Source: an uncultured Alphaproteobacteria bacterium
GTDB lineage: Bacteria; Pseudomonadota; Alphaproteobacteria; RF32; CAG-239
Length of the DNA stretch: 64,000 nt
Assembly: GCA_934271465.1 (NCBI GenBank)
Contig: CAKQRQ010000007.1
Location: forward strand, 14,858 to 78,857
Direction: 5' to 3'
Shown: positions 1 through 64,000 of the stretch, piece by piece
Numbering within the stretch: the stretch's first letter is position 1
Layout: the number at the start of each line of letters is the position of its first letter
The notes under the pieces: model-generated
What the model saw: only the letters and a program-made list of their open reading frames with translations
What the model was told of the DNA's origin: nothing
The model's database searches: none
Translations under genes and position numbers: made by a program

Positions 1-1173
1 ACATCACGTCTAAGATTCCAAGCTTTTGATTATCGCAACTATGCCTCTGTTGAAAGTTACTACTACGATATGCTCAGCTACAATCTGCAAAAAAGCAACC
101 GTCCTTATGTTCTGCCGATTATGGGGTATGAAAACTACTCCGCTCCGGATCGTTACGGAGCCTACACCAAAACAGTGCTCAATGCAGCCTCTGTTTACCA
201 CAAAGAAGATGATTCGACACAGCGCTTAACAATGATTAACTCTTGGAATTTACCATATACAAGCCCCTATGGCGAAAAGTATAAGTTGTCGGCATCATTA
301 AAATCTGACTTATACTATATTGATCGCTATCTGAACCCCGAAAACGAGGTTTATTCGGGAACAACGGCGCGTATCATCCCTCAAATCGGACTGGAGTGGC
401 GGCTGCCTTTTATCAAAAACACAACCAACACTTCTCAAATTCTTGAACCGATTATTGTTGCCGCTGTGGCCCCGAACCAAGACAATCAGCCGGATAAAAT
501 TCCTAATGAAGACAGTCAAGACATTGAATTAACAGACGTCAACATTTTTGATTTGGACAGATATTCCGGATACGATCGAAACGATACCGGAAGCCGCGTC
601 AGCTATGGACTTAACTGGAGTGCTTATGACAAGAAATGGGGACGTACAGCCTTTTTACTCGCTCAAACTTATGAATTCAACCAAGAAGATAATCTGCTCA
701 ATCAGGCAAACGAAACAAGCCATTTATCAGATTATATCGGCCGCGTCTATGCCGCCCCGAGCAATTATTTCAATATGAATTATCGTTTCAAAATAGATAA
801 AGATGATTTTAAAGTAAATTACAGCGAACTGTCCGCCTCTGCCGGAAGTGATGTCTTAAGGTTATACACTTCTTACATTTTCTTTCCAGAGGCTGATAAC
901 ACATCTTTGTTAGACTCATCTCGTCGACAAGAAATTTATTTATCTCTGCAATCAAAAATAACCCGCAACTGGTCAGCTCAAATTTTCACACGAGAAGATT
1001 TAGTTAACAAAAAAGCAATCTCTCATGGCGGCGGAATCACCTATGAAGATGAATGTGCCAAATTTTCATTCAGCGCCGAAAAAGAATACTCGGAAGATCC
1101 TTCGGCTGACAACGATATTACCTTTTACTTCTCATTTTTCTTAAAAACCCTCGGCGGGGTTGGAACAAATTAA
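1..1173 (+). CDS. lptD: LPS-assembly outer-membrane protein LptD, C-terminal part. The gene starts before the window; frame 1 is open from position 1.
   Basis: The translation has a beta-barrel-like composition with alternating aromatic residues and a C-terminal aromatic tail. It lies directly upstream of surA and rsmA, which is the conserved lptD-surA-(pdxA)-rsmA order. No stop codon occurs between position 1 and the listed Met at 70. Confidence 0.7.
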   Translation, partial: TSRLRFQAFDYRNYASVESYYYDMLSYNLQKSNRPYVLPIMGYENYSAPDRYGAYTKTVLNAASVYHKEDDSTQRLTMINSWNLPYTSPYGEKYKLSASLKSDLYYIDRYLNPENEVYSGTTARIIPQIGLEWRLPFIKNTTNTSQILEPIIVAAVAPNQDNQPDKIPNEDSQDIELTDVNIFDLDRYSGYDRNDTGSRVSYGLNWSAYDKKWGRTAFLLAQTYEFNQEDNLLNQANETSHLSDYIGRVYAAPSNYFNMNYRFKIDKDDFKVNYSELSASAGSDVLRLYTSYIFFPEADNTSLLDSSRRQEIYLSLQSKITRNWSAQIFTREDLVNKKAISHGGGITYEDECAKFSFSAEKEYSEDPSADNDITFYFSFFLKTLGGVGTN

Positions 1174-1188
1174 CACAAGGAGCCTAAA

Positions 1189-2091
1189 ATGAAAAAACTG
1201 ATTTTAAGTTTATTGATAAGCCTAAGCATTACTACTCAAGCCGCTGCCGATTCCGTCAAAATTGCAGCTCTTATCAACGGTGAAATTATCTCAACAGAAG
1301 ATATTTCCGATCAAATTGACATTTTTATGGTATCCTCGCCGATTCCGTTCAATGCCGATACCCAAGAGATGATTACCCGCCGAGTTCTGGCACAGGCCGT
1401 TGAGCTCAAGCTCAAGAATCAAGCTGCCGAAAAAGAAGGAATTTCAGTCTCTGAAGAAGAAATTAATCAACAATTAAATCAATGGGCAAAAAAGAATAAC
1501 ACAACTCTTTCCGCCTTAAAAAACAGAGGAATTAACAAAGCAGCCTTGGCCGCCAATGTTAAAGCGGAATTAGCATGGATTAAACTGATTCGAAAAAAAT
1601 ATTACCAAACAGGCTCCCTCACTCAAAAAGAAATCAACGAAACAATTGAGGAAGTAACCAAAGATATGAGCGTCAAAAAATATCAGGTTTTGGAAATTTT
1701 TATCAAAAAAGAAAATGCCACAGGTATAGAGCAATTGGTCGAAAAATTACGGGAAGATTCGCGTTTTGAATTGTATGCGGCGCGCTTTTCTGAAGCCCCG
1801 TCAGCTGCCAATGGCGGAAATTTAGGATGGATAAACTCTGGAAAAATGCTTTCGGCCCTTGAAATGCGTCTTTCCAAGATGTCTCCGGGTGAAGTCAGCG
1901 ACGCGATTCTCATAGGCAACGGCTATTATATTTTGAAATTGTTGCAGGTCTTTGATCCGGCTCAAAACCCAGACTTCACGCCCAATCAGGAAGAAATAAA
2001 AGTCCTGCTTGAGAATCAAAAAATGGAAGCCATCTCTAAAAAACTTCTTCAAAATCTGAAACAAAAAGCCATTATCGAAATTAATCAGTAA
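1189..2091 (+). CDS. surA: SurA-like periplasmic chaperone / peptidyl-prolyl isomerase. It is short and probably has a single parvulin domain.
   Basis: There is an N-terminal signal peptide (MKKLILSLLISLSITTQAAA). The SurA N-domain-like helical region is followed by a parvulin-like segment (GGNLGWINSGKM...GEVSDAI). Its position between lptD and rsmA fits. Confidence 0.65.
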   Translation: MKKLILSLLISLSITTQAAADSVKIAALINGEIISTEDISDQIDIFMVSSPIPFNADTQEMITRRVLAQAVELKLKNQAAEKEGISVSEEEINQQLNQWAKKNNTTLSALKNRGINKAALAANVKAELAWIKLIRKKYYQTGSLTQKEINETIEEVTKDMSVKKYQVLEIFIKKENATGIEQLVEKLREDSRFELYAARFSEAPSAANGGNLGWINSGKMLSALEMRLSKMSPGEVSDAILIGNGYYILKLLQVFDPAQNPDFTPNQEEIKVLLENQKMEAISKKLLQNLKQKAIIEINQ

Positions 2092-2101
2092 GAGCTCGAA
2101 A

Positions 2102-2950
2102 ATGGATATAAAAACAGCCATCAACACATTACCGTCTCTCAGAGTTACGGTCGAAGCACATGGCCTTTTGGCAAAAAAAGCCTTAGGACAGAATTTTCTG
2201 TTGGATAAAAATATAACAGATAAAATCATCGCCTTATCGCTCAAGAATCAAAAGTTGGAATCTTTTGCTGGCGCACATTTATTTGAAGTCGGCCCTGGCC
2301 CAGGAGGATTAACGCGTTCTGCTCTACAAGAAAGTCCCCAAAAGATGACAGTTATTGAGCTGGATGAACGCTGCATCAATATTTTGCAGGACATTCAATC
2401 CAAAACGGGAAATATTCTTGAGATTATCAATGCTGATGCCTTAATGTATGATTTTTCAAAGCCGGAAAATTTACCCAAACACATTGTTTCAAACCTGCCT
2501 TACAATATTTCAGTTCCGCTTTTAACAAAATGGCTGAACGAGATTAGGGCTTATGCGTCTATGACTTTGATGTTTCAAAAAGAAGTTGCCGACAGGATTA
2601 TGGCGCCCATCAGGACAAAAGATTACGGCAGACTATCTGTTCTGGCTCAGCTTCAATGTCACATCACTAAATTATTTGATCTCAATCCGGAATGTTTCAC
2701 CCCCGCGCCAAAGGTTTGGTCAAGCGTTTTATTATTCACCCCCAAAGAAACCTCTTTGACAAAAACAGAAATCAAAAAACTTGAATCCTTAACATCTCAA
2801 GTCTTTTCCATGCGCCGGAAGATGATTCGTCAAAGTCTTAAAAACATCAGCAACTTGGAATCTTTATGTGCTGAAGTCGGAATAAAGACAAATATGCGCC
2901 CTGAAGAAATTTCACCGGAACAATTTTTAGCTCTGGCGCAGCGCTTGTAA
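2102..2950 (+). CDS. rsmA: 16S rRNA (adenine1518/1519-N6)-dimethyltransferase RsmA/KsgA
   Basis: LGQNFLLDKNI is the KsgA signature. A SAM-binding motif (EVGPGPGGLT) and the NLPYNIS motif are both present. Confidence 0.9.
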   Translation: MDIKTAINTLPSLRVTVEAHGLLAKKALGQNFLLDKNITDKIIALSLKNQKLESFAGAHLFEVGPGPGGLTRSALQESPQKMTVIELDERCINILQDIQSKTGNILEIINADALMYDFSKPENLPKHIVSNLPYNISVPLLTKWLNEIRAYASMTLMFQKEVADRIMAPIRTKDYGRLSVLAQLQCHITKLFDLNPECFTPAPKVWSSVLLFTPKETSLTKTEIKKLESLTSQVFSMRRKMIRQSLKNISNLESLCAEVGIKTNMRPEEISPEQFLALAQRL

Positions 2951-2993
2951 GAATAGACTTTAAGCTTATATCAATAGATAAGGAGTTTCAAAA

Positions 2994-3443
2994 ATGCTTG
3001 ACGCCCAAAAGTTACAAGAGCTGAAAGACAAAAACATTTTGTCAGAAGAAGAACTAGTTGAAGAAAAACATCGCCTAGCGGCCCGAATCTTACACAAAGA
3101 AACCAAACCGGCCGCAAAAAACGGCATTGTCTATATTCTGTTGGCTTTTTTCTTAGGGGCCATCGGTATCCATAACTTATATGCAAAATATTGGAAACGA
3201 GGATTCTTTCAGTTCTTTTTAGCTCTAATTTCGCCTTACATGCTATTCATTCCGTTAATATTTACAGGATTCTGGGCATTACTGGAACTTTTATTTGTAA
3301 ACCGAGGCCCCGATGGAACCTTATTCTCTGGAAACAGGCGGATTATATGGCTTTTAAGGGTATTCGCCGTCCTGTCCGTTGTATGGTTTGCCTCATCGAC
3401 AGATATGGTTGTGCAAGATGTTAATCTGGATATTATGGAATAA
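2994..3443 (+). CDS. TM2-domain membrane protein
   Basis: There are two TM helices with the conserved G-x-x-G-x-H-x-[FY]-Y core (FFLGAIGIHNLYAKYWKRG) that is typical of TM2 domains. Confidence 0.55.
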   Translation: MLDAQKLQELKDKNILSEEELVEEKHRLAARILHKETKPAAKNGIVYILLAFFLGAIGIHNLYAKYWKRGFFQFFLALISPYMLFIPLIFTGFWALLELLFVNRGPDGTLFSGNRRIIWLLRVFAVLSVVWFASSTDMVVQDVNLDIME

Positions 3444-3508
3444 TTTAAATTTTTTATAAAAAATGCTTGCAAAATAAAAAATATATGCTAATTATCATTT
3501 CACATGAT

Positions 3509-3584
3509 GCGGGTATAGCTCAGGGGTAGAGCGCAACCTTGCCAAGGTTGATGTCGTGGGTCCGAATCCCATTGCCCGCTCCAT
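3509..3584 (+). tRNA. tRNA-Gly (GCC)
   Basis: It folds as a cloverleaf with a GCGGGTA/TGCCCGC acceptor stem, a D-arm AGCTCAGGGGTAGAGC, an anticodon loop CTTGCCAAG (anticodon GCC), a T-arm GGGTCCGAATCCC and an encoded CCA. Confidence 0.85.
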
Positions 3585-3596
3585 TTAAAACAAAAA

Positions 3597-3628
3597 ATGC
3601 TCCCTTACGGAGCTTTTTTTGTTTTAAA
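3597..3628 (+). terminator. Rho-independent terminator downstream of tRNA-Gly
   Basis: The hairpin GCTCC-cttac-GGAGC is followed by a run of seven T. Confidence 0.55.
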
Positions 3629-3648
3629 CTCAAACATTCATCATCCAC

Positions 3649-3702
3649 AACAAAACCCGCCACAAGGCGGGTTTTGTTGTCAATGGCGGATAGACAGGGA
3701 TT
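3649..3702 (-). repeat. Degenerate duplicate of the terminator hairpin plus the last ~19 nt (3' acceptor/T-arm end) of tRNA-Ser
   Basis: It reads aaacccgccacaaggcgggttttgttgtcaaTGGCGGATAGACAGGGATT. The copy at 3832..3888 reads aaacccaccacaagggcaggtttcgtgttttaaTGGCGGATAGACAGGGATT. The 19 nt identical to the tRNA 3' end are preceded by a related strong hairpin. Confidence 0.6.
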
Positions 3703-3869
3703 ACTCAGCGCTAAAGCTTGAGTTGCACAGGCGCTCATCAGCTAAAGCTGACCGCGATACCCCCGTATCGCTTTCGCTGGTAGTCGAACCCTTTTCTCCA
3801 GGGTTCAAATTCCACTCTCCACAGATTTAAAACACGAAACCCACCACAAGGGCAGGTTTCGTGTTTTAA

Positions 3870-3960
3870 TGGCGGATAGACAGGGATTCGAACCCTGGAT
3901 ACCCTTTGGAGGTATACACGATTTCCAATCGTGCGCCTTCGACCACTCGGCCATCTATCC
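3870..3960 (-). tRNA. tRNA-Ser (GGA), type II with a long variable arm
   Basis: The reverse complement is GGATAGATGGCCGAGTGGTCGAAGGCGCACGATTGGAAATCGTGTATACCTCCAAAGGGTATCCAGGGTTCGAATCCCTGTCTATCCGCCA. The anticodon loop is TTGGAAA (GGA). A long extra arm and an encoded CCA are present. A 10 bp stem terminator follows at 3832..3865. Confidence 0.85.
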
Positions 3961-4128
3961 ATCAAAATATCTGCCTTAACTTATCAAATATATTTTATTT
4001 GGCAACAAAAAAATGACATCAAACGCACAAATTTTTCCACTGCCTTGTAATTAACCTTTCCTTAAATTAAATAATGTAGTATCTAAATAATAGAAATACT
4101 CAAAAAAGCTTGCTTTTTATATTATTGT

Positions 4129-4530
4129 ATGCTAGTAAAACCCTTACAAAACTATGGATTACTTTGCAAAATGATAATTGATAGTCACAATAAAAAGCAA
4201 AGAAGCATTCTGACAAATAAATGCTTCTATCAGACAACCGCTCGAATTATGCAAAATTTCGAGAAAAAAGGTTACGCCAATTCAGCTGATGAAACAGCCA
4301 AAGCTATTTCCGCTTATCATGCCATTGTCAAAAAGAAAACAAAAAATAATTTCAATGCAGATTATAATGAAGCATTTCGTTGTATAGACACAGCAATTCA
4401 ATCTCTGGCCAATCAAGTTTTCTATGATTGTGATAAAAAAAGCCTCGACAATGCCTATCATTCTTTCGAACAATTCGACCATATTTCAGCCATCGTCACG
4501 CGCCAGCGCACAAAAAAAGGCTTTTTTTAG
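4129..4530 (+). CDS. Hypothetical protein
   Basis: The ORF is 133 aa in an AT-rich intergenic block beside the tRNA cluster. I recognise no motif. The start codon is uncertain. Confidence 0.3.
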   Translation: MLVKPLQNYGLLCKMIIDSHNKKQRSILTNKCFYQTTARIMQNFEKKGYANSADETAKAISAYHAIVKKKTKNNFNADYNEAFRCIDTAIQSLANQVFYDCDKKSLDNAYHSFEQFDHISAIVTRQRTKKGFF

Positions 4531-4636
4531 TCCATTTATTTCAAACTTTGCACATTCCCTTTTTCAATAAAGTTGCAAAAACATAAGTTTTAGAGTAAAC
4601 AATATTTATAACCGTAACTTTAAGGATTAAAACTCC

Positions 4637-5611
4637 ATGAAAAATATATCGTTAATCGGCTGCGGCCGTTGGGGAACATTTTTGGGCTGGTATGCTGCCA
4701 ACTACAACAAAGCTGACGAAGTCTGGATGTATGATATTCCGACATCGCCCAATTTTATTGAACTCAAAAATACGCGCAAAAACCCGTATTTGTCCCTGAG
4801 TGATAATATGATTTTATTTGACAATCTGGCAAAAGTCCTTGAAAACGACTTTATCATTATCTCCATCGGATGCCAATATTTCAGAGGCCTTTGCAAAGAG
4901 CTCAATGCCTATAACCTCTCCGGAAAGACTTTCCTTTTGGCCATGAAAGGCCTTGAAGAGCCCTCCGGCGAACGGATGCTTGAGATTATGCGCACTGAAA
5001 TTAAACAGCCCATTCACATTGCCACCTTAGGCGGTCCCGGACATGTTCAGGATTATATGAAAGGCGTTCCTTCTGCTGCTGTTATTGACAGCGACGAAGA
5101 AGCAACCAAAGATTTCGTCGTCAATTTGATGTCTAGCTCGCTCATCCGTTTGTATTACGGAAACGATCTCATCGGCAACCAAATCGGCGCCGCAATGAAA
5201 AACGTTATAGGTTTGGCCGCCGGAATTTTGGATGGCTTGGAATGGTATGGACTCAAAGGCGCTTTAATGGCACGAGCACCGATTGAAGTCGGCCGCCTGA
5301 TTAAACACTTTGGCGGCAATCCTATGACGGCTTACGGTCTGTCCCACTTGGGCGACTATGAAGCAACTCTCTTTTCCAAAAACAGCCACAATCGTATGTT
5401 TGGCGAAAAATTTGCCCGCGGCGAAGATTTTGGAAAATTGGCCGAAGGCGTTCCGACACTCAAGGCTGTCAAACACCTGTCCGATACCTACAATATTGAT
5501 ATGCCTATTTCTCAAGCACTTTATCAAGCCATTTACGAAAAAGGCAACATCAAAGAAATTATCGGAAAATTATTTGAACGTTCGCTCAAAAAAGAATTTG
5601 ATAACATATAG
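4637..5611 (+). CDS. gpsA: NAD(P)H-dependent glycerol-3-phosphate dehydrogenase (GpsA family, divergent)
   Basis: The N-terminal Rossmann motif is IGCGRWGTFLG. GAAMKNVIGLAAGI matches the GpsA GAxKNVIAIGAG motif. A C-terminal GLSHLGDYEATLFSKNSHNRMFG matches GLGDLVLTCTxxxSRNRRFG. Confidence 0.75.
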   Translation: MKNISLIGCGRWGTFLGWYAANYNKADEVWMYDIPTSPNFIELKNTRKNPYLSLSDNMILFDNLAKVLENDFIIISIGCQYFRGLCKELNAYNLSGKTFLLAMKGLEEPSGERMLEIMRTEIKQPIHIATLGGPGHVQDYMKGVPSAAVIDSDEEATKDFVVNLMSSSLIRLYYGNDLIGNQIGAAMKNVIGLAAGILDGLEWYGLKGALMARAPIEVGRLIKHFGGNPMTAYGLSHLGDYEATLFSKNSHNRMFGEKFARGEDFGKLAEGVPTLKAVKHLSDTYNIDMPISQALYQAIYEKGNIKEIIGKLFERSLKKEFDNI

Positions 5612-5614
5612 TCC

Positions 5615-5646
5615 AAAGCCCCGAACCCAATCGGGGCTTTATTTTT
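5615..5646. terminator. Bidirectional rho-independent terminator between gpsA and chrA
   Basis: The sequence AAAGCCCCGaacccaatCGGGGCTTT is flanked by A and T runs. Confidence 0.6.
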
Positions 5647-5652
5647 AAGCTT

Positions 5653-6171
5653 TTACATCTGAAAAATGATACCTAAAACCGCCGCCAAACAAATATACAA
5701 AATCGGGCTTTTTTTCCAAATACGTATCATTGCCAAAAAAGCCGCAAAAAATAACAATTCCGCGCTTCCCGTTAAAGCGATTTTTGCAATCTGCAGCCCC
5801 GCAAACAAAATCAGCGCCAACACCGCCGGTCTGATTCCGCCCAAAATATTTTGAACCCGAACATTGCAACTGTATTTAGCCATCATTTTCGCAATCAAAA
5901 TCATAATAACCACCGACGGAAAAACCAATCCAACCGTTGCAAAAAAACCTCCGACAAAACCGGCTGCACTAAATCCTGCAAATGTTGCCATATTAATCCC
6001 GATAGGCCCCGGTGTTGATTCCGACACAGCTATCATGTTTGTCAATTCTGTCATCGAAAACCAGTCAAACCGCTGAGATAAATCAAACAAAAACGGAATG
6101 GTAACCAAACCGCCGCCGATGGCAAAAAGTCCTATCTTAAAAAATTCAAAAAATAAAATACCATATATCAT
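5653..6171 (-). CDS. chrA: Chromate transporter, CHR family (short-chain half)
   Basis: The motif FKIGLFAIGGGLVTIPF is characteristic of the CHR family. It pairs with the adjacent second half, whose stop codon overlaps the start. Confidence 0.75.
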   Translation of the reverse strand: MIYGILFFEFFKIGLFAIGGGLVTIPFLFDLSQRFDWFSMTELTNMIAVSESTPGPIGINMATFAGFSAAGFVGGFFATVGLVFPSVVIMILIAKMMAKYSCNVRVQNILGGIRPAVLALILFAGLQIAKIALTGSAELLFFAAFLAMIRIWKKSPILYICLAAVLGIIFQM

Positions 6172-6710
6172 TGTCTTTTTCTCTTAATTTCGCCAACAAC
6201 AAGCCCCATACTTCCGGCTATCAATACAACAACAACCGCCGATAAATGACAAGCAGCGCACAAAGCCAGCGCACCGGCAAAAATAATGCCATCCGTATAA
6301 TTTTTAACATTTTTCCGAGCCAAATTATAAACAACATCGACAATCAACGCCACAATACAAATCCGAATTCCCGCAAACGCATAAGCCACATACCTGTTAT
6401 CCATAAACTTCCTCAAAACAGACGCCACCAACAGGATAATGCAAACAGACGGAGCAACAATACCGATTGTTGTCACAATTGCCCCGATAACCCCGCGCCT
6501 GATATAGCCGATATAAGTTGCCACATTTACAGCAATAACCCCTGGAGTGCATTGCCCGATAGAATACAAATCTAAAAGCTCTTGCTCAGTCACAAAACGA
6601 CGCTTATCGACAATTTCGGCCTTCAGCAGCGGAAGCATCGCATACCCACCGCCAAACGTAAACAAGCCTATCTTAAAAAACAAGCAAAACAGTTTCCATA
6701 ACTCTTTCAT
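6168..6710 (-). CDS. chrA: Chromate transporter, CHR family (short-chain half)
   Basis: The motif FKIGLFTFGGGYAMLPLL is present, with translational coupling to the downstream half. Confidence 0.75.
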   Translation of the reverse strand: MKELWKLFCLFFKIGLFTFGGGYAMLPLLKAEIVDKRRFVTEQELLDLYSIGQCTPGVIAVNVATYIGYIRRGVIGAIVTTIGIVAPSVCIILLVASVLRKFMDNRYVAYAFAGIRICIVALIVDVVYNLARKNVKNYTDGIIFAGALALCAACHLSAVVVVLIAGSMGLVVGEIKRKRQ

Positions 6711-6801
6711 CAGAAAATCTCTCCGTCACATTGTCATCCAGACAACAACTGATTATATATCTATTTGGTTTTATAATCGTTAACAAACACCGGAGAAAAA
6801 A

Positions 6802-7812
6802 ATGATTATCGGCATCCTCAAAGAGGCTTTTCCAAAAGAAACGCGCGTTGCGGCCACACCTCAAACAACCTCTGCCTTCAAAAAAGCCGGATTTGACATT
6901 TGGGTAGAGCAATCTGCAGGAATCAATGCCGGTTTTGATGACGCTTTCTTCAAACAAGCAGGCGCCCAAATCAAAAAAGACAAAAAAGAAATCTTAAGAA
7001 ATGCCGATATTATCCTTAAAATCAACGCCCCAGACAAAGATGAAGCCATCCTTTATAAACCCCAAACGGTTCTTATCGGCAATCTTCAAAATTTGACACC
7101 TCAGACTTTTGAAGAACTCAAAAAAAAGCTCATAACCTGCTTTGCGCTTGAAAAAATGCCGCGCATCTCCCGAGCTCAACCCTTTGATATTCTATCCTCC
7201 CAAAACAACCTTGCCGGTTATCAGGCTGTCATCAAAGCCGCTTCTTTATCCCAAAAATCTTTCCCGATGATGATTACTTCAGCTGGGACGCTTCCCCCGA
7301 TTAAAGTCCTTGTCACAGGCATTGGCGTTGCCGGACTTCAGGCCATTGCCACAGCCAAACGCCTCGGCGCAAAAGTCTACGCCTATGATATCCGAGAAGA
7401 GGCCAAAGAACAAAGCCAGTCATTAGGAGCCGTATTTATCGAAAACATCAAATCTTTTTTACCCGAAACCGATATATTAATAACATCAGCATTCAGCACC
7501 GGAAAAAAAGCCCCATTACTAATAAAAAAGACTGATATCGATTCTATGCCCTCAGGTGCCGTCCTCATAGATATGGCTGCCGAATTTGGCGGAAACATTG
7601 AAGGCTCAATCAATGGACAAACAATTTTCCATCAATCAAAATTAATTGACGGAAACAGCCGCCTCGAAACTGAAATTCCGATGTCTGCAAGCACTTTATT
7701 CGCAAATAACTTGTTAAACTTTGTCAATTTTTTGACTTCAAATGCAACAGACAAAATCTCCGCCGATATGACGGATCCGCTTCTCAAAGAAACCTGCATC
7801 ATGAAAGGATAA
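6802..7812 (+). CDS. pntAA: NAD(P) transhydrogenase subunit alpha part 1 (PntAA, dI domain)
   Basis: The alanine dehydrogenase/PNT N-domain ([18 protein letters not shown]) and the NAD-binding [18 protein letters not shown] motif are present. Two small downstream genes complete a split three-gene pnt. Confidence 0.85.
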
Positions 7813-7816
7813 CAGC

Positions 7817-8104
7817 ATGGATATCTGGGCGCTTTTAACAATTTTCATACTAGCTTGTTTTGTCGGATACTTTGTCGTTTGGGGCGTCACACCGGCTTTG
7901 CACTCTCCATTGATGAGCGTCTCCAACGCCATCTCAGGCATTATCATCTTAGGTGCACTTCTAGCCCTCAAACACAGTTCTTCAGAGGTCGATTCCATTT
8001 TGTCCTACATTGCTTGTTTCTTGGCCTCCGTTAACATTTTCGGAGGCTTTGCCGTTTCGCAGCGCATGCTGGAAATGTTCAAATCCAAGGAGAAGAAAAA
8101 ATGA
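7817..8104 (+). CDS. pntAB: NAD(P) transhydrogenase subunit alpha part 2 (PntAB, membrane dII alpha portion)
   Basis: It is 95 aa with three TM helices, sits between pntAA and pntB, and overlaps pntB by 4 nt. Confidence 0.8.
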
Positions 8105-9456
8105 ATATTTTAATAAATATTTCCAACCTCACAGCCTGTATTTTCCTCATCTTGGCCATTCGTTCTCTAGCCTCACCTCAAAGAGCGCGGCGAGGCAATC
8201 TCATCGGAATAACAGGCCTCGGACTGGCCTTAGCAACTTCTTTTTTCTCACTTGACCTTCCTCGACCGACAACAACATTCATCATTATCCTACTCGGTGC
8301 ATACAGTGGAATTTATGCCGCACTTAAGGTCAAAATACAAAATCTTCCTCAAATGATTGCGGCATTTAACGGTCTTGGCGGACTGGCTGCCGTCTGTATT
8401 GCTCTGGCCGAAATTATAGCCGATTCACCGCAGCTTTTTGATAACATACTCGGACTGATTGTCGGCGGAATAGCCTTTTCAGGATCATTAGTAGCTTTTG
8501 CAAAGCTACAGGGGCTCATCACGACAAAACCTATCCGCATACCATTTCAGACAAAACTGACGGCATCTCTGGCTGCTGGCATTATCATTTTGAGCGCTCT
8601 GTTTCTTGCTGGCAGCACGCCGTTTCTGTTTTATCTGACAGGCATCCTTGTTATTCTTTTAGGTGTTTTTCTTGTTCTACCGGTCGGCGGTGCGGATATG
8701 CCCGTGATTATCTCAATCCTGAATGCCTGCTCCGGTTGGGCTGCCGTCGGCATCGGCCTGTCATTTAACAACACACTACTCATTATTGTCGGAACAATTG
8801 TCGGCGCCAGTGGCTCCATACTGGCCTATATCATGATGAAAGCAATGAATCGGTCGTTTATAGATATTTTATCCGGCGGACTTTTAGATAAGTCCCCCTC
8901 CTCAACTTCTGCCACCGCGCACCAAACAGCCCGCACAGGATCGCCGGCGGATGCTGCCTTTATTATGGAAAATGCCAACAAAATCATTATCGTCCCCGGA
9001 TTCGGAATGGCCGCAGCCCAAGCCCAACACAGTCTTAAAGCTCTTGCCGACACTCTTGTCAAAAAATATCATGCCAACGTCAAATTTGCAATTCATCCTG
9101 TTGCCGGTCGCATGCCCGGACACATGAATGTCTTACTTGCAGAAGCAAATATCGATTATAAAGATGTTTACGAAATGGCCGACATCAACACCGAATTTTC
9201 ATCAGCCGATGTCGCCTACATCATCGGTGCAAACGACATCACAAACCCGCTCGCCAAAACAGATGCGTCTTCGCCGATTTACGGTATGCCCGTCTTAGAT
9301 GTTGAAAAAGCCAAAACAGTTTTCTTTGTCAAACGATCTCTCAACAGCGGCTATTCGGGAATAGACAACCCACTTTTTTATGCGCCAAACACCATTATGC
9401 TTTACGGTGACGCTAAAGAAATTACCGAACAGATTGTCAAGAATCTTGAAAATTAA
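8101..9456 (+). CDS. pntB: NAD(P) transhydrogenase subunit beta (PntB)
   Basis: An N-terminal polytopic membrane domain is followed by the dIII NADP(H)-binding domain ([15 protein letters not shown]...GANDITNP). Confidence 0.9.
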
Positions 9457-9458
9457 GC

Positions 9459-10040
9459 CTATTTAACCTTTGAAGAAATTATCTCCGCCATTGTCCGGCT
9501 CATCTCGGCAAGCATTTTGCTCTCCGCAGACACATAGTCGTCAAAAGATTTTCCAATAGGTTCTTCCAATGTTACTTTCTGCCGATACAACGTCTGCCCG
9601 TTAGCCCCATATAAATACCACCAAGCCTCCAAAACAGCCTTTTGTCCGGCAATCATATCAAAGCGCACTATTTGAATTTCAGCCAGATAATCAAACCGCT
9701 CGCTTAGTAAAACCTGCGATTTAACCATAGCCTCCGGCAACAAAAGCGCCATATCTGCAACAACTGTCCGACGAATCATAGACTCAAGAGGCTCTCCCCA
9801 ACGCTGGAGTTCTGAAATACTCATCTGCGGCGAATTTTCTTCCATCACAATAATCTGCGGCTTATCCAAATAATCCGGCAAACTGACCTCTTCAATCCCC
9901 AAAGAAAACTTTTTAGCGCTGACCGCTGCAAGATTGCTTTCCGCCTGCAATTGATAAAACCGGCTTGTAGGGCTGTATCCGCCAAAACACCCTCCGATAA
10001 AAAGCCCAAATATCATACAAAAAACTGTCTTTTTCATCAT
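9459..10040 (-). CDS. ABC-type transport auxiliary lipoprotein (PqiC/YmbA-like, DUF330-type)
   Basis: There is a lipoprotein signal (LFIGGC). It is the last gene of the MCE transporter operon. The length and position match PqiC-like auxiliary components. Confidence 0.55.
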   Translation of the reverse strand: MMKKTVFCMIFGLFIGGCFGGYSPTSRFYQLQAESNLAAVSAKKFSLGIEEVSLPDYLDKPQIIVMEENSPQMSISELQRWGEPLESMIRRTVVADMALLLPEAMVKSQVLLSERFDYLAEIQIVRFDMIAGQKAVLEAWWYLYGANGQTLYRQKVTLEEPIGKSFDDYVSAESKMLAEMSRTMAEIISSKVK

Positions 10041-10793
10041 TTACTTCTTCCCCCTGAGCAAAGCTTCCGGATGCCGCTCCAAATAATCCGCCAAATTTTG
10101 CATAGACTTGGCTGCACGGCTGACATTAATCGTAGCCTTATTAAAGTTGTCAAGAACTTCTCCCGACGCCGTTTTGTTTCGAGAAATCACGTTCGACACA
10201 TCGTTCAATACTTTATTTATTTTCGGCATGCTCTGATTTAAACCCTTAAAAAACTCGGCAAAATTTCTGACGCCTTCCTGCAAGGGTAATTTTTGCAACC
10301 CGCGCGACAATTCGCCGATTGGCGAAAGCGCCGTCGGAATTTCAACAGCCTTAGCATCCGCATGATACTTAATCGGCGTATCCGGCAGCATCTCAAGTTC
10401 AATCATCAGCTGTCCTGTAACATAACTCTGCGCCACCAACCGCGCCCTCAACCCTCTGCCAACCAATTCGTCCAAAACTTCCTGTCCTTTCAGATGGTTC
10501 ATCGCGGTAATTTTTTTATTTTGCATTCTTGCATAAACCGGAATACTGAAATTCATTTCTTCAGGATTGACAATAATATTAATCCGGCTGACCTCGCCGA
10601 TTTTTACCCCTTTCAAAACAACCGGCGACCCGACATTCAATCCCGTGATGGATTCTTCAAAATACATCACGACCTCGCTTCCTTTATTTCCGAAAATCTT
10701 ATTCTGAAGCAAAAATCCGACAATAAGCAAAAATCCGGCCACACCGGCAATCAAAAACAAACCGATAAGTTTGCGGTTAGGTTGTTTAGGCAT
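10041..10793 (-). CDS. MCE-domain substrate-binding protein (MlaD/PqiB-like)
   Basis: It has a single N-terminal TM helix and an MCE domain (GLNVGSPVVLKGVKIGEVSRI). Confidence 0.8.
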   Translation of the reverse strand: MPKQPNRKLIGLFLIAGVAGFLLIVGFLLQNKIFGNKGSEVVMYFEESITGLNVGSPVVLKGVKIGEVSRINIIVNPEEMNFSIPVYARMQNKKITAMNHLKGQEVLDELVGRGLRARLVAQSYVTGQLMIELEMLPDTPIKYHADAKAVEIPTALSPIGELSRGLQKLPLQEGVRNFAEFFKGLNQSMPKINKVLNDVSNVISRNKTASGEVLDNFNKATINVSRAAKSMQNLADYLERHPEALLRGKK

Positions 10794-11541
10794 TCTTTTT
10801 TCCTCCGGTTAAAAAACTCAAAACTCTCTGATTGGGCGGATTTTTCAACAGCTCATGCGGATTCCCCTTGGCTGAAATTCCTTTTGTTTCGGCATCCAAA
10901 TAAATAGAATTGTTTCCGATAGCAAAAATCGAACTTAACTCGTGCGTAATCACGACAATTGTCGTGCCCAAACTTCGATTGATTTCCAAGATAAGGTCAT
11001 CCAACAAATTAGAGCTGACGGGATCCAATCCGGCAGACGGCTCGTCAAAAAACAAAATCTCAGGGTCCAACGCCATGGCTCTGGCCAAACCGGCGCGCTT
11101 TTTCATACCGCCGGACAACTCCGCCGGATAAAAATCCTCATACCCTCTCAAGCCGACAAGCGCCAATTTAAGGGCAACAATCTCGCGAATAGTACCGATA
11201 GAATAATCCGTATATTGCTGCAGCGGCAAAGCGACATTTTCAGCCAACGTCATCGAACTGAACAACGCCCCGCTCTGATACAAAATTCCACAATTTTGCA
11301 TCAATATTTTTTGTTCTTTTTCCCCTGCTGCATAAAAATCTTTTCCATTGAGCCAAACCTTACCTTTAGCGGGCTCTTTAAGCCCCGTCAAAACTCTCAA
11401 TAACGAACTTTTGCCGGAACCGGAGCCTCCCATAATAATAAAAACGTCCCCCGTGTTGACCTCAAAATCAACATCTTTCATCAAGACATTGCTTCCGTAA
11501 GCCACCGTCAAATTTTGCACTTTGATTTTAACGTCTGTCAT
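10786..11541 (-). CDS. ABC transporter ATP-binding protein (MlaF-like). I moved the start to the Met of MTDVKIKVQNL.
   Basis: It has Walker A (GGSGSGKSSLLRVL), the ABC signature LSGGMKKRAGLARA and Walker B (ILFFDEPSAGLD). The upstream 76 codons of the listed ORF overlap the permease gene, so they are not coding. Confidence 0.85.
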   Translation of the reverse strand: MTDVKIKVQNLTVAYGSNVLMKDVDFEVNTGDVFIIMGGSGSGKSSLLRVLTGLKEPAKGKVWLNGKDFYAAGEKEQKILMQNCGILYQSGALFSSMTLAENVALPLQQYTDYSIGTIREIVALKLALVGLRGYEDFYPAELSGGMKKRAGLARAMALDPEILFFDEPSAGLDPVSSNLLDDLILEINRSLGTTIVVITHELSSIFAIGNNSIYLDAETKGISAKGNPHELLKNPPNQRVLSFLTGGKKNA

Positions 11542-12644
11542 ATCCCTGCCACCTGAAAAATCAAAGTCAAAATTCCCGTCGCCACAATCATAATCACAAT
11601 GGAGGACACCACCGCTTTTGTCGTAGCCACACCCACGCTGTCGGCATTGCGCCCGCAAGTTATCCCGTAATAGCACCCGCAAGACGAAATAATAAGCCCA
11701 TACACAAATCCGTGAAAAATACCGACCCAAAAATTTTGCAATCCAAACGCATTGACCGAATACTGCCAATACTGAACCGCCGAAATATCCAGCATCAAAA
11801 CAGCCACAAACGCCCCGCCGATCATTCCCATAATATCAGCCAACAATGTCAAAAACGGCATTGTCAAAGCCAAACTCAACACTCTGGGAAGCACCAAAAA
11901 ATCAGAAACAGAAAATCCGAAAGTCTTCAACGCGTCAATTTCTTCATTAACCTGCATGGTTCCAATGGTTGCCGCATAGGCCGCCCCTGTGCGTCCGGCC
12001 ATAATAATACCGGCCATAATGGCGCCCATAATTCGAATCATACCAATTGTCACCAACGAGGCCACATAAATCTGCGCCCCAAACATCTTTAATTGTAAAG
12101 CTCCGACAAAAGCCAAAATCAATCCGACCATAAAGCTGACCAGACTGACAATTCCAAAAGCTTTATAGCCGCAATCTTCCAATGCAAACTCAAAATCAAT
12201 CCGACGCATAACCGCGCGCCCGCTGACAAATCGTCCTATCGATTTCAAAGTCTCGGACAAAAAAGCCCCCGCATGAGTTACCGATTCCCAAATCGACAAC
12301 CCGACATCTCCGGCCTTTTCCAGAAAAGTTTCTGTTTCGGACTTTCGAATAATAGGCTTGCGCTCAACCGTCAACGCCAATTTCAGAAGACTTTGCAAGT
12401 CCTCAGGCAAAGTCTCAATAGAGCAATCTATTTTCTTTTGCTTGGCCGTTTCAATCAAATCAAAGAGCACTGCTGCCGCAGAAGAATCCCAACGGATTTG
12501 ACCTTTGACCTCGAAAACAAGTTGTTCAACCCGATGGAGCAGAGCCGAAACATCTGCTGTTTCGTCATAACGGCGAACATCTCCTGCCAACTCGACAATG
12601 AGGCAATTTTGCTGTTTCTGAAACTGAATACTCATTCTTTTCAA
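11538..12644 (-). CDS. MlaE-family ABC permease with an N-terminal STAS-like (MlaB-like) domain
   Basis: The N-terminal ~95 aa have STAS/anti-sigma-antagonist-like features (LIVELAGDV...). The remainder is a polytopic MlaE-like permease. Confidence 0.7.
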   Translation of the reverse strand: MKRMSIQFQKQQNCLIVELAGDVRRYDETADVSALLHRVEQLVFEVKGQIRWDSSAAAVLFDLIETAKQKKIDCSIETLPEDLQSLLKLALTVERKPIIRKSETETFLEKAGDVGLSIWESVTHAGAFLSETLKSIGRFVSGRAVMRRIDFEFALEDCGYKAFGIVSLVSFMVGLILAFVGALQLKMFGAQIYVASLVTIGMIRIMGAIMAGIIMAGRTGAAYAATIGTMQVNEEIDALKTFGFSVSDFLVLPRVLSLALTMPFLTLLADIMGMIGGAFVAVLMLDISAVQYWQYSVNAFGLQNFWVGIFHGFVYGLIISSCGCYYGITCGRNADSVGVATTKAVVSSIVIMIVATGILTLIFQVAGI

Positions 12645-12909
12645 ATTTTTCTGTTTTTTAAGATGCTTTATATTATATAAACCTTAAATTTGAAAAGCAA
12701 TCCCTGTATTGAATAAATCCGTATGTAAATTTATACAACCTCGCCTCTACTGAGGCTGAATTCTTGAAATTGAATGCTTTAGAGACATTTCTGTTTTGAA
12801 ATAGCAAACAATTTTCTATCCTTGACTTTCCTCAAAAAATATGCCAAAAGATACAAATCTCTGAAAACAGGAAATATTTTTTCAAAAAAGCCTAAGGACT
12901 TGCTAAAAA

Positions 12910-13527
12910 ATGGACTTTTCAAAAAATGAAAAACTTATTATTTTCAAAACATTGCGTCTAACTCTCTATTTTACCATTCTTGTCGGCGCGGTTTACAGCA
13001 TGCACTTTTTGGCAACTTTTCTGCATGAAAACACCTTTACCGAAAACGGCGTTGTCGAAAATATTCAGTTGAGTTTTTTAACCCTTGCCGGAATCATCTT
13101 TTCCGTTGAAGCTCTTACTTTCAAAAAATATCGGCCTATTCTATTTTTACTGGCATCACTTTGCTTTTTGGGCTGTTGCCGTGAGCTTGATGAGGTTTTA
13201 GACCGCAAATTTGCTCCGATTAGCTGGCGTATCGGTTTTATCTTTCCCGTCGCGGCTTTAATTAACCTTGCATATCATCGAAAAAACATCACAAAGCACC
13301 TGTTGAAATTTTTAGACTCTCCGGCCTTTTATATGATGTTTTCGGCCATGGTTGCCATTTTGCCTTTTGGAGAACTCATCGGGCACGGTCCTTTTGTTGC
13401 CAATGTCTTAGGCCCTGAAAACAAAGCCGCCGTTAAGGAACTTTTTGAAGAAGCATGCGAATTACTCGGATACCTGATTATCTTGTTGTCCACGTTTGAA
13501 TGTTTCTTATTTGTCCGCAAAAAATAA
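12910..13527 (+). CDS. Hypothetical membrane protein
   Basis: It has about 6 predicted TM helices and no recognised motif. Confidence 0.35.
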   Translation: MDFSKNEKLIIFKTLRLTLYFTILVGAVYSMHFLATFLHENTFTENGVVENIQLSFLTLAGIIFSVEALTFKKYRPILFLLASLCFLGCCRELDEVLDRKFAPISWRIGFIFPVAALINLAYHRKNITKHLLKFLDSPAFYMMFSAMVAILPFGELIGHGPFVANVLGPENKAAVKELFEEACELLGYLIILLSTFECFLFVRKK

Positions 13528-13534
13528 CCTTTCA

Positions 13535-13560
13535 AGCCCGACAAAAATCGGGCTTTTTTC
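13535..13560 (+). terminator. Rho-independent terminator
   Basis: The hairpin AAGCCCGacaaaaatCGGGCTT is followed by TTTTT. Confidence 0.6.
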
Positions 13561-13640
13561 ACGCAATCTCAAGCAATTTTAACCTAAAATTAAAACATCA
13601 ATCTTATATTAAAAGATAATAGTGAACTCTTTTTTATAGG

Positions 13641-14423
13641 ATGAAAAAAATGGAAAAGTCTACATTTATCGGTTTTATCGGTGGTATTGCGGCAGTCGGC
13701 GTCGGTATGGCGCTCAAAGGAGCAGACCCGCATGCCCTCATCAATCCGGCCGCCTTTTTGATTATTTTTGCTGGAACAGCCGCAGCAATTTTCAATGCTT
13801 TCCCGATGAAAGAAATTAAACACTTTCCCAAACTCCTAAAAATCATATTTGTCGGGCGAGAATTTACTCCGAAACAAGAAATTTTGGAATTATTTGTTTC
13901 TGTCGCCAAAGCCGCCAAGCAAGAAGGCGTTATGGCGATTGAAAAGCGCGCCAACGAAGTCGCCGACCCTTTCATTCGCTCCACAATGACCATGGTTGCC
14001 GACGGATTTAATGCAGACTTCATTTACGGCGTCGTCGATTCCGAAATCAAACAAATGGAAGAACGGCATCGGGCCGGGGCTCAAATCTTTGCTCAATGCG
14101 GCATGTATGCACCGACTTTAGGCGTTTTGGGTGCGGTTATCGGCCTGATTGCGGCCTTGGGAAACTTGAGCGATATTGACCAGCTCGGCCACTCCATTGC
14201 CGCGGCGTTCGTCGCCACTTTGCTTGGTATTTTCACAGGTTATGTCTGCTGGCACCCATTTGCCAATAAACTCAAACAAATCAACGCCGAAGAAGTCGAA
14301 ATGAAACGTATGGTTTTGGAAGGCGCTCTGGCTCTTCAGGAAGGAGCCTCGTCCATTGCGATTGAATCCCGCCTTCAAGCCTTTATCCCGTTGTCTGAAC
14401 GCAAATCTCTGCGCGATGCCTAA
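13641..14423 (+). CDS. motA: Flagellar motor stator protein MotA (MotA/TolQ/ExbB proton-channel family)
   Basis: It has 4 TM helices, a cytoplasmic loop and a C-terminal plug region. It sits immediately upstream of a MotB homologue, and a flagellin gene elsewhere in the window supports flagellar function. Confidence 0.75.
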   Translation: MKKMEKSTFIGFIGGIAAVGVGMALKGADPHALINPAAFLIIFAGTAAAIFNAFPMKEIKHFPKLLKIIFVGREFTPKQEILELFVSVAKAAKQEGVMAIEKRANEVADPFIRSTMTMVADGFNADFIYGVVDSEIKQMEERHRAGAQIFAQCGMYAPTLGVLGAVIGLIAALGNLSDIDQLGHSIAAAFVATLLGIFTGYVCWHPFANKLKQINAEEVEMKRMVLEGALALQEGASSIAIESRLQAFIPLSERKSLRDA

Positions 14424-14448
14424 CCCGTTTTGAGCAAAGGACACACCT

Positions 14449-15114
14449 ATGGTTAAGAAAAAACCGGATCAACCTCATCACGAAGAGCATGCCGACGAAA
14501 CATGGCTCATTCCCTACTCAGACTTGCTGACTCTGTTGTTGGCGCTGTTTATCGTGTTATTTGCCTCATCCAGTCTGGACAAAAGCAAAGCTGCCCAAAT
14601 TCAATACGCTCTGGCGGCCGCTTTCAGCAACGGCACAGGCTCGGGCGACGGTAACGGCTCTATCATCAATTTTATGAACGACGCCCAAGATTTGAATCTG
14701 GAAGACGAAGGAATTATCATCTCTTCCGATGCTCAAGGCGCCACCTTGGAAATGACCTCTATCAATTTATTTGATAAAGGATCGGTTATCCTCAAACCCG
14801 AGGCTTTCCCGATTATTAAAAAGATTTCCCAGCTGTTGAATTCCAATAAATATAAGAAATATAGAATAGTGGTTGAAGGCCACACCGACGACACAAATGA
14901 ATCCGACGTTCTCCCCTCCAACTGGGAACTTTCCGGAGCTCGTGCCGGAGCGGTTGTCCGAGCAATGATTGCCAATGAAATGGATGTCAACCGATTCAAG
15001 GCGGTCGGTCTGGCTGAAATCTCACCGGCCTACCCCAACAAGAATCCTTACGGCGAACCCATTCCGGAAAACAGAATCAAAAACCGCCGAGTTATTGTCC
15101 GTATTGAGTTTTAA
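14449..15114 (+). CDS. motB: Flagellar motor protein MotB (OmpA-like peptidoglycan-binding domain)
   Basis: The MotB N-terminal signature is WLIPYSDLLTLLLALFIVLFA. A C-terminal OmpA-like domain is present (GHTDDTNESDVLPSNWELSGARAGAVVRAM). Confidence 0.8.
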   Translation: MVKKKPDQPHHEEHADETWLIPYSDLLTLLLALFIVLFASSSLDKSKAAQIQYALAAAFSNGTGSGDGNGSIINFMNDAQDLNLEDEGIIISSDAQGATLEMTSINLFDKGSVILKPEAFPIIKKISQLLNSNKYKKYRIVVEGHTDDTNESDVLPSNWELSGARAGAVVRAMIANEMDVNRFKAVGLAEISPAYPNKNPYGEPIPENRIKNRRVIVRIEF

Positions 15115-15130
15115 CAAAAGGAGTTAAAAG

Positions 15131-16288
15131 ATGAAATCAGCCCTTTGCTTACATAATGCGACAGTTCTGACAGGATTTTCGGTTATGAAGCAATGCGCGG
15201 TTTACATCAAAGATGGCAAAATCGCTGATGTCTATAACGAAGAACGTTTTCGGCAAAAGAAATTTTCGCCAAAAGTTGAAATCATCAACGTCAACGGCGC
15301 CTATGTGATGCCTGGGTTTATAGATACCCACATTCACGGCATCGGCGGCAAAGGCGCAGACGACGCGGATTATAAATCGATTCTTCACATGTCGGAAGTT
15401 TTGGCGCAATATGGCGTCACATCTTTTATCCCGACATGCTGCACCGCCCGCGAAAAAGAATTGACCGAAAAGATAAAAGCTATTGTCAAAGCCTGCGGCA
15501 AAGAAAAAGGCAGCCATATCTTGGGTATCCACCTAGAAGGGCCGTTTTTATCCCCCGAGCGCATCGGCGCACAAGCCGCCGACGGTATTTCACCGGTTGA
15601 TTTAGGCTTAATGGAACGTCTCTTCAAAGCGGCCAAAGGAAAATTGATTAATATGACCGTTGCTCCCGAGCTCAAAGGCATGCGGGAATTGGCGCTTTAT
15701 TGCGTCGAAAAAGGAATTATCCTTCAAGCCGGCCACACTGACGCCACCTATGAACAAATGCTTGAAGGAATGCAAGCCGGCATTATGCACGTAACTCACC
15801 TGTTTAATGCCATGCGCCCGATGCACCACCGCGAGCCGGGAGTTGTCGGCGCGGTATTAATTCACCCTGAAATCTCATGCGAGATTATCGGCGACGGCGT
15901 CCACATCAACCCCAATTTGATTACTCTGCTGCTCAAAAGCAAACCCTTGAGCCAAATTGTTCTGATAACAGACGCACTCTACCCTGCCAAAACAGACCTT
16001 TCCAAAACACCGGACTTGTATCTGGACAAATGCTTTTACCGCAAACAAGACCATGTCATTAACGGCTCGGCCATTTCAATGCTTGACGGATTCCGCAATC
16101 TGGTTTCTTGGGGCATTCCAATAGAAAAAGCTGTCCGCATGGCCTCGACCAATCCGGCACAAATCATGGGGCAAAAGACCAAAGGCCTGCTTATCCCCGG
16201 ACACGATGCCGATGTCATTGTTTTGGATAAAGATTTAAACCTGCTTCACACCATTATTGACGGAAAATTTGTTAAAGGAAAAAAATAA
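15131..16288 (+). CDS. nagA: N-acetylglucosamine-6-phosphate deacetylase
   Basis: The metal-binding HxH motif lies in MPGFIDTHIHGIGGKG. The amidohydrolase fold is present, and the gene is adjacent to nagB. Confidence 0.85.
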   Translation: MKSALCLHNATVLTGFSVMKQCAVYIKDGKIADVYNEERFRQKKFSPKVEIINVNGAYVMPGFIDTHIHGIGGKGADDADYKSILHMSEVLAQYGVTSFIPTCCTAREKELTEKIKAIVKACGKEKGSHILGIHLEGPFLSPERIGAQAADGISPVDLGLMERLFKAAKGKLINMTVAPELKGMRELALYCVEKGIILQAGHTDATYEQMLEGMQAGIMHVTHLFNAMRPMHHREPGVVGAVLIHPEISCEIIGDGVHINPNLITLLLKSKPLSQIVLITDALYPAKTDLSKTPDLYLDKCFYRKQDHVINGSAISMLDGFRNLVSWGIPIEKAVRMASTNPAQIMGQKTKGLLIPGHDADVIVLDKDLNLLHTIIDGKFVKGKK

Positions 16289-17073
16289 TGCGCACAATCA
16301 TCAAAAAAAACTTCTCGGACTGTTCCGCTTGGGTTGCCGGCTATATTGCCTATCGCATAAAGCAAGCCAAGCCGACAGCAAAAAAGCCCTTTGTCTTAGG
16401 CCTGCCGACAGGATCAACGCCGCTTGGCGTATACAAAGAGTTGATTAAACTCTATCAAAACAAGAAAGTATCGTTTGAACATGTCGTGACTTTCAACATG
16501 GACGAATACGTCGGCCTTGGCGCCAAAGACAAAAACAGCTATCATCATTTCATGCACGAAAACCTGTTCAAACATATCAACATCAACCCCAAAAATATCC
16601 ATATTCTGAACGGGCTGACCAAGGATTACGCCAAAGAATGTGAAAATTATGAAAACGCCATCAAAGCCTATGGCGGAATCAATCTGATGCTGGGCGGTGT
16701 CGGAAGCGACGGACATATTGCGTTTAACGAGCCTTTTTCGTCTTTGACCTCGCGCACACGAATCAAAACGCTGGTCCCCTCTACCATCAAAGATAATTCC
16801 CGCTTTTTTGACAATGACCTGTCCAAAGTGCCGACAAAAGCCCTTACAATGGGTGTCGGAACAATTATGGACGCTAAAGAAGTCATCATTATGGCCTCTG
16901 GAAAATCTAAGGCCGAGGCGATTCATCAGGCTTTAGAAGGCTGCATCAATCATCGCTGGACCATCACCGCACTCCAGATGCACCGTTACGGCATTATCGT
17001 CTGCGACGAAGATGCGGCCTCAAAGCTGTCGCCTGAAACAATCAACTACTTCAACAGTATCGAGGGAATGTAA
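16288..17073 (+). CDS. nagB: Glucosamine-6-phosphate deaminase
   Basis: LGLPTGSTPLGVYKELI and FNMDEYVGL are NagB signatures. Confidence 0.88.
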   Translation: MRTIIKKNFSDCSAWVAGYIAYRIKQAKPTAKKPFVLGLPTGSTPLGVYKELIKLYQNKKVSFEHVVTFNMDEYVGLGAKDKNSYHHFMHENLFKHININPKNIHILNGLTKDYAKECENYENAIKAYGGINLMLGGVGSDGHIAFNEPFSSLTSRTRIKTLVPSTIKDNSRFFDNDLSKVPTKALTMGVGTIMDAKEVIIMASGKSKAEAIHQALEGCINHRWTITALQMHRYGIIVCDEDAASKLSPETINYFNSIEGM

Positions 17074-17094
17074 TTTTTTCCCCTTTAAACGGCA

Positions 17095-17130
17095 AAAGTC
17101 GATAAGGACAAAACCTTATCGACTTTTTTT
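17095..17130. terminator. Bidirectional rho-independent terminator
   Basis: The hairpin AAAGTCGATAAGGacaaaaCCTTATCGACTTT is followed by a T run. Confidence 0.6.
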
Positions 17131-17133
17131 ATC

Positions 17134-17448
17134 TTAAATAATCTCATATTGTCTTTCAATAATTCCGCATAACCGGAACAAAGAAAAGCCCCCTGCGGCA
17201 ACCATCCATACAGAATAAAGCACCAACCAAAATCCGCCAAGTTGCCTTTCAAAGAACAAATCAACGGAAAAAAAGAATAATCCGCTCCCTACACTCATAT
17301 GAAAGAGAGAGAAAACATCAAACAGGCGATGCCAGGAAAAGTCCCTTTTGACAGCCGCAATCAGCAGAAAAATCACCAACAGAACAATTGCCGGAATTCC
17401 GACCAGAGCCACAAACAGCCCGAAATTAGAAAGATACAAATTTTCCAT
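17134..17448 (-). CDS. Small hypothetical membrane protein
   Basis: It is 104 aa with three hydrophobic helices and no recognised motif. Confidence 0.3.
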   Translation of the reverse strand: MENLYLSNFGLFVALVGIPAIVLLVIFLLIAAVKRDFSWHRLFDVFSLFHMSVGSGLFFFSVDLFFERQLGGFWLVLYSVWMVAAGGFSLFRLCGIIERQYEII

Positions 17449-17541
17449 AATTTTATGATTTAAATTAATAATTTTCCATTCGAAAAAGGAACTACCATAT
17501 TGCGGCTATTTTGTCAACACACAACTTAAATAGCGGCGATT

Positions 17542-19233
17542 TTAATCGCACGGCTCCGTAAAACTTTTTTTAAGCCCGTTTACCGTCACAATCGGCGCAT
17601 CAGGATTGACTGTCGTTAAAAATTTTCCGTCGGAAAAATTTTCAACCCCAGATATATCCTCTGACGCTTTATCTTTTGTACACCACATAATAAAGTTCGT
17701 AACACCGCCATATGGGTTTTCAGAATTAAAGCTAAAAACACTGTTCATAGAACTAAAAGTCAAATCTTTCAAATTAATAATCGTTACATCACGCCCATCT
17801 TCTGAAACAATAGCAACAACACCCACAGCCCTTTTGCTGCCGTCATAATCCTCGGCTTTTCCAAAAGTCTTGTCCTCATACATCACATCTCCAACTTTAG
17901 GCATTGTCCCATTCAGATCAAGATTCAACCTTAAAGAAAGTCTGATGACGCTGGAATAATTGTTCTTAAAATGGGTTGTCCTGTGACCATTTCCCGCATT
18001 AAAGCGCCAAGAACTACTTGAAGCGTTTTCAGAAGATGTCCAATAATATTGATTTTTAAAAGCCTCTGCCTCAACACCTTTAGCGGAAAGCTTATTCAAT
18101 GCCGCATTAATCAGATTCTTGTTATCGCCGTTGGCCCCTGTCGAACCTGCACCATCAATCATTTGTGTTATGTTTGTTCCGTAAAACTCCATCCACTCAC
18201 CGATTGACGGCAAATACCATTTTCCTTGGCCAAAATCTCCTGCCATGTCGCCAACATAAAACTGCATTGCCGCATAAGCGGCTAAAGCTTTTTCGCCAAG
18301 CTGAGCAACAACAGCTTTTGTATTCGCTTGACCATTATACAAACCATCTGGCCTTAATCCTGAGCCGCCGACAGATGCCGTTTTAACACCATCCACAAGC
18401 CCAACAACTCCATAAATATTCTTACCACCACCGGCAATCATTCCAACATTAGCAATCGATACATTATCCGTATGTGTTACAATTCCTGCCAATACTGTAT
18501 CTACTCCACCACTCAAATTAATTCGAACATTTCTAATTTTTGCCGACTTAGTCACCCATATTGCATCCAATTCATCAGCAATTTGACTTGACATATAAAT
18601 CGAAACATTTTCAATAACTGCGTTTGTTCCCTCAAGCCTGAGAGCTCGACAATAATCTTTATTATCATTTTGTATAATTACAACTTGACGCAAGCTCATA
18701 TTTTTACCATTAGAATAAATTGAATGAGCAAAAAGTTCTTCCGTTGCGCGATTTTTAAGCACTATATTTTCAAACGTTACACTATCGGCATTAGCAAATA
18801 AACCGTCCGTCTTAAGCACGTGACCGCCGCCGTTAATTATAACAGAAGAACCTCTAAATGTAAAAGAACTATTAAACACAACATCTTCCGCCAACACAAT
18901 TTTTGCATTATTGGTATTCAATAATTTTTTAAATTCATCAATCGTCGTGCTCTGCGTCACTTTAGTATAACCTTGCGCAACAAGCTCATCTACATTGTCC
19001 GTCAGAGTCACGCTGTCCGACAAATCAGCATAATCCAAATCCCCGCAGAAAACAGTATTATCATCTTTGATATTAAACGGGCACGGGAGCACATCTTTTT
19101 CAAAACAAGAGCATTGAGTGCGGGTCTGGGTATAGCCCAGTTCAGCACAACTTGGACGCTGCAAACAATCGGTTGAAGCGTAAGTATTTGAAATTACACA
19201 AAGTAAAAAAAGCAAAATAAAACCGTGTTTCAT
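17542..19233 (-). CDS. Secreted Cys-rich surface protein, paralog 1. It has a signal peptide, a Cys-rich N-module, a beta-helix-like repeat region, a DUF1566/Lcl-like W-x-L-P-S-x-x-E-W module and a C-terminal KxGDVMY...FAVSEDG module.
   Basis: The first ~70 aa are near-identical to the 27389..29275 ORF. The motifs GDFGQGKWYLPSIGEW and KVGDVMYEDK...GVVAIVSEDGRDVTIINLKDLTFSS are shared with that paralog. Repeated N-x-x-I-x-N segments suggest a parallel beta-helix. Confidence 0.7.
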   Translation of the reverse strand: MKHGFILLFLLCVISNTYASTDCLQRPSCAELGYTQTRTQCSCFEKDVLPCPFNIKDDNTVFCGDLDYADLSDSVTLTDNVDELVAQGYTKVTQSTTIDEFKKLLNTNNAKIVLAEDVVFNSSFTFRGSSVIINGGGHVLKTDGLFANADSVTFENIVLKNRATEELFAHSIYSNGKNMSLRQVVIIQNDNKDYCRALRLEGTNAVIENVSIYMSSQIADELDAIWVTKSAKIRNVRINLSGGVDTVLAGIVTHTDNVSIANVGMIAGGGKNIYGVVGLVDGVKTASVGGSGLRPDGLYNGQANTKAVVAQLGEKALAAYAAMQFYVGDMAGDFGQGKWYLPSIGEWMEFYGTNITQMIDGAGSTGANGDNKNLINAALNKLSAKGVEAEAFKNQYYWTSSENASSSSWRFNAGNGHRTTHFKNNYSSVIRLSLRLNLDLNGTMPKVGDVMYEDKTFGKAEDYDGSKRAVGVVAIVSEDGRDVTIINLKDLTFSSMNSVFSFNSENPYGGVTNFIMWCTKDKASEDISGVENFSDGKFLTTVNPDAPIVTVNGLKKSFTEPCD

Positions 19234-19450
19234 AAGATAAACCCCTTGGTTGACACATCGTTTCTAGCGTTTAAACCAACGTTTAAACGCTATAGTCATT
19301 TGCAAAAGATTTTGAAAAATGCACTTTTTAAGAGAATCGATAACACGTTGAAAAATAACAAAAAATTAAAATTATTGCTTTTTTAATAATTGGCTGATAT
19401 ACTAAAAATAATAGAGCGTTTAAACGTTGGTTTAAATGCTCTATTTTGTG
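19234..19450. promoter_or_regulatory. Candidate invertible promoter element, copy 1 (coordinates +/-1). Two 28 bp dif-like sites (11 bp arm, 6 bp spacer, 11 bp arm) lie in inverted orientation around a sigma70 promoter.
   Basis: Site a (~19264..19291) is TAGCGTTTAAA-CCAACG-TTTAAACGCTA. Site b (~19414..19443) is AGAGCGTTTAAA-CGTTGG-TTTAAATGCTCT. The arms are palindromic and the spacers are reverse-complementary. Between them, on the + strand, lies TTGCTT-17 nt-TGaTATACT (an extended -10), which points away from the minus-strand gene. Confidence 0.55.
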
Positions 19451-19552
19451 GTTAAAATGTTTTTGTTCAATTTCAATGAGGTAAGACTTAAAACATCATC
19501 AAAATTCACTCCTACGTTGTATAAATTAAGTCCAAAAACCAAACATAGGCAT

Positions 19553-19650
19553 CATCAAACCCAAGCGTAAACCTGCCCTCCCTTTTGTTATCCTCAAACC
19601 CGAGCGTAAGCCATTTCTCTCTTCCGTCATTCTCGTGCCCGAGCGTAAGC
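19553..19650. repeat. Three copies of an 11 bp motif CC[AC]AGCGTAA[AG]C at ~39 bp spacing, plus an imperfect palindrome (cattctcgtg...cacgggaatc)
   Basis: The three copies occur in aaacccaagcgtaaacc, aaacccgagcgtaagcc and gtgcccgagcgtaagcg. The region is non-coding, with no ORF of 60 aa or more. Confidence 0.4.
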
Positions 19651-19940
19651 GAGGAATAGACACGGGAATCCAGGAAACAAAGAAGCTTCTTTATTTCACC
19701 TTGATGTCCGGATCAAGTCCGAGTATGACAAATTTTTACTTTGCAACACAAAATAAAAAGTCTGATATTTGGAGCGGATAGAAACAAAAGCCGACTCAAA
19801 ATGTAAAAAAGGCGGCTAGCGTGCGCAAATAATAAGAACTGAGAAAACCGGCGACGGGAGTGTAGATAAGCCTACATGACCGAGCCGGTCTTCGATTGTT
19901 CTTTATTAGTTGCCAGCTAGACGCCTTTTTTACAGACTTT

Positions 19941-21302
19941 TTACGAGAAGTATGCCTTCAAATACTCCCCTAACTCCTCCACCTTAACACGAATCTGCTG
20001 CATTGTGTCACGATCGCGAAGAGTAACGGTAGCCGGAGAATTTTCAATTGTCTCAAAGTCGACAGTCAGGCACAGAGGCGTGCCGACTTCATCATGCCGG
20101 CGATAGGCCTTTCCGATATTTCCGGTATTTTCCAACGCCACACGGCCAATACCGAGCTTGAGCAAGTTTTGTTTAATCTCATGGCACTTAGCCATAATCT
20201 GCTCATTGTTCTTCTTCAAGGGAATAACCGCAACCTTAATCGGCGCAAGATGTTTCTTGAGTTTTAGGACAATTCGGCTGTTGCCGCCGCCCAAATCTTC
20301 TTCAGTATAGGCTTCTGTCATCACAGCCAGCACCCCGCGGTCAACACCCATAGACGGCTCAATCACAAACGGCACAATATTTTTGCCTTTATCGTCTGTG
20401 ATACACAATTTTTGAGTCGATTCCTTATTTTCGTGGCATTTCGAGGTCAAATTCATTTCCTCTTGGGCTTTGGTATGGTTGCCCAAATCATAATCCGTGC
20501 GGTTGGCGATTCCCTCAAGCTCTTCCATTCCGTGCGGAAACTGATACTCAATATCATAGCACGCTTTAGCATAGTGCGCCAAGTCAGCCTTGGGCGTGGT
20601 GTAGATATTCATATTCTCGCGTTTCAGCCCTTGATCTTCCCACCATTTGATGCGCGCCTCTTTCCAGATTTCGTGCCATTTTTCGTCTTCTCCGGGCATT
20701 ACAAAATACTCAAGCTCCGCCTGCTCAAACTCCCTAACTCTGAAAATAAAGTTACGCGGCGTAATTTCATTGCGGAAAGACTTGCCGATTTGGGCAATCC
20801 CGAAAGGCAATTTGCGCGAGGTTGCATCAACCACATTGCGAAACTGCGTAAAAATGGCCTGCGCTGTTTCCGGCCGCAGATAGCCGAACGACGAACCGTC
20901 ATCAACCGGCCCGATAGCTGTTTTGAACATCAGGTTAAACGGTCTGGGCTCGGTCAAATCAGTCGACCCGCAGTTGGGGCATTTGCCATCTTTGATATGA
21001 TCGGCTCTAAAACGGCCTTTGCACTTTTTGCAATCCGTCATCGGGTCAGAAAACGTGTCCTCATGCCCCGAATAATGCAGCACCTTTTGGTTTGTCAAAA
21101 TAGCGGCATCAAGTCCCTCGACATCGTCCCGCTCATAAACCATAGCACGCCACCAAGCTGCTTTGAGGTTATTTTTAAGCTCAACACCCAACGGACCATA
21201 ATCATAAACGCCTTGCAATCCGCCATAGATATCGGCGTTTTGAAAAATAAAGCCCCTGCGTTTGCACAACGAAACCAATTGATCCATAGATGTTGCAGCC
21301 AT
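19941..21302 (-). CDS. glyQS: Glycine--tRNA ligase (homodimeric alpha2 type, GlyQS)
   Basis: The N-terminus [31 protein letters not shown] is the class II GlyRS alpha2 signature. A C-terminal anticodon-binding domain is present. Confidence 0.88.
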
Positions 21303-21391
21303 TTTAAAACCTCATGTGTTATAAATTAAAAATTAACTTCTATTCTTTTATAATGATAAATTCCAAAATGCAAGCGGAGATATGAAAAAAA

Positions 21392-22252
21392 ATGACCAAA
21401 TTAACCAAAGTGGCTCTGATTTATGATTTTGATGAAACCCTCAGCACAACCTATATGCAGGACTATATTTTGATTCCGGCATTGGGCGACAAACCGGAAC
21501 ATTTCTGGCAAAAAGCCAACCAATGGTCGCGAGATCACTGCGCCGATCAAATCACCGGAACAATGTATTTTATCCAGCAAACAGCCAAAGAACGCAATAT
21601 TCCGCTAACCAAAGATTTTTTGTGTAACTCCGCGCAAAACATCACCTATTTTGAGGGGGTGGAAGAATGGTTTGACCGGATTAACGCCTATGGCAAAAGC
21701 TTAGGCCTTGAGGTGGAACACTATATCATATCTTCAGGCTTGGAAGAAATAATTTCCGGCACCTCTATCCGCAAGCATTTCAAAGATGTATTCGGGTGTT
21801 CTTATGTTTATGACGACGCGGGCGTGCCCATCTGGCCGGCGCGAATTGTCAACTATTCAACCAAGACGCAATATATCGCCAAAATCAACAAAGGCCTGAG
21901 CAAAACCGAAGACCGCGCCGTGAATGAATATATGCCCGATGATCAGCGCGTTATCCCGTATAAAAGAATGATTTATCTGGGCGATGGAATGACGGACATT
22001 CCGTCGATGAAAATCATCAAAGAAAAAGGCGGAAACGCCATTGCCGTCTACCGCCCCAAAAGCAAACACCGCAAAACCGCCATCAAACTTTTGATGGATA
22101 ACAGGGTCAATTTTGCGCTGCCGGCAGATTATCGGGAAGATTCCGAATTGGATAATGTGGTCAAAACAATCTTGGATAAAATGGCTACCGAACGCGATTT
22201 GGATATTCTGAAAGCCAAAGAAGACAAAAAGAAAATGATTCAAAAAAAGTAA
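21392..22252 (+). CDS. HAD-like hydrolase (haloacid dehalogenase-like, PF12710-type)
   Basis: Motif I is DFDET (ALIYDFDETLS). Motif IV is GDGMTDIPSMK. Confidence 0.55.
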   Translation: MTKLTKVALIYDFDETLSTTYMQDYILIPALGDKPEHFWQKANQWSRDHCADQITGTMYFIQQTAKERNIPLTKDFLCNSAQNITYFEGVEEWFDRINAYGKSLGLEVEHYIISSGLEEIISGTSIRKHFKDVFGCSYVYDDAGVPIWPARIVNYSTKTQYIAKINKGLSKTEDRAVNEYMPDDQRVIPYKRMIYLGDGMTDIPSMKIIKEKGGNAIAVYRPKSKHRKTAIKLLMDNRVNFALPADYREDSELDNVVKTILDKMATERDLDILKAKEDKKKMIQKK

Positions 22253-22437
22253 CGGTGGCTTAAAAAGCAACCATTCTAATTAATAAATCTTCCCAACAAT
22301 ATAGTCTGGAAAGATATTGGACTCAACCATCGGATTTTCCGCACAACGCCAAATAAAAGCATTATACAGAGGGCTACCCTTTGGAGGAACTTCTTCACGT
22401 TCTGCCACGATATACCCTGTCATACCGCCAAACAGAG

Positions 22438-23271
22438 TCAAGCACGTAGCAATTCCGGCTCTTTGTGCCCAAGGATATCTGTTCCGAGAGTATCCCCCAC
22501 CATCAGCATCTTACTGCGGTCAACGTTGACTCCTTGCAGAAGGAAGTCAAAGATCTGCGGATCTGGTTTACCATAAAGATAAACTTTACCGCCCAGAGCC
22601 TGATAGGTCTTAACAATAAGCCCAGGCCTTACAACAAACCGTCCGCCCTCGTTCGCCCGAAGATCTGGATTACAACAAACCATAGGCAACCCGGAAACGA
22701 GACACTTCTTAATCTCTGGGATAAAATCCTCAAGCATTATACGATCCTGATAATTAATTTGAGGAATTCCCGCATAGATAAAGTCCGCCTCGGAAATGTC
22801 TTCGGTCACAGAGTAAATCGTGCCTTTGAACATATCAGGAAGTTTGTCATCCGGTCGTTTGAAGTTGGCAGTCCCAAAGACATACATCTTTGTTCCTTTC
22901 ACCGGCAAAGCCCCTTGCTGAGCAACCTTGTTGCCATACTCACCCGAGGTCATTACCGCATCATAATGAACACCTTTAAGGAGCCCCTTCTTGGCATATT
23001 TAGTTTGCGTATTTACTGCTCCGGCAGAAGAATTAGACAAAATAAGAACCATCTTGCCAGCTTCCCGTAAAGCTTTCATTACTGCAACTGCTTCAGCAGC
23101 AATCCCATCCGAAAAAGTAAAAACGCCATAAGCATCAAGGATAATGACATCATAACCAGACGCAATATCCCAAAATTTTTTGTTCCATAACAATTTAAAA
23201 ATTAGACATAATTTGAAGAAATTAAAGCATAAATGCAAAATAAAATCAAACAAAATTTTCCTCAAAATCAA
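22438..23271 (-). CDS. HAD-superfamily subfamily IIA hydrolase. The listed ORF is truncated by a probable -1 frameshift near its 3' end.
   Basis: Motif I is ILDAYGV. The GDxxxTDIxG motif is MVGDTLGTDILG. The conserved continuation GAQRAGIATCLTLFGG...GKIY* is readable only in the -1 frame, starting in the GGG run at ~22468 and running to a stop at ~22281. Confidence 0.6.
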   Translation of the reverse strand: MILRKILFDFILHLCFNFFKLCLIFKLLWNKKFWDIASGYDVIILDAYGVFTFSDGIAAEAVAVMKALREAGKMVLILSNSSAGAVNTQTKYAKKGLLKGVHYDAVMTSGEYGNKVAQQGALPVKGTKMYVFGTANFKRPDDKLPDMFKGTIYSVTEDISEADFIYAGIPQINYQDRIMLEDFIPEIKKCLVSGLPMVCCNPDLRANEGGRFVVRPGLIVKTYQALGGKVYLYGKPDPQIFDFLLQGVNVDRSKMLMVGDTLGTDILGHKEPELLRA

Positions 23272-23372
23272 AAATTTTAATATAACTCCTTAAAAAACTC
23301 TTGCCTTTATCTTTTTTTTATTCTAAATATATCCCTGCCGATAGAAATATCGACTTTTACCACAATAATCGT

Positions 23373-23447
23373 TGGGGTGTCGCCAAGTGGTAAGGCATCG
23401 GCTTTTGGTGCCGACATTCGTTGGTTCGAATCCAGCCACCCCAGCCA
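23373..23447 (+). tRNA. tRNA-Gln (TTG)
   Basis: The sequence TGGGGTGTCGCCAAGTGGTAAGGCATCGGCTTTTGGTGCCGACATTCGTTGGTTCGAATCCAGCCACCCCAGCCA has a U1-A72 pair, anticodon loop CTTTTGGT (UUG) and an encoded CCA. Confidence 0.9.
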
Positions 23448-23570
23448 CAGTTCAAAAATCGTCAGAAATGGCGATTTTTTCTTTATAAATCAAGTGTTTA
23501 AGCCAGTTCAAAGATTGAGCACTAAATATACATTACACCGGATAATCTTCGAACTACTTCTATCAAAAAT
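23441..23570. repeat. attL-like direct repeat. It covers the 3' end of tRNA-Gln plus ~125 bp downstream and is repeated at 25611..25740.
   Basis: It has about 75% identity over ~130 bp to 25611..25740. Shared segments include ccagccaYagttcaaaaatcg...gattttttctttataaatcaa...atcttcgaactactt. Confidence 0.65.
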
Positions 23571-23703
23571 TTAGCACAATCAAGGTGTTATGAAAATTGC
23601 TTCTTCCTTTTCTTAGTATTCAAAAGAGATCTTATTTTTGTTGCATTAAAAATTTTTAAAACTAATATAGGTTTATATTAAACCAAAAATAAAGGAACTA
23701 TAA

Positions 23704-24540
23704 ATGCCAGGAAAAACAATACAAATATTTTTACCAGATGGAAATCCTAAAGGTGTTAAAAAAGCTTCAATAACTACTGATAAAGTGGAAGTAATTCAAA
23801 TACCAAGAGCCTCCCTTTCTGAAAACAATAAATTGTTGGCGTTTAATGGTGTTTATATTTTAGTTGACAGTCTCAAAGTTGAAAAACCTGAAATTTATAT
23901 AGGTAAAGGTGATGTTAAAAGCAGGACATATTCTCACGATAACAAAAAAGATTTTTGGAATATGCTTTTTGCCATCAGATTAAAAGATGAAACCGGATTC
24001 AATGATGCTCATAACAGCTACCTTGAATACTACTTCGTAAAAAAATCTCATGATCTTAATCAAGCTATCATGAATGAAAACAAACAACTCCCAAAATGTC
24101 CTAATCTCACAGAAGAAATTCTTTCTGAATTATCCTATTATATTCAAACAATTGAAATTCTTTTATCAACATTAGGATTAAAATGTTTTCAGCCCTTGGA
24201 AAATCATGAGAAATCAGAAAAAGATATTTTTGTATGCACTGATAAATATAATAACATCGGTAAAGGGGAATATACTGAAGAAGGATTTTTATTATATAAA
24301 GGTTCCATCTGTAAACTAGAATTGCATCCAGGAACTGATAAGCTATCTCAACGAGATGAAATGATTGCTTCCGGATTATTGAAAAAACAAGGTGGCCATT
24401 ACATTTTGCAAGAAAATAAACTCTTTGCATCCGTATCTTCCGCAGCCGCTATTGTATTAGGTAGAAGAGCCAATGGTTGGCTAGAATGGAAAAACAGCGA
24501 AGGCAAAACTCTTGACGAATTAGAAAGAAAACATTCTTAA
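23704..24540 (+). CDS. GIY-YIG family nuclease with a C-terminal DUF4357-like domain
   Basis: NGVYILVD is followed 14 aa later by EIYIGKGDVKSRTYSH, giving the GIY...YIG core with a following Arg. Downstream acidic and Asn residues fit the motif. A ~60 aa C-terminal domain (ILQENKLFASVSSAAAIVLGRRANGWLEW) is of the type usually fused to such nucleases. Confidence 0.6.
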   Translation: MPGKTIQIFLPDGNPKGVKKASITTDKVEVIQIPRASLSENNKLLAFNGVYILVDSLKVEKPEIYIGKGDVKSRTYSHDNKKDFWNMLFAIRLKDETGFNDAHNSYLEYYFVKKSHDLNQAIMNENKQLPKCPNLTEEILSELSYYIQTIEILLSTLGLKCFQPLENHEKSEKDIFVCTDKYNNIGKGEYTEEGFLLYKGSICKLELHPGTDKLSQRDEMIASGLLKKQGGHYILQENKLFASVSSAAAIVLGRRANGWLEWKNSEGKTLDELERKHS

Positions 24541-24614
24541 GTTCAATATAAAGTGGATTTTATTGCCAAATTTTGTTATAAATGATTATATAACTGCCAT
24601 ATCTATTTTGGTCA

Positions 24615-25454
24615 TCAATAGTTTTTCTTAATCTTTTCAAAAAAAATAAGAGCTTCATCGCTAAGACCAACATTCTTTATATTATGAACAAATTTGAGAC
24701 CAGCATTAAATATTGAATCATCTTTTTTATAAAAATGTTGTAGCAACATATACATATAACGTGGTTCAATTATTTGTTGACCATCAAAATACTTACCACA
24801 GGTAATATGGTAAATTGAACTAGCAACAGCATCTGCAAGGGTTAATAAAACTTCATCTTCTTTTTCTTTAGTATAAATATTTTCTTCTTTAATATTACTA
24901 AGATAATATTTCCATTTTTCTTCTTTTTGCTTATCTCTTCTTACCTTATTGATGTAATGCTTAAATCCTTCCAATGATATAGATTTACTATTTTCAATAA
25001 TAAACAAAGTTTTATCTGGATCAATTTTATTGTAATAAATATATTTACTTATCCTTTCAAAAAGAAAAATAAGATTTTTATGATAATAACTTGTTATGTT
25101 TTTTGGATCATAAGCAAGTTCTCCTTTTTCATCTCTAAGTGTTCTTTTATTTGATATTGTAGCAAATGCTGTAAAATTTGTATTTTTGGATATTGTTTTA
25201 AGGTAAAATAACTTATCATAGTGCTTACTCATATCTGTAAAATGCAATTTTTTAAGTCCTAAAACAGATTTAATGTACGTCAGTTGTCCTTTAATATTTT
25301 CTATTTCTTTCTTCTCAACAAATACGGCACTAATATTTAAAAAATCTTCAGCACCATATCCTTTACCATCAGATAACTTTGTGTATGCGGCATTTCCACT
25401 TTCATCAATTAAAACAAAATATTCATATTGATCATAATTTATTACTTCGGTCAT
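24615..25454 (-). CDS. DUF3800-like protein
   Basis: The N-terminal YEYFVLIDESGN matches the [FY]-x-D-E-S-G signature characteristic of DUF3800. Its size is typical for that family. Confidence 0.5.
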   Translation of the reverse strand: MTEVINYDQYEYFVLIDESGNAAYTKLSDGKGYGAEDFLNISAVFVEKKEIENIKGQLTYIKSVLGLKKLHFTDMSKHYDKLFYLKTISKNTNFTAFATISNKRTLRDEKGELAYDPKNITSYYHKNLIFLFERISKYIYYNKIDPDKTLFIIENSKSISLEGFKHYINKVRRDKQKEEKWKYYLSNIKEENIYTKEKEDEVLLTLADAVASSIYHITCGKYFDGQQIIEPRYMYMLLQHFYKKDDSIFNAGLKFVHNIKNVGLSDEALIFFEKIKKNY

Positions 25455-25610
25455 TATTATTCCTTTATTATTATTTTCAGCAGTTACTTAGTAACTTAGG
25501 ATTTTATTTATCAAAACGCAAGCACCTAGCTTATTTTAAATTAACCCCTGTTTCTTGATACCCTGAAGTCAAAAAAATACTCAACCTAGTCCGCGGATTG
25601 CGAATTCACT

Positions 25611-25740
25611 CCAGCCATAGTTCAAAAATCGCCATTTTTGACGATTTTTTCTTTATAAATCAACAACTTAACCGAGTCCGAAAATTTATATCATTACAGG
25701 CTTAAATACGAATCATCTTCGAACTACTTTTTATAATATT
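25611..25740. repeat. attR-like direct repeat (partner of 23441..23570)
   Basis: See the left repeat. It includes a hairpin AAAAATCG-ccatttttga-CGATTTTTT whose loop is the reverse complement of the loop in the left copy. Confidence 0.65.
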
Positions 25741-26284
25741 CCTTATTTTTCAATAATTTAATTAAAGCCAACCTTTGGGGATAATCATTTATTCAAAGTC
25801 GGATTTGAAACTTTCTTAAAATGAAAGTTTTGGACATTGGCGACGATTTATTTTGCTGATGAAGAAGGTGTGTTATCAGCACAGGGACTGCCTATCCCGT
25901 CTGTGGCTCGGCTACTCCTATCCCATATCCGCCAGCTTGGACGGCTCCCCTCCTGCGGCTAGCTAATCATCAGCCAGTAAACAGCCTCCTTAAATCTGGA
26001 CAAGGCCTTTACGTGCGAGGAGTTAAAATCAGCACAGTTACCTTTAGTAAGAAGCCTAAACAAAAAGAGAAGTCGAAACCTCTCTTTTATAAAGAAACCT
26101 CCAGCCCTTAAGGGCAAGAGGTCTAAATATCATTTTTAAGTATTGAGATTTACTTTAAGCGGTAAGTCCCTTGTTCACCTTCGACTTTTTCAAGCAGATA
26201 AACTCATTATATAATATGCAGCATAACTTAAAGAACTAAATAATATATTTGAAAGTTATACAAACCTTACTAAATTACCGACAT

Positions 26285-26580
26285 TTTGAACTTTAGGATA
26301 TATACTTTCTTACATAGAACAAAACTTTTTATCTACAAGCGCACATCTTTTGAATATATCTCAAAGTTATATATTCTAAACATTTAGAATATATCCAAAG
26401 ATTATAAACAACTATATTTCATATTAATACATTTCAGAATATAGCTGTAAAGATAAAATTTATTATATACTTTAGCCTATATTATAGATACTTTTATCTA
26501 AAAAACAGCATTTTATAACATACCTGAAAGTTATATAAATAGCACCTTAGAATATATTCAAAAGATGTATATTAAAATTT
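26285..26580. repeat. Array of iteron-like short repeats. Class A is TTTAGAATATA(T). Class B is TTTTATCTA-N-A[AC]AG.
   Basis: There are at least 6 class A copies and 2 class B copies in about 300 bp of non-coding, ~25% GC DNA. Examples are catttagaatatatccaaag, cttttgaatatatctcaaag, tcagaatatagctgtaaag and ccttagaatatattcaaaag. Confidence 0.55.
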
Positions 26581-26771
26581 TTGAATAGAGAAGCTAAAAA
26601 GATTGAAAAGTTAATTTATTCAACTTAAGATTTTAATTATAGGAATCTTAACAATACAGCATTGTAAAATCACATCACAAAAAAAATAAAAATATGGAAA
26701 CATTTATAATGAAAGAAAGGTAATATTATGGGACATCAACTTTTTTAAAGGGTGGAGGGAATACAAAATTT

Positions 26772-27197
26772 ATGCTTGATATTTGGGCTAAAAGAGGAAT
26801 TATTTCATTACTAAAAGAGGCATATGAACGGGGCACTATTCTTTCAGGATTAAGTGCCGGTGCAAATTGTTGGTTTGATTGCTTTAGCTCAGACTCATTT
26901 TTAAGCGATGCGGATAAACAAGATTTCAATATTGCAAAAGAAAAATTAGCCATACTCAATGGACTGGGATATCTTAAAGGTGCGTTTTGTCCTCATTATT
27001 TGTTTGAAGCTTATAGACGCCCGGCATTTCTTTATCAAATTCAAAGGTTGAATATTACTGCTTATGGTGTAGATAATAATGTAGCTTTAGTCTTTGTTAA
27101 TGAAAAATTGAATAAAGTTATAAAAAGCCAACCTTTGGCTAAAGCGTTTAAAATTATATGTGAAAACGGAAAAATAATAGAAAAAGAAATTTATTAA
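26772..27197 (+). pseudogene. N-terminally truncated peptidase S51 (dipeptidase E-like) gene fragment
   Basis: ILSGLSAGANCWFD matches the S51 nucleophile elbow (G-x-S-A-G). It is only 141 aa against ~230 aa for intact S51 enzymes. A stop lies immediately upstream, and the fragment is flanked by repeat arrays. Confidence 0.5.
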
Positions 27198-27249
27198 TAG
27201 GGAATGCCTGTTAAAATTATCCCATAAGATTTTTTCAAATATCACCTTT

Positions 27250-27365
27250 CAGAAAAGATATACACTTTAGATTATACAACAAACCCTTTTATCTATACAG
27301 TTACAACTTTAGAATACGTCCTAAGGTTATATATATTAGACCTTTAGGTCATATCTTTTATATTC
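27250..27365. repeat. Second cluster of the same iteron-like repeats, on the other side of the S51 fragment
   Basis: It contains cactttagattataca, ccttttatctatacag and caactttagaatacgtcctaagg, matching repeat classes A and B. Confidence 0.5.
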
Positions 27366-27388
27366 AGATAATAAGCATCAAACAGCTT

Positions 27389-29275
27389 TCATTCAAATTC
27401 ACAACTACACCGACCGGATTTTTGAAGTGGTGGAACAATTTCGTTGATTTGCGTTATGCGCTGATAAGGTGCTAATGCCCACCTTATCTTTTGTGTCGTA
27501 TTACCGTAAGGATTTTCCGGATCAAAATTATCAGCCTTGTCCGTAGAGCTGAATGTCAAATCTCGCAACCCGATAATCTTAACCGTTTTACCGTCCTCTG
27601 AAACAGCAAAAACAATTCCGGCGGGCGTTCTGCTTCCGTCATACTTATCTGCCGAACCATAGGACTTATCCGTATACATCACGTCACCGATTTTAGGAAA
27701 TTCAGCCAATTGAGGGACATTTTGAACGATCAAAGCCACGCGGACATAGGCTGTTCCATGTTTCCATAGTTGCGGGTTTTCTCCCCATTTCAAATTTATC
27801 AATTTAATATAGTTAGAACCATCATAAGTTGTAAAATAAAGATGACTAGGCGTTGACTTATCCAAATCAAACGGTTGAGCTATTTCGCTGTCTGCAGCCT
27901 GTAATATACTCAATGAATTATTAATCCATGAAATATTGTTTCCAACCATTCCTTTTGTAAAACTCGTCATTTTAACTTTATTCGCGCCATAAATATCTGC
28001 CCATTCGCCGATGGCTGGAATATACCACTTTCCCTGTCCGAAATCTCCTGTCTTCTTCCCGACATAAAATTGGCTTGCAGCATAGGGCACAAGAGCATTT
28101 TTACCGATTTTTTCAACATTAAGATAAGTTACCCCATACCCATCATACAATTCTTTGGCATCCAGACACAATTCCTGACAATTTCCCAAAACACATTGCC
28201 CGCTTCCCAATTCATATCCTTCTACACAAGTTTTGCAGGAACAATCGTCATTATACGTCACGCAATTTTGTTGATAACACTGATCAAATTCACACGGACA
28301 GCCGCATGCCGATAAGAATCCGCCAATAAACTCCGACACATTCCACGCCAAAACACCGTCAACCATTCCGCCTCCATTGCGCCAACTTGTGACTTTTGAA
28401 GCTCCACCATACGGATTATCCATATCAAAATTATTAAGTGTATTATAATGACTAAAAGTCAAATTTCTTAATCCGATAAATTTAACATCTTTACCGCTGT
28501 CGGATACTGCAAAGATAATCCCGATAGGCGTTTTAGAGCTGTTATAAGCATCCGCCGAGCTAAAAATTTTATCCAAATATATCACATCGCCGATTTTAGG
28601 TTTTGTATCAACGATAGACAAGCCGCTCACACCTGAAACAACTCGCATATACCTTCCGTGCTCAAAGCTCCATTCCATTGAACGACGTCCTGTTTCGGGA
28701 TAAAATAACCATGTTCTTTGGCTGTCATTCAATGTTGATGACCAATACCCGCCAGTTTCCCATTCATCAGCTGCGGCGCCTTTGCTCTGCAGTGCCGAAA
28801 TAGAGCTATTAATCAGAGCTATATTTTCGCCGATTGCGCCTGATTTCTCCATTGCCGCTGTCATTTTATTAACATCTGTTCCATACAAATCCATCCATTC
28901 TCCGATAGACGGCAGCCACCATTTGCCTTGACCGAAATCCCCGCCTTTGTCGCCGATATAAAACAGGCTTGCCGCATAGGGTGCTAACATTCGGCTGCCC
29001 CAGCTTTCAACATACAACTTCGTATTGATTTCGCCATTATACAAAGACGATGTATCTTTGCACCTGCCTTTGCAATTCAAATCCCCGCAGAAAACAGTAT
29101 TATCATCTTTGATATTAAATGGGCAGGGAAGGACATCTTTTTCAAAACATGTGCATTGTTTACGCGTCTGAACATAGCCTAATTCTTCACAACTCGGTTT
29201 TTGCAAACAATCGGTTGAAGCGTAAGTGTTTGAAATTACACAAAATAAAAAAAGTAAAATAAAACCATATTTCAT
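27389..29275 (-). CDS. Secreted Cys-rich surface protein, paralog 2. It has a signal peptide and a Cys-rich N-module, then two tandem [DUF1566/Lcl-like W-x-[LI]-P-[SA]-I-G-E-W + KIGDV[MI]Y...FAVS[ED][DS]G] units separated by a Cys-rich EGF-like linker. I moved the start to MKYGFILLF.
   Basis: The N-terminal 70 aa are near-identical to paralog 1 (STDCLQ[KR]PSC[AE]ELGY...CPFNIKDDNTVFCGDL). GDFGQGKW[WY][LI]P[SA]IGEW occurs twice. PKIGDV[IM]Y.DK...G[IV][IV]FAVS[DE][SD]GK[DT]VK[FI]IGLR[ND]LTFS occurs twice. An RBS (aagggg) lies before the second Met. Confidence 0.7.
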   Translation of the reverse strand: MKYGFILLFLFCVISNTYASTDCLQKPSCEELGYVQTRKQCTCFEKDVLPCPFNIKDDNTVFCGDLNCKGRCKDTSSLYNGEINTKLYVESWGSRMLAPYAASLFYIGDKGGDFGQGKWWLPSIGEWMDLYGTDVNKMTAAMEKSGAIGENIALINSSISALQSKGAAADEWETGGYWSSTLNDSQRTWLFYPETGRRSMEWSFEHGRYMRVVSGVSGLSIVDTKPKIGDVIYLDKIFSSADAYNSSKTPIGIIFAVSDSGKDVKFIGLRNLTFSHYNTLNNFDMDNPYGGASKVTSWRNGGGMVDGVLAWNVSEFIGGFLSACGCPCEFDQCYQQNCVTYNDDCSCKTCVEGYELGSGQCVLGNCQELCLDAKELYDGYGVTYLNVEKIGKNALVPYAASQFYVGKKTGDFGQGKWYIPAIGEWADIYGANKVKMTSFTKGMVGNNISWINNSLSILQAADSEIAQPFDLDKSTPSHLYFTTYDGSNYIKLINLKWGENPQLWKHGTAYVRVALIVQNVPQLAEFPKIGDVMYTDKSYGSADKYDGSRTPAGIVFAVSEDGKTVKIIGLRDLTFSSTDKADNFDPENPYGNTTQKIRWALAPYQRITQINEIVPPLQKSGRCSCEFE

Positions 29276-29490
29276 GAGATAAGCCCCTTGGTTGACGCAT
29301 CGTTTATAGCGTTTAAACCAACGTTTAAACGCTATAGTCATGTACAAGGGATTTTGAAAAATGCACTTTTTAAGAGAATTGATAACGCATTGAAAAATAA
29401 TAAAAAATTAAAATTATTGCTTTTTTAATAATTGGCTGGTATACTCAAAACAATAGAGCGTTTAAACGTTGGTTTAAACGCTCTATTGCG
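29276..29490. promoter_or_regulatory. Candidate invertible promoter element, copy 2, about 90% identical to 19234..19450
   Basis: Site a is ATAGCGTTTAAA-CCAACG-TTTAAACGCTAT and site b is AGAGCGTTTAAA-CGTTGG-TTTAAACGCTCT. Between them on the + strand is TTGCTT-17-TGgTATACT, again pointing away from the minus-strand gene. Confidence 0.55.
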
Positions 29491-29513
29491 TTTTGTTGAT
29501 TTTCAATCACTTA

Positions 29514-29558
29514 AACAAAAAAGCCTCCGAAGACAACCATCAACGGAGGCTTTTTATT
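29514..29558. terminator. Bidirectional rho-independent terminator downstream of mscL
   Basis: An A run, then AGCCTCCGaagacaaccatcaacGGAGGCT, then a T run. Confidence 0.55.
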
Positions 29559-29571
29559 ATGAGCAAAGATA

Positions 29572-30063
29572 TTATTTCTTTTTACCTTTTTCCTCGGACA
29601 ATTCCGATGTGCAATGCGGGCAACGCGTTGCATTCAACGGAATTTCAGAACAGCAATAAGGACAAATTTTTGTTGTTTTAATAATCTCTTTTTCCTCTTT
29701 TTTATCCATTTTGGCCTGTAATTCATTAATGGCTTTAATCAAAATGAATACGGCAAAAGCCACAATCAAAAAGCTGATAACGGCATTGACAAACAAACCG
29801 ATATTCAAAGTCACAGCCCCCGCTGTTTGCGCCGCAGACAAAGAATTATACGGAGCCGGCGTTGCGCCGTCTTTCAAAACCAAGAACAGATTTGTAAAAT
29901 CGACCTTTCCGAGGAGCAAGCCTATCGGCGGCATAATGATATCTTTAACCAAAGAATCGACAATTTTTCCAAACGCAGCCCCGATGATGATACCGACAGC
30001 CATGTCGATGACATTTCCGCGCATTGCAAATTTTTTGAATTCATTCGCTAAATTTTTAAACAT
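29572..30063 (-). CDS. mscL: Large-conductance mechanosensitive channel MscL with a C-terminal C4 zinc-ribbon extension. I moved the start to MFKNLANEF.
   Basis: [24 protein letters not shown]...IIMPPIGLL is the MscL TM1 and periplasmic-loop signature. The C-terminus [18 protein letters not shown] has a CxxC-N11-CxxC arrangement. Confidence 0.8.
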
Positions 30064-30123
30064 CTTTCCTCCAAAAACAAAAATCGCGCTATCCTCAAAA
30101 GACAGCGCGACCATTTTTCTTAA

Positions 30124-30654
30124 TTACATTTTCTCGACTTGAGAATATTCCAATTCCACCGGAGTCGAACGACCAAAGATGGAAACAGCAACCTTCAAGC
30201 GGGCTTTTTCAACATCAATCTCTTCAACCAACCCGACAAAAGACGCAAATGGACCATCGCAAACACGGACTTGCTCACCGATTTCAAAATTGACAACCTC
30301 ACGCGGACGTTCAATACCCTCCTTCATCTGGGTAATAATCCGCTGAGCCTCAGCCTCTGTAATCGGATAAGGCTTATTACGCGATCCCAAAAATCCGCTG
30401 ACATTCGGATTGTTTTTAATCAAATGCCAAGCTTCATCAGACATAATCATCTTAATCAGAATATATCCAGGGAAAAACTTGCGCTCACTTGTAACTTTGG
30501 TGCCTTTTTTAACTTCAACGACTTCTTCCGTCGGAATCATAATATCAAAAATGCGGTCTTCCCATTTTTTTAAAACAACCTGTTCTCTGATTGACTGCGC
30601 AACTTTTTTCTCGCAGCCCGAGTGAACATTAACAACATACCAACGAGCGTCCAT
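30124..30654 (-). CDS. nusG: Transcription termination/antitermination factor NusG
   Basis: It has an NGN domain (WYVVNVHSGCEKKV) and a KOW motif (GEQVRVCDGPFASFVGLVEEID). It sits immediately downstream of secE. Confidence 0.9.
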   Translation of the reverse strand: MDARWYVVNVHSGCEKKVAQSIREQVVLKKWEDRIFDIMIPTEEVVEVKKGTKVTSERKFFPGYILIKMIMSDEAWHLIKNNPNVSGFLGSRNKPYPITEAEAQRIITQMKEGIERPREVVNFEIGEQVRVCDGPFASFVGLVEEIDVEKARLKVAVSIFGRSTPVELEYSQVEKM

Positions 30655-30659
30655 CTAAT

Positions 30660-30884
30660 CTATACTCCGAATGAAAATATCGTTTTAACAATCCAGCCCA
30701 ATACTTGATCAACAATAAAAAAGAATGTCGCGGCAATGGCCACGATAATAACAACCATAACCAAACTTTGCATAACTTCTTTTTTGGTCGGCCAAGTAAC
30801 TTTTTTAACTTCTTGTTTAACCTGACGGAAAAACTGTAACGGACTGATCTTTGCCATAGATATTACCTTTAAACAATTAAACAA
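30660..30884 (-). CDS. secE: Preprotein translocase subunit SecE
   Basis: It is 74 aa with a single C-terminal TM helix. The sequence FFRQVKQEVKKVTWPTKKE is SecE-like. The order tRNA-Trp-secE-nusG is conserved. Confidence 0.8.
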   Translation of the reverse strand: MFNCLKVISMAKISPLQFFRQVKQEVKKVTWPTKKEVMQSLVMVVIIVAIAATFFFIVDQVLGWIVKTIFSFGV

Positions 30885-30887
30885 AAG

Positions 30888-30963
30888 TGGCAGGGGCAGT
30901 AAGATTCGAACTCACGACACCCGGTTTTGGAGACCGGTGCTCTACCAACTGAGCTATACCCCT
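30888..30963 (-). tRNA. tRNA-Trp (CCA)
   Basis: The reverse complement is AGGGGTATAGCTCAGTTGGTAGAGCACCGGTCTCCAAAACCGGGTGTCGTGAGTTCGAATCTTACTGCCCCTGCCA. The anticodon loop is CTCCAAA (CCA). Confidence 0.88.
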
Positions 30964-31042
30964 AAAAAGACGCAGTCTGTTTTTCAAGACTGCATAGAAA
31001 CTAATACATAAGATTCCGCAATAAATCAAGTATTTTTTTCAA

Positions 31043-31927
31043 CTATTTGTCAATTTGTTTCAAAGTGCATTTTGTCGCATCTAACCGATACTTAACTCCA
31101 CAGGTCAAAACAAGCCTTTTCTTAAAATGTCCGTAGTTAAACGACTTAATTATCGGCACACTGACCTGCGCCGCAAAGTCCTCAACCACACTTTCGACAC
31201 TCCCGTGTGTCGCATGATCTTTGCATTGGCTGAACCGCCCAAATACAATTCCCTTAACACCTTTGAAAGTTGGATTATATTTCAGCTGCGTCAACATCAG
31301 TTTGAGTTTATACGAAACCTCGCACTCGTCTTCAAGGAGCAAAATTTTACCCGTCAAATCCGGATAATATGACGTGCCGGACAAATCCGACAAGGTCGAC
31401 ATATTTCCGCCGATAAGCACGCCTTCTACCGCCCCCTCATGCACACAAGTTCCCGACTTTGCTTCAAACTTTTGTCCTGACAGAGCCGCTTTCAACCATT
31501 TATCAACTGTCGGATTAATCCGCCCGCCTCTAAAATCATACTCGGGCAAAAATCCCGTCACATACGGATTGCCTGTTTTGGCAAACACCCCAAGCTGCAG
31601 CGATGTCGTATCCGAAAAACCGATAATCGGCTTGTTGTGTTTTTGAATAACACCATAATCCAAATATTCCAAAGTCCTCAAGGCCGACGCCCCGCCATGC
31701 AAAGCAACAAGCGCATCTATGCTTTTGTCCTCATAGGCTTTCATAATATCCTCGGCTTTGTTTTTTGCCTGAAAGGTCTCAAGAGCGCGTCCCCGATATG
31801 CCGAGGGCATCACAACAACTTCTATCCCCATTGACTCAAAGTAGGGCTTCCACAAAGCCTCGTTAAAATCCCTGTCGGACAACATCACCGACGGAGACAC
31901 GATTGCAATTTTTTTGACAGGTTTCAT
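31043..31927 (-). CDS. ldcA: LD-carboxypeptidase (muramoyltetrapeptide carboxypeptidase, S66 family)
   Basis: Its length and the conserved S66 blocks (IAIVSPS, GFSDTTSL, the GxxH region YGHFKK) support the call. Confidence 0.7.
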   Translation of the reverse strand: MKPVKKIAIVSPSVMLSDRDFNEALWKPYFESMGIEVVVMPSAYRGRALETFQAKNKAEDIMKAYEDKSIDALVALHGGASALRTLEYLDYGVIQKHNKPIIGFSDTTSLQLGVFAKTGNPYVTGFLPEYDFRGGRINPTVDKWLKAALSGQKFEAKSGTCVHEGAVEGVLIGGNMSTLSDLSGTSYYPDLTGKILLLEDECEVSYKLKLMLTQLKYNPTFKGVKGIVFGRFSQCKDHATHGSVESVVEDFAAQVSVPIIKSFNYGHFKKRLVLTCGVKYRLDATKCTLKQIDK

Positions 31928-31936
31928 AAAGCTCTC

Positions 31937-32890
31937 CTAGCGCACCGATTGATCAATCGGGTTAAACCTCAATTTCAACACACGCCATTCATCATATTTT
32001 TCGGCATATCTTTCGGACAAAATCGTATAGGGCGCGCAGATATAAACCGCCCTGACCGCGCTGTCGGCAACCGACTTAAAGTGCGGATCGCTGTTATAAC
32101 GCGACTTATCCATTACCTCAACCTTAATCGGCTTGCCTTCCTGATTCAGCTGCGCCTTAATTTCAACAATCATATCTTCAATGCCCATTGCCCCCGGATC
32201 CAAATTCCAGCAGGCTCTTAATTTTCCGGCCAACGCATCCATTTCCGAGATAGATAACTCGCTGAAATACGATCCGCCGATACCGCCTTCAACACCCATA
32301 TTGGTAACGGAGGTTCCTTCTTTAATTGTGGCGGTTTCGGACTTTTCGCCCTCTTTTTCCAACGCGTCAACACTGGCTAACAGGCTTTTGAGCGGATTAG
32401 CCAATTTGGGCTCTTCCGGCTTGGCCGGTTTGGCCTTGTCATTCTTAACAGGCTTCTTTTGCGGCGGTGTCGCAGGCTTTTTAGGTTCCGGCTTTTTAGG
32501 GTGCGGTTTAACGGCAGGCTTCTTGGGCTGAGGCGCTACCAAAAAATCCTTCTTTGGCGGTTCAGGCTTGGCCGCCGGCGGTTCCGGCGCTTTTTCTTCA
32601 ACCTTTTCCTTAACCTCTTCCTTTTGCGGTTCAGGCTCTGCTTTCGGCTCGTCTTTTGTATATTGTTTTTCTATCTTGCGCTTAATCTGGCTGGCGGCCT
32701 TATCCTCTTTGCCCAACTTGGCCTTTGGTGGCAGGTTAGTCATTTCGGAAATTTTAATATCTTTCAAATCGACAATAATCGGCACCTGCGACGGCGGCGT
32801 CCGATGCCACCAGAACATCGGCACATCAATCACCCACAGCAGAAAAACCGCTAAGTGCAAAGCTATCGATTTTTTTAAGGCCACAGACAT
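31937..32890 (-). CDS. tolA: TolA-like protein. It has an N-terminal TM anchor, a Pro/Lys/Glu-rich spacer and a C-terminal TolA/TonB-like domain.
   Basis: Its position after tolQ-tolR fits. A long low-complexity PEPxKKP region and a C-terminal globular domain are present. Confidence 0.7.
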   Translation of the reverse strand: MSVALKKSIALHLAVFLLWVIDVPMFWWHRTPPSQVPIIVDLKDIKISEMTNLPPKAKLGKEDKAASQIKRKIEKQYTKDEPKAEPEPQKEEVKEKVEEKAPEPPAAKPEPPKKDFLVAPQPKKPAVKPHPKKPEPKKPATPPQKKPVKNDKAKPAKPEEPKLANPLKSLLASVDALEKEGEKSETATIKEGTSVTNMGVEGGIGGSYFSELSISEMDALAGKLRACWNLDPGAMGIEDMIVEIKAQLNQEGKPIKVEVMDKSRYNSDPHFKSVADSAVRAVYICAPYTILSERYAEKYDEWRVLKLRFNPIDQSVR

Positions 32891-32896
32891 TGCGCT

Positions 32897-33322
32897 TTAT
32901 TTTTTCCTGTTCGGTTTGGGTTCGGTTTTCAGGCCGACTTTATCAAAACCGGCCTCTTTCAAAATGGCCATCAACCCGATAACACGCCCGTATTCGGCGT
33001 TTGTATCGCCTGAAATGGTCACGCTCAAGGCACTGTTCTGCCCTTTGATGGCATTGAGTTTATCAACAATCTTATCTGCCGGAATTTCGGTCTTTCCGAT
33101 GTAATAATAGCCGTCTTTGTCCACGCTGATATTGATTGAGGTATCCTCGCCTTCCATAGCTTTTCCGCCGACTTTCGGCAAATCAAGAGCAATGCCCGAT
33201 GTCATCAGCGGCGCCGCCACCATAAAGACGACCAGCAAAACCATCATCACATCCATCAGATTGGTAATATTGATGTCCGAGTTCAGCCGATATCGATTCG
33301 ATCTGCGGGAAGACAGCGTCAT
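32897..33322 (-). CDS. tolR: TolR (ExbD/TolR family)
   Basis: The ExbD/TolR signature ITNLMDVMMVLLVVFMV is present. Its size is 141 aa and it lies downstream of tolQ. Confidence 0.85.
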   Translation of the reverse strand: MTLSSRRSNRYRLNSDINITNLMDVMMVLLVVFMVAAPLMTSGIALDLPKVGGKAMEGEDTSINISVDKDGYYYIGKTEIPADKIVDKLNAIKGQNSALSVTISGDTNAEYGRVIGLMAILKEAGFDKVGLKTEPKPNRKK

Positions 33323-33324
33323 GG

Positions 33325-34062
33325 CTATTCTCCCGCCATTTCGGCTCTGATAGCCGTGTCATCGATTTCACGCGACAAAATGGTTGAAAATTCCGACATA
33401 AATGCTTCCAATTTTTTGGCGTATCTATCCAAATCGGAAGAAATTTTGTTATAAGCCACAACCGCCGGAATGGCCGCAATCAAGCCGAATGCCGTTGTAA
33501 ACAAAGCCTCGGCAATACCGGGAGCCATCGCCGACAAAGAGTTGCTTTGGGTCGCCGCAATGGCATTAAAGCTGTTGATGATTCCCCAGACTGTTCCGAA
33601 CAAACCGACCAACGGCGCAACCGACCCTGTCGAGGCCAAAAAGCCAAGCCTTGTTTCCAAAGAATCCAAATCTTTGTCCATAGACACCATCATGGCTTTT
33701 TCAATACGCTGCTGAAGAGATACCCCGCGCAGGCCTCTGTCCGTCTTTGATTTCAAGATATTCGTGCGTTTCCACTCTTTCATAGCCGCCACAAACATAT
33801 TAGCCATCGGCTCATTAGGATTGGCGCCCAGAGAATCATACAGTCTGTCCAACGACCCGCCGGACCAGAATTTTTCCTCAAACTTGGCAGTTTTCTTTTT
33901 GAGCTGGCGCAAAATACCAAATTTTTCAAAAATAATCGCCCATGACCAAACCGATGCAAAAATCAAACCGATTAAAACGACTTTTGTGACCATATCCGAT
34001 GCCCACAACAGCCCCCACATCGACGCATTGCTGGCTACTTCCTGTAAAGCTTCCGTTTCCAT
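33325..34062 (-). CDS. tolQ: TolQ (MotA/TolQ/ExbB family)
   Basis: It has three TM helices and the TolQ/ExbB conserved C-terminal region (APLVGLFGTVWGIINSF). It lies within the ybgC-tolQRA context. Confidence 0.85.
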   Translation of the reverse strand: METEALQEVASNASMWGLLWASDMVTKVVLIGLIFASVWSWAIIFEKFGILRQLKKKTAKFEEKFWSGGSLDRLYDSLGANPNEPMANMFVAAMKEWKRTNILKSKTDRGLRGVSLQQRIEKAMMVSMDKDLDSLETRLGFLASTGSVAPLVGLFGTVWGIINSFNAIAATQSNSLSAMAPGIAEALFTTAFGLIAAIPAVVAYNKISSDLDRYAKKLEAFMSEFSTILSREIDDTAIRAEMAGE

Positions 34063-34186
34063 AAGATAGATTCCTCAAAAATTTAAAATTAATTCCAAAT
34101 ATTTTTTAGCAAACATAGCAAAAAATATTAAAGATTCAATTAATATATCTTTATGTTAACATTTTGATAAATAAAAAAAGACAGTT

Positions 34187-34639
34187 TTAGCACACCATCA
34201 GTTTTTTGACCATCTCCGGCATAATTTTGAGAGGCTTTTTATCTTTAATTGACAAATAAACAGCTTTCAAATCAACCGTTGCTAAAATCTCGCTCTCGCG
34301 CCTGATTTCCTGATGAATCACAATACTGGCGTGTCCCACCTTGACCACCTGACAGCTGACAATCAAATCATCATCCAGCACCGCCGACTTCAGATAATCT
34401 ATCTCACAATGCCTGACAACCCAGCCGACTCTGTCCTCCGATTGAAGGTCTTCTTGCTGATGCCCGCCCAAAAACCGCAAAAATTCACTCCGGCATCTTT
34501 CGGCAAACTTGAGATAATTGGCATAATACACTATTCCCTCGGCATCGGTATCTTCATAATAGACACGCATAGGAAGCAAAAACTCTTTTCCGACCAATTC
34601 GCCCCTCGCCGGCGTCAAAGATTTTATAATCATCAGCAC
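34187..34639 (-). CDS. ybgC: Tol-Pal-associated acyl-CoA thioesterase YbgC (4HBT hot-dog fold)
   Basis: [25 protein letters not shown] matches the 4HBT/YbgC motif. It sits immediately upstream of tolQ. Confidence 0.8.
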
Positions 34640-35685
34640 CCCTCTAGCAAATCTAATTGCGGATTATATTTGTCCTTTTTAAGGTTTGGCACACCCAAAT
34701 ACTGGCAGCCCAAATCCGAAATCACGCGTCCGCGCGGCGTTCTCTGCAAAAAGCCGAGCTTAAGCAAAAACGGCTCTATGACTTCTTCTATCGTGTCGCG
34801 TTCCTCGGACAACGCCGCCGCCAACGTATCGGCACCAACCGGCCCGCCGCCGTAATTTTTTAAGATGCAATTTAAATATCTGCGGTCAAAGGCGTCCAGC
34901 CCGTAATCATCAACATCAAGCCTTTTCAAGGCACCGTCAGCAATTTTATTATCAATCTCTGCCGCGCCGCATACCGCACCAAAGTCGCGCACGCGTCTGA
35001 GCAGACGGCCGGCCACACGCGGCGTCCCACGGGATCTTTTAGCAATTTCAAGTGCGCCGACATCTGACAAAGGCATATTCAAAAGTCTTGCCCCGCGCTG
35101 AACAATTTTTTTCAAATCTTCCGGCGAATAAAAATCCAACCGCAGCGGAATTCCAAAACGTTCTCTCAACGGCGTGGACAACATTCCCGAACGAGTTGTT
35201 GCCCCTACTAATGTAAAAGGCTGCAAATCGATTCGAACGGATCTGGCCGAGGGACCTTCTCCGATAATCAAATCAAGCTGAAAATCTTCCATTGCCGAAT
35301 ACAAGACCTCTTCAATGGCAGGGTTCAGGCGATGAATTTCATCAATAAACAACACATCATTGCGTTCAAGATTCGTCAAAATGGCGGCCAAATCACCTGA
35401 TTTTGAAATCATCGGCGCCGACGTCGCTCTAAACCCGACCCCGAGCTCTTTTGCCACAATTGAGGCCAATGTTGTTTTGCCAAGCCCCGGAGGGCCAAAC
35501 AGCAATACGTGATCCAGCGCCTCGCCGCGCCCTTTAGCTGCATCAATAAAGACTTTGAGGTTTTCACAAACATTTTTTTGCCCGACAAAATCAGCCAAAC
35601 TCGTCGGCCGCAGATTAACAGGCATTGCCGAATCCGTTTCATCTCCAGTCTGTTCTTTGGGGCTGACTATTCTTTCATCAATCAT
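34633..35685 (-). CDS. ruvB: Holliday junction branch-migration ATPase RuvB
   Basis: It has Walker A ([11 protein letters not shown]), AAA+ sensor motifs and a RuvB C-terminal winged helix. Confidence 0.92.
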
Positions 35686-36346
35686 TGATTAAGTCCTTTT
35701 GCGCAAATTCTCTCAAAGACAAGCGGATTAACGTGCCCATATCGGCATCAGGCGCCTTGACCATAGCCTGATTAACCGCCTTATAAGCCTCAAGCCGCTG
35801 ATAGCCGAGGTTGACCAACGCCGAAATAGCGTCTTCCATTTTATCGGGATCGCCCTGCTGAGCCTCCACAACATCAGCCACGCTTGCCGCATCTTCTTCA
35901 GGTGTCACATTCATTGTCAAATCCTTTGCCATTTCGGTTACGGGAATTGTCACGATTTTATCCTTAAGTTCGGTCACAATGCGCGCCGCCAATTTAGGGC
36001 CGACTCCGCTGGCGCGCGTAAACGAATTTTTATCCTGTGCCGATACCGCCTGAGACAACTGCATTGGCGACAGAACCGACAAGATAGCCAGACAGACTTT
36101 TGCTCCGACACCCTGAACCTTTGTCAAAGTATTAAACCATTCTTTTTCCCAGGCATCATAAAAGCCGAACAAAGAAATACTGTCTTCGCGCACAACCGTC
36201 TCAATCAAGAGCGAAACCTCAACTCCCAACACCAATTTTGAAAGTGTTTTAGCCGAGGCTTGAACCAAATAGCCGACGCCGTGAACATCAACAATACAAT
36301 AGTCTTCGCCCAAACCGTCAACAAAACCGTGCAATTTTGCAATCAT
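35678..36346 (-). CDS. ruvA: Holliday junction DNA helicase RuvA. I moved the start to MIAKLHG, and the ATG at 36344..36346 is confirmed.
   Basis: [28 protein letters not shown] is the RuvA N-terminus. HhH motifs are present ([16 protein letters not shown]...[11 protein letters not shown]). Confidence 0.85.
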
Positions 36347-36502
36347 CAATATAATCCTTAAATTAACAGATATCATTATCCTAAACAAAAAGCTTTTGAG
36401 ACACAAGCCTTTTTTAAAGTTAAAAACAGAACAAACATAGGACAAAATTTTTGTTTGATTTTTTTGCCTCGGCTGATATTCTGGCTTTAGAGGAGAAAAT
36501 AA

Positions 36503-36982
36503 ATGATTAGGATTTTAGGGCTTGACCCAAGTTTGTCTTCAACAGGATGGGGTGTCATAGAGGCCGAAAACAACCGCCTGCGTTATGTGGCGGACGGATT
36601 TATCCCGACCGACGCCAAAACGCCGATTGCCGAACGCTTGGTTCAAATCCACAAAGCCCTTAACGAGGTTATCGAGCTCTACAAACCCGATGAAGCCTCT
36701 ATTGAGCAGGTCTTTATGAACTCAAACGCCGTCTCGACCATCAAGCTCGGCATGGCGCGCGGCGTGATCATCATGGCACCGGCTTTGTATCATATTCCCG
36801 TGACGGAATACGAACCCAACCAAATCAAAAAAGCCGTTGTGGGCGTCGGAAAAGCCGAAAAATCACAAGTTGAAACCATGGTCAAAATTTTGCTCCCCGG
36901 ATGCAAACCCAAAAACAATGATGCGTCCGACGCTCTGGCCATAGCCATTACGCATAATTCATTCCGAAAAACCAGAGGATAA
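36503..36982 (+). CDS. ruvC: Crossover junction endodeoxyribonuclease RuvC
   Basis: ILGLDPSLSSTGWGVIE is the RuvC N-terminal catalytic Asp region. The C-terminus has DASDALAIAITH. Confidence 0.88.
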   Translation: MIRILGLDPSLSSTGWGVIEAENNRLRYVADGFIPTDAKTPIAERLVQIHKALNEVIELYKPDEASIEQVFMNSNAVSTIKLGMARGVIIMAPALYHIPVTEYEPNQIKKAVVGVGKAEKSQVETMVKILLPGCKPKNNDASDALAIAITHNSFRKTRG

Positions 36983-37055
36983 GAAGAAGATTAGCTCTTT
37001 GCTCGCCAGCACTAAGAAGTAGTCAATTAAGCCCGAATATGACTGTGGAGAATTT

Positions 37056-38999
37056 TTACCCAAACAACGCGAGCACGCTCTGGGCGGAATTGGCCGCAAG
37101 TGAAAGCGCGTTGGTTGCAAGCTGTTGACGGGTTTGGAGCGCCAAATAATTTGCGGATTCCTCGTTCATATCAGCCAAAACTAAATTATCCGCGCCTGTT
37201 TCAAGAACATCTGTCAAAGACTCGGTAAAGTTTTGCCGCGTTTGGATTATGCTGTAATTATTCCCGAGTTCTGATTGAAACGTGCGGATTTTGTTAACAG
37301 CAGCTAAAAGTTCTTGAATTGAGTTGGCAATATCGCCCTGCGTTGTCCATTCAGCTTTGGTCAGTCCTAACGCGGCGGAACTCATATCCTTTCCTTGGAC
37401 TGTTAGTTTGTTGTTTCGGGTTTCGTTGAAGACAACATCAAGTTTCTCATTCTTCAAAAGATTAACACCCTGATATGATGAATCATTAATTAATTTATCA
37501 TATTGCTCAAAGGCTTTATTATATTGGTCGGCATAATCCGTAACTGAAGAAACCTCTGTTTCTTTTTGATATCCTTTAATCCCCTGTTCAGCTTTGGCTT
37601 GAAGAGCATTAACCATTTCATCCAAGAAATCCAGCGATGGCGCAACCTCACCGGCCTCTTCCGCAAATCCGGTCGGAAGATTATTATTGAGCATCGTGTT
37701 GTCGCTAACATTGGTGTCTGTTTTATAAACCTTTCCGTTCCAACCAAACTTTGAACCCGCAACAGCGTTGAAAGTAAGACGATTGTTCTCGTTCCAAAAT
37801 AATCGTCTAGAGCTTTCTATATTCATCTGAACATCAGAAGAATTAAGATTTACCATTAAAGGAGTATACGTTGCAACAAAATTCTCAAGAGTTTTCATAT
37901 TCAATGATGCTTTATCATTTAAGGTTAACTCTCCATAAACAAAACCGCCATCTCCCCCTGTCAGCACCATGTTCAAAGAGCTATTTTCCAGAAATTCCGT
38001 TTTTGAATCGCTAAATCCTCGTTCCGCTGCAACAATATTCAATTGCGCATTGGCAGATACCTTCATGGCCGATAGACCTATAGCTCTTGAGGCTTTTTGG
38101 AGCATATAGATATTCAAATTTCCTGTAACTTGAACATCAGTTCCATTTAAAAGCCCGTGAGACAGAATTTTTTTATCGTCATTTCTTCCTTTTTCATAAA
38201 TAAAATTATTGCCAGTGATGAGCGTATTATTTCCTAAATATATTCCTACGGAACTTATCCCTTTTTGATTATAATCTATTTGTTCCATATTGTCTATCAT
38301 CAGATCAATGCTATTAATCGTAATATTAGACTTGAGGGATAGGTTAACAATTGAACTTCCAACACTCGTTCTCGTCACTCCGCGGATTGAGATATCAGAA
38401 ATAACTAAATCATCAGCTTGAGTCACAATGCCGCTTGTTATATTCAATTTCTCTAAATCAATGTCGATGCTCGAGAACTTGCCGGTATCCGGTTCTTCAA
38501 CGCCGTAATAGCCCACGCCGACAAGGTTTTGTCCGGCTTTTAGGCTGATTTGTCCTTCGGCTTGGATATTGCCATAAATGACGATGTTTCCTTGAACACC
38601 GCTGTCCAAAGCGGCTTTGAGTTCCGCCCAATTACTTGCAACCGCCGCAACGTTTTCTTGACTTGCAAACCATTCTTTGCTCGGGATTTTGGTTGCTGCT
38701 AGGGCTTCCGTTGCTATGGCCGAGGCTTGTTCGAGGAACGACACGCCGCTTGTCAGGCCTTGCGTTGCCGCTTGAATGGTTTGGATCCCCTGTCCCATCG
38801 CGTCTAATAAGGCGTCTAAATCCGAGGCTCTGTTTGTGAGGGCTCTGGCTTGGTAATAACTTGACGCATTATCAATAGCGGAATTGACTTTCTTGCCGGT
38901 TGAAAGCCTTTCCTGCGTCGTGTTCATTTGTTTGGAGATGTTTTTGAGGCTGTTTAAGTTACTCCGCATTGACGCCGTCAGCGTGATACTCTTTACCAT
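37056..38999 (-). CDS. fliC: Flagellin (647 aa) with conserved N- and C-terminal helical domains and a large central variable domain
   Basis: The N-terminus TQERLSTGKKVNSAIDNASSYYQARALTNRASDLDALLDAMGQGIQTIQAA matches the flagellin D0/D1 region. The C-terminus ALQTRQQLATNALSLAANSAQSVLALFG matches the flagellin C-terminal helix. Confidence 0.7.
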   Translation of the reverse strand: MVKSITLTASMRSNLNSLKNISKQMNTTQERLSTGKKVNSAIDNASSYYQARALTNRASDLDALLDAMGQGIQTIQAATQGLTSGVSFLEQASAIATEALAATKIPSKEWFASQENVAAVASNWAELKAALDSGVQGNIVIYGNIQAEGQISLKAGQNLVGVGYYGVEEPDTGKFSSIDIDLEKLNITSGIVTQADDLVISDISIRGVTRTSVGSSIVNLSLKSNITINSIDLMIDNMEQIDYNQKGISSVGIYLGNNTLITGNNFIYEKGRNDDKKILSHGLLNGTDVQVTGNLNIYMLQKASRAIGLSAMKVSANAQLNIVAAERGFSDSKTEFLENSSLNMVLTGGDGGFVYGELTLNDKASLNMKTLENFVATYTPLMVNLNSSDVQMNIESSRRLFWNENNRLTFNAVAGSKFGWNGKVYKTDTNVSDNTMLNNNLPTGFAEEAGEVAPSLDFLDEMVNALQAKAEQGIKGYQKETEVSSVTDYADQYNKAFEQYDKLINDSSYQGVNLLKNEKLDVVFNETRNNKLTVQGKDMSSAALGLTKAEWTTQGDIANSIQELLAAVNKIRTFQSELGNNYSIIQTRQNFTESLTDVLETGADNLVLADMNEESANYLALQTRQQLATNALSLAANSAQSVLALFG

Positions 39000-39257
39000 A
39001 TCACACCTCCCCGTTGCGAATGCGCGGAAAGCCTAGAAACTGTAGGGGGGGGGTAAGACGAGGCGTGTGCTTGAACCACCCGCGGCACCTGCCGCAAGTC
39101 CGTTCAATTCGTTGCTGTCATTTCCAAACACCACTCAAAAACCTCGTTTTTATACCTTAAAAGAAGAGCAAAAGTCTCCTTTTTACTCTCCTTTTAATCT
39201 ATTATCTTTCCTCTCCGTTTCAATCTCTTTCGAAAACTTATGCAGAAGTTTTTTAAT

Positions 39258-39303
39258 AAAAAAATCTGCCCTTTGAGCAATTACCCAAAGAGCAGACTTT
39301 TTA
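39258..39303 (-). terminator. Rho-independent terminator downstream of tuf
   Basis: The hairpin TCTGCCCTTTG-agcaattaccc-CAAAGAGCAGA is followed by a T run on the minus strand. Confidence 0.5.
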
Positions 39304-39316
39304 TAAATTGCTGATA

Positions 39317-40507
39317 TTATTTCAAAATCTTAGAAACAACACCGGCACCGACAGTGTGTCCGCCTTCACGAATAGCGAAGCGCAAACCTTCGTTCATCGC
39401 AATCGGGTGAATCAATTTTGCTGTCATTGTGATGTTATCTCCAGGCATGACCATCTCTGTTCCTTCTGGAAGTTCAATAGAGCCTGTAACGTCTGTTGTT
39501 CTGAAATAGAACTGAGGACGATAGTTTGAGAAGAACGGTGTATGACGTCCGCCTTCTTCTTTTGTCAAAATATAGCATTCGCATTTGAATTCTGTGTGCG
39601 GTGTGATAGAGCCCGGAGCGGCCAAAACTTGTCCTCTCTCGACTTCCTCTCTCTTTGTGCCGCGCAACAGAACACCGATGTTGTCTCCGGCTTCGCCCTG
39701 ATCCAACAATTTGCGGAACATTTCAATTCCTGTGCAGGTTGTCTTCTGGGTCGGTCTGATACCTACGATTTCGATTTCATCGCCAACTTTCAAAACGCCT
39801 CTTTCTACACGGCCTGTTACAACCGTGCCGCGGCCTGAAATGGAGAATACATCTTCAATCGGCATCAAGAACGGTTTGTCTTTCGGACGATCCGGCTGCG
39901 GAATGTAGTTGTCTACGGCGTTCATCAATTCAATAATGGAATCATGACCAATCTTCGGATCACCATTTTCCAATACAGCCAATGCCGATCCTTTAATAAT
40001 CGGAATCTCATCTCCCGGGAAGTCATAAGATTTCAACAAATCTCTGATTTCCATCTCGACCAATTCCAACAACTCCGGATCATCGACCTGATCTACTTTG
40101 TTCATATAAACGACTATCGCCGGAACACCGACCTGACGTGCCAACAAAATGTGCTCGCGTGTTTGCGGCATCGGACCATCAGCGGCTGATACAACCAAAA
40201 TAGCGCCGTCCATCTGCGCTGCACCTGTAATCATGTTTTTAACATAGTCAGCGTGGCCCGGACAATCAACGTGCGCATAGTGGCGTTTGTCTGTCTCGTA
40301 TTCAACGTGCGATGTATTAATGGTAATACCACGGGCACGCTCCTCAGGCGCCTTATCAATGTTTGCATAATCGACGAATTCCGCATCGCCCTTCTCGGCC
40401 AATACTTTTGTAATTGCTGCCGTCAAGGTCGTCTTGCCGTGGTCTACGTGGCCGATCGTGCCGATATTGCAGTGCGGTTTGTTCCGCTCAAACTTCTCTT
40501 TTGCCAT
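39317..40507 (-). CDS. tuf: Elongation factor Tu
   Basis: It has the G-domain motifs [14 protein letters not shown] and NKVD, and is 396 aa. Confidence 0.97.
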
Positions 40508-40627
40508 TTTAAATTTTCTCCAAAAATAAAATTAAGTTAGTTAAATAAAAATTGTTTTTCAAAATTTCCGGACGGCAAATCAAATAGAATTCATTCGGTT
40601 TGCCGTCCGAATAAGGGTTCAAAACAC

Positions 40628-42703
40628 TTACGCGTTTTTGGCTTTTACCTTTTCGGCAATGTCCTTCGGAACCTCAGCATAATGATCAAAGACCATTGTG
40701 AACTGAGCACGTCCCTGAGACAAAGAACGCAAGGTATTAACATAACCAAACATGTTAGCCAACGGAACCTGTGCATCAATAACACGGGCGTTCGCACGCT
40801 GATCCATTCCGTTAACCAAACCGCGGCGTGAGTTCAAATCACCGATAATATCACCCATATATTCCTCAGGCGTAACGACTTCAACCTTCATAATCGGCTC
40901 CAAAAGCTTCGGATCTGCCTGACGCATACCTTCGCGGAAAGCAGCGCGGGCAGCAATTTCAAAGCACATAACGTTAGAGTCGACCTCGTGGTAAGCACCG
41001 TCATACAGGTTGCATTTAACACCAGTTACGGGATATCCGGCAATAACACCGGCATCCATAGCCGAACGCAAACCTTTTTCAACACCGGGGATATATTCCT
41101 TAGGAACGTTACCGCCGACAACAGTGTTTTCAAATTCAAATCCTGTATAACCTTCAATGGGTTCAAATTTGATTTTAACCTTAGCAAACTGACCAGCACC
41201 ACCGGATTGTTTCTTGTGGGTGTATTCAATATCGCAGGGTTTTGTAATCGTTTCACGGTAAGCAACTTGAGGCTCGCCGACATTGGCATCAACCTTAAAT
41301 TCACGTTTCAGACGGTCAACAATAATCTCAAGGTGGAGTTCGCCCATACCTCTGATAATTGTCTGACCAGAATCAGGATCTGAAGAAACCTTGAAAGACG
41401 GATCCTCCATAGCCAGTCTGGACAAAGCCAAGCCCATTTTTTCAACGTCGGCTTTTGTCTTTGGCTCAACAGCCAATTCAATAACCGGATCCGGAAATTC
41501 CATATTTTCCAAAACAATCGGCTTGGACTGATCACACAAGGTATCTCCCGTTGTGGTATCTTTCAAACCGGCCAAAGCAACGATGTCGCCTGTCATGGCC
41601 TCTTTCAAGTCTTCACGTTTATTAGAATGCATCAACAACATACGGCCGACACGCTCTTTCTTATCTTTAACCGAGTTATAGACATAACTTCCAGTTGTCA
41701 TAACACCCGAATAAATACGTGTAAAGGTCAAAGATCCGACAAACGGGTCGTTCATAATCTTGAAAGCTAACGCAGCCAAAGGCTGTGCATCATCAGGATG
41801 ACGAACTTCTTCAGCACCTGTATCAGGGTTAACACCTTTAATGGACGGAATATCCAACGGAGAAGGCAGATAATCAACAACCGCATCCAACAAAGGCTGA
41901 ACACCCTTATTTTTGAACGCTGTTCCACAGAAAACCGGAACAAAGTTCTGAGCGATTGTGCCCTTACGAATACATTTCTTCAATGTTTCAGCGGAAACCT
42001 CTTTGCCCTCCAGATAGTCTTCCATAGCCTGTTCATCTTCTTCAACGGCCATTTCAACCAACTGATGATGATATTCTTCAGCTTTTTCTTTCAAATCAGC
42101 CGGAATTTCTTTAATCTCAATCGGTGAATCTGCCGTATCGCCGGTATAAACGATAGCATTCATATTCAGCAAATCGACAACACCTCTGAAGTCAGCTTCG
42201 GCACCGATAGGCAACTGCATCGCCAAGGGTTTAGCCCCCAAGCGGTCAACAATCATATCCAAACAGCGGTAGAAGTTAGCGCCGATACGATCCATCTTGT
42301 TGCAGAAGCAAATTCTGGGAACACCGTATTTGTCAGCTTGTCTCCAAACTGTTTCGGACTGCGGTTCAACCCCAGCAACCGAATCAAAAACGGTAATGGC
42401 ACCATCCAAAACACGGAGCGAACGCTCAACTTCGACTGTAAAGTCAACGTGGCCGGGGGTGTCAATCAAGTTGATTCTGTGGCCCTTCCAGAAGCAGGTT
42501 GTAGCAGCAGAGGTAATTGTAATACCGCGCTCTTGTTCCTGTTCCATCCAGTCCATGGTGGCGGCACCTTCGTGCACTTCACCAATTTTATGTGTCTGGC
42601 CTGTATAGTAAAGGATACGCTCACTGGTGGTGGTTTTACCAGCATCAATGTGCGCCATAATACCGATATTTCTATACATTTCCAATTTATGCGAACGAGC
42701 CAT
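40628..42703 (-). CDS. fusA: Elongation factor G
   Basis: [17 protein letters not shown] and NKMD are present, it is 691 aa, and the order rpsL-rpsG-fusA-tuf is conserved. Confidence 0.97.
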
Positions 42704-42727
42704 TATATTTTCCTATACTATATCGGG

Positions 42728-43210
<483 letters not shown>

Positions 43211-43582
43211 TTATTTAGGTCTCTTCGCGCCGTATAAAGAACGACGTTGACGACGTTTAGACACACCTTGAGTATCCAAGGTTCCACGAATGATATGATA
43301 ACGAACACCAGGCAAGTCTTTGACACGGCCTCCTCTAATCAGCACCACTGAGTGTTCTTGCAAGTTATGACCTTCACCAGGGATATAGCTGATTACTTCA
43401 AAGCCGTTGGTCAGGCGAACACGCGCAACTTTACGTAAAGCTGAGTTAGGTTTTTTAGGGGTTGTTGTATAAACCCTTGTGCAAACACCTCTCTTTTGCG
43501 GGCAAGCCTTCAAAGCCGGAACTTTGTTTCTCTTGACTTTGGGTGTTCGTGATTTACGAATTAACTGATTAATTGTAGGCAT
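43211..43582 (-). CDS. rpsL: 30S ribosomal protein S12. I moved the start to [10 protein letters not shown].
   Basis: [11 protein letters not shown]...[11 protein letters not shown] is the canonical S12 sequence. The upstream 30 codons of the listed ORF are not conserved. Confidence 0.95.
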
Positions 43583-43737
43583 CACAAATTTCCTTAAAGT
43601 ATTAGTTATTAACAAAAAACTCACAAAAATGCGATTCCTCGCCTTTTTTGAGTCTCGGAAATATAGATTCATAAAAAGATTTAGTCAAGCGCTTTTTTTC
43701 AAAGAAATTAAAGAAAGAAAAACAAAGGCCGAATAAT

Positions 43738-44553
43738 CTATTTCAAATTTTTTATCTGAACTTTCAATGTTATCCGATGCGTCTCGTGAGGAAGCAAACA
43801 GACAGCAAAATCTCCGACATTGGAAGGCTCTACACAAACAAAAGTTTTATACTGTCCTTCGCTCATTTCAGCCAAATCTTTAGCCGGATTCCAAACAACA
43901 GTTGTTTGCGAGCCGTTCTTTTCCAGCGTAATAATCCGCTCATATCCTTTATCGACAATCTCTATCGGATTAGTCTGATCCATAAAAACAGAATCAAATT
44001 CCCCGCGGATTGCTAACTCACCATCCAAAGTATATGTCTGGCCGTCCAGCGAATTTTTGTAGCAATGCCCTTTCAAGCCTTTTATAAGAATATTATTAAT
44101 GGAGCTGATATTAAAATAACAATGCAGCGCCTCGCTAAAACTAAAAGGCTCATCGCCGTTATTCGTCGTTTCAAGAGTATATTCCAATTTATCGGTCATT
44201 TTAATCAACAAACGCGCTGTTGCATCAAGTTTATATTTTTCATTAGGAATCAAAATAAATTCAGCTTCTGCTTTCTGTGCATCGGCTACCGTTTTTATTA
44301 CTCGCCAATCAGAAGTGCGGGCAACCCCATGCCGAGGTAAATGATTATTCAAATCTTCTGTGGCAAACCTCGGCCAACAGATAGGTATTCCGCCGCGAAT
44401 AGCTTGAGCATGATCAAATTTATTCAAATCCCCGACCCAAAAGATATCTTGATCAGTCCCTTTGGGACGATACGAAACCAATGTTGCTCCGAACAAAGCT
44501 ATTTTACACTCGGCCACACCGTTAGTTAAACAAACAAAATCTCTGTCAGTCAT
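43738..44553 (-). CDS. Aldose 1-epimerase family protein (YeaD-like D-hexose-6-phosphate mutarotase)
   Basis: It is 271 aa with YeaD-like conserved blocks (GGIPICWPRF, HGVARTSDWRV). Confidence 0.65.
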   Translation of the reverse strand: MTDRDFVCLTNGVAECKIALFGATLVSYRPKGTDQDIFWVGDLNKFDHAQAIRGGIPICWPRFATEDLNNHLPRHGVARTSDWRVIKTVADAQKAEAEFILIPNEKYKLDATARLLIKMTDKLEYTLETTNNGDEPFSFSEALHCYFNISSINNILIKGLKGHCYKNSLDGQTYTLDGELAIRGEFDSVFMDQTNPIEIVDKGYERIITLEKNGSQTTVVWNPAKDLAEMSEGQYKTFVCVEPSNVGDFAVCLLPHETHRITLKVQIKNLK

Positions 44554-44641
44554 ATCTCTGATATCCTTTTCCTCTTAGATTAAGAAGTTTACATCCGTCT
44601 GACGCTTTTCGCATCATTATTTATGCTTTTTGCACAAATCG

Positions 44642-44670
44642 AAAGCCGCCTCTATTTAAAAGGCGGCTTT
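44642..44670. terminator. Bidirectional rho-independent terminator
   Basis: The sequence AAAGCCGCCtctatttaaaAGGCGGCTTT. Confidence 0.55.
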
Positions 44671-44860
44671 AGACTCATTTGTAACAAAGTTAAACCAACT
44701 CTGTTTTCTCTTTCACATGACCATTTTCATCATAGACATAGCGTCTCCTGACATACTTTCCCGCCAAAATCTCAGGTAAAAAATCTCTGTCAGCATCGCG
44801 CATTTCGGCATACGGAATCTGATTTTCACCCTGCCAAAAATAAAATTTTTTAAACAAAGA

Positions 44861-45745
44861 CTAAAGTCTGTCAATCAAGGATTTATAATAATCAATAACA
44901 ACCCTTACTCTTGGAATATCCTTAACCGAGCGATGTGCAAGCAGATACAAAGTCATTTTCACATCGGTCTTAATGTTATCCAAGCAAACAAGCCCCAAAT
45001 TATCTTTTGCAAAAGTCATCGGCATTACTCCGACACCACCGCCTCCGATAATAACATCATTAATAACAAAACTGCTGTTTGAAATAAATGGTTCCCTCGA
45101 GGCGTGTTTCAAAGCCGTTTCTATCCTTGCTTGATAGCGATCATTCCGACGAAAAACCAATCTGTGATTTTCAAACAAATCTTTCAAACTTTGAGGATAC
45201 GGATTATGTTTCAAATACTCCGATGAAGCAAAATAGCCGCAAGGAACATCTTTTTGCGCCAAGATAACCAAATCATCTCCCTTAGGCAAACGATCATAAC
45301 ACAAACAAATATCATAAGCCATTGAGTTCATATCTGGAATTTCATCAAAGACATCTACCTTCAAGGCAATATCTTTATATTTAGCAAAAAATTTATCGAC
45401 ATCTTTGGTATAAACATTTGTTCTGACATTACGACCGTAAACGACTTTAACCTCGCCTTTGGCGCTTTTATTTACCTCAGAGAGCTCTTTTGTCTTTTCA
45501 AGCAACCCTTTAACTTGATTAACAATATCAACAACCTTATCCCCGTAAAACGTCAAAGTGCATTTTCTGTTCGTAATAGACAAGAGTTTCAAGCCTAAAT
45601 CTTTTTCAAGCTCAGCCAAATATTTATTAAAAGTATCAATTGAAATATTCCAATTCTTAGCAGCCTTTAATTTTCCGCCGCTTTCTTTAACAGTTTGCAG
45701 CATCATCATACTGCCAAGCATCGTCCAGTCTTTCTTAGAAAGCAT
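44861..45745 (-). CDS. LysR-family transcriptional regulator
   Basis: An N-terminal HTH (LKAAKNWNISIDTFNKYLAELEKDLGLKLL) is followed by a LysR substrate-binding-like domain. Confidence 0.7.
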   Translation of the reverse strand: MLSKKDWTMLGSMMMLQTVKESGGKLKAAKNWNISIDTFNKYLAELEKDLGLKLLSITNRKCTLTFYGDKVVDIVNQVKGLLEKTKELSEVNKSAKGEVKVVYGRNVRTNVYTKDVDKFFAKYKDIALKVDVFDEIPDMNSMAYDICLCYDRLPKGDDLVILAQKDVPCGYFASSEYLKHNPYPQSLKDLFENHRLVFRRNDRYQARIETALKHASREPFISNSSFVINDVIIGGGGVGVMPMTFAKDNLGLVCLDNIKTDVKMTLYLLAHRSVKDIPRVRVVIDYYKSLIDRL

Positions 45746-45865
45746 GATAAGATATCCTTAAAGAAGTAACCTTAGATGTGTCTAATATATCTCTAAAAGA
45801 ATCAAAATGCAACATTTATTTCTGGTTGCACAAAAAAAGAAAAAACAACCGGAAAATTGTTAACA

Positions 45866-45894
45866 AAAAGAGGGGAGGCAAAAACCTCCCCTTC
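45866..45894 (-). terminator. Rho-independent terminator downstream of groEL
   Basis: The sequence GAGGGGAGGcaaaaaCCTCCCCTT. Confidence 0.6.
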
Positions 45895-45913
45895 AAATAG
45901 GATAACCTTACGG

Positions 45914-47578
<1,665 letters not shown>

Positions 47579-47588
47579 CTATCAAAAA

Positions 47589-47879
47589 TTATTCTTCAAC
47601 AATACCCAAAATATCGGCTTCTTTCATAATCAAACGCTCTTCACCGTTGAGTTTAACCTCTGTTCCTGACCACTTGCCGAACAAGACTTTATCTCCGACC
47701 TTAACTGTCATCGGAACAATTTTGCCATCTTCGGCTCTAAATCCGTCCCCGACAGCCTCAACAAGTCCCTCGGAAGGTTTTTCCTTTGCCGTATCCGGAA
47801 TAATAATTCCGCCGGCCGTTTTTGTATTTTCTTCAAGTCTTTTAACTAAGACTCTATCATGTAAAGGTCTTATTTTCAT
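47589..47879 (-). CDS. groS: Co-chaperonin GroES. I moved the start to [10 protein letters not shown].
   Basis: [13 protein letters not shown]...GGIIIPD is the GroES signature. Confidence 0.95.
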
Positions 47880-47956
47880 TATAGTCATACTCCTTAAGTT
47901 TATTTTTTCTAAGCCCTTAGTTAGTTATCAAAAAAGGCCTTGTCAAGAGTCAGAAT

Positions 47957-47991
47957 AAAAAAATTGCCCTTATTTTAAGGGCAATCAAAAA
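47957..47991 (-). terminator. Rho-independent terminator downstream of the ion-channel gene
   Basis: The sequence TTGCCCTTattttAAGGGCAA is flanked by A and T runs. Confidence 0.55.
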
Positions 47992-48741
47992 TTATTTTTT
48001 GGCATCTTGCTTAACAATATCTATCATCTGAACAATTGAAGAAACAATAAAGCTGGCCACCAGCAAAAATGAAAATAAAACAACACTGATAAAGAAAACC
48101 CACGCATGCGGATAAAGCATCATAACCGGCCGTGCAATCAGCGACGCCCACCCATCCAACGTAAAGACCTGAACCAACGTAAAGGCAGCTGCGCCTAAGT
48201 TTCCGAATGCAGCAAAGGTATCCCCGAATAAATTAACGGCTATAATCGCAAACACATAAAAGAAAACGGCAAATATAGCCAAAAACGAAACAAAAGAAGG
48301 AAGCAAAGCCAAAAACACCTGGACCAGATTATTCATACGAGAAAAACGATTAACATACTTCAACAGCCTAAACAGCCTGAATGTCCGCAAAACAATAAAA
48401 GCACTCATAAACGGCAGTGACGAAACAAGAACTATTACCAAATCAAAAACATTCCAGCCGGATTTAAAAAAGGCACGTTTCAATGCTATAATCTTTAAAA
48501 ACATCTCCGCCATAAAAATGCCCATAAAAACTCTGTCCAGCAAAAACAGGCCGTTATCAAAATAAAATTCCATCGTTGGCGAAGTCAACAGCCCCAAAAC
48601 GACTGCATCCGCCAAAATAACGCCCATAATAAACATATCAAAGCTGAATCCAGTTACCAACTTAGCTAACCGACGTTGATCATCATTATAATAAAGCTGT
48701 TTAACAAATTTATCAAATGTCGAACTCTTTTTAGCAGGCAT
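47992..48741 (-). CDS. Voltage-gated ion channel, bacterial Nav/Cav-like (single 6-TM domain)
   Basis: The S4 voltage sensor has Arg every third residue (LRTFRLFRLLKYV). The pore helix and filter read LVQVFTLDGWASLIARPVM, compared with TLESWAS in NaChBac. Confidence 0.7.
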   Translation of the reverse strand: MPAKKSSTFDKFVKQLYYNDDQRRLAKLVTGFSFDMFIMGVILADAVVLGLLTSPTMEFYFDNGLFLLDRVFMGIFMAEMFLKIIALKRAFFKSGWNVFDLVIVLVSSLPFMSAFIVLRTFRLFRLLKYVNRFSRMNNLVQVFLALLPSFVSFLAIFAVFFYVFAIIAVNLFGDTFAAFGNLGAAAFTLVQVFTLDGWASLIARPVMMLYPHAWVFFISVVLFSFLLVASFIVSSIVQMIDIVKQDAKK

Positions 48742-48782
48742 TTCTTATCTCCTCGTTCAAAAAATCCTTCAATTATTCTATC

Positions 48783-49448
48783 CTAAAAAAGCCAAAAAGC
48801 AACAATTATTCCGGACAAAGCAAGCATCGGTCCGAAGGCCAAAACACGCCGCCGCCTTAAACAGGCATACCCAATACCGAAAAACGATGAGAGGACAACA
48901 ACATAAAGAAGCCCCTCCACACCCAGCCAAGCCCCGAGAGCAGCCAAAAGTTTAATATCTCCGCCGCCGAAAGCATCTTTCCGATACCAAACCATCAACA
49001 AGCTGGCCAATACCGGCAAAAAATAACCGATAAAGGCGCCCAAAGCCGCCTCATTCGGCATAACAAAACCATTTCCAATAACTGACGCCACAAAACCGAT
49101 TATCAATAAAGGGACGGTCAAAATGTCAGGCAGTAAACACGTCCTGAAATCTATTTCGGCTAAAAGAAACAAAATTAAAAAATAGGTAGAAAGGAATGAC
49201 AATCCCAGACTTCCAAAATGAAGATATGCCGCTCCGATAACAAAAGCAGTTAAGAAACCGAAACCAACCGAACGTGCAAAAAAAAGTCTGTAAAGTTTGT
49301 TCCTTCTGTAATTCTTATTTTTTTTCCCCCATCTGAAAAGCTCAACAAGCGCACCGGCAAAAGTCGCCGGCATAAATTTGGCAAAACGTCTGGCTGCATA
49401 GGGAATAAAGCCCCCGAAAACAAACGCAACAAACAAATATCCCGTCAT
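48783..49448 (-). CDS. Type IV prepilin peptidase (A24 family)
   Basis: It is polytopic. The catalytic Asp region is GGGDIKLLAALGAWLG, and a second Asp lies in the AEIDFRTCLLPD region. Confidence 0.7.
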   Translation of the reverse strand: MTGYLFVAFVFGGFIPYAARRFAKFMPATFAGALVELFRWGKKNKNYRRNKLYRLFFARSVGFGFLTAFVIGAAYLHFGSLGLSFLSTYFLILFLLAEIDFRTCLLPDILTVPLLIIGFVASVIGNGFVMPNEAALGAFIGYFLPVLASLLMVWYRKDAFGGGDIKLLAALGAWLGVEGLLYVVVLSSFFGIGYACLRRRRVLAFGPMLALSGIIVAFWLF

Positions 49449-49469
49449 AAGAGCCCCCGATTTATGTTC

Positions 49470-50171
49470 CTAAACCCCATAAGAAAAATACTTAACACTT
49501 TGATAGACGACAATTCTCTTAACGGCCGCAAAAGTTAACTCATTATTTCCATAGACAATACGCCCATTTTCAGCAGGAAGTTTTCCATTCCGAAGCTGAT
49601 ACTCTCTGACATCACGCAAATTCATAACAATTCCATTCGAAAACTGAACTTCCCACCCGTAAGTATCATATCCGACATTCACATGAATAGTCTTACATTC
49701 CTCGTCCGCAACAAATTCTCCGCTTTCAAAACCTTTGGAAATCGTAAAAACTTTATCGGCAGATGTGCCCGAATACCAACGCAGATTGCCGATATTTCCA
49801 ACCGAATTATCAGAAGAAATCGGATAAACTTCCGATGGAGATGATGTTTCAGAAGTTATATGCTCTTCCGGCAAACTCTCCTGATAAGAAAATGTTTCAG
49901 AATTATCTTCCTCAGAAGAATCAAATGTCGGATTCTCAGAATCTTCTCCCATATGATCTGTTGCCGATACCAAATAGGAATCTCCCTCGGGAAAAGCGTC
50001 TGTCTCATCAAAAGGCCTATCCTTACTCCCGCTTGCTGCCTCAGGAACAACCTCAGAATGGTTTTCTTCCGGCAGAGAAATGTTAACAGCTTCTTCCGGC
50101 GCCCCCTCTTTTGCCTCCGAAAGAATATCATCAAGCGCTAAATCTTCAAAATTTTCTGTTTCGTCAACCAT
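49470..50171 (-). CDS. Hypothetical protein with an acidic disordered N-terminus and a C-terminal ~100 aa globular domain
   Basis: There is no signal peptide. The first 130 aa are D/E/S-rich. I recognise no motif. Confidence 0.35.
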   Translation of the reverse strand: MVDETENFEDLALDDILSEAKEGAPEEAVNISLPEENHSEVVPEAASGSKDRPFDETDAFPEGDSYLVSATDHMGEDSENPTFDSSEEDNSETFSYQESLPEEHITSETSSPSEVYPISSDNSVGNIGNLRWYSGTSADKVFTISKGFESGEFVADEECKTIHVNVGYDTYGWEVQFSNGIVMNLRDVREYQLRNGKLPAENGRIVYGNNELTFAAVKRIVVYQSVKYFSYGV

Positions 50172-50186
50172 TTCAAATCCTCTTCT

Positions 50187-51548
50187 TTACAGGGGCAGCT
50201 CAATAACGACTCTCAATCCGCCCAAGGGACCGTCTTCCAAATTTATTTTTCCGCCATGAGCCGTAATAATATCACGGGTAATTGCCAGCCCAAGACCTAT
50301 TCCGCCGGTTTCTTTATTGCGGGAATCTTCCAAACGATAAAAAGCTCTGAAAACATCCTCCCTTTTATCTTTCGGAATCCCCGGACCGTTATCATCGACA
50401 ATAATCCTAACACATCTCGTTCCGTTTTCAATCCGAACAATAACTTTTTTACCATATCGACAGGCATTTGCAACAATATTTGTAATAGCCCGCCGTAAGG
50501 ACTGTTCCTTAGCCACAATTTCTATTTTTTCTTTAGACGAAATAAATTTAACTTTTGCAGGACCTATTTTAAAGCGATTAACAATGTTTTTGACAAGCCC
50601 GTTCATTTCAAAGCTTGACGCCTGCTCATCTTTTTCACCGCGCACAAAAGCCAAATACCCGTTAAGCATTTTTTCCATTTCATCAATATCGGCTAAAAAA
50701 TCCCGCTTATCTTGAGAATTTTCCATCATGGTAACCATAAGCTTCATTCGAGTCAGCGGTGTGCGCAAATCATGAGAAATACCGGCAAGCATTTGCGTCC
50801 GCTCCATAATCTGCTTCAAAATTCTTTGTTTCATCTTCAAAAAAGCTCGGCCGGCCAAACGAACCTCTGACGACCCGTAAGGTTTAAATCCGTCATCATC
50901 AATTCCCTTTCCGAAATTTTCCGCTGTCCGTGCCAAATCCGAAATAGCCCTTACCTGAATTCTTAAAAACAACACCGACACCAAAAACAACAAGACCGAT
51001 GTCGCAACCATCCAGACAACAAACATAAAAATAGATGAAGAAAAGATTTTTTTCTTAGTACAAGCCGCCCGATAAACCACTCCGTCTTTCTTGATTGTAA
51101 CAACCAAATCACTGCCGGAGGCCGCCTTTTCATTCAAAACAACAAACCATTCCCCCGACGGAAAAGTCTTAGCCAAAGCCTCTTTCAAATAAAGAACAAC
51201 TATTGAATCTGTCGGCAAAACATCTTTATCGTCAAAAACGTTTTCCATATCATAAACTTTAAAATCTATCTGAAAGCTGTCTCTAGCCAATTGCCGAAGA
51301 GATGTTTTTGGAAACCCGCCTTCATGCAATTTAACCAAAGCCTGAATATCATCAACCAAATTCTCGGACAACCGCCGCCCCATGCGGCCCCAGCTTCCGT
51401 CAAAGAAGACGACGACAGAGACTATTTGAACAACAATTAAGGGAATAAAAATCAACAACATTGTCCTGAAAAACAATGTCCTCGGTAACAAGCGCCGCCG
51501 CCAAAAAGTAAGCCTGTCTTCAAATTTTTGAGGAAGTTTAATATGCAT
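50187..51548 (-). CDS. Sensor histidine kinase, EnvZ-like
   Basis: It has two TM segments around a periplasmic domain. The H-box [21 protein letters not shown] is close to EnvZ [21 protein letters not shown]. A HATPase_c domain carries the N, G1 and G2 motifs. Confidence 0.8.
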   Translation of the reverse strand: [453 protein letters not shown]

Positions 51549-51559
51549 TCATCTATTTC

Positions 51560-52246
51560 CTAATCAGCTAAAAGCATATACCCTTTTCCGCGTAAAGTTT
51601 GCAAATAACGGGGATTTTTAGAATCTTTCTCTATTTTTTTTCTCAAACGCGTAATTTGAACATCTATTGATCTCGGAGATTGGCCGGCACCTAAAATTTC
51701 GGATAATTTTTCCCTAGAAAAAACCTGTCCGCTTTTAGCCCCCAAAATATTCAATAAACTTTGCTCCACCGGAGTAATATGCAAAAGCTCTCCCCGCTTA
51801 GAAAATAACTCTTTGGTTTGCATATCAAAAACACACAAACCCAAGTCTAATCTTCTGTTCTCCTTTTTCTCGGCCGGTGTTCGCCTCAAAATACTTCCGA
51901 TACGCAGCAAAAGTTCTTTAGGTTCAAAAGGCTTCGCTACATAATCGTCCGCCCCTTGTTCCAATCCGGAGATTCTATTTTCAACATCGCCCATTGCTGT
52001 CAGCATGATAACAGGAACGGCGCTCTCCTGCCGAAGTTTATTCAAAAACTCAAATCCGTTTTCCTGCGGCATCATAACATCTACAATAAGCAGATGAAAC
52101 TTATACTGTGTCAACATAAGCCGAGCTGAGGCAGCATCTTTTGCCGCCGAAACGAGATACCCGTTCTCACGAAGGAACCTTTGTAAAAGATTCCTCAAAC
52201 GGGTATCATCATCAACAACCAAAATATGTTTTTGCTCCTGCTCCAT
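51560..52246 (-). CDS. OmpR-family response regulator
   Basis: The receiver domain has ILVVDDD and a conserved Asp in LLIVDVMMP. A winged-helix C-terminus is present (RGKGYML). Confidence 0.85.
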   Translation of the reverse strand: MEQEQKHILVVDDDTRLRNLLQRFLRENGYLVSAAKDAASARLMLTQYKFHLLIVDVMMPQENGFEFLNKLRQESAVPVIMLTAMGDVENRISGLEQGADDYVAKPFEPKELLLRIGSILRRTPAEKKENRRLDLGLCVFDMQTKELFSKRGELLHITPVEQSLLNILGAKSGQVFSREKLSEILGAGQSPRSIDVQITRLRKKIEKDSKNPRYLQTLRGKGYMLLAD

Positions 52247-52264
52247 ACAAGCTTACCTTAAAAA

Positions 52265-52957
52265 TTATACAGATTTTTTAGAAGAGGCTTTCTTCTTTAT
52301 GGCTTTCGCGTTCTTAGTTGTTTTGGCAACTTTATCTTTTGCCAAAAGAACCGGTTTTTTTAATTTTTCCAATGGAAGCTTAGGCATAGGCGGAATCTTA
52401 GCACACTTTTCGGTTTCACTGATGTAGTCCAAACTTTTTTGAAAATACTGGTATCCGGTAATAAATGTTAAAATACCGGCAATCCACAACAAAACCTCGC
52501 CAATACCGCCCCAATACCAAACACCTTTTAAAAGAATCATGGATAGAGCCGTCATTTGAAATCCTGTTTTCCACTTAGCCAAACGCGTAACGGGAAGGCC
52601 GACATTAACCTCTCTCAAAAACTCTCTCAATCCCGAAACAAGCAATTCACGGCACAAAATAACAATAACAGGAATAAAGCTTAATTTCGTTTCGACCATT
52701 CCGGGCTTAGCCAATAACACAACCAACGCAGATGTAACCAGCAGCTTATCAGCAATCGGATCAAGCAGACGCCCCAAAGCAGAGGTCTCTCCGCGGGCAC
52801 GCGCCAAATACCCATCAAAATAATCCGTAATCGAAGCAATGATAAACAAAACTGCCGCAAAAACAGCCCACCACATTGATGTGATATAGACAGACAAAAA
52901 GATTGCGGGAATAACGACAATCCGAGAGATTGTCAACAAATTTGGAAGCGTATACAT
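52265..52957 (-). CDS. pgsA: CDP-diacylglycerol--glycerol-3-phosphate 3-phosphatidyltransferase
   Basis: The CDP-alcohol phosphatidyltransferase motif DGxxAR...G...D...D is present (YFDGYLARARGETSALGRLLDPIADK). Confidence 0.85.
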   Translation of the reverse strand: MYTLPNLLTISRIVVIPAIFLSVYITSMWWAVFAAVLFIIASITDYFDGYLARARGETSALGRLLDPIADKLLVTSALVVLLAKPGMVETKLSFIPVIVILCRELLVSGLREFLREVNVGLPVTRLAKWKTGFQMTALSMILLKGVWYWGGIGEVLLWIAGILTFITGYQYFQKSLDYISETEKCAKIPPMPKLPLEKLKKPVLLAKDKVAKTTKNAKAIKKKASSKKSV

Positions 52958-53010
52958 AGTTTTTCATCCGATATTAAAGTTAACTTTTTTCTTATACTAA
53001 GTCATTATTT

Positions 53011-54816
53011 TTAATTATGAAAGTAGTTATAAATGTTTTCCGCTGTTTTTTTACTAATTCCTTCAACTTTCATCAAATCATGTAAATTTGCCTCTGCTAC
53101 ATCCTGCGCCGAACCAAAATATTTCAAAAGATCGGCCTTGCGTTTACCGCCTATTCCCTCAATCTCATCAAGGGACGATTTATACATTGATTTTCCACGT
53201 TTTTGACGGTGTGTCCCGATAGCAAAACGATGTGCTTCATCTCGCAAATTTTGCAAATAAAATGCCAACGGAGACCGATATTCAAGCATAAAGCTTTCTT
53301 TATCTTTCAAGTGATAATATTCCCGTCCGGCATTTCTATCCGGTCCTTTGGAAATAGCAATAATCTCTATTCCCGTCAAATCATATCCGGCCAACGCCTC
53401 ATAAACGGCATTAAGCTGCCCGCGTCCGCCGTCAAGCAAAATAACATCAGGCTTATTTTCGGGCGTCAATTTATCAAAACGCCGACGCAAAACCTCTTTC
53501 ATAGAGGCAAAGTCATCTTGTGTATTCAAATTTTCTTTTATATCAAACTTACGATAGTTCTTTTTATCAAATCCGTTCGGCGTCGCCACAATCATAGCCC
53601 CGACAGCATAGCGTCCCTGAATGTGAGAATTATCATAAACTTCTATCCTTTTGGGAATATCCGGCAAACCAAACACATCTTTGAAATTTTCCAAATTAGT
53701 CTTAACTGAGGCTTCCAAGGCAACTTTGCGGCGAATAGCATCTTGAGCATTTTTAACGGCAAACTGAGCTAATTTAAACTTATTTCCGCTCTTTGGAAAA
53801 ATAATCTTTGCCCCCAGAGCCTGCTCCCAAAATTCGGGATTATCCAAATATTCTCCGATAATAATCTCTTTCGGAGACTGGTGTTCCCCATAAAATTCCG
53901 TTAAAAAAGCTTCCAAAACTTCTTGTATCTCTGCCCCTTCTGTCTGAGCCGGAAAATAAACCGCATTGCCGCAGTTTTGACCTGACCTGATAAAAAAGAT
54001 TTCTATTCCGAACAATCCATCTTCACAAGCAACACCGATGACATCAGCTGAAACAAGCCCTGAATATTCGACATTCTGACGCGCTTGTATTGTGCTCAAA
54101 GCACGAATTCTATCACGCAAAACCAACGCCGTTTCAAAATCACACGACGCGCTGGCTTTTTCCATTTGTTCAGAAAGTTCTTTTTGGATAGTTGTATTCT
54201 TCCCCTCCAAAAACGCAACAGCCTTATTCACAAGTTCTCGATAATCCCCAGCCGAAATTTTGCCGACACACGGTGCCGAACAGCGTTTAATTTGATACAT
54301 CAAACACGGACGGACTCTGTTCTTAAAAGAAACATCTCGACAAGAGCGCAGCAAAAAAGCCTTTTGTAATATATCAACCACCGCATTAACAGCAGCAACA
54401 CTGGCAAAAGGCCCAAAATACTTCTTCTTGTCTTTGCGGCTTCCTCGATATTTGGACAACCTCGGATACTCAGCCTCCACGTCAATAACCAAATGAGGAA
54501 AAGTCTTATCATCTTTAAGAAGAATATTGTATCGAGGTTTAAATTTTTTAATCAGTTCATTTTCAACAAGCAATGCCCTTGCTTCATTTTCAACAACAAT
54601 AAACTCCATACGATTTATCTGCGCAACCATTTGCTGCAAACGCACAGGAAGTTTATTAAGATGGGAATAGGCAACAATCCGTTTTTTAATATTTTTGGCT
54701 TTTCCGACATACAAAACAGTCTCGGATGCATCAATCATCCGATATACGCCGGGCTTTTCCGGCGCAATTTTAATATATTCCTTTAAAGTCTCAAGCCCTT
54801 TTTGAATATCAAACAT
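53011..54816 (-). CDS. uvrC: Excinuclease ABC subunit C. I moved the start to MFDIQKGLETL, and the ATG at 54814..54816 is confirmed.
   Basis: It has an N-terminal GIY-YIG domain (PGVYRM...LYVGKAKNIKKR), the UvrC homology region and a C-terminal RNase H-like / HhH domain. Confidence 0.9.
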   Translation of the reverse strand: MFDIQKGLETLKEYIKIAPEKPGVYRMIDASETVLYVGKAKNIKKRIVAYSHLNKLPVRLQQMVAQINRMEFIVVENEARALLVENELIKKFKPRYNILLKDDKTFPHLVIDVEAEYPRLSKYRGSRKDKKKYFGPFASVAAVNAVVDILQKAFLLRSCRDVSFKNRVRPCLMYQIKRCSAPCVGKISAGDYRELVNKAVAFLEGKNTTIQKELSEQMEKASASCDFETALVLRDRIRALSTIQARQNVEYSGLVSADVIGVACEDGLFGIEIFFIRSGQNCGNAVYFPAQTEGAEIQEVLEAFLTEFYGEHQSPKEIIIGEYLDNPEFWEQALGAKIIFPKSGNKFKLAQFAVKNAQDAIRRKVALEASVKTNLENFKDVFGLPDIPKRIEVYDNSHIQGRYAVGAMIVATPNGFDKKNYRKFDIKENLNTQDDFASMKEVLRRRFDKLTPENKPDVILLDGGRGQLNAVYEALAGYDLTGIEIIAISKGPDRNAGREYYHLKDKESFMLEYRSPLAFYLQNLRDEAHRFAIGTHRQKRGKSMYKSSLDEIEGIGGKRKADLLKYFGSAQDVAEANLHDLMKVEGISKKTAENIYNYFHN

Positions 54817-54915
54817 TTTTAAAACCTTTTCCTCTATTATAGGCACTAAAAAAAATATCTCAACAAAAAACCTCCCGATTTTTATCGGGAGGTTTTTAAG
54901 ACGTTCGTCAAACAA

Positions 54916-59100
<4,185 letters not shown>

Positions 59101-59114
59101 CTAACTCCTTTACA

Positions 59115-63338
<4,224 letters not shown>

Positions 63339-63564
63339 AGCTCAAAAAGCCCGAACCCCGTTCGCAAGAGGTTAAAACATGTTTTTTATTTTTTTTTGAA
63401 AAAGCGATTCTTTTATAAAGCCCATCACCCCGAAAGCCTTGCGCTCTCTCGATTAGGCTGACAAAAAATAATAATGCATTATTACGTTTAAACACGTGCG
63501 ATTCTTACCACATTTTTTTTAGATTGCAAGAGCTTATTTCATTGAAAAGACTCTTTTTTCATCA

Positions 63565-63598
63565 AAAAACACCGCCCTATTCAGAGCGGTGTTTCAAA
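63565..63598 (-). terminator. Rho-independent terminator downstream of rplQ
   Basis: The hairpin AACACCGCcctattcagaGCGGTGTT is flanked by A and T runs. Confidence 0.55.
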
Positions 63599-63616
63599 AT
63601 TGAAAGAAACTAAAAA

Positions 63617-64000
63617 CTACTTAGCTTTTTTAGCAGTTGTTTTTTTCGCAGGCTTCTTTTCTTCAGCCTTGGCTTCTGTTTCCTTTGCAACTTTCTTTTC
63701 AGCCTTTTTCTCAGCTTTCTTTTCTTCAGCTTTAGCCTCAGCAGCAGCTTCCTTTTCAGCGGCAGCAATAGCAGCTTTTTCAGCAGCAACGCGAGCCAAA
63801 TCTTTAGCGCCTTTAGCCTTTACATCGCGGTCAACCAACTCAACGATAGCCATATCAGCACAATCACCATAACGGAAACCGGCGCGCAAAACGCGTGTGT
63901 AACCACCATTACGGTTTTTATAACGCTCGGCCAAAGTCGAGAATAATTTGGCAACAACTTCTTCATCACGCAAGAAAGCCAATGCCTGACGGCGATTGTT
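63617..64000 (-). CDS. rplQ: 50S ribosomal protein L17 (bL17), 3' part. The gene continues past the window end. It has an Ala/Lys/Glu-rich C-terminal extension.
   Basis: [47 protein letters not shown] matches the bL17 C-terminal core (E. coli [48 protein letters not shown]). A ~50 aa [11 protein letters not shown] tail follows. Confidence 0.8.

Follow-up and report, generated by a model that had tools for sequence, protein, structure and literature searches.

We report that P1 and P2, two paralogous genes of an uncultured alphaproteobacterium from the human gut, most likely encode phase-variable, exported ligand-binding (adhesin-like) proteins, as judged from their sequences and predicted structures. 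The genes lie in a window of 64,000 nucleotides, the whole stretch of DNA that we analyzed. We found a common modular architecture in the two proteins, homology of the P1 passenger to the outer region of flagellins, a large family of relatives, inverted repeats upstream of both genes, and both orientations of the enclosed promoter segment among homologous loci. In the reading that we favor, with somewhat better than even confidence, the P1/P2 family consists of Sec-exported modular proteins whose putative ligand-binding cassettes are shared with flagellins and whose genes are controlled by invertible promoters. We found no paper that describes this family or relevantly links flagellin with DUF1566.

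RESULTS

P1 and P2 are paralogs built from shared modules

The two genes are as follows.

17542..19233, minus strand: P1 gene, 563 amino acids plus stop; signal peptide, Cys-rich head, beta-helix, Lcl_C-like domain, C-module, and tail
27389..29275, minus strand: P2 gene, 628 amino acids plus stop; signal peptide, head, Lcl-like domain plus C-module, Cys-rich linker, Lcl-like domain plus C-module, and short Cys tail

An earlier note on this DNA had described the pair as modular paralogs that begin with a near-identical signal peptide and Cys-rich head, P1 continuing with a beta-helix and one module and P2 with two tandem modules instead. BLASTP bore out the paralogy and the module counts. Residues 1 to 67 of the two proteins are 88% identical (E = 3e-39), and P1 residues 298 to 517 match both P2 residues 78 to 298 (43% identity, E = 2e-59) and P2 residues 376 to 599 (41% identity, E = 2e-46). 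P1 therefore has a single copy of the two-part module of ~220 amino acids, with 41 to 43% identity between the proteins, and P2 has two copies; tblastn found no third copy within the 64-kb window. The full AlphaFold2 model of P1 (pLDDT 89.1, pTM 0.83) has a right-handed beta-helix and, C-terminal to it, a compact module. Both proteins are acidic overall, with a pI of about 5.

The DNA repeat of 19032-19331 and 29074-29373 (88% identity over 300 nucleotides) includes the regulatory sequence upstream as well as the coding sequence for the signal peptide and the head. The P2 open reading frame (ORF) extends up to a TTG at 29347, and the ATG at 29275, which has an AAGGGG Shine-Dalgarno-like motif upstream, aligns with the P1 start. 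Independent metagenomes carry both ORFs in intact, identical form; a protein identical to P1 (P0001) is present on human-gut metagenome contigs, and the 90% cluster of P2 has 35 members, MDD7313818.1 among them. Dozens of clusters of proteins with this type of head conserve its cysteines and motifs.

The N termini carry a Sec-type signal peptide and a Cys-rich head

19174..19233, minus strand: P1 signal peptide, residues 1 to 20, MKHGFILLFLLCVISNTYA with S as the next residue; n, h, and c regions, T-Y-A at positions -3 to -1, rule-of-thumb reading
19033..19173, minus strand: P1 Cys-rich head, residues 21 to 67, 6 Cys; motif DC-x3-PSC-x-ELGY ... CPF ... FCG
29060..29275, minus strand: P2 signal peptide and head, residues 1 to 72; 8 Cys in the mature head segment, residues 21 to 72

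By rule of thumb only, the P1 N terminus, MK-HGFILLFLLCVISN-TYA with cleavage before S, agrees with Sec and signal peptidase I substrates; its mean Kyte-Doolittle hydropathy is 2.4. The predicted cleavage site between T-Y-A and S is in line with the secretion proposed in the earlier note, and the signal-peptide pattern is kept across the homologues with this head. Inspection of the same kind revealed no lipobox in P1 or P2.

The P1 head packs its 6 Cys into 47 mature residues. It has no Pfam match, and its predicted structure is of low confidence (pLDDT 45 to 65). The head is retained in distant homologues too; a homology search with the head alone returned just two fragments. We suggest that it serves both proteins as a shared export, folding, or anchoring handle.

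As to a route across the outer membrane, we found no lipobox, autotransporter domain, or recognized sorting signal in P1 or P2. A Sec signal peptide that lacks a recognizable outer membrane translocation signal, together with many cysteines that fit the oxidizing periplasm, would also suit periplasmic or envelope proteins that never reach the surface, such as factors for flagellar assembly or for the cell wall. We consider this unlikely, because the same cassette is found on the exposed part of flagellins and because phase-variable promoters typically govern surface structures. P1 and P2 are probably exported beyond the periplasm.

The repeated module joins a divergent Lcl_C/DUF1566 relative to a partner module

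17914..18342, minus strand: P1 Lcl_C/DUF1566-like domain, residues 298 to 440; G-x-x-NT, FGQGKWYLPSIGEW, YWTSSE...VR
17674..17913, minus strand: P1 C-module, residues 441 to 520; PKVGDVMYEDKT...VGVVAIVSEDG...IINLKDLTFSS...NPYG
28376..29044, minus strand: P2 first Lcl-like domain plus C-module, residues 78 to 300; 43% identical to P1 298-517; Lcl_C match at residues 114 to 213
27476..28150, minus strand: P2 second Lcl-like domain plus C-module, residues 376 to 600; 41% identical to P1 298-517

The first half of the module had been likened, from a motif, to the Lcl/DUF1566 domain. Against Pfam Lcl_C/DUF1566 (PF07603), P1 scored 20.8 bits (E = 5e-4) and P2 scored 17.2 bits (E = 6.4e-3, residues 114 to 213), both below the gathering cutoff of 34.9 bits and hence formally short of a significant hit. 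The best score among homologues of the window family was 32.6 bits, also below the cutoff, which was passed solely by two far larger relatives (P0197, 60.6 bits; P0201, 56.5 bits). However, 33 of the 37 family members matched Lcl_C at an E value of ≤0.01 (best, 5.6e-8), as did 39 of the 53 members of a second set (best, 7e-9), and the family profile (A3) aligned with the solved Lcl domain 8q4e at an E value of 0.0035, on the YWSS..E..SW...G...VR strands. The AlphaFold2 model of the module (274 amino acids, Lcl-like domain and C-module together; pLDDT 95.1, pTM 0.91) had 8q4e as its sole sensible Foldseek match, with a probability of 0.51. These matches, consistent across the family, suggest that the module begins with a divergent relative of Lcl_C/DUF1566. 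Fib_succ_major (TIGR02145), the other family put forward, fared worse: an NCBIfam scan at an E value of ≤1 gave nothing relevant.

The second half, which the earlier note called novel, indeed has no Pfam family, and the C-module with the tail found matches in only 84 clusters among 1.84 billion representatives. It is nevertheless the regular companion of the Lcl-like domain, in reversed order in distant relatives, and weakly resembles the segment N-terminal of the DUF1566-like part of PDB 4eps.

The Legionella pneumophila Lcl is a glycan-binding adhesin with a collagen-like GXY repeat stalk and an N-terminal amphipathic helix, and its C-terminal domain (Lcl-CTD) binds glycosaminoglycans and is C-type-lectin-like (PMC11162425). 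With Lcl-CTD (PF07603; 8q4e), P1 and P2 share the core signature W-Y-L-P-S-x-x-E and Y-W-S-S-x-E ... V-R, and both systems are Sec dependent, Gram negative, and extracellular, a location that is predicted for P1 and P2. Unlike Lcl, P1 and P2 lack the collagen-like repeats and the amphipathic helix, and their Lcl-like domain always comes with the extra partner module and the Cys-rich head. The glycosaminoglycan-binding face of Lcl is cationic, whereas P1 and P2 are acidic. Their Lcl-like domains have pI values of 8.1, 4.95, and 8.7, so that cationic glycosaminoglycan binding as in Lcl is unsupported by charge.

P1 contains a predicted beta-helix, and P2 contains a Cys-rich linker

18343..19032, minus strand: P1 right-handed beta-helix region, residues 68 to 297; AlphaFold2 and Foldseek
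28151..28375, minus strand: P2 Cys-rich linker, residues 301 to 375; 11 Cys in 75 residues; CGCPCEFDQC...CSCKTCVEGYELGSGQC

The beta-helix anticipated for P1 appeared in the AlphaFold2 model as stacked strands at about residues 110 to 277 with pLDDT above 90. The top Foldseek matches were all right-handed beta-helix proteins, at weak scores (E = 0.025 or worse, TM of 0.2 or less, about 10% identity). The list includes the serine-rich repeat protein (SRRP) adhesin of L. reuteri (PDB 5nxk; E = 0.09, about 14% identity). P1 itself has no match to PF20585 (Pectate_lyase_5, "pectate lyase-like adhesive domain"; Pfam cutoff, 24.3 bits); 22 of the 53 family members match it at an E value of ≤0.01, and the homologue P0045 passes the cutoff with 28.1 bits. 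P1 and the binding region of the L. reuteri SRRP (PF20585; PDB 5nxk) have a right-handed beta-helix in common, with adhesive use in SRRP, and differ in that the helix of P1 itself reaches no Pfam score and that P1 belongs to a Gram-negative host and has no serine-rich repeats.

Polysaccharide lyase RbmB, pectin methylesterase, pectate lyase, and phage tailspike depolymerases are also among the top Foldseek matches, and P1 and P2 could in principle be secreted polysaccharide-degrading enzymes in which the P1 beta-helix is catalytic (a lyase or hydrolase) and the Lcl-like domains are carbohydrate-binding modules. We regard this as quite unlikely. Those matches share the weak scores given above, the only Pfam family of the helix in homologues is the noncatalytic "adhesive" Pectate_lyase_5, neither Pfam nor NCBIfam gave a catalytic family for P1 or P2, and a beta-helix is missing from P2 and from most of the family.

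The P2 linker is Cys-rich, as had been proposed, but the label EGF-like found no support: there was no EGF or other match, and Lcl_C is the only Pfam family in P2 at an E value of ≤1. Linkers that resemble it were found in homologues.

The P1 passenger is homologous to the outer region of flagellins

17545..17673, minus strand: P1 tail, residues 521 to 563; homologous to the stretch through which flagellins return to the D1 helices
37056..38999, minus strand: flagellin gene with another outer domain, 647 amino acids; Flagellin_N and Flagellin_C

BLASTP aligned P1 residues 74 to 558 in a single block with residues 111 to 609 of P0003, a flagellin of the same lineage, at 62% identity. The matched part of P0003 is the central outer region of the flagellin, and the homology covers the whole P1 passenger, that is, the beta-helix, the Lcl-like domain, the C-module, and the tail; the tail matches just flagellins and head proteins of the beta-helix type. 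The earlier note had made no mention of a flagellin match. About half of 120 database homologues are flagellins with the cassette between Flagellin_N and Flagellin_C, and flagellin genes account for at least 52 of the 79 genomic loci of the module, with up to 13 loci per metagenome-assembled genome (MAG). A MAG that holds P2 (MDD7313818.1, PUH03_05670) also holds a P0003-type flagellin (MDD7313727.1, PUH03_05185). Outer domains of flagellins, including predicted pectate-lyase-like ones (cluster 35), have been clustered in a paper that leaves DUF1566 and lectin domains unmentioned (PMC11532411).

Pfam found Flagellin_N (PF00669) and Flagellin_C (PF00700) in P0003, P0045, and the window gene at 37056-38999 and in neither P1 nor P2. 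Since P1 and P2 lack these domains and have a Sec signal peptide in place of the type III export N terminus, they are therefore predicted to be unable to polymerize into filaments. The organism is flagellated, because the window holds MotA/MotB and a flagellin gene. The 5' end of that flagellin gene is 89% DNA identical to the P0003-type gene, with a different outer domain, which shows that the flagellins of this organism are built as cassettes. Because the cassette is the outer, solvent-exposed region of flagellins, its domains most likely act outside the cell, and this sharing is the strongest indication that they would do so.

Along the whole alignment, the genes of P1 and its flagellin relative are 65% identical in DNA, and their third codon positions agree at just 42%, which leads us to reject recent gene conversion. 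The outer domain of the window flagellin was found only in flagellins, which speaks against a general sharing of cassettes between flagellar and secreted proteins. We found no support for a phage origin of the module, with no relative among 2.9 million viral contigs.

These comparisons bear on whether the head proteins are secreted mimics of the flagellar surface, the P1 type being decoys for anti-flagellar IgA or flagellotropic phages or competitors for the flagellar ligand. The P1 module is closer to flagellin modules (61 to 64%) than to those of other head proteins, the identity extends over the whole passenger including the tail, the cassette sharing is specific, and phase-variable control would suit an interplay with immunity or phages. 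Mimicry is nonetheless distinctly improbable in our estimate, given that the DNA divergence is old, that cross-recognition by antibody or phage is doubtful at 62% protein identity, that the P2-type majority of the head family is not near any flagellin, and that no phage among the viral contigs searched carries the module. In a related and likewise unlikely proposal, which we rate a little higher, a single adhesive or antigenic cassette leaves the cell by two routes. The type III pathway would put it on the filament, and Sec export with the Cys-rich head, under invertible promoters, would yield a protein that is free or on the surface. The Sec copies, being phase variable, would be decoys or competitors for the IgA, phage, or host ligand that recognizes the flagellum.

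A candidate invertible promoter segment lies upstream of each gene

19266..19440, no strand: candidate inverton upstream of P1, arms 19266-19301 and 19405-19440; inverted repeat I4, 86% complementary
19375..19403, plus strand: promoter in the P1 inverton, TTGCTT-N17-(TGa)TATACT; points away from P1 (OFF)
29305..29485, no strand: candidate inverton upstream of P2, arms 29305-29336 and 29454-29485; inverted repeat I5, 94% complementary
29417..29445, plus strand: promoter in the P2 inverton, TTGCTT-N17-(TGg)TATACT; points away from P2 (OFF)

Inverted repeats around a conserved promoter at both genes agree with the switchable promoters supposed in the earlier note. Each arm of the P1 element is a near-palindrome, GCGTTTAAAC-CAAC/GTTG-GTTTAAACGC. 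The putatively invertible segments are ~150 bp, and the promoter TTGCTT-N17-TGnTATACT is kept in 11 diverged spacers. A separate promoter scan of the P1 spacer core gave plus-strand sites only, and in the present orientation of the P2 element, the distal arm with a T-run reads as a terminator-like hairpin. Rfam gave four tRNAs only.

Among homologous loci, the segment is directed toward the gene on the metagenome contigs L004 and L099, and at least 15 others have it facing away; the two ON copies belong to separate loci or strains, and in each of them the distal arm is damaged or absent. Contig breaks fall in or at the element in 6 of 15 metagenome contigs, which could stem from multicopy repeats and not from mixed orientation. 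From these sequences, we infer that the segments may switch within one population.

None of 27 window ORFs scanned with Pfam (at 1 to 13 kb, next to both genes, and at 31 to 39 kb) encodes a recombinase, and the cognate enzyme may be encoded elsewhere in the genome. The repeat motif was absent, at ≤3 mismatches, from 79 genomic loci of other species, so this type of inverton is confined to a narrow group. As in known invertons that control surface proteins and polysaccharides of gut bacteria (the Bacteroides type, E. coli fimS, and the C. difficile flagellar switch), inverted repeats enclose a short promoter segment directly upstream of a gene of the surface type, with a control region common to paralogues; both orientations are seen here among different loci or strains. 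Unlike in those systems, each arm is a 17-bp-stem palindrome with a 4-nucleotide asymmetric core, the host is an alphaproteobacterium, and no recombinase is nearby among the ORFs scanned.

The promoters face away from the genes in almost every assembly, and a related flagellin is split into two ORFs in one MAG, which could hint that P1 and P2 are evolutionary debris, functionless chimeras from recombination of flagellin genes with an unrelated secreted gene. This is very improbable. Besides the intact, identical ORFs and the dozens of conserved head clusters, protein conservation of 63% against 42% at third codon positions points to purifying selection.

DISCUSSION

Our preferred reading of P1 and P2 as phase-variable, exported ligand-binding proteins would place them in a multigene family of Sec-exported, disulfide-rich proteins of uncultured gut Alphaproteobacteria. 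A conserved signal peptide and 6-Cys head would be followed by variable passenger cassettes, in which a divergent C-type-lectin-like Lcl_C/DUF1566 domain and a family-specific beta-rich partner module, in either order, would be joined optionally by a pectate-lyase-like beta-helix or by Cys-rich linkers. The cassette of beta-helix, Lcl-like domain, partner module, and tail would also form the outer region of many flagellin paralogues in the clade. Its domains would bind ligands outside the cell, probably glycans, and be exposed to the host and to phages; a binding function for P1 and P2 is predicted. Genes of the head type would be transcribed from the promoter on the ~150-bp invertible segment and so be switched ON or OFF stochastically, both switches appearing to be OFF in the 64-kb sequence.

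Uncultured gut Alphaproteobacteria are common in nonindustrialized human microbiomes, for example, in Hadza and Nepali samples, and to our knowledge, they are almost unstudied. The P1/P2 family would be the first described set of phase-variable exported proteins in this group, and it shows that Sec-secreted proteins and the flagellar surface have a lectin-like cassette in common. Flagellins that bear the cassette, with as many as 13 such genes in some genomes, point to flagella as adhesive or antigenically variable organelles in these bacteria. P1 and its flagellin relative give a specific example, open to testing, of domains moving between the hypervariable regions of flagellins and ordinary secreted proteins, and two unannotated modules, the Cys-rich head and the DUF1566 partner, could found new domain families. 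If the proposal of decoys made by a second export route is true, it would be an undescribed way of protecting or tuning flagella.

Results

Paralogy and architecture of P1 and P2. The earlier note had described two paralogous, modular ORFs in the window, and protein and DNA comparisons show that description to be correct far beyond chance.

17542-19233, minus strand: P1 gene, an ORF of 563 aa
27389-29347, minus strand: P2 ORF, 628 aa from an ATG start at 29275

The P2 ATG aligns with the P1 start and is preceded by an AAGGGG ribosome-binding motif. In BLASTP, residues 1 to 67 of the two proteins are 88% identical, and P1 residues 298 to 517 match P2 twice, at residues 78 to 298 (43% identity; E = 2e-59) and 376 to 599 (41% identity; E = 2e-46). 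A 300-nt DNA block (19032-19331 and 29074-29373; 88% identity) reaches from the Cys-rich N-terminal head through the signal peptide to the upstream control region. There is no further copy elsewhere in the window. Downstream of P1 by 93 nt and on its strand is a 104-aa ORF (17134-17448, minus strand) that, with its long hydrophobic stretches, probably encodes a membrane protein; Pfam gave no match to it, it is kept alongside P1 in three other contigs (L001 to L003), and it is not present beside P2.

By rule of thumb, the N terminus, MKHGFILLFLLCVISNTYA followed by STDC, is laid out like an SPase I signal peptide, with n, h, and c regions and without a lipobox. The mature head has six Cys residues (motif DC-x3-PSC-x-ELGY...CPF...FCG), has no match in Pfam or NCBIfam, and was modeled by AlphaFold2 with low confidence. 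The full P1 model (53-sequence alignment; pLDDT 89.1; pTM 0.83) shows a regular beta-helix at residues ~110 to 277, as anticipated from its repeats, followed by a helix-rich alpha/beta domain (296 to 437) and, ending in a short helical tail, a beta-rich C-module (445 to 556). Foldseek matched this model in the PDB solely to right-handed beta-helix proteins, all weakly (E = 0.025 or worse): the lyase RbmB, pectin methylesterase, pectate lyase, the L. reuteri SRRP adhesin, and tailspikes. The P1 beta-helix has no Pfam match of its own, and 22 of 53 homologues matched PF20585, the "putative pectate lyase-like adhesive domain." P1 and P2 might be glycan-degrading enzymes, a reading that we consider unlikely because no catalytic family was detected in either with Pfam or NCBIfam. 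The EGF-like label given to the 11-Cys linker of P2 found no Pfam profile to support it.

A divergent Lcl_C relative and its partner module. The Lcl_C profile (PF07603) matched the expected region of P1 with 20.8 bits and P2 with 17.2 bits, both under the gathering score of 34.9. Across the family, it matched 33 of 37 module sequences (best E, 5.6e-8) and 39 of 53 full-length homologues (best E, 7e-9) at E ≤ 0.01, and a profile of the 37 modules matched the Legionella Lcl C-terminal domain as solved in crystal structure 8q4e, on the YWSSxE...SW...G...VR strands (E = 0.0035). The same entry was the only sensible Foldseek match of the module model (E = 0.53; probability, 0.51). The Lcl domain is C-type-lectin-like, trimeric, and glycosaminoglycan binding (PMC11162425). 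Individually the scores fall below threshold, yet the signal recurs consistently through the family. We therefore place P1 residues 298 to 440, on sequence grounds, as a divergent Lcl_C relative, short of certified membership, and the DUF1566/Lcl assignment stands in that weaker form. The other candidate family, Fib_succ_major, had no support in NCBIfam. P1 and P2 lack the collagen stalk and N-terminal helix of Lcl, which rules them out as Lcl orthologues, and they are acidic (pI about 5), whereas Lcl has a cationic face.

The second half of the module (PK[IV]GDVMY...VG[IV]V..VSEDG...[IV]INLKDLTFSS...NPYG) has no Pfam family, and phmmer, run exhaustively against 1.84 billion representative proteins, found just 84 clusters at E ≤ 1e-3. 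The weakest are proteins of 340 to 390 aa. The four inspected in sequence (P0202, P0204, P0205, and P0210) start with a signal peptide, continue with a Cys head of related type (e.g., NCETKPSCEELGY...CPF..C) and the second module, and have an Lcl-like domain at the extreme C terminus, the opposite order to that in P1 and P2. A similar weak pattern occurs in a hypothetical protein, PDB 4eps (VGDYYYADG...GIVCWV at 266 to 303 and YWSSTE at 448 to 488; whole-sequence E = 0.0065). The reversed order and the 4eps pattern indicate that the second module is a habitual partner of the DUF1566-like domain, with the pair found in both circular orders. The module had been called novel; it is unannotated, though not without links to known proteins. 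A separate model of P1 residues 290 to 563 (pLDDT 95.1; pTM 0.91) predicts that the two halves form one compact unit. In the P0202 protein cluster, several contigs carry the gene as two ORFs on one contig, a head of 58 aa and a body of 312 aa, and others carry it intact (354 aa). The split could reflect on/off variation by frameshift or a fault in assembly.

The cassette is shared with flagellins. About half of 120 database homologues of P1 carry the cassette (beta-helix, module, and tail) between Flagellin_N and Flagellin_C. P1 residues 74 to 558, including the tail, align in one block (62% identity) with residues 111 to 609 of P0003, a flagellin of the same lineage, in the region between its conserved helical ends. 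The P1 module is 61 to 64% identical to flagellin modules, versus 57% for P0002, a homologue with the Cys-rich head, and 42% and 37% for P2. P1 and the flagellin are 65% identical in DNA, 42% at third codon positions, and 63% in protein. The DNA and third-position values rule out recent gene conversion, and third positions at 42% against protein at 63% argue that the relationship is old and maintained by selection; that P1 and P2 are debris is very improbable.

Among 185,579 GTDB species genomes, 79 loci (L005 to L083) were found, nearly all in MAGs of gut origin that bear the label Alphaproteobacteria, Azospirillaceae, or Rhodospirillales, and at least 52 of the genes at these loci are flagellins. 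Several MAGs hold many cassette loci (13 in CALXTO bin33, 8 in CAKQNT, 8 in CAKQMD, and 6 in CALXUM). Protein accessions and locus-tag numbering place P2 (MDD7313818.1, PUH03_05670) and a P0003-type flagellin (MDD7313727.1, PUH03_05185) in the same MAG. No phage carrier of the module was found among 2.9 million viral contigs. The window holds motility genes of its own.

13641-15114: MotA/MotB stator genes
33325-34062: second MotA/ExbB-family gene
37056-38999, minus strand: flagellin gene, 647 aa

With LptD, SurA, and Mla genes, the stator and ExbB-family genes mark the organism as a flagellated Gram-negative bacterium. The conserved 5' end of the flagellin gene, encoding the N terminus, shares 89% DNA identity with the P0003 gene. 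Its outer domain had no tblastn match to the P1/P2 cassette and was found in flagellins only, so sharing with Sec-exported proteins is specific to the P1 cassette.

Putative invertible promoters. Inverted repeats lie upstream of both genes.

19266-19301 and 19405-19440: arms of the P1 element
19375-19403, plus strand: promoter TTGCTT-N17-TGnTATACT in the P1 element
29305-29336 and 29454-29485: arms of the P2 element
29417-29445, plus strand: promoter TTGCTT-N17-TGnTATACT in the P2 element

The arms, of 32 to 36 nt, enclose an AT-rich stretch of about 100 to 120 nt, the putative invertible segment being put at about 150 bp, and each arm is itself palindromic (GCGTTTAAAC-CAAC/GTTG-GTTTAAACGC; 17-bp stem, 4-nt asymmetric core). 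The promoter is the best-conserved part of 11 diverged spacers, and an automated scan found promoter-like sites in the spacer core on the plus strand only. Both window promoters are directed away from P1 and P2 (OFF), as is the homologous segment in every other readable locus (L001 to L003, L084, L088, L090 to L092, L094, L095, L098, and L100 to L102) except two metagenome contigs, L004 and L099, where it faces homologous genes of the head type (ON). P0058, the protein called on L004, starts within the flipped segment. Six of 15 arm-bearing contigs end in or at the element. The elements thus fit the switchable promoters proposed earlier, with opposite orientations known from different loci, but the distal arm is damaged or absent in both ON cases and no recombinase gene was found among the 27 window ORFs scanned with Pfam. 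When the element is OFF, its distal arm and a T-run resemble a terminator, and this hairpin would quench outward transcription.

The palindromic arm also stands alone in L086 (9109-9132), with no adjoining inverton spacer, and in L093 (10091-10114) and L096 (2675-2698), with a spacer remnant only; these solo copies may be free-standing hairpins (terminator-like or REP-like elements) or decayed switches. The gene-free 500 nt that separate the P1 inverton from glyS contain two tandem 39-nt units (19551-19628; 72% identical; no Rfam match).

A possible neighboring island. The DNA between the two genes includes a tRNA.

23373-23447: tRNA-Gln

An 80-nt direct repeat (23437-23516 and 25607-25686; 79% identical) follows the tRNA and encloses an insert of low GC content (about 0.30) that carries two genes, one DUF4357/RAMA-like (23704-24540) and one of the DUF3800 type (24615-25454). 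The region 23373-25686 looks like a small island integrated at the tRNA, with no integrase among ORFs of ≥60 aa. Between it and P2, an AT-rich stretch (26240-27333) holds several short repeat families (D7, D8, I3, and I9). The peptidase S51 ORF adjoining this stretch (26772-27197) covers only positions 96 to 205 of the 206-position profile and is therefore probably a gene remnant.

Discussion

Our favored reading, held with some reserve, is that P1 and P2 are phase-variable exported binding or adhesin-like proteins. Their architecture is established; export, place of action, and binding are deduced. A lectin-like domain, an adhesive-type beta-helix, and the absence of any catalytic family point to a binding role. 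Export would extend beyond the inner membrane, and action outside the cell is suggested because the same cassette sits on the exposed part of flagellins. We think it improbable that P1 and P2 stay confined to the periplasm. The shared cassette could also make P1 and P2 decoys for whatever recognizes the flagellar surface, to which we give little credence beside an adhesin-like role.

A survey of flagellin outer domains includes a pectate-lyase-like cluster and no lectin or DUF1566 domain (PMC11532411), and we found no paper on the P1/P2 family or on DUF1566-type flagellin outer domains in the literature searched. Each element belongs to a known kind, whether the Sec-secreted adhesin-like protein, the DUF1566 relative, the beta-helix, or the inverton. 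What is new is the way they are put together, along with the conserved Cys head, the partner module, and a cassette that flagellins also carry. The large families of flagellins with Lcl-like cassettes in gut alphaproteobacterial MAGs suggest antigenic or functional diversification of flagella.

Follow-up and report, generated by a model that had tools for sequence, protein, structure and literature searches.

Two putative Mpi-type invertible promoters upstream of secreted-protein genes in an uncultured gut alphaproteobacterium

Introduction

Upstream of a gene for a secreted protein in an uncultured gut alphaproteobacterium lies a near-consensus promoter that points away from the gene and is enclosed by a pair of inverted palindromic sites. 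This arrangement raises the question of whether the promoter can be turned round by site-specific recombination, which kind of enzyme would act on it and what would become of its transcript in either orientation. The locus was examined within a window of 64 kb, by which we mean the whole stretch of DNA that was analysed, and was compared with related loci (referred to by L numbers) from metagenome contigs and metagenome-assembled genomes (MAGs). The neighbouring genes of the window are of the housekeeping kind (class II tRNA synthetase, nagA/nagB, mscL, nusG, rpoBC, tuf and fus). Window genes occur in Hadza and other stool assemblies, and these uncultured gut Alphaproteobacteria are widespread in non-industrial human guts.

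In our reading, the window is best filed as carrying two Mpi-type invertons assembled in the OFF orientation, each placed before a gene of a secreted Cys-rich/DUF1566-like family. Systems of this kind are already known. The literature searched (Mpi consensus, DUF1566 together with phase variation, and invertons in Alphaproteobacteria) yielded no description of the alphaproteobacterial element family reported here.

Two paired-site units in the window

A first-pass annotation of the locus had described two 28-bp sites in inverted orientation around an outward-facing, near-consensus promoter on the + strand, and both the sites and the promoter were recovered on re-reading (Table 1). The same annotation had divided each site into perfect 11-bp arms and a 6-bp spacer and had taken the arms to be identical in the two sites. 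The sites are indeed palindromic; their arms, however, extend to 12 nt round a 4-nt centre, and the outer arm of the right, gene-distal site carries one G-to-A change. In the left, gene-proximal site the 12-nt arms are perfectly palindromic round an asymmetric centre, and in the distal site the palindrome reaches arms of 16 nt. The two sites lie 149 bp apart from start to start. As the asymmetry is limited to the central four bases and these are mutually reverse-complementary (CAAC versus GTTG), the sites are true inverted repeats. The site can be parsed as 12-4-12 or, equally possibly, as 12-2-12 plus flanks, and 11-6-11 is merely one option; the crossover dinucleotide of the proximal site would be the AA at 19278-19279. 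The sites are far beyond chance: with one mismatch allowed in TTTAAAC-N4-GTTTAAA, the motif occurs four times in the window against an expectation of 0.09, a count that none of 100 shuffles reached.

The predicted promoter of locus A is composed, on the + strand, of TTGCTT (19375-19380), a 17-nt spacer, TG (19395-19396) and TATACT (19398-19403). It is directed away from gene A, and 12 nt separate the end of its -10 element from the distal site core. A further combination returned by the promoter scan inside the distal site, TTTAAA-17-TATTAT, was discarded as being at chance level (16 found versus 10 expected in the region), and a scan of the interiors for a conserved gene-sense promoter found none. 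At the gathering threshold, the Rfam matches in the window were limited to four tRNAs, and none fell on the element.

The first-pass annotation had suggested a search for other copies of the site and had overlooked one inside the window itself. The whole unit is present again at 29307-29483 with 87-100% identity, upstream of a paralogous gene, and dozens of further copies were found in related MAGs and metagenomes. The promoter of this second locus has the same orientation relative to its own gene as that of locus A; both promoters are near-consensus and in identical register, with 12 nt to the distal site in each. The two proteins are 88% identical over the N-terminal 67 aa, which make up the Cys-rich leader, and 41-43% identical in their bodies, where a weak Pfam match to Lcl_C/DUF1566 covers one or two modules. 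At the DNA level, conservation between the loci begins inside the coding region, continues through the leader and both sites, and ends just past the distal site. Small ORFs 3' of the distal sites (17-37 aa) were considered as targets of the outward promoters and rejected, as they are not conserved between the loci. In a search for encoding contigs, the protein of gene B was not on record under either possible start.

Table 1. Features of the two loci in the window (sites, promoters and tail are predictions)
Feature	Position	Strand	Description
Regulated gene A	17542-19233	-	563-aa secreted protein: signal peptide, Cys-rich leader, DUF1566/Lcl_C-like domain
5' UTR of gene A	19234-19264	-	Shine-Dalgarno AAGGGG (CCCCTT on the + strand, 19242-19247); conserved in copy B
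Gene-proximal recombination site A	19265-19292		TAGCGTTTAAAC-CAAC-GTTTAAACGCTA; sequence and coordinates re-read
Interior A	19293-19413		121 bp, putatively invertible, OFF orientation; MAG SIG59 has homologous interiors in either orientation, with conserved flanks
Predicted sigma70 extended -10 promoter A	19375-19403	+	TTGCTT, 17 nt, TGaTATACT
Distal recombination site A	19410-19445 (28-bp core 19414-19441)		GAGCGTTTAAAC-GTTG-GTTTAAATGCTC
U-rich tail behind distal hairpin A	19446-19460	+	
Regulated gene B	27389-29275	-	628-aa paralogue: same leader, two DUF1566-like modules
Gene-proximal recombination site B	29307-29334		TAGCGTTTAAAC-CAAC-GTTTAAACGCTA
Predicted promoter B	29417-29445	+	TTGCTT, 17 nt, TGgTATACT; directed away from gene B
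Distal recombination site B	29452-29487 (core 29456-29483)		Centre GTTG, perfect 16-nt arms; tail GCGUUUUGUUGAUUUUC behind

Related elements and signs of inversion

The exact CAAC form of the site had no match in the species-representative genomes, and a relaxed pattern was needed. Scans with GCRTTTAAAC-N4-GTTTAAAYGC returned 61 loci in metagenome contigs and 40 in species-representative genomes, the genome matches being mostly gut MAGs labelled Alphaproteobacteria. The unit of paired sites plus promoter recurs on dozens of human-gut metagenome contigs; in these contigs and the MAGs the paired sites are 122-187 bp apart (a few at 500-600 bp), and each pair adjoins the 5' end of a gene whose product has a signal peptide. 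Besides the two loci of the window, at least 10 distinct switch loci were counted in conspecific or congeneric metagenome contigs. The MAG SIG59 (SUUZ01) is syntenic with the window round the tRNA synthetase and HAD genes and has a homologue of the Cys-rich/DUF1566-like genes, likewise preceded by such an element; it holds at least 12 exact pairs and further near-exact ones, about 20 loci altogether. Contigs often break at the element.

The promoter is kept in a fixed position within these units. Across 38 distinct related junctions, TAnnnT follows exactly 17 nt after the -35 hexamer in 37, the -10 element ends 12-14 nt from the site core in 36, and TG stands at -15/-14 in 24. The 24-bp site was found in Alphaproteobacteria, in Bacteroidota and Kiritimatiellota, and in a bacterium of the termite gut that has pilin-like genes.

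Within 49 of the 53 distinct pairs the two 4-nt centres are exact reverse complements, while among loci the centres vary widely (CAAC, CACC, CTCC, CATC, CAAG, CTTC, GTCC, GACC and GTAC, in both polarities). Among the four pairs that break the rule are two with a visibly degraded partner (L021 and L047) and one whose sites have direct orientation (L068). Paired differences of this kind across loci imply that both ends have changed repeatedly in concert, as would be expected if two centres must match for strand exchange. Co-variation at all four central positions is also explicable by a tyrosine recombinase with a longer overlap region.

Two loci of SIG59 (L101 and L086) have an interior that is flipped relative to at least 10 paralogous loci (of about 17), with both flanks unmoved; the identity of these interiors to the other loci is 84-95% as reverse complement versus about 68% in the forward sense. 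Both junctions are reciprocally exchanged, and the breakpoints therefore lie within the sites. At L101 and L086 the promoter aims through the proximal site at the leader, Shine-Dalgarno sequence and ATG, and at the remaining SIG59 loci it aims through the distal site into a U-rich flank; these differences, being between paralogous loci, prove inversion events and say nothing on their rate. At two further loci (L094 and L098), a pair of divergent paralogous genes flanks one element with a single promoter, an arrangement which would make sense only for a toggle.

Products of other events at the sites were also seen. At L069 the distal flank and the leader are joined through a single site, with the interior precisely missing, and L060 has a single site in the fixed order promoter, site, leader and gene. 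Five conspecific strains have lost gene B through a deletion of 2.6 kb, one end of which falls precisely on the centre of distal site B; at the other end is a pseudo-site in an S51-peptidase fragment, which has AAACCAAC and 8/10 left-arm bases in common with the site. This deletion fits a rare recombinase error, and a microhomology-mediated event would account for it just as well.

Locus A is OFF in all six assemblies that contain it (the window, L001-L003, L025 and L146) and has been lost together with its switch from seven other conspecific contigs, with breakpoints away from the sites. Locus B is OFF in all five contigs among the matches listed (the window, L111/L122 and L116/L126); in the other conspecific contigs it has been lost or replaced. 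Among the assemblies reached through gene A, mscL and the tRNA synthetase, no ON copy of either locus was found; since consensus assemblies report the majority state only, this uniform result neither shows nor excludes switching. The first-pass proposal of an invertible promoter that is now OFF thus draws support from the conserved architecture, the co-varying centres, the flipped interiors of SIG59 and the toggle loci, and has on its other side the OFF state of every assembly of the window loci.

Transcription in either orientation

In the first-pass annotation the promoter was said to fire into non-coding DNA. It runs instead straight into the distal site. The RNA of this site folds into a hairpin of 16 bp (-20 kcal/mol, z = -6.9), behind which comes a U-rich tail; the distal site of locus B likewise forms a hairpin (-26 kcal/mol, z = -7.5). 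The distal hairpin of locus A is terminator-like on both strands, and the scan, too, classed it among terminator-like features. On the opposite strand the hairpin is followed by UAUUAUUUUUAG, so that read-through from the upstream gene should stop here too. RNA of the proximal site folds into the same hairpin and continues with GAAACGAUGUGUCAACCAAGGGG and the start codon; the U tract is absent from the 5' UTR of gene A after this site. In the 12-nt flank downstream of the promoter, the mean T content is 7.6 in OFF-type versus 4.7 in ON-type junctions, with overlapping ranges, and the terminator logic is therefore a tendency and no rule.

These features suggest a simple scheme for the two states. 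In the OFF state, as assembled, the transcript would start at about 19410, a few nucleotides short of the distal site, and would end after about 45 nt at the 16-bp hairpin of that site, with the U-rich tail at 19446-19460 acting as the probable point of termination. The same hairpin, with its internal U/A tracts, would also block read-through from the upstream gene. In the ON state, after inversion, transcription from the promoter would cross the proximal site, where the hairpin has no U tail, and would proceed through the 31-nt leader and the Shine-Dalgarno sequence into the gene.

The likely recombinase

Read as 12-2-12, the site becomes AGCGTTTAAACC-AA-CGTTTAAACGCT, which is the geometry of the hix, gix and pix sites. 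The pix sites of the E. coli element e14 were recovered as the inverted repeat flanking the Pin-invertible segment, and the central 13 nt (AAACCAACGTTTA) of pixR (TTCTCCCAAACCAACGTTTATGAAAA) are identical to those of the window site (AAACC-AA-CGTTTA). A second match leads to Bacteroides. The capsule promoters of B. intestinalis (183-186 bp) lie between inverted copies of GTTCGTTTAA, a repeat which overlaps the ARACGTTCGTN repeats of Mpi-controlled promoters in B. fragilis (PMC8375218). The composite of the two, ARACGTTCGTTTAA (ARACGTTCGT + GTTCGTTTAA), agrees with AAACGTTGGTTTAA of the window at 13/14 positions, the one difference being at a central base. In a Bacteroides MAG (L076), GCATTTAAAC-GTCC-GTTTAA... 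and GCATTTAAAC-GGAC-GTTTAAATGC are found 199 bp apart, directly upstream of an UpxZ-family gene, and the 10-nt arms of this 24-bp site (GCATTTAAAC-N4-GTTTAAATGC) are identical to those of the window. UpxZ genes are characteristic of the capsule loci of Bacteroides.

Genes for a recombinase were found beside such elements in termite-gut material. At three loci (L059, L021 and L035) a paired-site element with an outward promoter-like motif precedes a gene for a type IV pilin-like protein, which is followed directly by a small recombinase gene. Against the NCBIfam model NF009949, which is named 'master DNA invertase Mpi family serine-type recombinase' and has a cut-off of 272 bits, the protein of L059 scores 316 bits and the truncated protein of L021 scores 259 bits. 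All recombinases found beside such elements are of the Mpi-family serine type.

The first-pass annotation had noted that no recombinase gene is visible in the window, and the present searches agree: none was detected by Pfam on 20 ORFs, by inspection of the ORF list, by phmmer (with E. coli FimB, FimE, XerD and PinE and the termite recombinase as queries) or by tblastn. Nor was one found in about 700 kb of alphaproteobacterial loci round related elements. With FimB, FimE and XerD as queries, neither the window nor about 130 related loci yielded a phmmer match below E = 0.4. One phmmer match, at L078 (E = 0.006), was dropped as weak and without Pfam support.

Conspecific strains (L121/L124) do carry an Mpi-family gene, with a score of 273.6 bits and 53% identity to the termite enzyme, in a mobile island between mscL and a tRNA gene. 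It adjoins a different inverted repeat with a promoter-like segment of its own, and near-identical genes occur in lower-GC, Firmicutes-like mobile contexts with RepA_N, TetM-like and large-serine-recombinase genes. On account of the different repeat and the mobile-element contexts, this gene is not claimed as the cognate enzyme.

The earlier comparison of the sites with dif and Xer, or with tyrosine recombinases more generally, is probably wrong, given the multi-copy sites, the core of pixR/Mpi type and the linkage to Mpi-family serine recombinases alone. If the promoter is invertible, a serine enzyme is considerably likelier than a tyrosine enzyme.

Discussion

We consider it likely, on the comparative evidence, that the two window elements are invertible promoters which work by site-specific recombination at the paired sites. 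The enzyme would be a serine DNA invertase akin to Mpi and Hin-Gin-Pin, with its gene outside the window; it would pair both sites, cut at the central dinucleotide and exchange half-sites, whereupon the interior would flip. Cells would thereby phase-vary the expression of one member, or a few, of a variable family of surface or secreted proteins. A point against this explanation is the shortness of the interior (about 121 bp) in comparison with classical invertasomes that depend on Fis and an enhancer.

The same switch could be driven by a tyrosine recombinase (Xer-, FimB- or Cre-like) that binds the 11-12-bp arms round an overlap of 6-8 bp, and we regard this as rather improbable. The arm-spacer-arm layout is like that of lox, FRT and dif, and reverse complementarity at all four central positions in 49/53 pairs would fit a requirement for identity over a longer overlap; the centre itself, however, reads AAACC-NN-sGTTT, the signature crossover core of serine invertases, with the identity to pixR over 13 nt and to the Bacteroides Mpi repeat at 13/14 positions pointing the same way. 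The linked recombinases are solely Mpi-family serine enzymes, the loci searched hold no FimB/FimE/XerD-like protein, and the sites are multi-copy (four in 64 kb, at least 24 in one MAG), whereas dif is single-copy.

It is unlikely that the elements are fossil or locked, with palindromes that would serve as bidirectional terminators, insulators or operators, a short abortive RNA as the product and no cognate recombinase. Preservation such as that seen here is unexpected of dead switches: all four sites are intact, both sites of locus B are perfect, the centres match exactly and the near-consensus promoters stand in identical register. What speaks for a locked state is that both loci are OFF in all assemblies, that the distal hairpin scores as an intrinsic terminator, that decayed or single-site relatives exist (L021, L060, L069 and L113), that locus A is deleted in many strains and that the window has no recombinase; the search for the enzyme covered 64 kb of this genome. 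Very improbable, finally, is a Correia-like MITE whose ends are palindromic repeats and which, with its outward promoter, would have inserted in front of genes in either orientation. Small size (about 175 bp), multiple copies, terminal inverted repeats, an outward promoter and the frequent contig breaks would all suit such an element, but conservation runs past both repeats into the distal flank, the leader and the 5' coding region, and what has been duplicated is thus the locus rather than the element. The element lacks a target-site duplication at its borders, no empty sites and no insertions in unrelated contexts were seen, and the concerted centre changes, the toggle architecture and the match to invertase sites would be left unexplained.

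Returning to the Mpi-type inverton, we tentatively suggest that its crossover site may be a standard part used across phyla. The alphaproteobacterial version of the site might then combine three roles, namely recombination site, terminator and insulator for the OFF promoter, and 5' stem-loop of the ON mRNA, and the variable, pair-matched centres might form an address code that keeps one master invertase from recombining different loci with each other. In the literature searched, no account of such a triple role or of a centre address code was found for Mpi systems.

If the reading is true, uncultured gut Alphaproteobacteria phase-vary secreted DUF1566-like proteins by a master-invertase switch of the type used for Bacteroides capsules. 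The signature GCRTTTAAAC-N4-GTTTAAAYGC, in inverted pairs 120-200 bp apart, would then serve as a finder for Mpi-type invertons in any phylum, and the centre variants would offer a natural series with which to study how serine invertases keep different loci from recombining. In annotation, the element would explain both the apparent absence of a promoter at these genes and the assembly breaks that occur there.

Comparison with known systems

The likeness to Xer/dif stops at the general plan of a 28-bp site in which a spacer separates two arms. dif occurs once, at the replication terminus, and serves dimer resolution, whereas four sites are present here in 64 kb, as two inverted pairs upstream of genes, with dozens in related genomes. 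The arms of dif (..GCGCATAA / TTATGTTAAAT) are unlike GCGTTTAAAC, and the centre of the present site is of the serine-invertase type.

The likeness to fimS, which is inverted by FimB and FimE, goes further, since fimS, too, has a promoter-only invertible segment before a gene for a surface structure and an ON/OFF logic of the kind proposed here. fimS is a single locus of 314 bp with 9-bp non-palindromic repeats and adjacent tyrosine recombinases; in contrast, phmmer found no FimB/E-like protein in the window or the related loci searched.

The sites of Hin, Gin, Cin and Pin resemble those of the window in having two 12-bp inverted half-sites round a 2-bp core, the identity and asymmetry of which set the orientation; such crossover sites are 26 bp long and have the centre AAACC-NN-GGTTT. 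Classical systems of this group invert segments of 1-4 kb that hold or adjoin the invertase gene with its Fis-dependent enhancer, and they usually occur once per replicon. The elements described here differ in having a non-coding interior of about 121 bp, many copies and no resolvase-family ORF in the window, and the outer half-site bases (GCGTTT) differ from those of hix, gix, cix and pix.

The closest resemblance is to the Mpi invertons of Bacteroides, within a class of elements that is well catalogued across phyla (PMC11602134). The serine recombinase Mpi acts on 13 invertible regions (PMC4747536), and its systems have been known since 2003, going by the work cited in that paper. Both kinds consist of short promoter-bearing segments between inverted repeats with a repeat core in common, and in both many switches per genome lie before genes for surface structures. 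The recombinase is encoded elsewhere in Bacteroides and presumably also here, since no gene for it was found in the 64-kb window. The targets are single secreted-protein genes here and polysaccharide operons in Bacteroides. The traits that distinguish the present family are its alphaproteobacterial host, a predicted sigma70 extended -10 promoter in place of the Bacteroides -7/-33 type, a short interior of 121 bp versus 183-186 bp, full sites that form palindromes of 28-36 bp and would double as terminator hairpins, and locus-specific centres that vary among loci and species.

Strain-level loss of genes A and B

Gene A and gene B, the paralogous secreted-protein genes that each lie downstream of a predicted Mpi-type invertible promoter (switch A and switch B), are both subject to loss among strains of the same species. 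Five such strains carry a deletion of 2.6 kb that has removed gene B together with most of switch B, and at the junction the GCGTTTAAAC-CAAC of the distal site B (the site on the far side from the gene) is fused to a pseudo-site, GCAATCAAAC-CAAC-AATTTGCACC, which sits within a truncated peptidase-S51 ORF. The two parents of this junction, distal site B and the pseudo-site, have AAACCAAC in common. Gene A has lost its 5' 1.4 kb, together with switch A and the neighbouring repeats, in seven conspecific contigs; in these the sequence jumps, 16 nt past the tRNA-synthetase stop codon, to window position 17835, leaving a 94-aa remnant ORF, and the breakpoints fall outside the recombination sites. 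The repeats, in the stretch that separates switch A from the tRNA-synthetase gene, comprise three tandem units of ~39 nt with CCCRAGCGTAA, followed by a look-alike of REP-like small repeats, cgtcattctcgtgcccgagcgtaagcgagg. Similar repeats have enlarged the interiors of two related loci, L094 and L098, to 485-556 bp.

A strain-variable island slot and a second inverted repeat

The interval between mscL and a tRNA gene (23373-23444) constitutes a strain-variable island slot. In the window it holds DUF4357 and DUF3800 genes, the peptidase-S51 fragment and gene B; in some other strains it is occupied by a T5orf172/ResIII gene, an Eco57I-like methylase and an Mpi-family recombinase (a serine DNA invertase), and alternative contents include Fic, radical-SAM/HxsD genes or a phage-like block that encodes a large serine recombinase of 577 aa. 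Beside the Mpi-family gene is an inverted repeat, CCACCATCTATTTG / CAAATAGATGGTG, which differs from the sites of switches A and B, is present in the same form in L121, L124 and L131-L138, and flanks 111 bp holding TTGCAA-N17-TATAAT. On one side of the repeat is a conserved 225-aa gene, itself adjoining the Eco57I-like methylase, and on the other is the recombinase, with 82-95% identity over more than 120 protein clusters. This element probably represents an independent inverton that belongs to a mobile restriction-modification module.

Coordinates of deletions, repeats and related site elements
Feature	Sequence	Position
Gene A deletion	window (absent from L139-L145)	17836-19929
Tandem ~39-nt units	window	19551-19660
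Gene B deletion, span	window	26877-29467
Gene B deletion, parental sequences	window	26859-26882 (minus strand); 29468-29475
Gene B deletion, junction	L121/L123/L124/L128/L129	about 10583-10600
Island slot	window	23373-29500
Island slot	L121	10597-17400
Island slot	L123	10597-19100
Island slot	L124	
Second inverted repeat	L121	16278-16436
Recombinase-pilin-element loci (termite-gut metagenomes)	L059	99-1865
	L021	3-1415
	L035	125-1369
Kiritimatiellota site pairs	L072	5074-5166; 7360-7450
Single site	L069	2998
Direct site pair	L068	5281/5463
Reduced proximal site	L113/L125	about 7680
Atypical switch (SIG59)	L071	3628-3804

Arrangements in related loci

Several loci from other assemblies carry unusual arrangements, three of which are aberrant products at the sites. 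In L069 the distal flank is joined to the leader via one site and the interior is absent. The site pair of L068 has identical, direct centres (CACC/CACC). In L113/L125 the proximal (gene-side) site is reduced to GAGCGTTTAAACGCTC and the gene is substituted by the distal-type flank of another locus. A MAG of Kiritimatiellota, a different phylum from that of the window host, has two more site pairs whose centres are complementary (GGAC/GTCC and GACC/GGTC), with only about 70-80 bp between the sites of a pair. The layout of L071, from the gut Alphaproteobacteria MAG SIG59, departs from the rest of the switch family: the promoter aims at a 297-aa membrane-protein-like ORF (MFFYIFIAILSPFF...) and not at a U-rich distal flank, and a distal-type flank lies on the opposite side from that ORF. 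In the termite-gut contigs an Mpi-family recombinase gene, a type IV pilin-like gene (N_methyl motif) and a paired-site element follow one another in that order, the last with a conserved outward motif, atggtcaca..ttgaaaaaataatgtatatta, and these loci have the look of pilin invertons whose invertase is encoded by the neighbouring gene.

Follow-up and report, generated by a model that had tools for sequence, protein, structure and literature searches.

Controlled genes and their genomic context

The stretch of DNA analyzed here, called the window below, is 64,000 nucleotides long, has a G+C content of 41.8%, and is ordinary chromosome of a flagellated Gram-negative bacterium. All proteins from the 50 scanned ORFs are either housekeeping or without known function, and their Pfam matches include EF-Tu, EF-G, NusG, RuvABC, MotAB, flagellin and LptD. 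Two very large ORFs at 54916-59094 and 59115-63338 are presumed to be rpoB and rpoC. Two paralogous genes on the minus strand are each preceded by a short non-coding module, referred to as copy 1 and copy 2, in which a pair of inverted sites brackets a promoter. The module studied here is copy 2, at 29276-29490.

The gene downstream of copy 2 encodes a protein composed of a conserved 67-aa N-terminal module and two repeats of ~220 aa that are similar to DUF1566/Lcl_C, with a weak Pfam match to Lcl_C. A total of 109 homologues were retrieved, all from gut metagenomes or MAGs. The AlphaFold model of the protein has a mean pLDDT of 80. Foldseek found no significant fold match for the model in the PDB, and a lone local match of 28 residues to the C-terminal domain of Legionella Lcl was recovered; a PDB sequence search and an NCBIfam search gave no match. 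A domain shared with the flagellin encoded in the window (37056-38999) was considered and rejected. The exact protein encoded downstream of copy 1 is present in three human gut metagenome contigs (L001-L003), in Hadza and other assemblies.

The two controlled proteins are 88% identical over residues 1-67, whereas the identity elsewhere is 41-43%, within the repeated ~220-residue domain. This agrees with the preliminary description of the locus, which held that the downstream proteins have diverged outside their N-termini. The products may serve in a surface or adhesin role.

Organization of the putative invertible module

Both sites, their centres and the promoter were re-read from the sequence of 29276-29490, and the features of both copies are listed in Table 1. 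The sequence agrees with the preliminary description in these parts. The sites had been given as 28 bp long; as written out they are 30 bp. In copy 2 the arms form a perfect palindrome of 13 bp on each side of an asymmetric 4-bp centre (CAAC or GTTG), and the 6-nt centre of the distal site is the reverse complement of that of the proximal site.

Table 1. Features of the two switch copies and of the genes that they precede.
Feature	Position	Strand	Description
Controlled gene, copy 2	27389..29275	-	628 aa, secreted, Cys-rich, signal peptide (ORF and translation); ATG at 29275
5'UTR, copy 2	29276..29305	-	From proximal site to ATG; RBS AAGGGG (CCCCTT on the + strand) at 29284-29289
Proximal (left) site, copy 2	29306-29335		ATAGCGTTTAAA-CCAACG-TTTAAACGCTAT; 6-nt centre CCAACG at 29318-29323; as 13-4-13, ATAGCGTTTAAAC-CAAC-GTTTAAACGCTAT; recombination-type, gene-proximal
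Interior of putative invertible segment, copy 2	29336..29454		A/T-rich; the variable half is gene-proximal
Promoter, copy 2	29417-29445	+	TTGCTT-17-TATACT; TTGCTT 29417-29422, TATACT 29440-29445, extended TG 29437-29438
Distal (right) site, copy 2	29455-29484		AGAGCGTTTAAA-CGTTGG-TTTAAACGCTCT; centre CGTTGG at 29467-29472; as 13-4-13, AGAGCGTTTAAAC-GTTG-GTTTAAACGCTCT; recombination-type
Extended palindrome of distal site, copy 2	29451..29498	+	17 pairs, then T-rich tail; intrinsic-terminator-like on the promoter strand
Homologous block of the two copies	29074..29487 and 19032-19445		89.4% identity over 414 bp, ungapped; switch, 5'UTR and first 67 codons
Controlled gene, copy 1	17542..19233	-	563 aa; paralogous
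Proximal site, copy 1	19264..19293		CTAGCGTTTAAAC-CAAC-GTTTAAACGCTAT
Promoter, copy 1	19375..19403	+	TTGCTT-17-TATACT; also directed away from its gene
Distal site, copy 1	19413..19442		AGAGCGTTTAAAC-GTTG-GTTTAAATGCTCT; one arm mismatch; T-rich tail after; terminator-like score (19410-19455)

The enclosed promoter described before, TTGCTT-17-TGgTATACT, is present in copy 2 and bracketed by both sites. It matches the sigma-70 consensus at 8 of 12 positions and carries the extended TG, a score that lies under the threshold of a consensus scan. The promoter is on the plus strand and thus directed away from the minus-strand gene, so that the apparent OFF orientation noted earlier was recovered. 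A promoter scan placed every promoter-like match in the copy-2 switch on the strand facing away from the gene, and the sole gene-strand match in the copy-1 region falls within the distal site. An invariant TTGAAAAA block was seen in the alignments in the A/T-rich interior upstream of the promoter, and a CAACCAAGGGG block of the 5'UTR is common to most aligned switches. Further A/T-rich blocks with TTGAAAA motifs are conserved inside the switch and in the distal flank. The putative invertible segment of ~145 bp contains no ORF, and the cassette including the sites is ~180 bp long. No RNA family from Rfam was found in or near the switch.

When up to 3 mismatches are allowed, the site pattern GCGTTTAAA-N6-TTTAAACGC is matched at four places in the window and no more. 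These are the two pairs, and none of 100 shuffled sequences reached four. At both window loci, 30-bp inverted sites bracket a promoter adjoining a gene, which is the layout of an inverton. When copy 2 is inverted in silico, the -10 element comes to lie ~10 nt from the proximal site and ~70 nt upstream of the ATG. In this inverted form the predicted ON junctions are GGCTGGTATACTCAAAACAATAGAGCGTTTAAACGTTGGTTTAAACGCTATAAACGATGCGTCAACC and CAACAAAACGCAATAGAGCGTTTAAACCAACGTTTAAACGCTATAGTCATGTACAAGGG; one leads from the -10 element via the site to CAACCAAGGGG, and the other from the distal flank via the site to AGTCATGTACAAGGG.

Relationship of the two copies

The copy-1 switch at 19264-19442 is 93% identical to that of copy 2, and the 215-bp module of copy 2 matches 19235-19445 with 92.9% identity over 211 bp. 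The similarity extends into a 414-bp block with sharp ends (Table 1), which confirms a second, ~90% identical copy of the same module. The 100 nt outside either end of the block display 23-28% identity, the level of random sequence, and the homology ends no more than 3 bp past the distal repeat. A duplication of the whole surrounding region, the reading that the preliminary description had set against its own, is therefore rejected. Within the block, identity is 86.1% in the N-terminal coding sequence, 90% in the 5'UTR, 96.7% in each site, 96.6% in the promoter and 90.1% in the remainder of the interior. The switch is thus not shared by itself: the 5'UTR, the signal peptide and the Cys-rich N-terminal module all belong to the shared unit.

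Differences in the shared N-terminal coding sequence are distributed as 7, 4 and 17 over the first, second and third codon positions, and are thus mostly in the third. This bias, together with the intact genes, denotes expressed genes that need a promoter. The sequences also bear signs of gene conversion between 5' modules: the N-terminus of one homologue (P0122) is a mosaic with copy-1-type residues on a copy-2 body, and two contigs (L069 and L070) encode the same protein but differ in their switch interiors. Since the homology runs 200 bp into the coding sequence and such signs are present, the 90% identity within this genome does not, on its own, argue for selection on the switch, as had been proposed.

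Related switches in other genomes

A total of 14 distinct complete two-site switch loci were found by scans with the site pattern and on contigs encoding homologues of the controlled protein. They comprise the two window copies, one MAG of another species (L012), and eleven loci on gut-metagenome contigs (L038/L039, L040/L041/L046, L051, L053, L058, L060, L061, L062, L065, L068 and L072). Further assemblies of the window loci were also recovered, namely L001-L003 and L050 for copy 1 and L037, L069 and L070 for copy 2. The samples and assemblies bearing switch loci include ERZ27287071, ERZ4561781 and further Hadza samples, ERZ1034763, SAMEA104315432, SRR21357802, ERR3097467 and GCA_028723505.1. 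The flanking gene belongs to the same secreted Cys-rich family at 12 of the 14 loci, those with the gene on the contig; the contigs of L050 and L058 end before the gene. Genomic neighbourhoods differ among the switch loci, and at least five distinct loci were present in each of two metagenome samples. The earlier suggestion of a family of separately switchable loci is thus borne out by the number of distinct loci and by their co-occurrence within samples.

Three paralogues from one sample (L051, L053 and L062) are 90-93% identical in the switch and in ~150 N-terminal residues; beyond these the proteins, of 489, 1112 and 534 residues, diverge. The pattern seen in the window, a shared 5' module with a diverged body, is therefore general.

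Screening of 185,579 species genomes with the site pattern gave one true relative, the Alphaproteobacteria-labelled MAG mentioned above, and the rest were single chance palindromes. No match to the pattern was found in viral contigs. Degenerate remnants and solo sites were found at three loci (L044, L055 and L059); the solo site of L044 lies in an intergenic gap and is followed by a T run. The loci L042 and L066/L067 carry no switch. A literature search returned general inverton catalogues only, and nothing on this family. We consider it most likely that these loci represent an apparently undescribed multi-locus invertible-promoter system of uncultured gut Alphaproteobacteria, belonging to a known class of switch and marked by loxP-like sites of unusual clarity and by a striking bias toward OFF.

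Conservation of the sites and matched centres

An alignment of 15 switch sequences, representing the 14 distinct loci, shows mean pairwise identities of 96.4% for the distal site, 91.6% for the proximal site and 85.9% for the promoter. The values for the rest of the interior, the 5'UTR and the distal flank are 67.2%, 67.0% and 43.4%, respectively. This conservation across loci argues for selection on the sites and the promoter, and it is here that the earlier proposal of selection on the switch stands.

Two types of site centre were identified. The pair CCAACG/CGTTGG (AA type) is found in 12 of the 15 aligned sequences, or 11 distinct loci, and the pair CCACCG/CGGTGG (AC type) in L012, L060 and L072. 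There is no mixed pair among the 15 sequences, and partner centres are always reverse complements of each other. Moreover, the switches of L038 and L072 both lie downstream of genes for a cupin and a DEAD helicase, at one and the same genomic position, and yet possess different centre types. Such a concerted change of both centres is demanded by strand exchange, and not by operators, hairpins or transposon ends.

Orientation of the promoter and arrangements facing the gene

Not one of the complete two-site switches in the assemblies is oriented ON; consensus assemblies show the majority state only. OFF was the state of the 14 distinct loci, of the two window loci in five additional independent assemblies, and of six N-terminally extended gene calls. 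The extended calls, of 649 or 650 aa in the P0001 cluster, start with MTIAFKRWF from an ATG inside the switch, which is possible only in the OFF state. All complete switches on contigs fetched by exact-protein look-ups are likewise OFF. If a genome with at least five loci expressed just one of them, or a few, at any time, most cells would have any given locus OFF. Contig breaks at the switch were considered as a sign of inversion and rejected: they lie 14-20 nt beyond the divergence of the ON and OFF forms and fit inter-paralogue repeats better.

Two loci display the same promoter facing a gene of the family. In L042 the promoter AAAATTATTGCTTTTTTAA-CGTTTGGCTGATATACT is fixed ~45 nt upstream of the family gene and faces it, with no sites around it. 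In L063 the promoter reads through a single proximal site into the family gene. These two arrangements indicate that both the promoter call and the OFF reading are sound. We further found that L063 is colinear with the L040 switch inverted in silico, over a stretch that starts in the interior and takes in promoter, site, UTR and ATG; the alignment scores are 122 for the ON form and 82 for the OFF form. An inverted arrangement whose junction falls at the site has thus occurred naturally. L063 possesses no distal site and cannot switch back.

In both window copies a terminator score was obtained for the distal site with its tail, and none for the proximal context. Folding of the predicted OFF transcript gave -26.1 kcal/mol for copy 2 and -20.0 kcal/mol for copy 1 (z = -7.9 and -5.9), and the predicted ON leader forms only an 11-pair hairpin without a U tract. 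According to these predictions the distal site probably terminates the OFF-state transcript, and it may also insulate the neighbouring genes from the outward-firing promoter.

Search for the recombinase

Pfam scans of the 50 window ORFs detected no tyrosine or serine recombinase, and no ORF of the Phage_integrase type was found among them. A tblastn search with Hin and XerD gave no match in 568 kb made up of the window and 64 fetched loci. A 380-aa protein with a Pfam 'Recombinase' domain is encoded 3.6 kb from the switch in L038/L039. It was rejected as an unrelated mobile-element remnant, because it is without the resolvase catalytic domain and lies beside RloB. An invertase gene inside or adjoining the segment, as for Hin, Gin and Cin, was not found in the linked DNA, nor was a cognate tyrosine recombinase gene, so any enzyme would act in trans, as an Mpi-like serine invertase might.

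The sites have a 13-4-13 (or 12-6-12) layout, in which four of the central 6 bp are asymmetric and the centre is identical within every pair. This layout is compatible with a tyrosine-recombinase site of the loxP/dif type and is not diagnostic of it. Simple tyrosine-recombinase sites such as loxP, FRT and dif consist of two inverted arms of 11-14 bp and an asymmetric overlap of 6-8 bp that is identical in the partners; loxP has 13-bp inverted arms with an 8-bp spacer, and dif is 11-6-11. The present sites resemble them in having two inverted arms, presumably bound by one monomer each, and an asymmetric centre that would set the direction, and the matched AA and AC types fit this scheme. They differ from them in that only four of the central 6 bp are asymmetric. 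XerC/D is an unlikely candidate, since the sites have no sequence similarity to dif.

Serine-invertase sites of the Hin type are 26 bp long, with two 12-bp half-sites and a 2-bp crossover dinucleotide identical in both, and such systems also rely on a recombinational enhancer in cis to which Fis binds. The present sites can alternatively be read around such a dinucleotide, as ...TTTAAACC-AA-CGTTTAAA..., and the sole centre variant is then a change of the central dinucleotide from AA to AC in both sites. The site centre AAACC-AA-CGTTT resembles that of hixL, which is AAACC-AA-GGTTT. However, the asymmetry spans 4 bp, as opposed to the 2 bp needed by a serine invertase: every copy is also asymmetric at the base beside the central dinucleotide, a feature for which a 2-bp crossover has no need and which fits a longer overlap region better. 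We place a tyrosine recombinase slightly ahead of a serine invertase.

Proposed mechanism and alternative explanations

Taken together, the observations make it likely that 29306-29484 is, or very recently was, an inversion switch that phase-varies the gene at 27389-29275. The element is a probable trans-activated invertible promoter, and we infer that inversion is current. As proposed here, the four 13-bp arms (consensus WAKAGCGTTTAAAC) would be bound by a site-specific recombinase whose gene would lie in another part of the genome, and strand exchange within the asymmetric centres CCAACG and CGTTGG would invert the ~145-bp interior. In the OFF state the promoter would fire outward, and the transcript would meet the hairpin of 16-17 bp at the distal site with its U-rich tail, where termination is probable. 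In the ON state the promoter would lie ~10 nt from the proximal site and transcription would proceed through this site, with its shorter hairpin and no U tail, and through the RBS AAGGGG into the gene. Copy 1 at 19264-19442 and at least a dozen related loci in gut Alphaproteobacteria would work alike. A whole family of secreted Cys-rich DUF1566-like proteins would thereby have genes that can each be switched independently, with most loci OFF in most cells.

The strongest rival is a fossil or locked switch that flips no more. The module would have been invertible in the past, or been copied from an ancestor that was, and the similarity of the copies would be due to duplication and ongoing gene conversion, among paralogues, of a 5' cassette made up of the switch, the signal peptide and the N-terminal domain, and not to selection for switching. 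It would account for the OFF state of all assemblies, for homology that extends into 200 bp of coding sequence, for the mosaic 5' modules of P0122 and L069/L070, for a recombinase not found in the window or the fetched loci, and for the degenerate remnants and solo sites of L044, L055 and L059. We nevertheless regard it as unlikely. The sites are 92-96% conserved across lineages whose interiors are down to ~67%, and both centres have changed jointly in three loci, although without recombination nothing would keep them matched. A permanently OFF promoter would also leave intact genes under purifying selection unexpressed.

A miniature mobile element of the Correia-like or MITE-like kind, in which the 30-bp sites are the terminal inverted repeats of a non-autonomous transposon of ~180 bp with an outward promoter, is improbable. 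Its size, inverted-repeat bounds and many copies per genome would suit such an element, as would the existence of solo ends and truncated copies and the end of homology within 3 bp of the distal repeat. But target-site duplications are absent at both window copies, and all complete copies lie upstream of members of a single protein family and in one orientation, with homology running through the 5'UTR into the gene. Each end forms a perfect palindrome whose centre is asymmetric, as in recombinase sites and unlike transposon ends, and the pattern is absent from viral contigs and yielded only single palindromes and one related MAG among the 185,579 species genomes.

There is equally little to recommend regulatory palindromes, serving as operators for a looping dimeric protein and/or as terminator hairpins while another promoter drives the gene: each site is a perfect operator-type palindrome, the distal one scores as an intrinsic terminator and the solo site of L044 with its T run is terminator-like, but an operator or hairpin needs neither an asymmetric centre nor reverse-complementary, co-changing centres, no promoter-like match faces the gene in copy 2 while the only one of copy 1 is inside the distal site, and L063 and L042 show the same promoter driving family genes when it faces them.

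An extension of the inversion-switch reading, which we hold to be unlikely, concerns a master recombinase of uncultured gut Alphaproteobacteria. It would recognize the shared 13-bp arms, with the AA and AC centres as compatibility classes preventing recombination between switches, in an OFF-biased one-of-many programme in which the distal site doubles as an insulating terminator.

Comparison with known invertible promoters

The closest functional analogue is the mpl (P35) lipoprotein family of Mycoplasma penetrans, followed by the Mpi system of Bacteroides fragilis. [quoted passage not shown] 2003, as presented in PMC2268961). Both families consist of numerous scattered paralogues that code for surface or secreted proteins and have a small promoter-only cassette each; recombinases lie outside the cassettes, and most copies are expected to be OFF at any time. 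The families differ in that the host here is a Gram-negative gut alphaproteobacterium, the proteins are unrelated (Cys-rich and DUF1566/Lcl_C-like), and the sites are full palindromes of 30 bp with an asymmetric centre instead of short simple inverted repeats. Candidate tyrosine recombinases are reported there near the mpl genes, and here none is linked. Inversion has been demonstrated in M. penetrans, and here it is predicted from sequence.

In B. fragilis, the trans-acting serine invertase Mpi/FinA globally flips promoter cassettes of ~190 bp with hix-like repeats, which control polysaccharides and surface proteins (Coyne et al. 2003; Patrick et al. 2003; both as cited in PMC11602134). The likeness lies in cassettes of ~150-200 bp at many unlinked loci, in the single trans-acting recombinase that is implied, and in a gut commensal that varies its surface. 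The systems differ in phylum, promoter type and repeat sequence, and the targets are single protein genes here and polysaccharide operons there.

The fimS element of E. coli exists as just one 314-bp locus with 9-bp repeats, and the genes for its tyrosine recombinases, FimB and FimE, lie beside it. It is likewise a promoter-only invertible element directly upstream of a gene for a surface structure, and a directional recombinase of this kind could give the OFF bias. Unlike fimS, the present system has many loci, 30-bp sites and no linked recombinase.

Invertible promoters are well catalogued, with thousands predicted by PhaseFinder and DeepInverton according to PMC11602134, so the conceptual gain from one more family of this class is modest. 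If the switches are active, uncultured gut Alphaproteobacteria would vary a whole family of secreted Cys-rich proteins, as Bacteroides and mycoplasmas vary their surface molecules. Activity would also provide a compact loxP-like site of 30 bp with natural centre variants, and its recombinase, once found, might become an orthogonal tool. The uniform OFF state in about twenty assemblies is a testable statement on how these loci behave in the gut. Human gut metagenomes, those of the Hadza among them, contain the host bacteria.

Conserved sequence around the switch and its probable remnants

In a subset of the switches, conservation continues for a further 25-90 nt beyond the distal site, the site away from the controlled gene, and follows the pattern …TATTTTAAG..TTATC..ATTGAAAwT.AA.AAAAA…. 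The switch itself also contains an invariant block akin to this pattern, TTGAAAA, some 20 nt upstream of its promoter's -35 element. The conservation of these sequences could denote the site of an accessory protein, or could merely be ancestral duplicated DNA.

Incomplete forms of the switch were found in three metagenomic contigs. A solo distal-type site followed by a T run, with no switch, occupies an intergenic gap in L044, and L055 and L059 each hold a truncated switch that has kept its distal site and -10 region alone and lacks a gene. These forms look like the decay or deletion products of past switches. At the end of contig L065, a further site, the third, starts some 20 bp past the stop codon of the controlled gene, which suggests that a head-to-tail arrangement of switch-gene units is possible.

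Possible exchange between 5' modules

In protein P0122, the orthologue of the copy-2 protein from another sample, residues of the copy-1 type (QRPSCAELGYTQTRTQCSC) are joined to a copy-2 body. Contigs L069 and L070 encode an identical 628-aa protein, yet their switch interiors differ in the half nearer the gene, and the L069 switch is similar to that of L060. The mosaic and the mismatch are signs of gene conversion among the 5' modules, which comprise the switch, the 5'UTR and the common N-terminal coding part.

Genomic neighborhood of the switch loci

Three repeated features, none of them matched by an Rfam family, lie in the intergenic region adjoining copy 1, and the longest recurs at a different locus in L072 with 92% identity. 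Repeats of the REP or MITE type are one possibility for them, and small RNAs another. The conserved 104-aa ORF on the other side of copy 1 has no match to any family, and contigs L001-L003 have it as a called gene too; it may share a transcript with the switched gene. After the tRNA gene located between the two switch loci come a gene with DUF4357/RAMA, one with DUF3800, the stretch without long ORFs and the truncated Peptidase_S51 fragment; the whole region may be the leftover of an integrated island.

The 380-aa protein of L038 and L039 possesses the domains of large serine recombinases, but no resolvase catalytic domain was detectable in it. Its gene adjoins an RloB gene, with one switch 3.6 kb away, and the protein is probably a mobile-element remnant.

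Features in and around the switch loci
Feature	Location	Strand	Remarks
Extra conserved distal flank	window 19446-19521 and 29488-29510; L038, L047, L053, L060, L065, L072
Solo distal-type site	L044:9100-9140
Truncated switches	L055:10085-10150; L059:2670-2735
Third site	L065:11921-11944
Repeated features by copy 1	window 19551-19650, 19626-19729 and 19802-19934
39-nt tandem pair	intergenic region by copy 1		includes CCCGAGCGTAAGC
~100-nt element	intergenic region by copy 1		also in L056 and L072
~130-nt element	intergenic region by copy 1		19-nt inverted repeats at ends
104-aa conserved ORF	window 17134-17448	-	directly downstream of copy-1 gene
tRNA gene	window 23373-23444		start of 23373-27200 stretch
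Truncated Peptidase_S51 fragment	window 26772-27197		after ~1.3 kb without long ORFs
380-aa protein	L038:9539-10681; L039:6571-7713		Pfam 'Recombinase' and zinc-ribbon domains

Controlled-protein domain in flagellins

The window flagellin (37056-38999) and the switch-controlled proteins do not have the DUF1566/Lcl_C-like domain in common. Many flagellins from related metagenomic bacteria (homologues P0047-P0109) possess this domain of about 220 residues, as found in the switch-controlled proteins, at their center, with Pfam Flagellin_N and Flagellin_C at the termini. The central domain is presumably surface-exposed.
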